Shown here: positions 1 through 64,000 of the stretch, in pieces
Numbering within the stretch: the stretch's first letter is position 1
How the letters are laid out: every line of letters begins with the position of its first letter
Assembly: GCA_964016885.1 (NCBI GenBank)
Contig: OZ024740.1
Location: forward strand, 60,016,001 to 60,080,000
Direction of reading: 5' to 3'
DNA length: 64,000 nt
From: Eledone cirrhosa
Lineage: Eukaryota
Made by a program: the position numbers and the translations under genes
The notes under the pieces: generated by a model
What the model saw: only the letters and a program-made list of their open reading frames with translations
Told to the model about the DNA's origin: nothing
Database searches by the model: none

Positions 1-493
1 CCTGTAGATAGGCAAACTGTTTATTAGCTGAAATATACACAAGAGAAGAAAATTAGCTTTAATGAATTCTCGTGACTCAATATTCACCATGTCTCGCTCG
101 ATATAGGACAGGATGGTGAATTACCATCTGCGAAAGTTCAACGTTACTGTCATGATATCGAGAATAAATCTCCCGCTTAATACAAAAACCCCTCAGCTTA
201 TATCTTCTTGTTCATTGTACGGTCGGTCTCCCGTGCTGAATGGGAGGGAGAGTCTTTGGACAGGAACTAAATCTTGCATTATTGATTTTAGGAATATTTT
301 GGCACATCCCCAAGTTAGCAGTAACGTTTTGATACAAGAGCTGCATCTGATTACTTTGCAAATGAAATAAAAACATTTTTATTTGTTCCGCCTGCCAAAT
401 ATTCCTTCATTATTAATGAGATTCTGTCGATTATTACTTAGCGTTTCTTGCCAGGGATTTTCACATACAGAGCTGTCTTTTTTTTTTACAATC

Positions 494-567
<74 letters not shown>

Positions 568-2230
568 TGTTTCATCTTAGGTCAGACCTAATAGAGAAGA
601 CTTAGCAATAACCTTCACACCCTTTTTTTCGGGGAGGATGGGGGGAAAATATTTAGGGATGTATCATTCAATGTTTCTTTCAGGGAGATTTAGCTGTTAT
701 TTCTTGCAGGTCGAGCGACCATGTAGAGGCTACACCACTATCATCCCCACCCACCCCACTCTCTAGGCAATAAAATTTAGCGAGAAATAAAGTTTATTGC
801 AGTATCCTAAATGAAGAGGGGTGGGGATAGGTTGCCGCCTTCCCAAACGAAGTGGGATGAATAATTTATAAGCTAGGTCATGGCAGGACGCTGTGCGGTC
901 ATACAAGTTGTCACTCATTTTAAGCTCCACAGAAACAAACGACCCACTGACCTTTTTTTTTCTGCGCTGAATAATTGGTAAGTGATGAGTAGTTAAAAAG
1001 AAAGGTTATATTTCATTTGTCAGTTTAACTGAGCATATCATACTGGTTAGGGAACATTAGGCTTTGAAGGCAGAAGTCACTAAACACCTCATAGAAGTCT
1101 TAAATACCTCACGCGACTACCACTCTCTGATGGACCGCCACCAGTTTCGACGACGAGTGTTCCAGTTGTTCGATCAACAGAACAACTTGCTCATGAAATT
1201 TACGTGTAAGTGGCTGCGCATTTCACAAACACGAACACTCTTAACGTAACTCTCAAGGAAATGTAGCGTGATTCGGAGTGCGACAAGGCTGACCCTTTGA
1301 ATTACTGGTACAGTTCATCCAACGGGCTGCTAAACAGTTTCCGTCAATCCAAAGCATGGGTAGTTCCGAGGCTAATGATACTTGCCTAAGATTCCACGCA
1401 GTGGGATCGAACTTGGAACCTAATGATTGAGAAACGAATACATTTACAATTTGGCCATGTAGCGTCCATACTATATCATCATCATGACGAACAAAAAAGA
1501 GAGGCATTTAGGTATTAAGTCGACATGCTAGAAATAGCAGCCAAATTACACGATCGTCTTATAAACGGACGCGTTAGATTAAAACCTCCTCGACTTTTCA
1601 CATTGGAGAAACACTTCTTTAGAAATAACACTTTTCGTGACACCGAATTTTGTTAGAGACACGAAATCGATGAAATTAATAAATATATTATAAGATATCG
1701 TATCACTAGTCACGTGACGTCTACGCAGAGATGTCAGATCATCGAATATACTTCACATTCATAAAAATTCATCAGATTTGATTTAATTTCGTGACACACC
1801 ATCAGATATTATAGAAATGGCTTCTACAGGACTGGAACTGTTTCATTCGGGAGAAATCACCAGGAAGCTCATTTATAGTCTGCTATGTATTGTGTACTTT
1901 ACTTACTGTGGTTAACCCCGATTGAACACGGGATAAACTTATATATATATATATATATATATAACTTATATCAGCTTAAGCTGATCGGACTCCATGTGCT
2001 TGTTTCTTCCTATCTTTTCGTTGCTATACCTTATATGTTTGTTTACTTGTCTCGCTCGCTTTACGCTATATTACTTGTCCCAATAGCTTTATTTAGCTAT
2101 TGCTCGCACCAAGTGGAGGTATATGATTTTTAAAGCGATGAAATACCAATGAAGGTTGGAAAATCACTGATGAGGGACTATTTTTATCATATGTAACCCA
2201 TGTGCAACCACGCAGTATTCGATTCTTCTC

Positions 2231-2286
<56 letters not shown>

Positions 2287-2364
2287 TATACACACAGAGA
2301 AACATATGTGAAATCCCGAACGCGGCGCCAAGCGGTTTCGGCTTGTGTGTTCAGCAAGTCTTTT

Positions 2365-2487
<123 letters not shown>

Positions 2488-2564
2488 CGGAACATGTGTA
2501 TATACATATACATACAAAAACTCCCTTTCGCACTAAAATGTAAGTTATTGTGACATAAAGGTGG

Positions 2565-2624
<60 letters not shown>

Positions 2625-2699
2625 CGTATACATATATATAGAATCATTAGAACATCTGACTGATAAAATGACAAGTCAGTCAATCATATTGGTGGCCTC

Positions 2700-2870
2700 C
2701 CCACAGCCCCGGGGAACAGAATGGAGAAGGCGTTTCCCCGGAGGACAGCAAGGGAGACGCGCTGGAAAAGCCATTCCAGATCGCGAGGCACACACCTGCG
2801 GCTGGCAAGCTCAGCACCTATGGTGCTGAGTAGGGAGGTAGCCCTAGGGCCGAAAACACCAGAAGGTGAC
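2700..2870 (-). mobile_element. CRE-like non-LTR retrotransposon, C-terminal RLE fragment
   Basis: Translation GVFGPRATSLLSTIGAELASRR..PRDLEWLFQRVSLAVLRGNAFSIL fits the G..G......L..LG......RE..WL.QR.SLA..RGNA motif that ends CRE-clade ORFs. Confidence 0.65.
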
Positions 2871-3067
2871 ACACTGCAGTGCAGCGACACACTGTTTTGG
2901 AGATCTGTCATATAATCTTAGAAAAGGACACGGTAGATAATGTGACACTGGGTTACCCTACACATACAAAAAAGGTGAGATTGTCGTGGATGGAATAGCT
3001 TTTATCATAGCTCTACTCAATCGCGACAGACCGAGGGCTAAACAACAACAGCAACCATCATCAACAG

Positions 3068-3203
3068 AATGGTTTCTTATATAGGCACAAGGCCAGCAAT
3101 TTTGGGGGAGGGGAAAGTCGATTAAATCGACCCCAGTGCGTGACTGGTATTTTATTTTATCGACCTCGTAAGGATGAAAGGCAAAGTTAACCTCGTCGGG
3201 AAT
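3068..3203 (-). mobile_element. tRNA-SINE family 1, 5'-truncated copy
   Basis: ggcacaaggccagcaatt...gtcgattaaatcgacccc...ggatgaaaggcaaagttaacctc, shared with about 25 copies in the window. Confidence 0.85.
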
Positions 3204-3279
3204 GCTCGTCAAGCTAGGAATAGCAGCTAAATGACTCTTAAATTGCGCCCTGTTATCTTGAAAGTAAGATCATGTAGTT

Positions 3280-3532
<253 letters not shown>

Positions 3533-4378
3533 CTATATATATATATATACACCTCCCCTTCGAAAGTCCCCCACCGCCCACTCTCAAGCGTGAACCTAAT
3601 GCACGTAATATTAACACTTTGTACTTTCTCTTCGCTTTGTTTTTTTTTTTTTTTTTCTGTTTTAACTATTGGAGTTATCTTTCCCTTTTCAATCGTGCAA
3701 ACATAAACATAATATAATATGTACGATAAACTATATAACTTCGCTAAATTAACAATATTCTGAAAACATTTTCAATGTTGGAACAAAATATTCGAATCTA
3801 CAAATTGTTCTCCTCTCACAACTTGAAGCACCTATTTTTTTTTTGTGTGTAAAATACAAAATCAACTTCCTCGTAGCTCATATTAGAAATATAAAGAACT
3901 AATAATTGTAAATTATTTCTATTTCTATAATAATTATACATGCACAATTATTAATCTATATAGATATTTATATACATATAACCTATTGTAATGTAATAAG
4001 ATAAAAATACTTACAACCATAATTCTTCATATAATCTAATTGATTATATATACAATATATATAATATATATACTCATAATATAGCTAAATAAATTTAAAT
4101 TCTGGAATCATATTCCACCATTCCCCCAAATTAACGTAAATACAAGCTCTTCCTTTTTTTCCTTCCTACGCATATATACACATATCCCAATTATTTAAAT
4201 TCTCCATAGCGTCTAAAATAACGTTTTTTTAAGCCCTATACCTCAACCTCATTTGCATACTCATCTTAATAATTTGAAATATCTGACTTTTCTTCTCTTA
4301 TCCCTTCTCTATCCAAGGAAAACTTGAATCGTTAAGGTATTTTTCTTGATTATGTCAAAATTTATAAAACAAACTTTG

Positions 4379-4439
4379 TATTTTATCTGATGAAAGCATA
4401 CCAAAGTTTTGGTACCCTTGAAATATATATAATAGAATA
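4379..4439 (+). ncRNA. Minimal type I hammerhead ribozyme (family C)
   Basis: Stem I TATTTTAT/ATAGAATA; core CTGATGA 4387-4393; stem II AAG..TACCAAA/TTTGGTA..CTT; GAAA 4420-4423; stem III T-ATAT-A; AUA site, predicted cut after 4431. Confidence 0.75.
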
Positions 4440-4494
4440 AATATGGTTTTATAAATATAGTTTCCATTTATTTAATATCATTGTATATATATAT

Positions 4495-4527
<33 letters not shown>

Positions 4528-4531
<4 letters not shown>

Positions 4532-5296
4532 GGAAAAAATGAAACGATATTTCATTTCCCACTCTTAGTACGGCTGTTACTTAAATATAAGTATGTACAC
4601 GTGCATACATATATGTATACAGACGTATAATAACTGTACTAGTTAACAAGCCTGAAACTAGTACAGCGTTCCTTTGTCAGTGTTGAACAAACGAGCAACG
4701 GTGGTTGCTAGACACTACGGCTTAATACGGGATGTTTGTTTACAAACACACCGAGCATTATAATAAATGTTCGGTGAATCCATACGTGCATATATATATG
4801 TGTGCATGTATGTATATATATATACATACTACTGTACGTCTGTATACATATATGTATGCACGTGTACATACTTATATTTAAGTAACAGTCGTACTAAGAG
4901 TGGGAAATGAAATATCGTTTCATTTTTTCCGTTTATCGTTTTCGGTGCACCCGGCCGATTAACCCACTCAATATGCAAATTGGGCTACTCAGCCGTTAAT
5001 ATGCATAAGGTAAGTATATACGTTCAACAATCTGGCAGGAAGGTATACGTTGCTGACGATAGTTAACAAGCCTGAAACTAGTACAGCGTTCCTTTGTCAG
5101 TGTTGAACAAACGAGCAACGGTGGTTGCTAGACACTACGGCTTAATACGGGATGTTTGTTTACAAACACACCGAGCATTATAATAAATGTTCGGTGAATC
5201 CATACGTGCATATATATATATGTGTGCATGTATGTATATATATATACATACTACTGTACGTCTGTATACATATATGTATGCACGTGTACATACTTA
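4528..5296 (+). mobile_element. Family A hammerhead-bearing element: inverted segment plus 1.6 tandem units (period 420 bp), flanked by (TA)n
   Basis: 4528-4627 is the reverse complement of 4836-4935; 4640-4876 repeats at 5060-5296. Confidence 0.8.
5047..5089 (+). ncRNA. Minimal type I hammerhead ribozyme (family A)
   Basis: ACGTTG CTGACGA tagttaacaagcct GAAA CTAG TA CAGCGT; 6-bp stem I; palindromic CTAG stem III; GUA site; stem II is weak in this copy. Confidence 0.7.
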
Positions 5297-5317
5297 TATA
5301 TATATATATATATATAT

Positions 5318-6806
5318 ATGAAAAATGGCTTGCTGTGTGGTTGCAAATGGGTTACATATGAATAAAATTAGTCCTTCATCAGTGATCTTCCAACCTTCAT
5401 TGGTATTTATTCGCTTTAAAGATCATATACTTCTGGTTTGTGCGAGCAATAACTAAAGAAAGTTATTAGGACGCGTAAAATCGGGTGAAGCGAGCGAGAC
5501 ATGTAAACAAACATAGATGGTAATGCAACAGAAAGAGAGGAAGAGAAGAAAAAAGTCCGTGATATCTATGAACTTAAGTTCTGTGAAATATTAGACGAGA
5601 GATAAAGACCATCCGACCTGGGTGAGATGTGAGCGAGAAAAGTATTTCACGCAGGTCAAACTAGAGGAAGTGAGAGAGAGAGGGGGGGGGGGGGGTTAGC
5701 AGAGAGTGAGTGGGTGAAAGTGTGAGGAAGAGGCCAGCTGAGAGAGAGTGACTGGCTATATCTCTGGTTGGTGCGAGCAATAACTAAAAAAAATTATTGG
5801 GACACGTAAATTAGGGTGAAGCGAACGAGACATCTAAACAAACATAGATGGTAATGCAACGGAAAGAGAAGAAGAGAAAAAACAAGTCCATGATATCTAT
5901 GAACTTAAGTTCTGTGAATTCATAGACCAGAGATAAATACCATCCGACCTGGGTGAGATGTGAGCGAGAAAAGGATTTCACGCAGGTCAAACGAGAGGAA
6001 GTGAGAGAGGGGAAGTAGCAGAGAGTGAGTGAGTGAAAGTGTGAGGAAGAGGCCAGCTGAGAGAGAGACTGGCAGAGGGGGTAAAAAGAGGGTGAGTGAT
6101 ACAGAGAAAGGGGAAGCAGTAAGAAAGAAACAGACAGATCACAGCGGAGGAAAAAATATAAATATATGAAAAATGGCTTGCTGTGTGGTTGCAAATGGGT
6201 TACATATGAATAAAATTAGTCCTTCATCAGTGATCTTCCAACCTTCATTGGTATTTCTTCGCTTTAAAGATCATATACTTCTGGTTTGTGCGAGCAATAA
6301 CTAAAGAAAGTTATTGGGACACGTAAAATAGGGTGAAGCGAGCGAGACATGTAAACAAACATAGATGGCAATGCAACGGAAAGAGAGGAAGAGAAGAGAC
6401 AAGTCCGTGATATCTATGAACTTAAGTTCTGTGAAATCATAGACGAGAGATAAAGACCATCCAACCGGAGTGAGATGTGAGCGAGAAAAGGGTTTCACGC
6501 CGGTCAAACGGGGGGAAGTGAGAGAGTAGGAGTAGCAGAGAGTGAGTGAGTGAAAGTGTGAGGAAGAGGCCAGCTGAGAGAGGGTGACTGGCTATACCTC
6601 TGGTTGGTGCGAGCAATAACTAAAAAAAAGTTATTGGGACACGTAAATTAGGGTGAAGCGAGCGAGACATGTAAACAAACATAGATGGTAATGCAACGGA
6701 AAGAGAGGAAGAGAAGAAACAAGTCCGTGATATCTATGAACTTAAGTTCTGTGAAATCATAGACGAGAGATAAAGACCATCCGACCTGGGTGAGATGTGA
6801 GCGACA
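5318..6806. repeat. Higher-order tandem repeat (848-bp period with ~320-330-bp subunits)
   Basis: atgaaaaatggcttgctgtg at 5318 and 6166; gtgcgagcaataactaaa subunit at ~5440, 5771, 6288 and 6607; a diverged inverted relative lies at 1990-2220. Confidence 0.85.
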
Positions 6807-7775
6807 AACGCAGGAGTAAATGTTACATAGTGTTATTAGCTTCTCGCTTGTTGTTTACGACGTTTCGGACATAAGCCCTTCTTCAGGAGAGTGAGGGGGA
6901 AGAATGGGGGGGGGGGGGGGCAGTTAGCGGGAAAAATATGAACAGACGGGAAAAATAGAAATAAAAATGAATATAAAACATTAAGTGAAAATAAAATAGA
7001 TACAGAATTAAACGGAATATATATTTTTAAAAAACACAGAATTAAAAAACAACAGAATATTAAAAATGAGAGGGGTGTACAGGGGTGGTGGAAGCATTTC
7101 TGAATGAGGGGGAGGGGGGGATTTGGACAATTTAGTTGCAGTGATTAGTTTACCTCTTTGCACTCTAAAATGATCAGAAAACTTCGATTTGCGATAAACA
7201 AAACATCTACATAAATTGTAGCATATATCCAAATAGATGTGAGTTTTGATAGTTTGGGGAGAAAAATATAATTATTTGGGGTGGAGGGCATGCCCCCTTC
7301 CCCAGTTCCACCGCCGCTGTTTATATATATAATTTAAAAAAATAATTATGCTCTGTGCCCTTTCCTAAGGGGTTAATATATCGAGCTTCTTTGCATTTGG
7401 TAAGAAACTTGTATTACACCTAATTTATTCATCTCCTATATATATATATATTTATATTTATATGTTTCCTAGGTCCGATTTGAAGAAAGTCGATTGACTG
7501 TCGATATATATATATATATGTACATATATATATACACACATTCATTTATCATGTCTATTGGTAAGCTTTGTTACTCTGAAGTTTCACCTGCACACTCACA
7601 GGATCAACGGTTTTGTTTAGTGAGTACGCAGATGAGACTTCAGTCTAACAAGGCTTAGCCATAATAAAGGAACATCTAAACTTATCTTGACTCTCACTCT
7701 CTCTCTCTTTCAAATATATATATATTTATATAATAATAAAAAGGACGATTTGTATGTCTTCATTACGTTTATTGA

Positions 7776-7864
7776 ATAGTGACGCGCTTTTCGCTATTGA
7801 TCAGCTCAAGGTTGGATCTGTATCGATCTAGCCCGACTCTGGAATCAAAAGCTCATCGGACCTC
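7776..7864 (-). ncRNA. Degenerate hammerhead with long stem II (family D relative)
   Basis: Reverse complement: gaggt CCGATGA GCTTTTGAT...ATCAATAGC GAAA aGCGCG TC act, followed by AATAAA; U4C and 15.2 substitutions. Confidence 0.5.
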
Positions 7865-9621
7865 TGCTGTAATTACATTCTGCTTAGTTCTACACCGCTA
7901 TACATACTGGAAACTAAGCATCGAGTGCTTACTCTAGATATATATATTTATATATATATCTATATATTTATGTATATATATATTTAAATATACAAAAATT
8001 TAGTATACGGTATTGTATTAATGACAAAAATTATATTGAAATAAGGAACCATTTTCATTATCTTATCTGTAATTTTAAGGTATTGATTGAATCCAATGTT
8101 TGACATTTTGCTCGACAGTTCACGCTTTTGGTGCGCGACTTAAGGCCCACTCTGTATATATACCCTCACACACATAAGCGCGTGCTGGGCTTTGGCACAG
8201 TTTCCATCAACAAAGAGGAATGGAAATAAGAGGATACGCAGACAGAAGACATTCCTTTACTTATCAGTTTCTCAGGGTGGATGGGACAGGTCATATAGTG
8301 TCTAGCTCTCTCCTATTCAACCACAGCCTCTAAAACCCATTTCTATCACCACCACTAAAATCCACACGCAATGGTCACTCCGAGGCTTTCAGTAGAAGAC
8401 TCCCTAGCTGTTGCGCAGTAAGACCAAACCGAGAGCCACATGGTTGTGAAACGAAATTCTTAATCATACAGCGATTCTAGCGTTTACTGCATAAAAAACA
8501 TTAAGCATACAATTTTACAACTGCTCCCTTGCGGCTAACAAGCAGGCAGTCTCTTTAAGATGTTAATTCATAAATACAGTGTAGTTTAAAGCCGGTGATT
8601 TTGCAATTTTCAACATAAATAATATTCATATTAAAGAAAGATATTTTGAAGATACTTTTATATAAATAGTAATATTTGTAGCTAAGTAGATGTATGTAGA
8701 CACAGGAAATAGCATATGATAATATCGATTTTTACTTCATAATTCCAAATTCTTTTTTGTCCTAGAAACAGGCAATTTTATTTTAGGGCAAAGAAGAATA
8801 AAGAGATCTATCGGTTGTACATTGCACTGCAAATTGTATGTTATGCTCTTGAATAATTATAATAATATAATTATATTCACATCTACGATGCTTTATATTA
8901 AATCGTGTAATTCTTACTTGATCGACTTGATAAAGTTGGTCTCGGTGAAATTCGATCTGACAGTGGAAAGGGCCATAAGTAAATACTGCGTTCTGTTGAT
9001 CCACTGCTTTATTAACTTTATTTTACATCGCATCATATTTATCGACACACAACATGAATTTTCTTTCGAATTAGGGAAGATCAACTACCTGTCAGTTGAC
9101 CGGCTAGAAATAGCAGCTAAATACCACTTAAATCATATTGTATCGCTTTTTTTTTTAAAGGGAGGACATATTGAATATTGTATGCCTTCTATTATTATAG
9201 TGTGCCATCAGAGCTAACTTGGATTAATTCATGCTCTCATTAGCTGTATTAGCCTAAATGAATCATAATACAATATTGTAATTATAGGGACCCAGAGGAG
9301 TAAAATGAGATTCTGATGGATGGTGTTCATGGGAATGCAGAGAACATGAGTATACATTCCGCTTCCCTGTTGTCCTAGTCTTTTATCATAAAGGCATTCA
9401 CACCTGGAATGATTTATATGAATATAAATGGACCCCAGTACCTGACTAGCACTATATTTTTAGCGACAACTGAATGATGAAAAGCAAATTTGACCTCGGT
9501 GGGATTTGAACTCAGAATGTAAAGAACCATGACTATATATCGTAGGATGTCTTATTTTTGCTCCCCAAAACACTAACGATTGTGTTAATTCAGAGATGCT
9601 CATATATGATAACACTGAAAT

Positions 9622-9808
9622 AATTGTTTCTACTTTTTGGCACAAGGCCAGCAATTATCCCAGTGCATTACTGGTACTTTATTTTATCGACCCCGTAAGG
9701 ATGAAAGGCAAAGTTAACCTCGGCGGGATTTGAACTCAGAACGTAAAGGGCCATATTTCTGTTACAAATCATGGTGTTTGACGCTCTACCGATACTGCCA
9801 ATCCAATA
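9622..9808 (-). mobile_element. tRNA-SINE family 1 (short-tail variant)
   Basis: Reverse complement has A-box TGGCAGTATCGG, B-box GAGTTCAAATCC and the central domain CTTTCATCCTTACGGGGTCGATAAAATAAAGTACCAGT. Confidence 0.85.
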
Positions 9809-10017
9809 ATGGTTTGTAGATAGTGTTATTGTGGCAAACATAGCCGTAAGAACAGAGACTGGAGCTTTGTTTATTTGTTTTTTATGGCTCAGTCAGAGGA
9901 AGGTCAACATTCGTGAAGTTCTTTAGATCCTCCTGAAATTGAGGAAGAATAAGCAAAGTTATCATTTAACCGTAGATCTGTCTCAAATGGTTATGTGTGT
10001 ATGTGTGTGTGTGTGTA

Positions 10018-11240
<1,223 letters not shown>

Positions 11241-11404
11241 TAGAATCAGAAATAATGATAATAATAATTTCTTTATCAGCCACACAGGGCTCACATTAAG
11301 GAAACATTAAAGACGGTACAGGACGATACAGTGTGGGTATTTTTTGTGTAAATTAAAATTTATAACAGGGACTAAGAAAATAAACATTAAAAAAACAGAC
11401 ATAA

Positions 11405-11935
11405 TAATTATTATTTCTACTTTTAGCACAAGGCCAGCAATTACCCAGTACATTACTGGTACTTTATTTTATCGATTCCGTCAGGATGAAAGGCAAAGTT
11501 AACCTCGGCGGGATTTGAACTCAGACCATAAAGGGACGTAACTTTTTGCTGCAAAGCACGGCATCCGACCTTCTACCGATACTGCCAATCCACCGCCCAA
11601 ATAATGATTTCTAGTATAGGCACAAGGTCTTATTTCTACTTTTGGCACAAGGCCAGCAATTTCCAGTACATTACTGGTACTTTATTTTATCGACCCCGTA
11701 AGGATGAAAGGCAAAGTTAACCTCGGCGGGATTTGAACTCAGAATGGCAAGAGCCGTAACTCTATGTGTCAAAGCATGGCGTCCGATCCTCTACCGATAC
11801 TGCCAATCCCCGCCCTAATAATAATTGGCCAGCAATTACCCAGTACATTACTGGTACTCTATTTTATCGACCCCGTAAGGATGAAAGGCAAAGTTAACCA
11901 CCGGCCTAATAATAATGGTTTCATTTATTGGCCAC
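11405..11935 (-). mobile_element. Head-to-tail cluster of SINE family 1 copies
   Basis: Copies at ~11410-11598, ~11630-11815 and a partial at ~11826-11900, joined at taataat linkers. Confidence 0.85.
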
Positions 11936-12443
11936 AAGTTTTAGCTCCAGTATGTATAAATCAAGGCACGCACAGAGTTGGCCAATATCTACACTAGTTA
12001 ATATGTCGGCATTATAAAATCAAAACTGCTGACAAGTGGTATAATCATCATCCTAAGGCTGTAACTGAAGGAGGAAATGTAACGATTCTTTGAAACGTTC
12101 TTGTACATACAGACAGAACCTTCAAAACTACTAAACAGGATATCATTGTAAAAGAACAAAATAAAAAATCCTGCTTACTGATATGCACATCCCATGTGAT
12201 CACAGTATTATGGCGAAAGGAGTTTGACAAGATCAGAAAATGTAAAGATTTTCCTATTAAAATTGAAAAACTGTGACATCTCAAGGTGGCTACAATACCA
12301 GTGATTGTAGGAGCACTAGGAATGATAAAAAAAGGAACAGAAAATTATTTAAGAATGATCCTTGGCTTACCATCACTACTAGAGGGCGAACAATTGTTTT
12401 AACTGGTATGGCATACGTATTGAGGAGGTCACTATCATTGTGA
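11936..12443 (+). mobile_element. R4/Dong-like non-LTR retrotransposon RLE domain remnant
   Basis: YKSRH.RVGQYLH, VTIL.NV.VHTDRT...QDIIVK, TIPVIVGALGMIKKG and YVLRRSL motifs, with stops and frameshifts. Confidence 0.8.
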
Positions 12444-12956
12444 GATGAATAGGCAGTATCGATAGAGCGTTGGACAACATGTTTGGCGGCCTATAGTTAC
12501 GGCCTTTTACATTCTGGGATCAAATCCCGTCGAGGTTAGCTTAACCTTTCATCCTTAGGGGATCGATAAAATAAAGTACCAGTAAGGCACTGGGGTCGAT
12601 TTAATCGACTTTTCCCTCCCCCAAAATTTAGGTTTTCTACCTAAATGGACTTCCGAGGAATACTCGTGAAAAAACACGCAAAAAGCACGATCACCCTGAT
12701 CACTAAGGCAAAATATTCTCCCAGTTGTCCTCCTCCAATTTATAAATGCATACAACGAGCAGGTTCATTTCCTCAGATGATGCTCTCCATTCCCACTTAT
12801 CATTAAAAAACGACAAAGAAACAAATGAGTCTCTATATGATCATTCCACATGCTAGAAATAGTATCATTGATTTAAAGGAGAGGGTACACTAGATAATGC
12901 AGTCTAAGATACAGGATGATATTCACAATGGACACAATAGATAGCCGGATAATAAT

Positions 12957-13782
12957 AATGGTTTCTCATTTAGGCACAAGGCCAGCAATTTTGGAGAGGG
13001 GATAGTCGATTAATAGACTCAGTACATTACTGGTATTTTATTTTATCGACCCCGTAAGGAGGAAAGCAAAGCTAACCTCGGCTGGATTTGAACTCAGAAC
13101 GTAAAGGGCCGCTACTCTATGCCACTAAACATGCTGTCCGACACTCAATCGATGCTGCCAATCTATTACTAATAATTATTTCTACTATAGGCATAAGGCC
13201 AACAATTTGGGGGGAGAGAAAGTCGATTAAATCGACCCCAGTGCATTACTGGTACTTTATTGTATCGACCCCGTAAGGATGAAAAGCAAATCTAACCTCG
13301 GCGGCGTTTCAACTCAGAATGTAAAGGGCCATAACTATATGCCGTAATGTATAGTAATAATGGTTTCTTATATAGGCACAAGGCCAGTTAGTTAGGGGGA
13401 GGGGAAAGTCGATTAAATCGATACCAGTGCGTGACTGGTACTTTATTTTATCGACCCCGTATGGATGAAAGGCAAAGTTAACCTCGGCGGGATTTGAGCT
13501 CAGATCATAAAGAGCCGTAACTCTATGCTGCAAAGCATGGCGTCCGACCCTCTACTGATACTGCCAAATCACCACACTAATAATAATTGTTTCTACTTTT
13601 GGCACAAGGCCAGCAATTACCCAGTGTATTACTGGTACTTTATTTTATCGACCCCGTATGGATGAAAGGCAAAGTTAACCTCAGCGGGATTTGAACTCAG
13701 ATCATAAAGGGACGCAACTCTATGCCGGAAAGCATGGCGTCCGACACTTTTCCGAGAGTACCAAACCACCACACTAATAATA
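12957..13782 (-). mobile_element. Head-to-tail array of four SINE family 1 copies
   Basis: Copies start at ~12957, 13177, 13358 and 13585; both long-tail and short-tail variants are present. Confidence 0.88.
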
Positions 13783-14118
13783 ATAGCGTGAAAAATACAA
13801 TGCAATGCAATACAATGCATATATAAATAGGAAATCTATGATGGGAAGTAGTAGTTTAAATAGAAATGGTTTTAAATGACACGACCTATTTGAGTTTTGC
13901 GGCACCAGCTCTGTTGTATCATAGATGTAATGTCTACACCAAGTATTCTGAAGGAAGAGATATACATAGATATAAATACATTGATGACATCTTACTTTAA
14001 TCCATGTCTACGTGTAATGTTTACTGTCAATTACACACATAATGACACACACGTAAACATTGTATACATACATATATATATACACACACACACATGCATA
14101 ATATATACATACATACAC

Positions 14119-14159
<41 letters not shown>

Positions 14160-14180
14160 CCAAAGATTAATATGGTTCAT

Positions 14181-14264
<84 letters not shown>

Positions 14265-14311
14265 GACGTAAATAAGAAAGTTATGAAAATTGACTTACTT
14301 ACTAAAATTTC

Positions 14312-14392
14312 ACTCCAACTAATTAGTTTCTGTAAGGGGATAAATATGGTTACGGAGCGTATCCACAGAGAAACCTTACGTCATCAGGGAGT
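14312..14392 (-). ncRNA. Type I hammerhead ribozyme
   Basis: Reverse complement: ACTCC CTGATGA cGTAAGG...CCTTACa GAAA CTAATTAG TT GGAGT; 5-bp stem I, 6-bp stem II, palindromic stem III, GUU site. Confidence 0.75.
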
Positions 14393-14574
14393 CTATTTCC
14401 AGCTAAGCTTCCAGGCGTATATATGTGTGTGTGTGTGCGTATGTGTATATATATATGTGTATATATATATATATGTATATATATATATGTATATATATAT
14501 GTATATATATATGTGTGTGTATATGTGTGTAAGTGTGTATATGTGTGTGTATGTGTATTTGTATATATATATAT

Positions 14575-15687
14575 ATCATAAATCATGTCCTTAGAATTAT
14601 TAGATAAAATATATACCATTTCCTCTCCCAATTAGTATAATTAACCATATAAAAAAATCAATTAAATAACCGAAAGCGGCCTCTAAATTTACACCTAATT
14701 GTGTATGGTTGACAGTATATTTATTCAGTTTCTAGATGCTGTTGAAATGTTGGATAAATACTCTATTGGGGTCACCGCAAAGAGGCCGCTTTCGGTTATT
14801 TATCAAATATTTCTTCATGGGAGCCTTTATTCTTAAAGCCTGGTCTAATTGATTTTTTATATGGTTAATTATGCTAATTGGGAGAGGAAATGGTATATAT
14901 TTTATCTAATAATTCTAAGGACATGATTTATGATATATTGCTCTGATAGTTTAATTTATTAATTCTTCATTGAGCCACAACGTGACCGGTTGCCACATAT
15001 ATATCTATGACTTTATGTATATGTAAATCTTTATATTTGATAATCTCCCTTTGGGTTGAGATACAATTGGGCGATATTGGGCTGCGCTTTCTAGCAACAA
15101 GCCTACCCGCCGTAAGCAACTAATCACATTCTTTCTAACTTGACCACTGCCACGTCACGATTCTTAGCCATTTTTTAATCTACATTTGGCGCGATGGCTT
15201 TGGAAAATTAATTGTCCAATCTTGAGTTTGTCTCCTGAAGAGTCTGTTACTCCGAATACATCCTAACAATAGGGTATCTAAAAATACGGACGAAACCATG
15301 GTAGAGATGTAATTACGGTATGTACACGTTTCTTCTAAGTTTAAATTTACACCTAATTGTGTATGGTTGACAGTATATTTAGTCAGTTTCAACATGCTGT
15401 TGAAAGGTTGGATAAATACTCTATTGGGGTCACCGCGAAGAGGCCGCTTTCGGTTATTTATCAAATATTTTTTCGTGGGAGCCTTTATTCTTAAAGCCTG
15501 GTCTAATTGATTTTTTATATGGTTAATTATGCTAATTGGGATAGGAAATGGTATATATGTTATCTAATAATTCTAAGGACATGATTTATGATATATTGCT
15601 ATGATAGTTTAATTTATTAATCCTTCATTGAGCCACAACGTGACCGGTTGCCACATATATATCTATGACTTTATGTATATGTAAATC

Positions 15688-15697
<10 letters not shown>
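14575..15697 (+). mobile_element. Hammerhead-bearing element: inverted segment plus 1.5 tandem units (period 658 bp), between (TA)n tracts
   Basis: 14684-15038 repeats at 15342-15697; 14575-14683 is the reverse complement of parts of 14781-14936. Confidence 0.8.
15230..15308 (+). ncRNA. Type I hammerhead ribozyme, canonical core
   Basis: GTCTC CTGAAGA GTCTGT...ACGGAC GAAA CCATGG TA GAGAT; G10.1-C11.1 pair intact; palindromic CCATGG stem III; predicted cut after 15303. Confidence 0.88.
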
Positions 15698-15743
<46 letters not shown>

Positions 15744-15904
15744 CAAATATTAAGCTATGTTTTATATTGCCTCGTCCAACGAACGTATGAAGACGTTTCT
15801 TTCGTATTCGCCTCATTCGGGAAACCTCTGGTAATGAGGTAATTATATTGTATTGTCATTTTTTATACATTAAATTTTGCTCTGGTACTTACATAAAACT
15901 TCAA

Positions 15905-15907
15905 TAC

Positions 15908-15946
<39 letters not shown>

Positions 15947-16065
15947 CACCTATATATACACATACGCACACATATATATATATATATATACATATATATA
16001 CATATACATATATATACACACATATACATATATAAATATATATATATATACACATATACATATAC

Positions 16066-16136
<71 letters not shown>

Positions 16137-16248
16137 TATATATATATACACACATTTGTGTGCGTATATGTGTGCATATACATGCATATACATATATATA
16201 TATATATACACACATATACGCACATACACACACATATACATACATATA

Positions 16249-16312
<64 letters not shown>

Positions 16313-16515
16313 CAAAATATATACATATATACATATATGTACATATACACATACACATACATAGACATATATATATACACACATATACACACATATATAT
16401 ATAGCATATATACACAAATACATACATATATATATATATACACAAATACACACATATATACATATATATATATATATACACAAATACACACATATATATA
16501 TATATATATATATTT

Positions 16516-16562
<47 letters not shown>

Positions 16563-16623
16563 TATATATACACACATATATACATACACACACACACACA
16601 TATATATACACACATATATACAT

Positions 16624-16688
<65 letters not shown>
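15905..16688. repeat. Compound (TA)n/(CA)n/(CATA)n microsatellite
   Basis: Directly visible in the sequence. Confidence 0.95.
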
Positions 16689-16689
<1 letters not shown>

Positions 16690-16741
16690 GCATAAAGAAA
16701 GTATATACTTTCAGACGTTCAATCATCTGGCAGGAAGGTAT

Positions 16742-16784
16742 ACGGTGCTGACGATAGCTAATAAGCTTGAAACTTGTACATCGT
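16742..16784 (+). ncRNA. Minimal hammerhead (family A, copy 1 of pair)
   Basis: ACGGTG CTGACGA tAGCTaataAGCTt GAAA CTTG TA CATCGT; predicted cut after 16778. Confidence 0.75.
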
Positions 16785-17175
16785 TCCTTTGTCAGTGTTG
16801 AACGAAAGGGCAACCATGGTTGCTAAACACTGTACGGCTTAATTCGGGATGTTTGTTTACAAACACACCGAGCATTATAATAAATGTTCGGTGAATCCAT
16901 ACGTACATATATATATGTGTGCATGTATGTATATATATATATATACATACTACTGTACGTCTGTATACATATATGTATGTACGTATACATACTTATATTT
17001 AAGTAACAGCCTTACTAAGAGTGAGAAATGAAATTTCGTTTCATTTTTTCCATTTATCGTTTTCGGTGGGCCCGGCCGATTAACTCACTCGATATGCAAA
17101 TTAGGCTGGTGAGCCGTTAATATGCACAAGGAAAGTATATACTTTCAGACGTTCAATATCCTGGCAGGAAGGTAT

Positions 17176-17218
17176 ACGGTGCTGACGATAGCTTATAAGC
17201 TTGAAACTAGTACATCGT
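17176..17218 (+). ncRNA. Minimal hammerhead (family A, copy 2 of pair)
   Basis: ACGGTG CTGACGA tAGCTtataAGCTt GAAA CTAG TA CATCGT; predicted cut after 17212. Confidence 0.8.
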
Positions 17219-17542
17219 TCGTTTGTCAGTGTTGAACAAATGGGCAACGATGATTGTTAAACACTGTACGGCTTAATTCGGAAATTTATTATACTTATTG
17301 ACCAACCAATCAAATTACTTCTCTAAAAACCTGGCGTTTCGAGCCACTTTTTTCCGTATAAAACAAGTAACATTCAACCAGATGTGAGAAAAACCACAGA
17401 CCCTCCATCTCAACTCTACTTTTGAAAAGCAGAAGAACAGTGAAACCGGTAAAGGAACCAAATAAATATATATATATATTTTTTTAAAAGAGACTCCATT
17501 TGCATTTTCGATTTCATCTTTTTTTCTATATATATATATATA

Positions 17543-17870
17543 TGGAGGCACATGACTTAGTGGTTAGACCTTGCAATCGAAAGGTTGTGAGTTCAATTCT
17601 CAGACTGGGTGATGTGTTGTTTCCTTGAGCAAGACACTTTATTTCACATTGCTCCAGTTTACTCAGCTGTAGAAGTGAGATGATAGGGATTGGGGTCCAC
17701 ATCATTTCACTACAAAGTGGTCGTGGAGGTGCCACGGCAAAAAAACACTAATCACTCACTGTAAATAAGGTTGGTGTTAGGAAGGGCATCGAGCTGTAGA
17801 ATTCAAGCCAGAATTAGTTGCCGTCCCACCCTTGCAAGCAGGGAAAAGTGGACGTAAAATGAAATGAAAA
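17543..17870 (+). mobile_element. tRNA-SINE family 2
   Basis: A-box tgacttagtggt, B-box gagttcaattc, ccttgagcaagacacttta core, ggttggtgttaggaagggcatc segment and (TGAAA)n tail; inverted relatives at ~37000 and ~51320-51470. Confidence 0.75.
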
Positions 17871-17903
17871 GAAAATGATATATTTGGTATAATACACACA
17901 CAT

Positions 17904-17963
<60 letters not shown>

Positions 17964-18246
17964 GCCTATACTCTACCGATGTATTGAGTACCTTTTTTAA
18001 CTGTGGTTACCCCCCGACACAACTCGGGAATATATATATATACATATACATATATATACTTATACATAATATATATATTTACATATATAATTTATATATA
18101 CATATACGTAATATATATATACATATACTTAATATATATATATACACATACATAATACACACATAATATATATATATACACACATACATAATATATATAT
18201 ATATTATTCAACATATTAACAAATTAAGATATTCACATAATCAAAA

Positions 18247-18318
18247 TATATGCTTTATTATATATATTTCGAAGGTACTGTGTTGTTTTTTCAGTACGTC
18301 CTCGTCAGATAAAATATA
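18247..18318 (-). ncRNA. Minimal hammerhead (family C)
   Basis: Reverse complement: TATATTTTAT CTGACGA GGAcGTACTG...CAGTACcTTC GAAA TATATA TA ATAAAGCATATA. Confidence 0.8.
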
Positions 18319-18390
18319 TGATTTGATATATGACATACCTCTACGGTCTTGATAGTTCAATTCCAGTATTGGCAGGTTTATATCTTTGGT

Positions 18391-18424
<34 letters not shown>

Positions 18425-18645
18425 GACATACATACTTATACATATGTACATAAACATACACACACATATATATATACATACACACATATACATACACAAG
18501 CATAAACACGCCCATGCACATATATATATATATATGTGGCTGTTTTTCTCTATCTATCTATCTATCTATCCATCTATCCATCTATGCCGCCGCCGCGTCT
18601 TGTAATGTCCCATTTTTGTACGCCCCTGTGGCAAATAAAGAAAGA

Positions 18646-18686
<41 letters not shown>

Positions 18687-19035
18687 GTTTGTATCACTCC
18701 ATTGCTTTTGGTTGTATTTTGACCCAGCTTCGTCCATCATCTGTTTAGCCTGTCCCACTGACAATGTCTTCTTAATCATCTGTCAAATTTCAATTCGTTT
18801 TCCTAAGACGACGTTCTCACTAAGCCAGTCTTTTTGTTTTCTATGAAATCCCCTTTCGACATCAGCTCCCGGCTCCCCACTCACCTTTCCACCTATCACC
18901 TTATCAACCCAACTGATAATAGGCTATAATGATTACTTCAGGGCAAACTGTCACCACAAACACCCACGTTACACACATACTCACAAACATGTACACACAC
19001 ACACTCACATGTAAATGAGAGTGTGTGTGTATGTG

Positions 19036-19087
<52 letters not shown>

Positions 19088-19124
19088 TAATATGTACATA
19101 TACATATGTGCATAAGATGTGTGT

Positions 19125-19201
<77 letters not shown>

Positions 19202-19202
19202 C

Positions 19203-19243
<41 letters not shown>

Positions 19244-19336
19244 TATATATATATATATATATATACATTACATATATATATATATATACATTACATATAT
19301 ATATATATATATATATGTACATATATATATACACAC

Positions 19337-19426
<90 letters not shown>

Positions 19427-19474
19427 ATATATATATATATGTGTGTGTGTATATGTATATGTATATATATATAC

Positions 19475-20416
19475 AATTCACAACATTTTCATCTGTTATT
19501 GTGAATTTAACCAATTTTTGTATCATAATCTCTAAAGCTCAGTGTGTGGTCATGCTCCTTCGTTATAGAAATCTACGATATAGAATTTCTTCAATTGAAA
19601 TTTACAATTCAGTATTTGAAATAGCTTCGATTGCGTCTTGACGCAGATAATTTTTTCAATTTCACCCACAATTACGCAAAAAATAGATAAAACTCAATAT
19701 TTTACGATTTTCTCTCTCATTTAAACTGCTGAACTCTTTCTACTACCATTCAAAATCTATACAACTTCATACTTTCTGCTACTTTCTCTTTCCAAGCTTG
19801 ATGGTGATACTGTCCGTTCACACCACTCCCTACTGTCTTAAATTTAGAAAACACATATCCTCTATGAGGTTACTAAACCTGCTAGAAACAGCAGCTAACT
19901 CTCCCCCATATCACACCCCTCCCTACTGTCTTAAATTTAGAAAACATATCTTCTATGAGGTCACTAAACCTGCTAGAAACAGCAGCTATCTCTCCCTCAT
20001 ATCACACCACTCCCTACTGTCTTAAATTTAGAAAACACATATCCTCTATGAGGTCACTAAACCTGCTAGAAACAACAGCTAACTCTCCCTCATATCACAA
20101 CGCTCCCTACTGTCTTAAATTTAGAAAACACAGACAACCATGCAGAACAACTCCATCGCAGCTCTGTTGTTCGGCTGGCATCGTCTACGCGCGTGTTGCG
20201 CAAGTACTGTGAAACAATAAATTTCAACACTTTTTTGCACAGAGATAATATCCATAGGCGAAACTACAATTGTCACTGCTGGCGCAGCTCCTGCTTCCAG
20301 GTCTGCAATTCATTCACCCAGTGCCTGGCAGACAAAAAAGTGCTGCCATAAAATGGGTGGTCCAACCTGACTTTGGTAACTTAATGACCCCGAGCAACAC
20401 CGGGCTTTAATGCTAG
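19475..20416 (+). mobile_element. Non-autonomous Helitron (3' end clear, 5' boundary uncertain)
   Basis: Subterminal hairpin CCCGagcaacacCGGG at 20389-20404, then CTAG|T at 20413-20417. Confidence 0.6.
19820..20131. repeat. Minisatellite, ~3.3 copies of a 91-93-bp unit
   Basis: tactgtcttaaatttagaaaacac/aaaacat starts at 19831, 19924, 20015 and 20108. Confidence 0.95.
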
Positions 20417-20483
20417 TATATTACATATCCGGACTGAGTGCTCTGCCAACTTTGGATATGATTTTTACGAAATTCACTACACT

Positions 20484-20659
20484 ATATTGTTATATTTGGG
20501 GAGGGTCATATTTGCGTAATATTGCCAGAATTAATAACAGAACACACTCACTGTTTGGTTGGTTTTCGCTTCTCGCTGTCTTTTACAAACAGTGAGTGTG
20601 TTCTGTTATTAATTCTGGCAATATTACGCAAATATGACCCTCCCCAAATATAACAATAT
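20484..20659. repeat. Foldback, 74-bp arms with 28-nt loop
   Basis: 20484-20557 is the reverse complement of 20586-20659; the arm end atgaccctcc..aa.ataacaatat recurs at 30967 and 55751. Confidence 0.9.
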
Positions 20660-20751
20660 CTGTTTCGACACACGATTTCATATAAAAAACCTCGCAAAAC
20701 TAACACTACACTATATATATATATATATATATATATGCTTCGTAGAATCGA

Positions 20752-20850
20752 GACGTATCCGAGGACCGCGCGATTTCAGAGTCAGGTTTGATCACCACAT
20801 CGACCGTGCCTGGAGCTGGTAGCTCGCCCGAGAAACAATTGTAATATGTC
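20752..20850 (+). ncRNA. Hammerhead with long stem II (family D), U4C variant
   Basis: GACGTAT CCGAGGA...GAAA CAATTG TA ATATGTC, followed by AATAAA. Confidence 0.6.
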
Positions 20851-20897
20851 CAATAAATTCCTTTCGTCGCAACACTGATTCTCTTTTTTCTGTGATA

Positions 20898-20939
<42 letters not shown>

Positions 20940-21076
20940 AGTTAAACAAGATTCAATGAATACATCAAAGAATGAGTTTTACAATAGATTGGAAGCACTC
21001 TACAGTAAAAAATATTTTCCAGAGTTATTAATATTAATTCAAAATATTAACAAAATAGATATTCTTATGATCAATT

Positions 21077-21146
21077 ATATTTTATTATACATATTTCAGA
21101 GGTACTGAATTAAGTTCAACAGTACGTCCTCATCGGATAAAATAAA
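21077..21146 (-). ncRNA. Minimal hammerhead (family C), left arm of inverted pair, U4C variant
   Basis: Reverse complement: TTTATTTTAT CCGATGA GGAcGTACTG...CAGTACcTCT GAAA TATGTA TA ATAAAATA. Confidence 0.65.
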
Positions 21147-21240
21147 AGGATACATGACATACCTTGATTAAATCTTAACCATTAAATCTACCTTGATTAA
21201 ATCTTAACCATCTACCATGTCAGGGTATGTCATGTATCAT

Positions 21241-21306
21241 TTTATTTTATCTGATGAGGACGTACTTTTGAACTTAATTCAGTACCTCTGAAATATCTAT
21301 AATAAT
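21241..21306 (+). ncRNA. Minimal hammerhead (family C), right arm of inverted pair
   Basis: TTTATTTTAT CTGATGA GGAcGTACT...AGTACcTCT GAAA TATCTA TA ATAA. Confidence 0.7.
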
Positions 21307-21572
21307 AATAATAATATATATATATATATATAGTGTGGTGAATTTGTATATATATATCTATATATATTGTTATACTGACAGATAGAGACGGATGGTAGAA
21401 AAGTGATATCACATCAGTTGATTGGTATATTACTTTTCCGGCATTCATTTCTCTCCGCCAGTGCAACTTCTCGTTTTATGTCTTGGCCCATATATCTTAT
21501 CCACTAAAGACTTTTAATTCTTTGTTTCCATAGATTTAGAAATGTGATACCTTTCTCTACCTCAGTCTTTAA

Positions 21573-21977
21573 CCCTTTAGCATTCACATTACTCTATATA
21601 TATATACTATTATATTTTCGCGGTAAAGGCTTTACCTCACATGATATCGAATCTATGAAATGTTTATATTATTTATTTGGTGGATTGGCAGTATCGGTAG
21701 AGGGTCGGACGCCATGCTTTCCAGCATAGTTACGTCCCTTTATGATCTGAGTTCAAATCCCGCCGAGGTTGACTTTGCCTTTCATCCTTACGGGGTCGAT
21801 AAAATAAAGTACCAGTAATGCACTGGGTAATTTGCTGGCCTTGTGCCTAAAGTAGAAACAATTATTTATTTTGAGAACAATACTTTAATGCCAGTATAAA
21901 CAGTTGGATACGGTTGGTTTGAACAAAAAGAAGTGAGAGAATTCTGGCCGGATATGGCAAGTTTAAATGCTAAAGGG
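21573..21977. mobile_element. piggyBac-type MITE carrying a nested SINE (21679-21860, +)
   Basis: TTAA|CCCTTTAGCATT...AATGCTAAAGGG|TTAA; the SINE is flanked by an attatttattt duplication. Confidence 0.85.
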
Positions 21978-22306
21978 TTAAATAATTTTAAATACATTTT
22001 TTTATCTTTCCGATTTCAATAGTTCAAGTTTTATAGAAAGTTCAATAGCTACGCTATCCCTATATAAAACAATCAAACAACATATGTAAATTTATCAAAC
22101 TTTCAAACTTCATTACTAAACAACACGTAAAAACCTTTTCACCTTGAAACTATATCCTTTTGATGTTCCAACCGACTCATGCCTGCTATCATTTTCTGAC
22201 TCACATTATATTTTTACATGTATTTATCTACAAAAATGTAGAGGGATTCGACAAAATATGATTCAGATCTTTCATATATAAATAAATACACGCAATGTAT
22301 AATGGT

Positions 22307-22690
22307 TTCTGAATTAGGCACAAGGCCAGCAATTTGAAGGGGAGAAGGAAAGTCGTTTAAATCGACCCCAGTTCATTACTAATGCTTTATGAAAGTAGCA
22401 TATTGTTTGCACTAGAATTATTCTACCAGGTAACATATCTAACCACCACCCAATGGCTGATAATAGTAAATAATGGTTTCTTATATAGGCACAAGGCCAG
22501 CAATTTTGGGGGAGGGGAAAGTCGATTAAATCGACCCCAGTACGTGACTGGTTCTTTATTTTATCGATCCCGTAAAGATGAAAGCTAAAGTTCAACTCGG
22601 CGGGATTTGAACTCAGAAGGTAAAGGTCCGTAACTCTATGCTACAAAGCATGGTGTCTGACGCTCTACCGACTCTGCCAATCCACCGCCC
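22307..22690 (-). mobile_element. SINE family 1 composite (full copy, spacer, second tail) inside a 20-bp direct repeat
   Basis: tacacgcaatgtataatggt at 22287-22306 and 22691-22710. Confidence 0.8.
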
Positions 22691-23205
22691 TACACGCAAT
22701 GTATAATGGTATACACTCACACAGAACCTCACCTACATACAAGGTATAAAAATACACACTTACACACAGATTGTTCATAGTGAGAGCACACAGTGTTCAA
22801 TCTGCTGCCAAGTATTCGGACTAGCTTTCTTGTTTGAGATAAACTCAATATCTTGGCATGCTACTTCCTAATACGACAACTCTTCCAGTAACAGAGATCC
22901 TGTAGATTAATTCATGGGCTTTGCTATTTCCCTTCTGAATAAAAGCTATTAAAAACTATAATATTACAAAAGCTGCATCCTAAAGGGTATAATTGCACTT
23001 TAGGACCTTATCAGTTTCTAATATTTTAAATGCGACCCACAAAGTAACTGTAACATAACTGAGATGGCCTCCGTGTTCCACACACAAACAACATATCACA
23101 CAACAATATATATATATATGTAAAAGTAAACAGAAATAACAACACGATCGGTACAGTATATGGAAGGGATATATTAGGTTAACGCTTGATATAACAGGAA
23201 GAGGG

Positions 23206-23241
23206 TCTTAACGTTTCGAACGCTAGTCTTTCATCAGAAGA
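23206..23241 (-). ncRNA. Ultra-minimal hammerhead-like motif
   Basis: Reverse complement: TCTT CTGATGA aaGACtagcGTTc GAAA CG TT AAGA; loopless AACGTT stem III could fold only as a dimer. Confidence 0.5.
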
Positions 23242-23348
23242 AAGAATGAGAAATAAGATAGATTGTGGGGACGGGCGGGTTGGAATTGGAAAAAATGTCT
23301 TTAGATAAAAATAACAGGTCCATTCATGTTGACATCTCTTGCAAACAC

Positions 23349-23980
<632 letters not shown>

Positions 23981-24229
23981 TTGGAAAAAATGAAACGAAA
24001 TTTCATTTCCCACTCTTAGTACGGCTGTTACTTAAATATAAGTATATATATATATATTATATATAGAATATTTAAGTATCGTGAGAGAGAAGAAGGAGTT
24101 TTAAGGGATAAGCGATACATATAGTTAATTGCCAAAAGCTGGTGCATTTGTGCTCAATACTTGTGCCTACAGGGTTAAAAATCGGAAGCGTTAATATTTA
24201 GCGGGCGAGAAAATAAGCAGAGCGGTTAC

Positions 24230-25233
24230 AAATGAAAGGATTACAAAGGAGAATACATACTGTCAGAACATGTTTATATAAAAGTACCTACGTACGTTTT
24301 GCCCGAAAAGGGCTTCTCAAGGACATAGAAAACTACAGAGTGTTCAGTACAGGACCCAGAATGGGGTTTTAAAGTGATACATACATCAAAGTTCATTCTT
24401 AATTCAAACATACGCGTTGTTATTGTCACGGAACAAGGGGAGTAACTCTGGCCGGTGTTTTGAATAATTGTCCCTAAAGGGCTTATCACCCGTTCACATG
24501 ATGGTGGTTTTCCATTACTAATTTGTGGGTGCTACATTTCTATTGTCAATTCAGGCAGGGTCTGAGATGTATAATTGGTGTACAGATGTTTATTTGCGCA
24601 GCCTACCCAACATCAGCTTCTCCACACACTGGGAAATTGACAGTAGGGCAGCACCGTACTACTTCAAGAGGAAATGCGAGCTCTGCCTCATGGAACTTTA
24701 CCATATCATAAGAGCACCCCTCGAGTTCATCAACAGCAGAGCAGAATCGGTGATAAACTGCAGACACAGAATACAGCAGTCTTTCTTCGAGTGAAAATTG
24801 ACAGAGATCTGAAAACCATAAACTGGGTCCCCCCGCACCAAACCATAACACTCCGGTGGGTAGGCTGCGCAAATAAACATCTGTACACCAACTATACATC
24901 TCAGATCCTGCCTGAATTGACAATAGTAAAGTAGCACCCACAAATTAGTAATGGAAAACCACCATCATATGAACGGGTGATAAGCCCTTTGGGGACAATT
25001 ATTCAAACACCGGCCAGGGTTATTCCCCTTTATCTGTGACCATAACAACGCGTATGTTTGAACTAAGAATGAACTTTGATGTATGTATCACTTTAAAACC
25101 CATTCTGGGTCCTGTACTGAACACTCTGTAGTTTTCTATGCCCTTGAGAAGCTCTTTTCGGACGAAACGTACGTAGGTGCTTTTATATAAACATGTTCTG
25201 ACAGTATATATTCTCCTTTGTAATCCTTTCATT

Positions 25234-25234
<1 letters not shown>
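24230..25234 (+). mobile_element. Penelope-like element 3' fragment with inverted pLTR (~380-bp arms)
   Basis: 24230-24609 is a diverged reverse complement of 24857-25234; the spacer encodes HWEIDSRAAPYYFKRKCELCLMELYHII...INSRAESVINCRHR, the C-terminal signature of PLE GIY-YIG endonucleases. Confidence 0.8.
25140..25180 (+). ncRNA. Hammerhead-like motif with U3-A8 core in pLTR
   Basis: cc TTGAGAA GCTCttttcGGAC GAAA CGTACG TA gg; the mirrored copy at 24284-24324 has a perfect GCCC/GGGC stem II; stem I is weak. Confidence 0.55.
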
Positions 25235-25280
<46 letters not shown>

Positions 25281-25376
25281 AAAACGAAAAATCAGTGATG
25301 CATCGGAACTCAATTTAGTGCTCATAGAGTGCTCAACCGGCATACTGCCTATGGAAGAATCTTAGCTACCATTAGA

Positions 25377-26230
<854 letters not shown>

Positions 26231-26231
26231 A

Positions 26232-26416
26232 TCTATCTATCTATCTAGGGCGGGTAAAATTCCCGAGATCCATGGACGAGTTCTCTCCAGCGGTCTCTGT
26301 CCCTCATTATCGCTGCCATGTCCTGCATCTCCAACAGACCAGTGTCTGTCCTCAGGGCATCAACATACGTTAACCTTGGTCTTCCTCTTCTAGTGTGTCC
26401 ATGTAGGGGCTCCCAA
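26232..26416 (-). mobile_element. RTE-clade LINE 3' end with (TAGA)n tail
   Basis: [27 protein letters not shown]...[11 protein letters not shown] then stop, followed directly by (ATAG)n. Confidence 0.85.
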
Positions 26417-27058
26417 TATATACACATACATATATGTATATATATGCATATGTGTGTGTGTGTGTGTGTATGTGTGTGTGTGTATATGTATGTGTGTATG
26501 TATATATATGTGTTTGTATATATGTGTGTGTATATGTTTGTATGTGTGTATGTGTATGTGTGTATGTGTGTATGTATATATGTGTGTATGTATGTATGTG
26601 TGTATGTATATATGTGTGTATGTATATATGTGTGTATGTATATATGTGTGTATGTATATATGTGTGTATGTATATATGTGTGTATGTATATATGTGTGTA
26701 TGTATATATGTGTGTATGTATATATGTGTGTATGTATATATGTGTGTATGTATATGTGTGTATGTATATATGTGTGTATGTGTATGTATGTGCATGTATA
26801 TGTATGTGTATGTATATGTATGTGTATGTATATATGTGTATGTATGTGTATATGTATGTATATATATGTGTATGTATATGTATATGTATGTATGTATATG
26901 TGTATGTATGTATATGTGTATGTATGTATATGTGTATGTATGTATATGTGTATGTATGTGTGTATGTATGTATATGTGTATATATATATGTATGTATGTA
27001 TGTATATGTGTATGTATATGTGTATGTATATATATGTGTATATATATATGTATATATG

Positions 27059-27099
<41 letters not shown>

Positions 27100-27196
27100 G
27101 TATGTATATGTGTATGTATATGTGTATGTATGTGTGTATGTATGTATGTATGTATATATATATGTATATGTATATGTATATGTGTATGTATATGTG

Positions 27197-27243
<47 letters not shown>

Positions 27244-27457
27244 GTATGTATATATGTATGTATGTGTATATGTATATATATGTGTATATATATGTGTATA
27301 TGTGTGTGTATATGTATGTGTATATGTATGTGTATATGTATGTATATATGTATATATATGTGTATATATATGTGTATATATGTGTGTATGTGTATATATG
27401 TGTGTATATATATATGTGTATATATATGTATATATATATGTATATATATATGTGTGT

Positions 27458-27490
<33 letters not shown>

Positions 27491-27690
27491 TGTATATGTA
27501 TGTATGTATGTATATATATATATATGATGTATATGTATGTATGTATATGTATGTATATGATGTATATGTATGTATATATATATATATGATGTATATATAT
27601 ATGTATGATGTGTATGTATGTATGTATGTATGTATATATATATGTATGTCTGTATATATATATGTATGTATGTATGTATATATGTATGTA
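26417..27690. repeat. Compound (TG)n/(TATG)n/(TATATG)n microsatellite
   Basis: Directly visible in the sequence. Confidence 0.95.
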
Positions 27691-27694
27691 TTAT

Positions 27695-28303
27695 GGTCAG
27701 GTCACCACTTGGTGCTACTGGTAACATGTATCCCAGTACAACCTGTCTCATGGTCGGGTCGTTGGCGACTAAACTGGCAACCCCACCAAGGTTTCTTGGT
27801 GAGGAGGGTGACTTTGGACATCCTGCAGGACTAAAAACAAAACCTGTCAAAGGGCAAAGGAGCTCTTAAGAGTCAATGGCCATCCAAAATCACTGGGAGA
27901 GATGACCCCTTAGCCTTTGTCAAGGCAGAATTCTAGGAGAAGGAAAACTCTGATATAACACCTGCAACCCTGATGGTATCCAATGATGTTGACTTGTTCT
28001 TCTTTTTGGTAAATATCATCTTGGTTAAGAGAGTGGGACTGGCTTTGTGCAGTGCCTTTGCTCACTATAAAAGCTTCACAGCACAGGCATTGCTTTATAT
28101 CTGGAGATCTCTGTGCACTTGTCGTCACATGGTACCAAAGGCAAAGCACTATGTGTCAATAATTGTCACAAGTGTAGTGTTTGTACCAGAGTTTTCAAGT
28201 CACTAGCTGGACTAAAAAGTCACACTCGTTCAGCGCATCGGTAGGGGTTCTCCTACATGAATATAAAATAGTGGCCGTACTCGAAAACGAGTTGGCAGCC
28301 ACC
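27695..28303. mobile_element. ~600-bp non-coding element, subfamily X1
   Basis: Near-identical to 60030-60634; ends with hairpin GTGGCCGtACTCGaaaaCGAGTtggCAGCCAC; contains ctaggagaaggaaaactctg, which I recall from RTE 5' UTRs. Confidence 0.8.
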
Positions 28304-28561
<258 letters not shown>

Positions 28562-28562
28562 G

Positions 28563-29032
<470 letters not shown>

Positions 29033-29089
29033 CATTTAAGTAAGTGCCGTACTAAGAGTGAGAAATGAAATTTCGTTTCATTCTATTCC

Positions 29090-29157
<68 letters not shown>

Positions 29158-29586
29158 ATGTGTGTGTGTGTCTGTGGGGGTGGGTGTGAGTGTATGTGCA
29201 AGTCAACCAACATAAGTCTTTTTATATGTAAATTTCTAGTATTTGACTCTAACCATAATTTTCAGTAGTACCACCCCACAAATTCCTCAATTTAAGAATG
29301 ACCTGTAGTATCTATTTCATACTATTAACCTTAATTGAATATATATCTGACCAGGAATGCTTTTTGTGAAAATCAGTCATATGGAACTATTGTCATCTTG
29401 CCTGACGGTTTGAACTTTACAACACCACCTGCCTCTTTGAGGTCAAATACCAACCCTACTAGCATCTACAAACTGACCAATGAGAATTAAGATTATTCCT
29501 GCTGACTACATTAAATTATCCCTAACAAGCCCATATGTCCCAAGGCTCTGAAACTACCAACACCAAAAACACAGAGTTATGTTTCG

Positions 29587-29634
<48 letters not shown>

Positions 29635-30055
29635 TAAAAAGGAAAAGAAAATGCTGACAAATTTTTCCCAGTGAAAAATAGTTTAATTAGGAATAAGTAT
29701 AAATTAGTAGTAAGTATTAGTTAGTATTCAGTTTTAGTTTTAAGTTTTTACCAGTTGCGCATTTCTTATGCTTTTCAAAAATAATTTTGATTTCATAATC
29801 GTGATTTTTGTTCTAATCTGGTCAGTTTTGGAAATTCTTCCTGTTTTATGTGAAAAAGTGGCTTGGAAGGTATTCAAATTTGGTTGGTTGTTGAATGTCA
29901 CGTGAATAAGCACTATAAATTTCGCGCCAATTCGTGTTGCAAAAATTCTTGTAGTCAAAACAATTTTGATTGGTCGGTAGAAGTCACGTGAATGTTTAAA
30001 TTGATTTTAGCGCGAACTCGTGTGTCACACCTCTATTTTTTTAAATATATATATA

Positions 30056-30822
30056 CTAGCTGACGTACCCAGCTTCGCTCGGGTAAACAGATGATAAGAG
30101 AAGACAGGTAAAAGAGAAAATGACTGTATTGGATGTTTGTCTGGTTACAGTATGAGGCGAGTCTGTGGTGTCTGTGTGATACAAAAAAACAGTAAAAACA
30201 TCTTCCAGATATACCAGATTCTTTGTTATTTCGAGCAATTGTCAAAAAAAGACACAATAATAAATATAAAAGATGTCCGTCATTGTAAAAAAAGGTCCTT
30301 ATTTACTCCCTTCACAACTCTGTGTATGTTAGACTGATAGACAGGCACACAGACAGAAAAACTGCGTGGCGATTGTGGAACGCCGCACGCACACACACAT
30401 ACACGCATGGAAACGCGCACACGCACGCAAACTTACACACGCACCCGTGCACTTACACATACGCACACACTCACACATGTTGATAGTTTTTACTTTCTGT
30501 GGAACGCTGCACGCACGCACACACAGATAAACATACGCGCACGTACATACACACGCACACATGTTAATAGTTACTGCTTTCCTTCCCCTCTTATCTCCAC
30601 ACACATCACACACACATATGTCTCTACACTGACACATATACATAGTGTATCCAACACAGCGTTCACTTTGCCTCTCTGTTTCTTACTCTCCCCTCTCACT
30701 CCTTCATTGGCATTATGCATATTAATTTAAGTTTACCATCGTTGAGGTGGGCGGAGTCGTTTGAAACCTATGAACTAATCGAGAATTATGACACACGGAA
30801 TACTGACATTGTTGAAATTAAT
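30056..30822 (-). mobile_element. Non-autonomous Helitron
   Basis: Reverse-complement 3' end CCCgAGCgaaGCTGGG-tacgtcag-CTAG|T at 30083-30055; the 5' end is placed tentatively at the (TA)n near 30822. Confidence 0.6.
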
Positions 30823-31067
30823 ATATATATATATATATATATATACAATCGTCTGGTTTTGGAACCAACCAACCAAACGGAAATTTATAAATTCTTAAAT
30901 TTATAAATTTAATTTATAATAAATTGGAGTGAAAGCAACTGGTGGGTGTGTTTCTTATTGGTAACATGACCCTCCAAAAGCATAACAATATCGGTTTGAA
31001 CACACGTTTTCAGATAAAGAATCTTGCTAAACAAATTCAGAAACGATATATATATATATATATATAT

Positions 31068-31363
31068 ATTAATATTTGATGAACATTTACATGTTTTAGT
31101 TGCAATTGACTAATAAAATCGCTAGAATGAAATATCTTAATTCAACAACATAAAGTTTGCCTGTACGATCTAAAAAATAATAAATCAATACTCACAGACT
31201 CATATGGGCAAAAGGCCTTTTGCCCATATGAGTCTGTGAGTATTGATTTATTACTTTTTAGATCGTACAGGCAAACTTTACGTTGTTGAATTAAGATATT
31301 TCATTCTAGCGATTTTATTAGTCAATTGCAACTAAAACATGTAAATGTTCATCAAATATTAAT
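31068..31363. repeat. Loopless palindrome with 148-bp arms
   Basis: Centre aaaagg|cctttt at 31215/31216; only a few mismatches and no net indel; abuts (TA)n. Confidence 0.95.
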
Positions 31364-32163
31364 TTATTCTGCTCAGAAGCGATTCTTAGAGCTGAAATGA
31401 TTGTAAATGATCCCATTGAGTGTAAACTCTAAGCTATATATATATATATATATATATAAAAGCCAAATTTTAGACTTGTGTCTGGATTTTCTCCTGCGTA
31501 CACAGGCAACAAGAATCTAATTTGCCCATAAAGAAACTATTAATCTCTACTATTGAGTACTCATTCTTATACGATCAATACAAAGCGGATTTATCCCCTT
31601 AAGGCCCTCAAATCAGTAGAAATTTGTTCTTCTTGTATAGGTTTTTTCTTCTTGTATAGGTTTTTCCTCGGGGAAAGATCAGTGTCATTGTTTTATTTAC
31701 TTTTTCGTCTCAAGTTCGTTGTTAAATCTAATGGTATTTCCATGTTCATCTTCGTATATTTAAGAAATATAGTTGTGGAAGCCAGTTGCATTGTTGACAT
31801 GAGCTGCAGTGTTTTAATCAAAATCAATGGCAAATAAAATCGTTAGATATAACTACTTTGTTTTATTATTGAATGTTTTAGTGCTAGCGTTGAAAAAGTT
31901 GTTTCTTTTTATCAAAGAAATATACCATTAAAGTTCGTATTGTACAAATTCTAACACTAAGCAGTGCAATGAAAATACGCAAGCTATTTTCAAAGCTTAT
32001 CATGTAACTCGTTATTGTTGTTGCTTTCAAAATTGCAAAGATGGAGTTTTTGTTTATTGTTAGAAACCGTCGTCTTTTTATAGAGAATTCAAAGAATTAT
32101 TAAGCAAAGAGAATATACATATATACTTACAAGCTCACAAACACATGTGCATAACAATGTATA

Positions 32164-32272
<109 letters not shown>

Positions 32273-32729
32273 GAGAGATATATATTTGGAATTTATCGAA
32301 GTCATACTAGCATTAAAGCAACACGAGTCAAAGTTAACCCGATGAACATGCAATGGTACACGATACGAGTTCGTTGTCTCAGAATGGTAATTAATTTATC
32401 GATTTAGAAAAGACTGTGAAAAGAAGAAACAGACAACGTGTAGAGATCGGAGAGAAAATAATAATAATCACAACAACAACAGCTATATATATATATATAT
32501 ATATACATATATATATAATAAAAAAGAAAATTTCGCTCTACATGGCTGAATACAATAAATGTAATCTGAGTTTTTCGAATATTAATATTAATAATAAGAT
32601 TCGATTCGTTTGCAATTTTGCAAACAAGCAGTTCTGTTCGCATACCAACACAAGAGCAAGAATGAAGTGTTCATTCTACTGACATGGCTATAAAATTGAG
32701 GCTTGTTTGCAAAATTGCAAACGAATCGA

Positions 32730-32832
32730 GGTGGATTGGCAGTATCGGTAAAGGGTCGGACGCCATGCTTTGACGCATAGAGTTACGGCCCTTGCCATTC
32801 TGAGTTCAAATCCCGCCTCAGATTACATTTAT

Positions 32833-32867
<35 letters not shown>

Positions 32868-33014
32868 GTGATAAATGTAATCTGAGTTTTTCGAATATTA
32901 ATATTAATAATTGTTTCTACCTTTGGCACAAGGCCAGCAATTACCCAGTGCATTACTGGTACTTTATTTTATCGACCCCGTAAGGATGAAAGGCAAAGTT
33001 AACCTCGGCGGGAT
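32730..33014. mobile_element. SINE family 1 split into a + strand head (32730-32816) and a - strand tail (32908-33014)
   Basis: The halves overlap at atcccgcc/ggcgggat and are surrounded by short inverted and direct duplications. Confidence 0.75.
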
Positions 33015-33042
33015 AGAAGTGGTAACACAACAGTTAGTTTAG

Positions 33043-33091
33043 CATACCGAGAACAATTGTTTCACCTTAGCGGATCCTCAGCTCGTACTGG
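33043..33091 (-). ncRNA. Minimal hammerhead (family E)
   Basis: Reverse complement: cagtaCGAG CTGAGGA tCCgctaaGGt GAAA CAATTG TT CTCGgtatg. Confidence 0.6.
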
Positions 33092-33238
33092 TCATGGTTA
33101 TACGGAATATATAAATATCTGGTGTGGGATGCTTAAAGCGTCCGTATGCGGCAGGCCGTTTTAGAACTCGATGCTCTTACAGAGCAGAGTATAATATCAC
33201 ATAAGAAACAGACATTTCGAAACTGATTCGAAAGATTA

Positions 33239-33333
33239 AGACGTATCTGAGGATCTTGCGATTTCAGAGTCAGATTCGATCATCGCATCGATCGTGCCTC
33301 GAGCTGGTCGCCAGAGAAACGATTGTAATGTCT
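33239..33333 (+). ncRNA. Hammerhead with long stem II (family D)
   Basis: AGACGTat CTGAGGA TCT...AGA GAAA CGATTG TA ATGTCT, followed by AATAAA. Confidence 0.7.
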
Positions 33334-33493
33334 AATAAATTTTCATTTGTCGCACCACTGATTCTCCGTTTCTTATGTGATATATATATATATATATATT
33401 AAAATAACAGATTAAAGTTTAAGCAAAGAATCGCTGCTTTCACCCTTAGCGGGATCTTCTGAAACGGATTTTAGTCTTCACATTTATTATTAT

Positions 33494-33533
<40 letters not shown>

Positions 33534-33691
33534 AGTGGTAAAAATCCGAAGTAAGTAGAGCACTCAATCTATAGGACGAGTTAGTTCCACAACAAATTAG
33601 CAAACCATACTCGAAGACGTGCGTCTCATTCAACGGATTCTCATGGATATATATATATATATATATATTAGAAAGTGAGGTGTCCTACACG

Positions 33692-33771
33692 AGTGGTATT
33701 TATGGCATAACCATAAGAAATGAGCTGAGAAGACTGCTGAACCCTCATACATTACTATACGACAGGAGAGT

Positions 33772-33831
<60 letters not shown>

Positions 33832-33937
33832 GAAAAAAGATGAAATCGAAAATGCAACTGGAGTCTTATTTTTAAAAATATATATATATTTTTTTTTAAA
33901 TAAGACTTCAGTTGCATTTTCGATTTCATCTTTTTTT

Positions 33938-34000
<63 letters not shown>

Positions 34001-34080
34001 ACTCTCCTGTCGTATAGTAATGTATGAGGGTTCATCAGTCTTCTCAGCCCATTTCTTATGGTTATGCCATAAATACCACT
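33692..34080. repeat. Foldback with (TA)n inside both arms
   Basis: 33692-33778 is the reverse complement of 33994-34080; 33831-33872 is the reverse complement of ~33898-33939. Confidence 0.9.
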
Positions 34081-34629
34081 TTAATCCAGCTGCTGATTGA
34101 TACATCAAGACGCATTTAACGAGATGACAGGATTTTGAACGGAGCAGCATAGAATGTTTGAGCGGATCTTATTGTCAGATCTTAGATCACCATGATGGAC
34201 CTGACGAGAATTTTCGAAGTTCTTTTTACCTTCATGGTATGCAGATCTCCATTTTCCACGGTCTGTAGTTAGGGCTTCAAAAAGAAATATAATATATGTT
34301 CACAGATTTAAGATTGTACTTCAGTTTGATTATCTGAGTAATGGTCTGCCTACATTACGTGCCCATTATGAAGTTGACTGTATAGCAGTAGATTGGGTGT
34401 GCGGTCCTCAGTCATCCGTAGGATATGACCAGCTCGTCTGAGTTGGGATTGCATCAGAAATGACTCAATCCCACCGATATTGCACCAATGTCAAAATATT
34501 TCTACTTTATACTATGTATGTGCGTATGTATGTGTGTATGCAATATATATATATATATGTGTGTGGGGGGGGGGGGGGTAAATAGGGAGACACAAAGCAC
34601 ACTTTGTTTACAAACGGCTAGCGAATTTG

Positions 34630-34889
34630 AAAATTAGGTAGTAACATGTGCTTACGCCGTATTTGACTAAATAGAATTAGTCTGTTAGTTGGGATTTTAA
34701 AAAACCCTCTGAATGGAAAAGGATGAGTATTGACGTATATGGGACACGAACCTACATCTTTGGTTTGCCGGACCATGTACGCCAATACTCATCCTTTTTT
34801 TTCCATTCAGAGTGTTTTTTAAAATCCTAACTAACAGACTAATTCTATGTAGTCAAATACGGCATAAGCACATGTTACTACCTAATTTT
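34630..34889. repeat. Diverged foldback (~113-bp arms)
   Basis: aaaattaggtagtaacatgtgctta...tatatgg versus ccatgtac...taagcacatgttactacctaatttt. Confidence 0.85.
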
Positions 34890-37800
34890 ATATATATATA
34901 TATTAATATATATATAAATATTTTCTCTTCGAGCTCTATGTTTTATCAGTCGTTAATCGAGTTATGGAATGGGCAATCGTCGGTTTTGACGATGAGTGAT
35001 CAAATTGTTTGATTAATTGAACAGCTAGATTGTGTAAATAGCATGGAATTGGCTGCATATTCCATAAAGACGTGTGCTCATAACGAATTATCAAGGAGAC
35101 ATAGTGTGACAGTGCTGGCCGTTTGAATTATAGGTACAGTTAAACCAACTACAAAATTTCACAAAGTATGGGTTGATCCGAGGTTATTGTAAATTACACT
35201 TGTCCAATGCAGTTGAATGGAATCGAACCCGAGACTTACTGACTACGAAGTAAAGTCTTTGACTATTCGGCCATGCTGTATCTATTTTGGGGTTATAATA
35301 ATATATCTACAAACATATTGAAACAATAGATAATTCTTTATCCACATGTGATATTACTGTTAGAGCAAAATTGTCATTTTAGATGGCGTATAGGTGTTGA
35401 ATATTATTTTGTATTTTTCTTGAATAACCTGAACTCTTTTCTATCGTTTAGTCTGAAGTCGACTTACTTTTCATTTATTCGTGGCTTCAATAGATTCTAG
35501 TTGCAATTGAAATCTTGATTTATAGGCGGATTGTGAATTATACGGAGTTTCACATTTCCGTGACATTTTCAGGCTTTTCTTAATCTCGGACATCTTCAAC
35601 AAATTAACATTCATGTTTCTTTGTGATATATGTTAATGTCTTCATATAAGATAAATTAGCTTTAAATCTCTTCCAATCGATTTCACTTGACAGGCAGCGA
35701 AGACAATCAGTGTATTTCAATTGAAATCCTCAATATGTCACTCACCCGATCTCTATTTTCTCAAATTCATTATCAATTCAAACTTTTTGTGTGGTTGGAC
35801 GATTTTTTTTTACCACGAACAGAATTGGAGTAGAATCCAGTATAGAGCTTTTCAATAAATATAAATCTAGTATTTTATTTATCACGTTTCAAGATCACCG
35901 TGCAGTCTATTGAGTACAATTATTATTTATATTGGGGAGACAAACCGACAAGTCTGCAATTTATCTTATTGATGAATCAATGTTGCTGCATTTCTATACA
36001 AATCTACCAGGCTGCCTGCCTGATTATACTCCATTCTTCTGGAGATAACATATTGTTGTTGTTATTTAGCCCAAAGTGATCTATGATCGAACAGACTTAC
36101 GACTAAATGCATTTCATCATATTCTTGATATACAATACGGTTGTTATTGCTTAGCCACAAGTCATTTATGATCGAGTAGACCTCGGCATTTTAACCGAAA
36201 CGTCTTGTCTTTTTTTCCCAAATATATTTTTCTACGTCCACAACATCCAGCCTGTCATCCTTTCTTCAAGACAGTAGTATGAGATTTCTCGAAGGTTTCT
36301 ATTCCGTTTCATGTAAATCAAACGGCCTTCTAGTGGCGCCCACGGTGAGCGAACCTGGCATTAATTCACATGAAATTAATGATGTTATGGTAAGTATGGA
36401 TGAACCCGTAAAGGCACGATGGTGGAATATAGCATGTTTTGGACATTTTAAAAACTTGACAGAGCCCATTTCCTCTCCAGTTCTGAACACAGCGGATTTC
36501 TTTGAGCGAAAGAGAGAGACATGCGGGGGGGGGGGGGGGGGTAATAGAGCAGGAGAGAGACGAAGAGAGGCAAGAGAATAGTGGGGTTCCTCCTGGAATA
36601 CTTTCTGTATCACTGATCTAGGATGTTAGTGAACGAATATAGAAGAGTTTTCTATTGTGCAGTGTATTTAAATTAATTGGATTAAATTAATTCTTCGCCA
36701 CGAAGAGAAATTGAAGTAACATTGTCTTTAAAGCTTGATAAAGGTTGCCAAATGTCCTGATGTTGTTTTACTAGTCTTATTAATTGGACTTAATCAGCCA
36801 AGTGTTTTGGTAGACCATTGGTTACGACGATGAGTGTTCCATTTCTTTGACCAACATAATGACTTGCTCGTGAAATTAACGTGAAAGTGGTTCATCATTC
36901 CACAGACACGAGTACTCTTAACTCAATTCTCAGGGAAATTCAACATGACAGTGTGCGACAAGACTAGCCTTTTGAATTACATATACAACACTTTTTTTAT
37001 TAGCTGAGTGTACTGGAACAACGTGGAATACAGTGTCATGCACAAAGATACAACGCACCACCGGGAATCGAAATTATGACCTTATGATCACGACTGAAGT
37101 GCGGCCAAGTTGGGGCACCAACCTCAATGCTTTTTTTCGATCAGATCAATACTCAGTACTTATTGCAATCTGGAGGTCATATGCCGAACCGTTAGATTAC
37201 AGGACATAATGGGATGTATCGTAAACACACGCCCATAGTATATACGACAGGCTTCTGCACAGTTTCTATCTATCAGTGTCTATTCACAAGGCGTTGATTG
37301 ATTAACTCGGGGCTATAGTAGAAAGCATTTCCCCAAGATGCTATGCAATAGCATCTTTGCAAATGTTTTCAAAGTGATGAAAATTTAGATTTTCTTTTTT
37401 CCCCTAGTGTTTTATTTAGAGCTACACTATGAAAAATCTTACTTTTAAGATGGTACGATGTGATATTAAGTAGATTTGTCTGCTATTTTTAGCAGGTCCA
37501 CATAACCCTATAGAACCCCTCTTCCATTGGCTCGCTACCGATAGGACGATAATTCACCCACAGCTCTTGTATAGATTATAGTCCCGCAAATTCTGAGGGT
37601 AACGTTGGGGCGCCATATTGACATACAACGTTTCTTAGGGCATTTTTTTAATCTGGCAGAGCTCATCTCTCCATGTCTGAATACAGCAGATTTCTTCCTG
37701 AAAAAGAAAGAGAGAGTGGGAGAATGGAAATAAGAAAGAGATGTATCAAGCAAAGTTTGCCTCGGTGGGATTTGAACTCAGAGAGCAGAAAGTTGAAGGG

Positions 37801-38367
37801 AATACCGCGAAGCATTCTATCCGACGTTCAAACGATTCTGCCAATGCTCTTGTATGACTCATTCTAGTAATGTTTTTTTTTTTTCATTAAGGGGAAAAAT
37901 ATCAATGTCAATATTTTTTTTTTACAGAGTAGTTGATTAGTGGATTGGCAGCATCGTTGGATAAAATACTCTGCGGTATTTGATTCGACTCTCTACATTA
38001 TGATTTCAAATGAAACCGAGCTCAACTTTGCCTTTTACTCTCCTAGGAACTCGATAAAATAAAGTACCAGTAAAGTACTTGAGTGAATTTAATCAACTTT
38101 GCTGTTCAGTCAAATGTGCTAGCTTTGTGCCTATCTTAAAAATCAATATTATTTTTCATGGGCAAAAGTAGGACTGGAAGTAATCACCAATGGAACTAGC
38201 TTTGTGGAACCCGTATTGATATCTCATTGAAGAAATCTTTCTAGATCGTTTCCAACACAGTTTTAGTAATGTAGTTATCCAATTGCCAGAAGTGAATGTG
38301 AAAGGAGAAATCTGAATTTGAGAAGAGCATACAGAGCATATAGTTTTAGTTTTAGTAGTGCGGCAAG

Positions 38368-38483
<116 letters not shown>

Positions 38484-38572
38484 CGTGCGTGTGTGCGTAT
38501 GCATGGGAAGAAACAGAAGAAAGGTAAAAAGAAAACACCGCGACGCCTAGCGGTTTCGGCTTGTATACACAC

Positions 38573-38647
<75 letters not shown>

Positions 38648-40850
38648 TGGAGTGAACAGTTGATTATGGATCAGTTTTGCACTTTGTTAAATATTACCAA
38701 CCAACAAAAGTACTGCTCGACCAAACCAACGAGCAACATCTTACATGGTCTCTCGACTTAGAAATAGATGTCACACCTTCCTAAAAATTACACTTTACCG
38801 TCTTGCAAACTCTACATAACGATAGTGTAGTCTTATATACACCTTAAATGATGGGATCTTAATGGCTGGAATAGTTTTGATTATAGTTCTGTTCAAATAG
38901 GTTTGACCTGGGGCTAAACAGCAACATCAACTATTAGTGCTCGATAAGGACTATCCTACGGTCAAATAATATATATATGTATTATTCTCAACGCGAAGGG
39001 TAGCCGTAAAAAGCTGGATACTATTTGTATAGTAAAAGGTCGGGTTAAGGTATAACCTTATATTGAACGGAGATGGGGAGAGAAAGGAAGTAAAAGAGTC
39101 TAAAGTATGAGATGAGAAATGAGAGGGGTACACAGAGAAAGAGAGAGAGAGTACAGAAGAGGAGAGAAGATAAGCGAGAACGTGATCGGTGGAGCAGAAC
39201 TTATGGAGAATTACGAAAAAGGATAAAACGACGGAGAAAGGATGGAGTAAGTAAACTAAAATAAAATTAAAACTTTAGCGTCACATGAATAAAGTTTAAA
39301 TAAAAATGCACTTTTAAATTTCTCTCCCAGAGCATTTATCACCCTAGGCTCAGGTACAATAAACTTGTTCTAGTTAACGCGAAATGGAATTAAATCCGAA
39401 AAAGACGTGGTTGTGAAGCGAACTTCTTCATCATATAGTTTAAGAAAATCTCCAAAGCCAGGTGTCAACACCACTAAAGAACTTTCTAGCGATATAATGA
39501 TACTGTTCCAATGTTTGTTTATTTTTTCGTGGTATATCAGCTGAATTCAGCAACACAATAAGATATGACGGTGAACTGAAATTTTAAGAGGAGATATGTG
39601 TAATACATTGTGACATAAACAACAGCTCTAAAGTAAACAAAATAATTTTAACATAAACCTTATGAACTATCGAAATTTTGGGAGTGTTTGAAATTTGAAA
39701 ATATGAGAATCCCAAACGCAGACTGTAATAACAGAGGATTATTTTAGATAATAATGGAAAACATTGGGTAAATTACTCTTGGCGCTTCCGTTCACTTGTT
39801 TCCGGCTCTAAGGGCAATTTACCGAATTTTCTAAACTATTATCTATAGTGATCGACTATTAGAATTATTTTCTGTTTGCAAGTAACATAATTTTAGCATT
39901 TTCTTTGGTTTATTATTTAATAAGATTATCGTTGGTTTGTTGTTGTTTTTTAACTGAAGAATGCCTAAAACTTCCAATAAGTTTATTCTCTCTAGAAATT
40001 TTTTTAAAAAGGACGAACAAATATAGATGAATAATCAGGAAGGAAATAGCAGAGAAGTAAAAGGGTTTGAAACTAAATTTCATTCCTTCAATGATGGCTA
40101 TCAGTAAAATAAATAATATTCTTCGATGGTGTTCTTTTAAGATAGGGGACGAAAAAAATCTACATCTAAATATGATGTAAAAAGTTTAGAAAACAAACAA
40201 ACAAAACAAACTAAGCACAACCTTAGAAATTATTTCAAAAGTTGAAATATAGGTGATAGTAACTGATATAGGGAAATGGAGAGGAAAGGGGCGAAATTAG
40301 AAAAATAGGGAGAGAGCTTTGTAAAAAGATAAGAAGAGTTTGTTAAATGTATATAGATATAGGTGAAAAAACGATTAGTGATAAACATTAAATGTGTCTG
40401 TTAAGTAAGTCTGTGCAACTGACGATATGGCAGCTTAACTTGAATTCAAAGAGACAGCTTTCACTATGCACTTATATAACTATTAGACATATTATCTACG
40501 CGTGCTAATAAACTACCACGAAGGAGTTGTTTACACGTTGCTATACTATTTTCTTTAGAAACACATTAACCAGAAATGGGCAAAATAACAGACGATGTGT
40601 TGAAAAGAAAAAAAAAGGATTATTTTCAGCAAAAAACAAAAATGCTTAGAAAAAATCCTGAAATCATATTGAAAAATAACTAAGTAGATAATGAAGTTTG
40701 CATGGAAAATTGCTAATGTTTTCGCATAAAGAATATCTGTTGGGAGTTTACCATTTCTGTTGTGTAATTACAATCTGGAAAAAAAAATTTTTTTTACCAA
40801 GCAGAATATGAATTTACCTTAACTTTGAACACATTATATTAAATATTAAT

Positions 40851-40956
40851 AATTGTTTCTACTTTAGGCACAAGGCCAGCAATTACCCAGTGCATTACTG
40901 GTACTTTATTTTATCGACCCCGTAAGGATGAAAGGCAAAGTCAACCTCGGCGGGAT
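40851..40956 (-). mobile_element. 5'-truncated SINE family 1 with target-site duplication
   Basis: atattaaatattaataat on both sides; the copy ends at ctcggcgggat. Confidence 0.85.
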
Positions 40957-41774
40957 ATTAAATATTAAATATTAATAATGAGATCCTACAGTATATTAAA
41001 GTTATTCGAATATAGAGGATTTCTAGTTTGCAACCAATAATGTTTTTTTTTTTATTGTGGCGAGTACTGTAATTCTGTAAGTGTTATATCATTTTATAAA
41101 TGTATACCTATTAAACCATATAATCGTAACTAGTTTAATGACTATCAGTTGTCCGTCTAGCAATATAAACAACAACCAGTACGAATAATGTCTTTATCAA
41201 CATGGTATTTACATCAATCAAATTAGCTCGTCTCGTTTCTGCACGTCTATGAAATAAGTAACTTAAACTCAGTCTTATGTTTCCAAGACATATTATCACT
41301 ATATAAAAATTTACCAACTTATATCCTCCACTATGCTATGTCAGTGAAATTGTATCTGGTAATAAACCCATATTCTCGGTATATCTCTCTTTTCAATAGA
41401 TAATAAGGTTGAGAAAAAATACTCCAAGGGAGCATTTTGCATGCATTCTCATCACTTTCAAAAATTGGGGTTAGCTGATATTATTGGTGTTATCGCTTCC
41501 TTATTTTTAGATTTTTAACATCTCATTGGGGAAGATTTTATCTTCTACTTGTAAGGATAATCTAAGTTTATTGTAGTTTTCAACTCATATTATATACACA
41601 GTTGTATAAAAAAAATATAATAGTATAATGGTTACAGAAGGAAAGCACAAACACTTATGATATATACAAAGCAGGTAATACATACATCTAGGATGAGATA
41701 TAACAAAAAGGAGACGAAAGGGGTGGGCAAACGAACCGCTAACAGAGCAAAAGATAACAGTATCACGAGGAGCA

Positions 41775-42000
41775 CTCTCTAATCATTTTTTAGGCAAGCC
41801 AGCACGCTTGCAGTGTTACCTCAGGTGATGGCGAGGTTGATACGCTGGAACAACCAAGCGCCCTCACGAGCATCACCAGTTACCTCGGTTAGGCGAGCCG
41901 CCAGTGAAGATAAGAACCTCGCAGTTAGTAACCCGAGTCCCCTGAACGTCACAGGTTGGAAACTGTAGTTAACCGACAGATCACGGTATTTCAGGATTTT
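41775..42000 (-). mobile_element. CRE-like retrotransposon C-terminal fragment
   Basis: LKYRDLSVNYSFQPVTFRGLG...FLSSLAARLTEVTGDAREGAWLFQRINLAIT*GN. Confidence 0.7.
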
Positions 42001-42370
42001 CTACCGTGTGCGTCTTTCATATTATGAGCTCTCCTCTCACGTATTTTCTCTGAGCCATATTACTGCTATCACCAATCAATGTTCCTGCTCTTCTTTCAAT
42101 TCTATGTATATCTATCACTTCTCACTCTTACAAATTGAGGTGAATATAGTTCTCTCGTGAGATCTCACATGATTGAAATATTATCTCCTGCATTCACTAG
42201 CTGTCTTTAAAGCCAAAATCCTCTTCTAACTGGCCATTTCCCCCCCATCTGTTGGGATATAATAGCGTTCGACTGTTGTTACAGTTATTTTCTGCATTTT
42301 CAATTTACACATTTTTAAACGCACATACACACACACACACACACATATATATACATAGAGAGAGAGAGAG

Positions 42371-42452
42371 AGAGGATGTTCCAAAAACATGTATACTCAC
42401 TTCAACAGCATTCTAATAAATAATATTTATACATTATTTTGGAACACCCTGT
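42371..42452. mobile_element. Very small Tc1/mariner-type MITE
   Basis: Inverted ends aggatgttccaaaa...ttttggaacaccct. Confidence 0.5.
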
Positions 42453-42467
42453 GTATATATATATATA

Positions 42468-42512
<45 letters not shown>

Positions 42513-42906
42513 CTCAAAGTTCTTTCGCCACACACCTTCTCAATGCATATTCTTGCTTATGTGTGTCTCCTCTTTGTTCTGATCTTTTACTCGATCTTGT
42601 CTTTCAGCGATGTTTACGTGGTCTGCGTATGCATGTGTGGTGTGTGTGTGCTGCTACTTCCACAAGCGTCTGTATATGGCGTGTATATACATGTGTGCAT
42701 GTGTGTCTTTGTTTTGTTTCTTCTCCAGATTTTTGTCTGCATATGCATTTTTCTTTCATTGTCTATCTCTCACCCATCACAAGACACTTATTATTATATT
42801 CCTATATTCTACCAAGAGCGAGTGTATGTCTATTTGTGCACCATTTTAAGCTTCTTCATATGTGTCATATTGTTATCAGTCGCTAGGTTGCGGCATTGTG
42901 GTTATA

Positions 42907-43200
42907 CTATTCATGGTTTCTATTGAAAGTAGATTTACTTTCTGTTATATACGTGGCTTCCTTAATCTCTCTGAGCATTATGTCGGTTCGATGTGTAGAT
43001 ATCATTTTTATCTCAATGTTTTCTAGTGAGTCATTATGTTCTGGTTTGGCCTGTCGGTAAAACAGTGACGGGTTTTTTTCGTCATCTTTGTACACCATTC
43101 TTTCTCCTATACTGTGAGCCATTTCTCCTATGTATGTTGTCCAACCGTACCCTAAAGATACTGAACACCTCACCAACGATACTAACTGGTGGCTGCCTAC
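42907..43200 (-). mobile_element. Penelope-like GIY-YIG endonuclease remnant
   Basis: TYIGEMAHSIGERM...SLFY...H...IEIKMISTHRTDIMLREIKEATYI...FNRNHE contains YIG, the conserved R, the catalytic E and the terminal N. Confidence 0.8.
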
Positions 43201-43254
43201 TCTTCCTGGCTATATGTTTTGTCAGTGAGCTTGAAAATATGCTCTTTTAATATT

Positions 43255-43440
43255 ATTGGTAGTATCCGTAGAGGGTCGGACACCATGCATTCCAGCATAT
43301 AGTTACGTCCCTTTACGGTCTGAGTTCAAATCCCGCCGAGATTAACTTTGCCTTTCATCCTTACAGGATCGATAAAATAAAGTACCAGTAACGCACTGGG
43401 ATAATTGCTGGCCTTGTACCAAGATAGGAAACAACTATTC
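43255..43440 (+). mobile_element. SINE family 1
   Basis: A and B boxes plus the central domain. Confidence 0.85.
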
Positions 43441-43737
43441 TTATACTAGCTCTCACCGCATGTGCGTTCATTTCTTCATGTGATCATTGTTTGCAGAGGT
43501 CCGTTTGGCGTTCGTGCAACCATTGCATCTTTCTATGGAGGTCTTTTGGGGCATTGATGTAATGGCTAGTTGCGAGCTTCTTCCTAGCATGGTAGAAAAA
43601 AAGCTGCTATAGTCATATCTGTCTAAATATTCTTTGCCACAGGTGAGCCTTAAGTGGAGTCAATCTCTCAGATGTCCACATTACTCACTCACCATTTCCA
43701 CACATTTTTCCATACCGAAATCTGTGTCACTAGATGA

Positions 43738-43823
<86 letters not shown>

Positions 43824-43884
43824 AGAACATAGGAAGGTAATATCGTAGGGGTAGAGCACTCAATCCATGAGACGAGTTTGGTAG

Positions 43885-44028
43885 AAGTAGTAACACAACA
43901 GTTAGTTGACCATACCGAGAACAATTGTTTCACCTTATGCAGATCTTCAGCTCGTACTGGTCGAGCTGAAGATCTGCATAAGGTGAAACAATTGTTCTCG
44001 GTATGGTCAACTAACTGTTGTGTTACTA

Positions 44029-44031
<3 letters not shown>
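43885..44031. repeat. Perfect foldback (70-bp arms, 7-nt loop) with a family E hammerhead on each strand
   Basis: Minus strand 43908-43962: GACCAgtaCGAG CTGAAGA tctgcataaggt GAAA CAATTG TT CTCGgtaTGGTC; plus-strand core at 43966. Confidence 0.85.
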
Positions 44032-44075
<44 letters not shown>

Positions 44076-44218
44076 CGAAGGAAGTGTGGTAAGGAACCAG
44101 ATGGACCATAACGCACAAGAATACTCAATACTTAGGGTAGTAGAGTGGGTAATAGGAAAATGTAATAGTCCAGAAATAGCCGTCGAAACGGCTTGAGCTT
44201 TGCCGTCGGGGTATAACC

Positions 44219-44288
<70 letters not shown>

Positions 44289-44290
44289 TG

Positions 44291-44887
44291 TCGGGTCACT
44301 CTTGGCTGCTACTGATAACATGTAACCCAGTATAACCTGTCACATGGTCGGGTCGTCGGCGATTAAACCGGCAACCCCACCAAGTTTACTTGGTGAGGAG
44401 GGTGATTTTGGACACCCTGCAGGGCAAAAAACAAAACCTGACAAAGGGCGGAAACGGCCATCCAATAGTGTGTAAATATGTATATACACATGTACATATG
44501 TATGTATATGTATATGTACATGGGTGCATGTGTATGTATATGCGCGGGGACATAAAAATAGTCGGGCTGGACACCCGATCGCGCGGTTAAACCACTGGGA
44601 GTGAAGGACCCCTAGCCTTTGTCAGGGCATTCTTCTAGAAGGCAACTCAGGAAACTGGGATAACTCCAACATAAAACCTGCGGCTCAGTAGTTACCGATG
44701 ATGTTGATATTATCTTCTTTTCGGGTTATAGCTACAGTCGCTCAGAGAGTGGGATTGGCTCAGTGCACAGTCTTTCCTCACTTTAAAAAATATCACGCAC
44801 AGGCATTGCACGATAGAATTAATTAATAATTATTAATAATGGTATATCTTGCAATGGCCATACTCGATAACGAGGGCGCAGCCATCA
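44291..44887. mobile_element. ~600-bp non-coding element, subfamily X2, in (TATG)n
   Basis: Highly similar to 60861-61467; shares terminal blocks with X1. Confidence 0.8.
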
Positions 44888-45170
44888 TGTATGTATGTAT
44901 GTCATTTATGTTTATATATATATACAAAGAGAGAGAGAGAGAGAGAGGGGGGGGAGAGGGGGGGAGAGAGATCGGTATAAAATGTTACATATGTGCGCGA
45001 GAATGAGTGTGTGAGCATGTGCATGTATGTGCGCATGCGCGCGCTCTGAATATATTCAAATATTATTGAATAGCTAAAGAGAACCACCGATATCGTGTGT
45101 CTAACACACCTGACATGCGTATTCATTTATTCGATCTAATTTCAATAAGCAAAATAAATAACACAGAAAA

Positions 45171-45224
<54 letters not shown>

Positions 45225-45394
45225 ATACACACTCACACACACACACACACATATGTATATATATATATTCAGGTATAGATATATATTTTTATAGATATAC
45301 ATATATACATACATGTATATATATTTATACATATACATTTATAAAAACACACACTCACTTAAATATATATAGATAGATAGACAAATATATAGAC

Positions 45395-45436
<42 letters not shown>

Positions 45437-46226
45437 GGGGGGGGGGGGGAGAGAAGAGAAAGAGAAGCACAAAAGGAAGGAAAAGTATGAAAGGGGCGGA
45501 GAGGAAAATTCCGTTCCAGAGAATGCTTGTTTATTCGTCACATCAAATATTGGAGAAGAACTAAAATAAATAAAGCAATACAGAACGAGAAACCTGTTTT
45601 TCTATACAAGCTGAGTCATCATTTTTTTTGCCTGTTTTAATCTATATATATTATGGTTTTTCTTATTTTGTTTGATGAAATGAAAGAAAGCTGTACAATT
45701 TGATATGTGGATGTTTACGTTTGGTCTTTGTACTTTGCATCCTGTACAATTGTACAGATGGACTTAAAACATATGAATTAACGAAACAGTCTAATGCAAA
45801 GCCTGTTATATGTACATATTCTGCAAATTAAGCAATTCGCCGTTCAGCTGATGTAATCTAATAAAGGTAATCTAAAATAGAAGGTAAAAAGTTTGCGTGA
45901 TACCTTCTATGTATACATACCTACACACATGCATGTATGTATGTATGTATGTGTGTGTGTCTCTGTATGTATACACACACACACATATATATGCATGTAT
46001 GTATGTAGGTATATATCTGGGAAAATGATTAATAAAAAGGATCGAAAAACGCACGCACCGGGTATATATACGAAAAGGATCTTTATAACATGTATACAAA
46101 GTTGATGTTAGCAAAACCTGCTTTCTCCGTTTTGGACCTTCAAAACATCTGTTAATGTTAAATTGTTTTTTCGTTAAAACTCCTGCATGCTGATTTTTGA
46201 AGACATTGGTTTGATATATACATACG

Positions 46227-46267
<41 letters not shown>

Positions 46268-46269
<2 letters not shown>

Positions 46270-46551
46270 CGAGGGAAAAGTGGTAAGGAACCAGGTGGAC
46301 CATAACGCACCAAAGTACTCAATACTTGGGGTAGTAGAGTGGGTAATAGGAGTAAGTAAGACCCCGACGGCTGAGCTCAAGCCGTTTCGACGGCTAATTC
46401 TGTACTATATATATATAGGAACCAGTAAGACCCCGACGGCTGAGCTCAAGCCGTCGGGGTCTTACTGGTTCCTATTACCCACTCTACTACCCTAAGTATT
46501 GAGTACTTTGGTGCGTTATGGTCCACCTGGTTCCTTACCACATTTCCTTCG

Positions 46552-46553
<2 letters not shown>
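46268..46553. mobile_element. Family B inverted dimer between (TA)n tracts
   Basis: 46270-46370 is the reverse complement of ~46450-46551; internal hairpin at 46415-46474. Confidence 0.8.
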
Positions 46554-46606
<53 letters not shown>

Positions 46607-47129
46607 ATAAATTATTATAAATAAACTGCAGGAAACTCAGAATACTCATCAGAGGTATAGTCTACAACATTGTAAGATAAATATAAAAGCAAAAATAGTA
46701 CATAGAATAATATACTTGCAGATATCCAGAGGAAAATTTGACACGATTCACCATACTGAAAGTCGCATGGAAAACTCATGATGTGACGACGTCAAACCCA
46801 AGGCAAAATATATCAACAAAAGTGGACGTCTATTAAATTATTTTTCAATCGCAGTAATGAAAATAGTTTTTTTTCTCTGTATAGCTTCTTTCTTGTGTAA
46901 TTATGTATTGATAAAATTTGACGGTGTCGGTGGCTTCCAAACTCGTCGCACGAATCATTTTCTTTGAGTCCAATACGGCACCTATTCATTTATTAGTCAA
47001 CCAGTTTATTTTCTAAAGTGTATTTTTTTTAGACAATCAGCATCACGTGGACGTCAATGAAGATGTCAGTATCTTATGTCACACTCAGCGCCTAGATTGT
47101 TATGATTGTAGATTAGATCTTGTTCTTGT

Positions 47130-47310
47130 CAAGCCGCTTCCTCTTCGTACCAGTCACCGTCGAGACCTCAGGCGTACTTGGACCCCGTAGTGTCGAGCTC
47201 CTCCGCAACATCGGAACGTCAGCGGCCCGTCTGATGAAGGAGCCCCGCGAGGTGGGGTGGTTGTTGCAGATGGTGTCACTGGCTATTGTCCGTGTGGCGC
47301 AGCCCTAGGC
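47130..47310 (+). mobile_element. CRE-like retrotransposon C-terminal fragment
   Basis: RFLFVPVTVETSGVLGPRSVELLRNIG...EPREVGWLLQMVSLAIVR. Confidence 0.7.
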
Positions 47311-48061
47311 CCAGAGCCCAGAGCCCCCCCCCCTCATTTTTCTGTGACACTAGAGTCCTTGCCATTCCCTCCCTTTTCCGTTTTTGTTCTTTTTCTCTTT
47401 TTTCTTTATATTTTCGTATTTTACATTCCATTCTTCTCAATATAAATTTTCTTCTTCTATTAGACTGTGTTTACATGATATATTCCATAAATAAAATTAT
47501 ATTACTTTTTCTAAAGTGTATTTGTTCATAATGCTTAGACAACCAGCATCAAGTGTACGTCAAACAAAGAAGACGCCATTATCTTATGTCACTCTCGGTC
47601 AGCACATAGATTATTATGATCGTAGATCAGACTACAAAGATCTTATTCAATTTATAGGCATTAACTTGAAGATTGAAAACAATAATTTTATTATATACAT
47701 AACAAAACTACAAGTGTTGCTTAAAGGTGGCAGACGCAATAGAAAGGTTGATCAAGAGATGACCGCCTGTTTGGATAAGGTAATAAATAAAATCTCAACA
47801 ATGACTTTATAAAAGATGAATGGGTTATTTGTTGAGATGTTTGGCCGATAAAATCGACTTCATCTTGTCATTATGAATGATGATTTGATGCTATATTTTT
47901 TACTAAATAATTTTTTTTTAGTTAATCTCACTTTGAAATCACCACTCTGTCAAGTCATAAAGTCTCATATTGAAATCATTGATCTCACTCAGAAGTGGCA
48001 CGTCTTCACTCTGAAGTGATGTGTGCTCACTTAGAATTATTGATACTGTGCAACTAATAAA

Positions 48062-48780
48062 ATGGCATTTACCGGTAGAGAGTCGGATACCATGCTTTGC
48101 AGCATAGAATTACGGCCCTTTATCATCTGAGTTCAAATCCTGCCGAGGTTAACTTTGCCTTTCATCCTTATGGGTTCGATAAAATAAAGTACCAGTAACG
48201 TACTGGGGTCGATTTAATCGACTTTCCCTTACCCCAAATTACTGGCCTTGTGCCTATACTAGAAATCATTATTACCATTATATTAGTGTGTTGGTAAGAC
48301 GAATTGAGACAGTGAATGTTATTAATCATATATCTGTGTGCAAGTACGCACGCAACGTTGACTGGTATATTCTCTCTAGATTATAAAAAAAATGTTTAAC
48401 CATAATCATTCATGCATTCCGTTGAGTTACTAAGTGTCTAAATAGTAATCATGAAAAGCTTAGGTTTTCAATAGTAATAATTGTTTCTACTTTTGGCACA
48501 AGGCCAGCAATTTTTTGGGGGGGGGACAGTTGGTTAAATCGACCCCAGTGCGTTACGGTACTTTATTGTATAGACCACGTAAGGATTAAAGGCAAAGCCA
48601 ACCTCGGCGGGATTTGAACTCAGAATGTAAAGGGCCGTAACCCTATGCCACAAAACATATCGTCCGACCAACCGCCCTAATAATAATAATAATGGTTTCT
48701 ACTATAGACACAAGGCCAGCAATTTTGGTGGAGAGGAAAGCCGATTAAATCGACCCCAGTGCGTTACTGGTACTTTAATT
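48062..48780. mobile_element. Three SINE family 1 copies (+ at ~48062-48270; - at ~48478-48678 and ~48691-48778)
   Basis: Same diagnostic motifs as the other copies. Confidence 0.8.
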
Positions 48781-50139
48781 TCTGTTATTTGCTACAGGAG
48801 ATATTACAAAGACAATGAAGATGAGATTTACGTATAAATGAAAAAATATGGCTACGAAGTATACGCAGTATATACATTAGATACACATAGTATTCAATTA
48901 AATAAGGCATTCTGTCCTCCTTGTATAGAGATCTTTACAAATTCAAGCTATTCTGAAATTCAGCATGTAAATCTTTACCGATGTTGTTATCTAAATTCCA
49001 AATATGGGGCTTTGTTTTAAAGTTAGAAACCATTTCTTTCTTTGTAGGAAGAATTCAAAGAATAAAAAATCAGAAAGGTAACATACAAACCTATGTACTT
49101 ATCATACTCTATCTGATACAATGGATCAATGAAATAACCATCATTAATATATGCTAGGTTTTATGAATCAACTAAACGTGTATGCTCTAGTAAAGTGTAC
49201 CCGAAAGAAACAATATTTAAGGTCAAAAGTTTATGATTATAGTTACATATTTTCCCAGTCATTCTCAGGTTTAATAGTTGCGAGTAAGACTATACTTCGC
49301 TGAAAATGTTTAATAATATCGAAATATGCCCGAATTAGTTAACGTAACTATCAAATGTTAGATCCATTACCCATTGCATGTTCTCATGTTTCAGTTTCAA
49401 GCTTAATTCTAATTTCATAGGTATCTTTCTTGTATTTCTTGTCACAAATCATTAACAGCAAGGACTTTTCTCTTCATTACCATCACAATTTTAATTGATT
49501 AAAGATTCTTTTGTATCATTACACTGACTACATTGCCCGCTACATCCAACCATATTTAACTATAATTATAGTCGATGTCATCAATTATGAGGAATGCAAT
49601 CTGGTCTAGGAAAGGGGTTGCAAAGTGTTAATATTCTATTGATCTGGAATAGCATAATTCTGCTTGTAATGTAATTCAAATGAAATGAATCCTGCATACA
49701 TACATATTTGCATGTGGCTATTTCATTTGAATATATTGATTTCTTCTTTTGTATTCGCCCAAGGACCCCCACTTCCGCTTATAGAAACTGAGAAAAGTGA
49801 TGCTGTGACATGTGTTTCTCGAAGGAAATGGTGACATGAGCTTACATATTGTTCTATGGCACTTTCCTCAATAAATTCTACGTAGTATTATTTACAACAC
49901 GTACAATCACACGTAAGTTTGTATGCATGTATATGCGGCTGTTTGTAGCAATAAATGCATGTGTGCGTGTACGTGTGCATGCATTTATATACATTAGACC
50001 AGAAATACATTTCTGGAGTTAAATACTTCGAATGAAAAAGAACAAATTCTTTATTTTACTAGTTCCAGTCATGGGGTTGTGGCCACCTTCGCATGCGCGT
50101 ATGTATGTATGTATGTATGTATGTGTGTATGTAAATATA

Positions 50140-50191
<52 letters not shown>

Positions 50192-51883
50192 GAAAGAGAG
50201 AGAGAGAGAGAGAGTGTGTGTGTGTGTGTGTGATGGGAGCAGAAATAGACAGGTAGACAAAAGTATCAGCTTACTTAAATGCTCCTTCACTACAACATGG
50301 TCCCTCTCTGTAAATATTAAAGAGGGACGATTATGGGTTTTGTAAATATTTGATATATTAATGCCCATGACTTGAGAAGGCCTACCAGAAAAAAAAAACA
50401 CTTTATATGGATGTAACATTTACCACCTTTATAGGGTGTAATATTTATCACATTATATGGTTAACAGCATCCACTGAAACTAAGTATTGTGAGACATCGA
50501 TGAAACGTCTACACATTTGTAGAAATAGCCGTCAAATCTGCCCCAAATCAAACTCTACTGTCTTAAAACAAAACAGGTGACATATGATAATGTAATCCTA
50601 GATGTACTATTACTGAAAACAAGACAATGAGACGTTCATGATTGGAATATCTTTGATCATAGATTTGAACTACCATAGTTGATCATAGATTAGAGCTACC
50701 ATGGCTGTAAATAACAACCACCACTAGCTCATTTACTAATAGAGCTTTCCAACTGAATGGCAACATCCTTTGAGTTTGTTCTTTTCCGAAATCAATGTAG
50801 TTTATGAGCAGGTGAACATTTTGGTTCTAGTTGGTCGGTTAGAGCATGTATGACAGCTTCGGATTGAGGGGTAAAACTAGTGATAGTTTACAGCCTTACA
50901 AATGTGTAACAGTCAAAATTCTCCGACAATAATCAATGTCAATATTAAAAGACGCTTGGAATGCCACCAATGTACGTTGATATTTATTGGAGGGGGATTA
51001 ATAGATTAAGATTTTTTGATTTTGCTGAGACATTATAAAATGTCCGACTGATATTAACAAGTTTCGTGGTAGATTACATTTCATGTTGTCAAACGTCACA
51101 CAGAATTATGCCGAATTATGCCAACCTAAGTTATATGTTTACAATACGTCAGTTTGGAATGCGTTTTAGCAAATCTAAAAACTACCCCTTAAAATTATGT
51201 AGCATTTGTAAATCTTTGTACTGTTGTTGTTACAGCTCACACCTATGCAGGTTTAGCTGGCCTCCTCCAAGGTATATCTCGTTGGAGTTGTCTTGGGTGA
51301 TTTAATGATAGAGACCCCAGTCCTATCATCTCATTTCTACAGTTAAATAAACTGGAGCAACGTGAAATAAAGTGTCTGCTCAAGGAAACAACACATCACC
51401 CGGTCCGAGAATTGAACTCAGAACCTTTCGATTGCAAGTCCAATGCTCTAACCACTAAGCCATGCACCTTTGTACTGGTTTATAATGTCTTCAGTATTAG
51501 ACTATTGCCTCCACAACCAAGAAATATTTCACAGAAACCTAGCTTTTGAAACCTAAAGAATTTTATTTTATTCAAATTCAGAATTTAACCAACTTAATCA
51601 AGTGTACAGGAACCAAATCACGGACTTAACGTGACAGAAGTTATTAAGTGTTGAGCGGGTTTAAAAAGACAAAGAAACGCAACAATATTTTTGTCGCACA
51701 CTGCCTTCACATTTCACTGAAGTTAGCTTTAGCTCTACTTATTACAGCACGTGAAATAAGTAGTATGGTAATATATTTGGTTAATTCATCATCACATATC
51801 GACACCGTGATATACGCCTCGTGACCCATTTCACTATTTCTGTTCTAAGTTTTCTTGATTTATTAGACATTGAAAATAAATAA

Positions 51884-52073
51884 TTGTTTCTATTTTTTGG
51901 TATAAGGCCAGCAATTTGAGGGCGGAGTCGATTAAATCGATCCCAGTGCATTACTGGTACTATATTTTATCGACTTTGTAAGGATGAAAGGCAAAGCTAA
52001 CCTCAGCGGGATTTGAACCCAGATACTAAAGGGCCGTAATTCCATGCTGATACGCATGTTGTCCGACGCTCTA
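51884..52073 (-). mobile_element. SINE family 1 with target-site duplication
   Basis: acattgaaaatRaataat flanks both ends. Confidence 0.8.
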
Positions 52074-52712
52074 CATTGAAAATGAATAATAATCTCTAAC
52101 AATGACAGTACATAGAGTCACATTTATCCGAATGTACAGTCGATTAAATAGAATCCAGTGCTTAACTCGGTTGGGTATTTGATACGGTGGGATGAAAGCC
52201 AATCGATCGAACCAAGTGAGATTTGAACTCAGAATCTAATTCCTCTACCATTTCTGTTCTTTATATAAAAAAAAGCAACGAGACCACATTTTAGGCAAAG
52301 GGAACACTCGGTTATATCGATTCCAGTTCTTGGATGGTATTTTATTTTATCGATTCTAGAAAGATCAAAAGCAAAGTCTACTCCAGAGGGATATAAACTC
52401 ACAACGTATAGATAGATACATAGAGAGACAAATATATTGATAGCTACAACTAAACTAAATATGGAGAAAATTTGCATTTTGTTCAATGTTCTGCCGATTT
52501 TACTAATCCCTTGCCTTTCATTAATATTTCTAGTATAGGCAGGGGTAAAAATGTCAGAAGGGGTAAAAGTCGATTGTATTGACCCCAGTACGCGGAAGGA
52601 TAAAAAGTTGACTACGGTGGGAATTTAGCTTAGAATCTAAAGTTCTGTAACTAAATATCGCAAAGCATCTGACGCTCAAATGATTCTGCCAATCCATTAA
52701 CATTCCGTTTTA

Positions 52713-52934
52713 ATAATGGTTTCTGATTTAGGCACAAGGCCAGCAATTTTGGAGGAGGGGAAAAGTCAATTAAATCGACCCCAGTGCGTGACTGGTACTT
52801 TATTTTATCGACCACGTAAGGATGAAAAGCAAAGTGTAAACCTCGGCGGGATTTGAACTCAGAATGTAAAGGGTTGTAACTATATACTACGAAGCATGTT
52901 GTCCGATGCTCTACCAACTCTTCCAATCTACCGC
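52713..52934 (-). mobile_element. SINE family 1 (long-tail variant)
   Basis: Full head to tail; decayed copies lie upstream at ~52130-52700. Confidence 0.85.
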
Positions 52935-53169
52935 TCTTCTTCTTCTTCTTCTTCTTAATAACAACAACAACAACTCAACAATAGTAATATCAATAACTAA
53001 AAAAAAAATTAAACTGAAAATATTTTACAGGAAATTGTAAAGAGGAATCTAATATTGAAATATATTTCAATATATAATCAATAAAGAATAAAACAAGAAA
53101 ACTGATTGGAATAGAAAATGGCTTTAAAGCAAAAAAAAGGCAAGGTACGGGGCCGTATTTAACCAATTC

Positions 53170-53246
<77 letters not shown>

Positions 53247-53439
53247 ATACATAGATACATACATACATGCAGAGCGACAGACAGGATAACAAATTAACAC
53301 ATAAATTGCAATCTAAACGGTGATAGCCGACAGACAGAATGGTAGAAAGAGAAATGGAGTGTGTCATATATTACAATGAAAGACGGAAAAAGATTGATGG
53401 ATGGAAAGATAGACAGAGGATTGTTCCCTAATTATTATT

Positions 53440-53625
53440 GCGGTGAATTGGCAGTATCGGTAGAGGGTCGGACGCTATGCTTTACAGCATAGTTACGCCC
53501 CTTTCCAATCTGAGTTCAAATCCCGCCGAGGTTAACTTTGCTTTTCATCCTTACGAGGTCGATAAAATAAAGTACCAGTAATGCACTGGATAATTGCTGG
53601 CCTTGTGCCCAAAGTAGACACAATT
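53440..53625 (+). mobile_element. SINE family 1 (short-tail variant)
   Basis: gcggtgaattggcagtatcgg...gagttcaaatcccgccgagg...ttgtgcccaaagtagacacaatt. Confidence 0.85.
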
Positions 53626-53719
53626 ATATATATATATATATATATATTCAAAATAGGGAGCACAGGGGACAAAGACAATGGAAAAAAGCGGAAAGACGGA
53701 CTCTCCCATCTCCTCAGTT

Positions 53720-54460
53720 AACCTCTGGAAATCACGATGGTTTCAGTGCATTAAGGTCTTTACCAATCATTCCAGTGTACATTGGGACACAACAAAAACT
53801 GTCGAGAACAGTTATGACGTCATATAGATTGTAGGCAAGCTATCTGTTGTTCTGGTTATTGTGCACCTGGTCCTGACAAAAATTCTTTTTATCTGAGAAG
53901 AACCAGATTGTCTCTGATTCAACAGGATCTAACACTTTGTTCAGGAGTTTCTTTGACTTTGTCAGACGGTTGTCTCGAACCTTTTCTGTAAGAATTTGGT
54001 TTTTACACGTCTTGTATGAGTGGAAGCGGAGGTCTTCATTCACAGCCAACTTCATGGTGGAAGCTGCAACACCCATTTCTCGCGCTAAAGCTCGGATTCC
54101 TTTGACTAGGGTTTCCATCATTTTCTCCTGGAGTTATGGGATAAATTCTAGTGTACGGAGCCAATGAAAACGTCTATGATATTTCCTACAAGCCAAGGTC
54201 TTGTAGTCCCCGTTACAGCTCTTCATTTGTTGTCTTGCTGCTTTCATAGAGTTGATGCTTGGAATGTTGATTTTCGGCACGAAAAAGGTTAGCCTTTTCT
54301 AATATTCAGGGGCTTTCCACTTGTGTATTTCAGTTTACTTTGACATCTTTAGAATTGTAGGGATTAGGGTTTAAAATGCCGTTCACTTTTTACAGATACA
54401 AGGGGATATCTAACAAAAACAAATAAAAAATTAGACAATATCAAATGTATCCCGAACACT
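53720..54460 (-). mobile_element. Tc1/mariner transposase remnant, DD37D/maT-like
   Basis: IRALAREMGVAASTMKLAVNEDLRFHSYK (HTH) ... IWFFSDKKNFCQDQVHNNQNNR (first catalytic D region); stops present. Confidence 0.8.
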
Positions 54461-54535
54461 CTTTATATTTATATGCATTTATATATATATATACATATAT
54501 ACACACACACACACGCACGCACGCACGCACACACA

Positions 54536-54609
<74 letters not shown>

Positions 54610-54743
54610 AAGTTATATTTAAAATTGTTGGGTTACAACTAGTAAATATTTATAACTGATATAAAAGCACTCGACAAATATTTGGAGTATATTTACAATA
54701 TTAAATAAATGGAAAACTATATTTATAAAACCATATTTATTTC

Positions 54744-55499
<756 letters not shown>

Positions 55500-55573
55500 T
55501 TCGTTTCTGAATTTCTGAAAAATGGCGTAGGATAGAAGAAAGGAAAGGCACAGAAACGAAGAAAGAAATCCCC

Positions 55574-55618
55574 AGTCACTGAAGAGGTCACAGAGTGTGT
55601 GACGAAAGAACTATGACT
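55574..55618 (+). ncRNA. Minimal hammerhead with GAAC stem III
   Basis: AGTCA CTGAAGA gGTCACAgagtgTGTGAC GAAA GAAC TA TGACT; predicted cut after 55613; followed immediately by (TA)n. Confidence 0.75.
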
Positions 55619-55885
55619 ATATATATATAAACAACTATCTGGTTGTGGAACCAACCAACCAACCAGAAATTTATAAATTTGTAAATTTATAAATATATAT
55701 TAAATTAAATTGAAGTGAAACAACTGGTGCGTGTGTTTCTTATTGGCAACATGACCCTCCCAAAGTATAACAATATACATATGTATCTATATATATATAT
55801 GTGTGTAGCAACAAGGGCGGTGCCCCAGCATGGCCTCAGCCGGATGGCTGGAACAGGTAAAAGAGTAAAAGAGTATATAGAAATG

Positions 55886-55919
<34 letters not shown>

Positions 55920-56663
55920 GGAACGAGTAGGACCCCGACGGCTGAGCTCAAGCCGTTTCAACGGCTGATTCTGGACTAAATGAAAATTTTGATCCTGGTA
56001 TATGAATAGCCGAGCTTCTCAGGGGGTAATTCCATATATGGTAAAAGTGATTGTCACAAGGATTGGTCAAAAGTCTGTTGTTGAGACACATAATTCTATC
56101 ATGGCAATTTGTGGAAGGGAAGGGGTGGCTGAACCTACCTGTAGAAGAAAGAGGGAGAGGGGTGGAGGAAACCCAGTCGTGCGTTGATAGTGCCCACTAC
56201 AGCAGGGCAGGAGGTCAAGGAAGTATACTAGGGGGGGGGGAGTCGAAACAATAAGTAAAACAATATGGGGTAAATATATAGAAGAATACTGAGAGTGTTA
56301 AAAAAACAATTAAATATTAAAAAAAAACAATTTCTGGTTACTATTCCCTAACGACAGCCATCAAGTCTCTCACTGGTACTGCTAGACTATAGAAAAGTTT
56401 ACTAGGTGGGACGGAATTATAATGAGACCCTTTGAAGAGGTAGTAGTAATCAACAGAGTATATCTTACGGTGACGGGTCAACAAGTGTGGGGGGGGGGGG
56501 GGGGGGGGGCAAAATATGTTCATTTAGTTCAGAATTAGCCGTCGAAACGGCTTGAGCTCAGCCGTCGGGGTCCTACTCGTTCCTATTACCCACTCTACTA
56601 CCCTAAGTATTGAGTACTTTGGTGCGTTATGGTCCACCTGGTTCCTTACCACATTTCCTTCGT

Positions 56664-56664
<1 letters not shown>
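55920..56664. mobile_element. Longest family B element, with inverted terminal segment
   Basis: 55920-55982 is the reverse complement of 56521-56583; both ends abut (TA)n. Confidence 0.75.
55932..56027 (-). ncRNA. Hammerhead with stable stem III (family B), C3-A8 mismatch core
   Basis: Reverse complement: ACCCC CTGAGAA gctCGGCTATTC...GAATcAGCCGtt GAAA CGGCT tgagctc AGCCG TC GGGGT. Confidence 0.65.
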
Positions 56665-56698
<34 letters not shown>

Positions 56699-56905
56699 AT
56701 ATGTGTGGGTGGGTGTGCGTATCCGTGTGTATATGCAGATATATATATATATATATATAAGTTGAAAAAAAAAAAAAAATGAAAATGAAATTTCATTTCT
56801 CACTCTTAGTATGGCACTGTTCAGTTTGTTGACAAACGAACAAAGCGGCGTTATAATAAGCGTCCGCTAAACTGATGCGTGCATATATGTATGTGTACCT
56901 GTATG

Positions 56906-56999
<94 letters not shown>

Positions 57000-57072
57000 T
57001 GCTACTGTACGTCTGTATACATATATGTATGTACGTATACATACATACTTACATTTATATATATATATATAT

Positions 57073-57262
57073 GGGAACAAGTATGACCCCGACGGCAGTG
57101 CTCAAGCCGTTTCGACGGCTATTTCTGGACACAAATAGCCGTCGAAACGGCTTGAGCTTTGCCGTCGGGGTCATACTTGTTCCTATTACCCACTCTACTA
57201 CCCTAAGTATTGAGTACTTTGGTGCGTTATGGTCCATCTGGTTCCTTACCACATTTCCTTCG

Positions 57263-57265
<3 letters not shown>
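57073..57265. mobile_element. Family B foldback
   Basis: 57074-57124 is an imperfect reverse complement of 57133-57183; ends ttccttcgtta(TA)n. Confidence 0.8.
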
Positions 57266-57302
<37 letters not shown>

Positions 57303-57449
57303 GTATATATATATATATACACATATATATACACATATATATGTATTATTGTGCGTGTGTATGTACGTATTCATATATGCATATACATATATATATATAT
57401 ATACATATACATATCTATATATATATATATATATACATATGAATGCATA

Positions 57450-57563
<114 letters not shown>

Positions 57564-57985
57564 TGTATCAAAACATGCAATGCAAACATACAACTAATCT
57601 TTATTCGTTTCGAGTATTTTAGAAGCGAAAAAAGCAATTAATAATTAAAACTAATTGTTACGAGTTGGCAATATTCCTGTCAGAGTTTATCACCCGCCAT
57701 AAATAAACACGTGATATTAGTAACGAAAGAAGATTTCCTATTTATTACGGAAATAAATCTAAAACACATAAATTGATCAATAGTCATAAAATCGAACATT
57801 ACACTCGGTCTTGTTTTATAGGTTATATAGATATGATGAAGCGGCCGAACCACGTTTTTAATATAACCAATCAAATTTAAGCATTCATGTCGAAGTTCAA
57901 CAATGCCAAAGGTCTATTTATTCTTTAAAAGATTTTTCAGTATATGTGAAAAGTAAAATATAAATAGATGAATGAATATATGACT

Positions 57986-58194
57986 AAAGAAAGAAAGAAA
58001 GGAAGGGAGGAAGGAAGGAAGAAAGGAAGGAAGGAAGAAAGAAAGAAAGGAAGGAAGGAAGAAAAGAAGGAAGAAAGAAAGAAAGAAAGAATGGAAGGAA
58101 GGAAGGAAGGAAGGGAGGAAGGAAGAAAGGAAGGAAGGAAGAAAGACAGAAAGGGAAAAAGAAAGAAAGAAAGGGATGGAGGAAGGAAGGAAAA

Positions 58195-58258
<64 letters not shown>

Positions 58259-58259
58259 A
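57986..58259. repeat. (GAAA)n/(GGAA)n polypurine tract
   Basis: Directly visible in the sequence. Confidence 0.95.
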
Positions 58260-58470
58260 TAAGAATGAATAATATGTCGACATAAAAGTCGACAATAGCC
58301 AATATCTGAAATAACTTAACACAAACTAACAATAACTTTATAATCTGTTTTGTATTTTTTTCCTGTATTAAACTCATATTCATTGATATTTCTAACTTTC
58401 AGTGAAATACATTTGATATGAGACAATGTTTCAGTCACTCGTGGAGAAATACAACGTTGTAGTAAATAAT

Positions 58471-58658
58471 TGTTTCTACTTTAGGCACAAGGCCAGCAAT
58501 TACCCAGTGTATTACTGGTACTTTATTTTATCGACCCCGTAAGGATGAAAGGCAAAGTTAACTTCGGCGGGATTTGAACTCAGATCACAAAGAGCCGTAA
58601 CTCTAAGCTGCAAAGCATGGCGTCCGACCCTCTACCGATTCTGCCAATCCACCGCCCC
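58471..58658 (-). mobile_element. Full-length SINE family 1 with perfect 16-bp TSD
   Basis: cgttgtagtaaataat at 58455-58470 and 58659-58674. Confidence 0.92.
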
Positions 58659-60029
58659 CGTTGTAGTAAATAATAGCATTCAAAGAAAGAAGAAACTCTG
58701 AAAATTGAATCAATTGAATACAATTGAAATCTTTTCATAGCTGTCATGTTCCAGCAATGATAGAAACAGAAAGTGTCAATGCCATAAGTCCTGTATTTCT
58801 TTTATCCTTTCTTCCCCACCCAGAAACTATGTGTAAAGATACAAAAACTGAAATGCCAACAACTTATGGAGTACATTTTGTTTGAAGATAGAGAATTTAA
58901 TGTGTGTTAGTACACGAAAGTATTATGATGCCGCCATGATAATTACGAAAGGTTTGCGAGGGACTAGTTATTATTTCACAAATACATTCCACAGGTTTTT
59001 AAAAATTCGTTTCCAGATAACGAAACAGTAAAATCTCATTAATAAGTGCTAAGTAGCAGCTGGAGGTCAAAGCTATTTCTGTTTCTGATAACAACCTTAA
59101 CGTTGAAGCTATTAAAAGCCATGTTTTATTGACAAGCTATCATCTAGTGATAACAAGCACATGAACCTGTTTAATAAAGCAGAAGCAATCCAATATTTGT
59201 CGTCAAAAACTTTGGTCACGGACATTTTTTCCACGCTCCGCTACAAACTTTTATTATCTAGTGTAATATTCTCACTCTATAAAGAATATTACATCATTTA
59301 TTTAATAATTTATATTTTTTCTCCCACTTTATATCACACACACACACGTGTGTGTATGTTTATATACATATTAGTGTATGTGTATATTTATATATTCGTG
59401 TATCTGTATATTTATATATCTATATATATTTATATATCTATATACATATTAGTGAGGTCTCGGTTACCTACTCTAGATATATACAGATGTAACTTTATCA
59501 TAGATTTCGGATGCTGGTGCACTTTTAATACAGGCACACTCTTATATATATATATGTGTGTGTCTGTGTGTGTGTGTGTGTGTGTGTGGTGGCTGCAAAC
59601 TCTGCTAAGAGTATTGCAATCGCTTGTCAGATTACAGAAAATGGTGCACCTTCAGGCTACGGCCAGCCACACGAACCTGTAACATATACTGAACAAACAA
59701 TGCCTGTGCTTTGAAGGTTTTTAAAGTGGGGAAAGGCCTTCAGTAAAGATACATTTTAGTTTGTTATACTTCTTACTCTTTCAGTTCGTAGTACATTTAT
59801 AGCCATTGCTGTTACAATCGCTCACATAATGTATGTATACACCTATGTACATTCATACACATGGATGTATGTATGATCGCATGTACATACATATGTATGT
59901 ATGTATGTATGTAAGTTCGTACATAGGTATGTATGTATGTACGTATGTACATACATGTGCATGTATAAATGTACGTACATACATAGGTACGTATGAATGT
60001 ACGTATGTATATAGGTATGTATGTAAGTA

Positions 60030-60634
60030 TGGTCACCAGTTGGTGCTACTGGTAACATGTATCCCAGTACAACCTGTCTCATGGTCGGGTCGTTGGCGAC
60101 TAAACTGGCAACCCCACCAAGGTTTCTTGGTGAGGAGGGTGACTTTGGACATCCTGCAGGACTAAAAACAAAACCTGTCAAAGGGCAAAGGAGCTCTTAA
60201 GAGTCAATGGCCATCCAAAATCACCGGGAGAGATGACCCCTTAGCCTTGTCAAGGCAGAATTCTAGGAGAAGGAAAACTCTGATATAACACCTGCAACCC
60301 TGATGGTATCCAATGATGTTGACTTGTTCTTCTTTTTGGTAAATATCATCTTGGTTAAGAGAGTGGGACTGGCTTTGTGCAGTGCCTTTGCTCACTATAA
60401 AAGCTTCACGGTACAGGCATTGCTTTATATCTGGAGATCTCTCTGCACTTGTCGTCACATGGTGCCATGGGCCCAGCACTATGTGTCAATAACTGTCGCA
60501 AGTGTAGTGTTTGTACCAGAGTTTTCAAGTCGCTGGCTGGACTAAAAAGTAACACTCGTTCAGCGCATCGGTAGGAGTTCTCCTACATGGATATAAAGTA
60601 GTGGCCGTACTCGAAAACGAGTTGGCAGCCACCA
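60030..60634. mobile_element. ~600-bp non-coding element, subfamily X1, in (TATG)n
   Basis: Near-identical to 27695-28303. Confidence 0.85.
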
Positions 60635-60860
60635 TGCATGCATGTATGTATGTACGTAAGTATGTATGTATGCATGCAAGCATGTATGTATGTACGTAAG
60701 TATGTATGTATGCATATGTGTACGTATATACGTATGTATGTATGTATGTATGTATCCATGCATGCATGCATATGTGTATGTATGTACGTATGTATATATG
60801 TATGTATGCATGCATGCATATGTGTATGTATGTATGTATGTATGTATGTATGTATGTATG

Positions 60861-61467
60861 TCGGGTCACTCCTTAGTGCAACTGGTAACATGTAACCCAG
60901 TACAACCTGTCGCATGGTCGGGTAGTCGGTGACTAAATCGGCAACCACACCAAGTTTACTTGGTGAGGAGGGTGATTTTGGACACCCTGCAGAACAAAAA
61001 ACAAAACCTGACAAAGGGCGGAAGAACTCATAAGAGTCAACGGCCATCCAAAAGTGTGTAAATATGTATATGCACATGTACATATGTATGTATATGTGTA
61101 TATACATGGGTGTATGTGTATGTATATGCGCGGGGACATAGAAATAGTCGGGCTGGACACCCGATCGCGCGGTTAAACCACTGGGAGTGAAGGACCTCTA
61201 GCCTTTGTCAGGGCATTCTTCTAGGAGAAGGCAACTCAGGAAACTGGGATAACTCCGGTATAAAACCTACGGCTCAGTAGTTACCGATGATGTTTATCTT
61301 TTCTTCTTTTCGGGTTATAGCTACTGTCGCTCAGAGAATGGGATTGGCTCAGTGCACAGTCTTTCCTCACTTAAAAAAATATCTTCACGCACAGGCATTG
61401 CACGATAATTATTAATAATGGTATATCATGCAATGGCCATACCCGAAAACGAGGGGGCAGCCAACAT
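60861..61467. mobile_element. ~600-bp non-coding element, subfamily X2, in (TATG)n
   Basis: Highly similar to 44291-44887. Confidence 0.85.
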
Positions 61468-61624
61468 CATGTATGTATGTATGCATGCCTGTACGTAAGT
61501 AAGTAAGTAACGTATGTATGTATGTATGTATGTATGTATGTATGTATGTATGTATGTATGTATGTATGTATGTATGTATGTATGTATGTATGTATGTATG
61601 TATGTATGTATGTATGTATGTATG

Positions 61625-62044
61625 TCATCCCTTGAATTGCAAGAATGTTTTGCAAATTTTGAAGGTGCCAGCTATCGCAGCCATTTGTAGACTATGAATT
61701 AGGGAGCTGCGCTTTTTGTTCACAAATCCAAGTTCAGTCATACTTTGGTCCAAGCGGGTTGGTATATAACCCGTAGCTCCAATAATGATGGGTATGAAGC
61801 TAAAGGTGTATCTTGGATACTGGATTTGTAAACTCCTCATCAATGGTCCGTAGATGTCCTCCTTCTCCTGTATTTTTCTGACAACGTTTACATCAAGTGG
61901 GCAGTTGATCTCCACAAAAGAACACGTTTTCAATGTGTGGTCCCAAAGAACAATATCAGGCCGGTTGTGCTTTAATTTGGTGACAGTTTTTATTTTCAGG
62001 TTCCACCAGTATTCCTTAGTGCCATCTGTCTCAATATATTCCTC
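61625..62044 (-). mobile_element. R4/Dong-like retrotransposon 3' fragment with open RLE reading frame
   Basis: Uninterrupted EYWWNLKIKT..KLKHNRPDIVLWD..KTCSFVEINCPLD.NV..K..EKEDIY...FIPIIIGATG...ICKTFL; the stop codon runs directly into (CATA)n. Confidence 0.88.
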
Positions 62045-62684
62045 CTATGTATGTATGTATGTATGTATGTATGTATGTATGTATGTATGTATGTATGTAC
62101 GTATGTACGTACATATATACGTATTTATGCATGTATGTATGTATATATGTGTTTATATACGTACGTACGCACGCCTGTATATAAATGGAGTATGATAGCG
62201 GGTGAAAATGTTGTTTGATATACTTTGTTATTTCAGTCGTTGATTCCCAGTTAGATAGTTCCTATAATGTTTTCAGAATTCTAATAGGATGTACCACTTT
62301 CATGTCGAATGGGGGAGCGTCAAATGACAACATCAATCACTTTCAAACACATTGACACTCCCTGGTGAAACAAGAGTAAGTCTTGATTTGGAATCCACTT
62401 CTACTCACGGCCAGAAATTAATGTAGGAATATATTGATATTGACTTTTACATAAAAAAATAAACGATAATGTCCTCAGTCATTCTCTTTTAACTCCCGTA
62501 ACAAATTTAAACCTCATACATTCCTATATATTGCCTAGTCGTGTTTCGTCTGGAAAAGTATATTTTATCATATCATGGCCTCAGTTCGACTAAAGAAAAA
62601 CATGGTAAACTGATACTATTCAGAAACCCGTTGACTGTCTTCTGAGTGTGTGTTTGTGTATATAGATACATACAAACATGCATA

Positions 62685-62788
<104 letters not shown>

Positions 62789-62828
62789 ATGTGTGTATTA
62801 TAAAATTAACGAAGGTCGCTGGTATTAA

Positions 62829-63039
62829 CCCCTTAGCATTTACATTACTCTATATATGATATTGCATTTTCATGGTAAAGGCTTTGCCTCACATAATTAT
62901 CTCGCATAATATCGAATCTATGAGATTTTGATATTATTTATTTTGATAACAATACCTTAACATGAGTATGAGCACCCGGTTACGACCAGTTTGAACAGAA
63001 AGAGTTGAGAGAATTGTGGCCGGTTTAAATGGTAAAGGG
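62829..63039. mobile_element. piggyBac-type MITE, SINE-free copy
   Basis: TTAA|CCCcTTAGCATTTA...TAAATGgTAAAGGG|TTAA; colinear with 21573-21977 minus the SINE. Confidence 0.85.
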
Positions 63040-63069
63040 TTAAGTCAACGAACTCCAGCCAGCGTCAAG

Positions 63070-63450
63070 CTCACTCAATGAATCTAAGATGTTCTAGTCT
63101 ACCATGAATACTAAAGAGCGGGATGTTCCTAGAAAGGCCTATACATGCCAGAAAAATAACTGAGCGTCCAGCCACTGTCGGGATATAAACGGCTCCTAGT
63201 CTGAAGGCATGGCCCTTTCTACTGGTCACGTCCAGCACCACCAGTTTACCTTCTACTTACAGAAATATGGTTCGTATTGTGAGGCCCAGACGTTTCCGTA
63301 ACACCACAGCGTCTTCGCCTCCCGATCTAGGACTACTTGGAGATGTGTGCATCTTGTGGCCGCTAAAGATAGGTGTTGTTATTGCATTTGGAGCCTCCGC
63401 TGCTATTGTTGTTGCAATAACTGTAGATGGAGGTCGTGGCAATGTAGTGC
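63070..63450 (-). mobile_element. Tx1/L1-like APE endonuclease remnant
   Basis: SGGEDAVVLRKRLGLTIRTIFL*VEGKLVVLDVTSRKGHAFRLGAVYIP resembles the GG.AVL...GRLV.LDV...FRLV.VYAP pattern. Confidence 0.65.
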
Positions 63451-63657
63451 TTACCCACTATTGGGAATCTAATCGCTGCATTTATAGCGTTGGCAACAGT
63501 GAGGGCTTCCTTTCCTTCAAGACTAGCTGTAGACAGAAGACCCTTAAGTGGATCACAACGCCACATGCGACACATTGGCCTTCCACCCGCTGCTGTCACA
63601 AACAGAAGGGTGCAACCCAGGAGGTTGATCAGGTAAGATGGTCGATCAGGTCTGGAA

Positions 63658-63840
63658 CGTGGATTGGCAGTATCGGTAGAGCGTCAGACACCATACTTTG
63701 CAGCATAGAGTTATGGCGCTTTACGTTCTTAGTTCAAATCCAGCCGGGGTTAACTTTGCCTTTCATCTTTACTGGGTCGATAACATAAAGCACCAGTAAT
63801 GCACTGGGGTAATTGCTGGCCTTGTGCCAAAAGTTGAAAC
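63658..63840 (+). mobile_element. SINE family 1
   Basis: gtggattggcagtatcggtagag...agttcaaatcc...ttgtgccaaaag. Confidence 0.85.
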
Positions 63841-64000
63841 GTCTTCTATATATTGTTGGTTGGTTTTAGAATACTTCGGCTATTGTTATCTGCTCATCCA
63901 TATCGGCTACGACAGCCACAGTGAACCATGTGTGTGTGTGTGTGTGGGGGGGGGGGGGTTATATCAGGTTGTATCTAGCAGCTCATGGGTGCACCTCATC

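Follow-up and report, generated by a model that had tools for sequence, protein, structure and literature searches.

A 434-nt hammerhead-bearing unit, probably a non-LTR retrozyme mobilised by Penelope-like elements, and its junction with a Neptune-type 3′ end

A 434-nt unit carrying a type I hammerhead, found in tandem in a 64-kb window (the whole stretch of DNA analysed here), is very probably a non-LTR retrozyme, the tandem RNA of which is predicted to self-cleave and circularise and which is likely mobilised by Penelope-like elements (PLEs). The hammerhead motif, its covariation, the copy number, the lack of an open reading frame (ORF), the insertion architecture and a template haplotype common to units and arms are all read directly from the genome, a 3.0-Gb animal assembly, probably of an octopus, over which the copy number was counted. 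We infer that PLEs mobilise the unit, that copying starts internally at two sites and that it rolls round a circle. Tandem transcripts would self-cleave at GUA sites, likely as paired hammerheads, and the cleaved monomer would be ligated into a circle; a PLE-type RT-endonuclease, likely of the Neptune type, would then copy this circle into DNA at TA microsatellites. Reverse transcription would begin internally at two sites ~55 nt apart, giving one arm from each, and would roll round the circle, giving arms above one unit. The preliminary description had proposed a candidate retrozyme producing a 434-nt monomer; this label fits the family, given its tandem units, type I hammerhead, lack of an ORF, structured predicted circle and structure kept in a sister family, whereas the PLE footprint, the Neptune fusion and the decay of the copy had been overlooked. 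Metazoan non-LTR retrozymes are described as tandem repeats lacking an ORF or LTR, the 150-450 bp units of which carry a type I hammerhead (PMC7229834), and the units of the present family likewise fall in this range, lie in tandem and each have a type I hammerhead.

The locus (16690-17527, forward strand) is bounded on its left by a (TA)n-type microsatellite at 15904-16689 (TRF: period 2, 393 copies), which forms the left target flank; the window is rich in TA microsatellites and also contains tRNA-derived repeats. Unit comparison identified one full 434-nt retrozyme unit without an ORF (16690-17123, +), with 1.5-1.7% private substitutions when the TA-rich middle is left out, followed by a partial second unit corresponding to unit positions 1-158 (17124-17281, +), which is 92% identical to the first and carries 8 private changes. 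The retrozyme content is thus 1.36 units with two hammerheads, and the tandem pair previously proposed holds as two hammerheads 434 nt apart, whereas its second repeat extends for only 158 nt and then gives way to an unrelated PLE 3′ end. The predicted 434-nt monomer or circle corresponds to 16779-17212 (+; circular fold prediction). Within the unit, a long TA-rich hairpin (16890-16990, +), recovered as helix 7 by fold and alignment, is retained in the sister family, and arm mapping placed a ~55-nt ‘tail’, the interval between the two fixed 3′ insertion ends of the family, at 16999-17053 (+); the bounds of this tail may represent internal RT start sites. The locus (16690-17283) is one among tens of thousands of decayed copies and a poorer candidate for activity than the young arrays of the genome. 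A tRNA-derived SINE copy lies directly to the right of the insertion (17544-17700), and a second, scored as tRNA by Rfam, is found at 51405-51462 (-).

Both hammerheads show the CUGANGA / GAAA / UH core with helices I-III in type I order. Hammerhead 1 (16732-16788, +; descriptor and fold) has a distal stem I of AGGA/TCCT and a 6-bp stem I formed by ACGGTG (16742-16747) and CATCGT (16779-16784), a core of CUGACGA (16748-16754) followed by stem II and then GAAA, a stem II with a U.U pair at its base, 3 bp of AGC/GCT and a 6-nt loop, and a stem III, A-C-[TT]-G-T, of 2 bp and a 2-nt loop, with the GUA ending at 16778, after which cleavage is predicted. Hammerhead 2 (17166-17222, +; descriptor and fold) repeats this layout shifted by 434 nt, its GUA and predicted cleavage site ending at 17212. 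The layout and a strict descriptor requiring a 6-bp stem I therefore confirm the two same-strand hammerheads with GUA sites after 16778 and 17212 that were first noticed at this locus, and the 2-nt stem III loop is present as reported. The strict descriptor returned 2 sites in the 64-kb window, namely both locus hammerheads, and 0 in 200 third-order Markov sequences of 64 kb. The stem III palindrome is broken in hammerhead 1, which reads ACUUGU where the family has ACUAGU, leaving one U.U in the paired stem III; it is intact in hammerhead 2, in which a C-to-G change at 17221 creates a mismatch in distal stem I. In the window, Rfam returned no hammerhead at gathering scores and, at E up to 1, 24 matches, all to low-complexity miRNA or RUF21 models and none to a hammerhead; the miRNA matches at 16893-16998 were set aside as low-complexity and under the cut-offs. 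As Rfam gave no match, the motif is called a hammerhead from the descriptor, from its covariation and from the published consensus.

A palindromic stem III allows hammerheads to pair (PMC4209133) and axolotl retrozyme dimers cleave better than monomers (PMC7229834); dimer-dependent cleavage may reasonably be inferred here from the palindromic stem III and the axolotl precedent. In ViennaRNA, the double-hammerhead fold of the locus dimer lay 17.6 kcal/mol above the minimum free energy (MFE), compared with 9.4 kcal/mol for each of two dimers from cleaner arrays and 18.5 kcal/mol for a third, and had a probability of 0 in all four, these energies omitting core and tertiary terms and being useful for ranking only. 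The presence of two tandem hammerheads was used as a criterion of activity by Li, Clavereau and Pollet (2026; bioRxiv 10.64898/2026.07.22.740005). Activity of the locus copy is not to be assumed since only 1 of 9 predicted Xenopus dimers was reported to cleave in vitro (bioRxiv 2026.07.22.740005).

The exact 33-nt hammerhead core matched the genome 9,643 times (reversed control, 0) and was present in 12 of 42 copies among loci picked by their 3′ end only, from which rate roughly 20,000-60,000 hammerhead copies can be extrapolated. Among 169 copies surveyed from 96 loci, the core was intact in 145, the stem III palindrome was CTAG in 154 and CTTG in 6, and position 10.1-11.1 was U.U in 166. The variable stem I pair was U.G in 71 copies, G.U in 60, A-U in 20 and other in 18, with stem I pairing kept in three subfamily states; the difference in stem I between the locus (ACGGTG/CATCGT) and the copy at 5047 (ACGTTG/CAGCGT), already pointed out as preserving the pairing, is real and marks subfamilies. 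Private divergence has a median of 2.8% (250 copies), and the units within a few arrays hardly differ from one another. The unit contains no ORF of at least 110 aa, barring microsatellite frames entering from the flank, and no PLE protein match.

Other copies of the family occur within the window. The insertion at 4526-5300 (+, by similarity) belongs to the U.G subfamily and comprises an inverted arm (4526-4627) and ~1.55 direct units, the element at 4640-5300 carrying one complete hammerhead (core at 5053) and one that is 5′-truncated. The fragments earlier placed at ~23983, 28805 and 56781 were recovered by similarity as a 3′-end fragment at 23982-24064 (-), two short back-to-back arms with a short and a long end at 28813-29095, and older-subfamily fragments in both orientations at 56774-57047; none of the three holds a hammerhead. 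The older subfamily is also seen at L071:6824-8001, as a 511-nt unit with an expanded TA hairpin and ~80% identity over the hammerhead half.

Further hammerhead-bearing repeats in the window belong to other families. A perfect fold-back at 43880-44035 is made of two arms of another such repeat (cores at +43966 and -43950) with a palindromic stem III and a U.U at the base of stem II, and a related copy is present at -33081. A short hammerhead-bearing repeat lies in a TA tract at 55500-55620 (core at 55579) and occurs at many loci, often as inverted pairs, and minimal PLE-type cores of the form CUGANGA...GAAACGU at 23180-23270 (-) and 6830-6920 (-) represent two further repeat families. At 61625-62044 (-), there is a 139-aa frame that we take to resemble the restriction-like endonuclease domain of a non-LTR retrotransposon.

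A sister family is colinear with the 434-nt unit and 70% identical to it (293/420 aligned); its own unit measures 467 nt (467-468 nt), and 6,113 exact cores of it occur in the genome. Folded as a circle, the 434-nt monomer has a predicted MFE of -141.6 kcal/mol (z -6.8 against 40 dinucleotide shuffles), and in all five monomers the circular fold was predicted to be far more stable than the shuffles (z -5.8 to -7.8). When 6 + 6 monomers were aligned, the structure itself being derived from this alignment, 21 of 87 predicted pairs were changed on both sides between the families, compared with 1-4 in slid controls, helix I contributing 3 of its 6 pairs and helix II 3 of its 4; the signal comes largely from one split between two families and hence from few independent events. 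The octamer ATGCAAAT (17094-17101, +), identified in the family alignment as common to the sister family, is a possible promoter element, on the assumption of a link to the octamer promoter of newt satellite-2, for which a literature search retrieved no paper. It is changed in one young sister sub-lineage, and a role as a required promoter is weakened in that a young sister haplotype with three A-to-G changes inside it reached 7 loci.

The insertion footprint was established by mapping 192 arms in 104 loci, drawn from three similarity searches and 20 stretches chosen from a listing of pattern matches, minus 7 loci that represented the own locus or duplicates (L097 and L098 may still be duplicates); 5 arms at locus edges were set aside, leaving 187. 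Fixed 3′ ends were found in 147 of these, 72 at the short site and 75 at the long site ~55 nt further on, and 99 of the 147 run straight into TA. The 5′ ends are scattered and show no pile-up at the cleavage site (7 vs 6.5 expected), and 88 of the 187 arms are longer than one unit, with a maximum of 4.6. Back-to-back inverted pairs numbered 65 in 63 loci; where both ends were canonical (37 pairs), 34 combined a long with a short end, 3 were short + short and none was long + long. Copies of the same locus had the subfamily in common in 72 of 73 pairs, and rare variants were shared within a locus in 71/1334 comparisons vs 486/182,779 between loci, a 20-fold excess; both arms therefore derive from one template haplotype. 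The locus at 16690-17527 has no inverted arm and its 3′ end is non-canonical.

The family insertions thus display 5′ truncation, partial tandems, an inverted copy, a one-sided tail and an AT-rich target. PLE insertions have been described as partially tandem, with one copy inverted and only one of the ends tailed (bioRxiv 2021.04.23.441226), and the PLE protein of an anole cuts and extends both strands at AT-rich DNA, starting at two internal RNA sites that bound the tail (PMC11167929). The family footprint matches both the former pattern and the two start sites of the latter. In the sister family, the insertion L206/L207 (G000:C1:30831844-30840564) contains 6 + 12 full units with 0 substitutions and both long and short ends, and these 18 identical units in two arms fit rolling-circle copying. 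The young sister haplotype to which it belongs occurs 69 times at 7 loci, in arms of up to 17 units; a very young two-armed sister insertion at G000:C18:30950487-30961702 holds 17 + 8 matches of the same haplotype. At L204/L205 (G000:C1:5738326-5752444), a sister arm of ~29-31 units (14 kb) accompanies a one-unit inverted arm, and variants common to subsets of its units suggest later expansion at the DNA level.

The genome is rich in potential helpers, with 10,597 GIY-YIG candidates and ORFs combining RT and GIY-YIG. The GIY-YIG loci inspected were mostly Neptune-type RT-endonuclease elements with a cysteine linker, the clade label following the description in bioRxiv 2021.04.23.441226. Hammerheads were also present within the 3′ repeats of several inspected PLEs; some of these show a U3.A8 core, a variant described in PMC4209133, or else a U.U base pair. 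A U3.A8-core hammerhead-like motif and the palindrome ACCGGU also occur 3′ of the ORF in autonomous Neptune-type families (L034, L055, L079 (family A), L061/L062 (family C) and L080). The unit was not found as the terminal repeat of an autonomous PLE in 50 GIY-YIG loci from the 10,597 candidates, no autonomous partner was seen in the 20 pattern-listing loci, including one with a same-strand hammerhead pair 4.6 kb apart, and in 104 loci no ORF with RT plus GIY-YIG lay between copies of the unit in the manner of pLTRs. Sequence upstream of the unit that was seen in contigs, and considered as a candidate partner, turned out to flank one locus only. By class, the helper is probably a PLE, likely of the Neptune type.

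It is barely credible that the family is ordinary satellite DNA in which a hammerhead-like motif arose by chance: Rfam gave no hammerhead match and some arrays seem to expand at the DNA level, whereas the descriptor found nothing in the control sequences, the core is intact in most copies surveyed, and the insertions are dispersed with fixed 3′ ends. It is also quite improbable that the unit is the pseudo-LTR of an as yet unseen autonomous PLE and that the copies are its truncated ends. Such an origin would account for the PLE footprint, only 50 of the 10,597 GIY-YIG candidates were inspected, and Xenopus retrozymes are related to pLTRs (bioRxiv 10.64898/2026.07.22.740005); however, what lies 5′ of the unit end in the 104 loci is more of the unit, an arm in inverted orientation or flanking DNA unrelated to it, 88 of the 187 arms traverse the whole unit without an ORF, the hammerheads 4.6 kb apart are separate insertions, and the sampled PLE 3′ regions have only microsatellite-like stretches in common with the unit. 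More weight can be given to a same-parasite alternative, itself unlikely, in which the PLE template is an uncleaved linear multimer transcribed from existing arrays, with hammerhead cleavage rare or late and no circle needed. In vitro, the anole PLE used mainly unprocessed RNA as its template and did not require hammerhead cleavage (PMC11167929), the lack of a 5′-end pile-up at the cleavage site fits this template and a circle equally well, and long homogeneous donor arrays exist, as the young sister haplotype shows. Against it, a haplotype with several changes must arise in one unit and yet fills all units of both arms, which copying from a monomer circle explains directly; the hammerhead helices are kept by compensatory changes between the two families; and circles are documented for coral, mussel and axolotl retrozymes. 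A retrozyme copied by a PLE from a circular monomer remains the preferred reading.

The right part of the locus bears on the identity of the helper. Past unit position 158, the sequence becomes the 3′ repeat of Neptune family C (junction 17281/17282), an autonomous PLE with RT plus GIY-YIG, the fused part being assigned by similarity to the 5′-truncated 3′ end (pLTR) of this family (17282-17527, +). The Neptune stretch of ~245 nt passes its own hammerhead-like motif (17418-17455, +; U3.A8 core), in which stem II is damaged in this copy, and ends in TA at ~17527. With 1 match in the genome, this junction is unique and does not represent a propagated chimeric family. The fusion may have arisen by template switching within one insertion, which would name Neptune family C as a helper; this is a serious candidate, though somewhat less likely than not, the alternative being a later truncated Neptune insertion that deleted the 3′ part of the retrozyme. 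A single TA tract brackets the retrozyme and Neptune parts, their divergence is alike (1.5-1.7% in the unit and 2.0% in the Neptune part), and L109 pairs a retrozyme arm with the short end and an arm ending in a Neptune family C tail. Yet direct sense fusions were seen at 3 of 40 non-canonical ends and involve three different PLE families, many other ends adjoin unrelated sequence, the 3′-end similarity to Neptune family C is weak (p 0.026 in 10 tests), and a later insertion with deletion yields the same orientation. Similarity between the retrozyme 3′ ends and five PLE ends was not significant after the 10 tests. Two-armed insertions in which a short-end arm is joined by an arm continuing into a PLE were observed at L109:1250-2334 (Neptune C), L082:600-2046 (Neptune B) and L121:699-3066 (Penelope-type). 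A fuller scenario, tentative and as a whole rather unlikely, holds that a TA microsatellite is cut by a pair of PLE proteins, for which a single small circular RNA then serves as template at the two DNA ends simultaneously, one per internal site, rolling up to 17 times, that the locus fusion marks Neptune family C as a helper, and that an excess of A-to-G among variants derived from the template records RNA editing of the circle prior to copying. In the 434-nt family, A-to-G made up 6/26, 9/36 and 16/61 of locus-fixed variants, depending on the threshold, vs ~9% of singletons (p 0.03, 0.006 and 0.00007), a weak hint of such an excess, but the A-to-G to T-to-C ratios are only 6:1, 9:5 and 16:7. 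Compared with its nearest relative, the young sister haplotype (L206 and six further loci) has one inserted A and, clustered in the octamer at a site predicted to lie in a helix, three A-to-G changes; this cluster may be a relic of A-to-I editing in the template RNA.

Animal retrozymes are already known, and PLEs have been proposed as their mobilisers from co-occurrence and pLTR homology. To this, the present family adds the long-plus-short end rule, the single template for both arms and the identical many-unit arms of its young sister. Its footprints, of more worth than the single locus, connect retrozymes with the use of two start sites that one PLE has shown in vitro, and the family supplies a short, ORF-free candidate substrate for circle-templated copying. 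If true, the two-armed rolling reading would show directly, from genomic sequence, that PLEs use the circles of animal retrozymes as substrates, and would give a defined 430-nt template on which to test how PLE inversions and tails form. A literature search for published cephalopod hammerheads or retrozymes found none, giving a Naiad PLE paper and an unrelated LTR paper, although the supplements of PMC7229834 and of the bioRxiv preprints may list one.

The family resembles the metazoan retrozymes of Cervera and de la Pena (2020; PMC7229834) in its tandem units, type I hammerhead, GC content below 50%, lack of an ORF or LTR and highly paired predicted circle. It also has, together, the short palindromic helix III and the U.U at the base of helix II that axolotl retrozymes show in two separate families, the U.U at 10.1-11.1 being found in axolotl HHR_Amex2. 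Unlike the retrozymes described in the available text of PMC7229834, none of which is from a cephalopod, its insertions mostly contain 0.3-2.6 units and show inverted arms, two fixed 3′ ends and TA targets. As with the vertebrate retrozymes of bioRxiv 10.64898/2026.07.22.740005, it co-occurs with PLEs and the locus has two tandem hammerheads, the second unit being partial; their link to PLEs, as given in that preprint, is pLTR homology, whereas here it is the insertion footprint, no homologous pLTR having been found. With the EN+ PLEs Neptune and Poseidon (Craig et al. 2021; Cervera 2014, PMC4209133; Frangieh et al. 2024, PMC11167929), the family shares partial tandems, 5′ truncation, an inverted 5′ copy, a one-sided tail and AT-rich targets, as well as a hammerhead upstream of the two 3′ ends. 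It differs from these elements, as they are described in those sources, in that the 434-nt unit has no RT-endonuclease ORF, in its canonical hammerhead, with a 6-bp helix I and a 6-nt loop 2 where theirs is minimal, and in a tail of ~55 nt as compared with 30-40.
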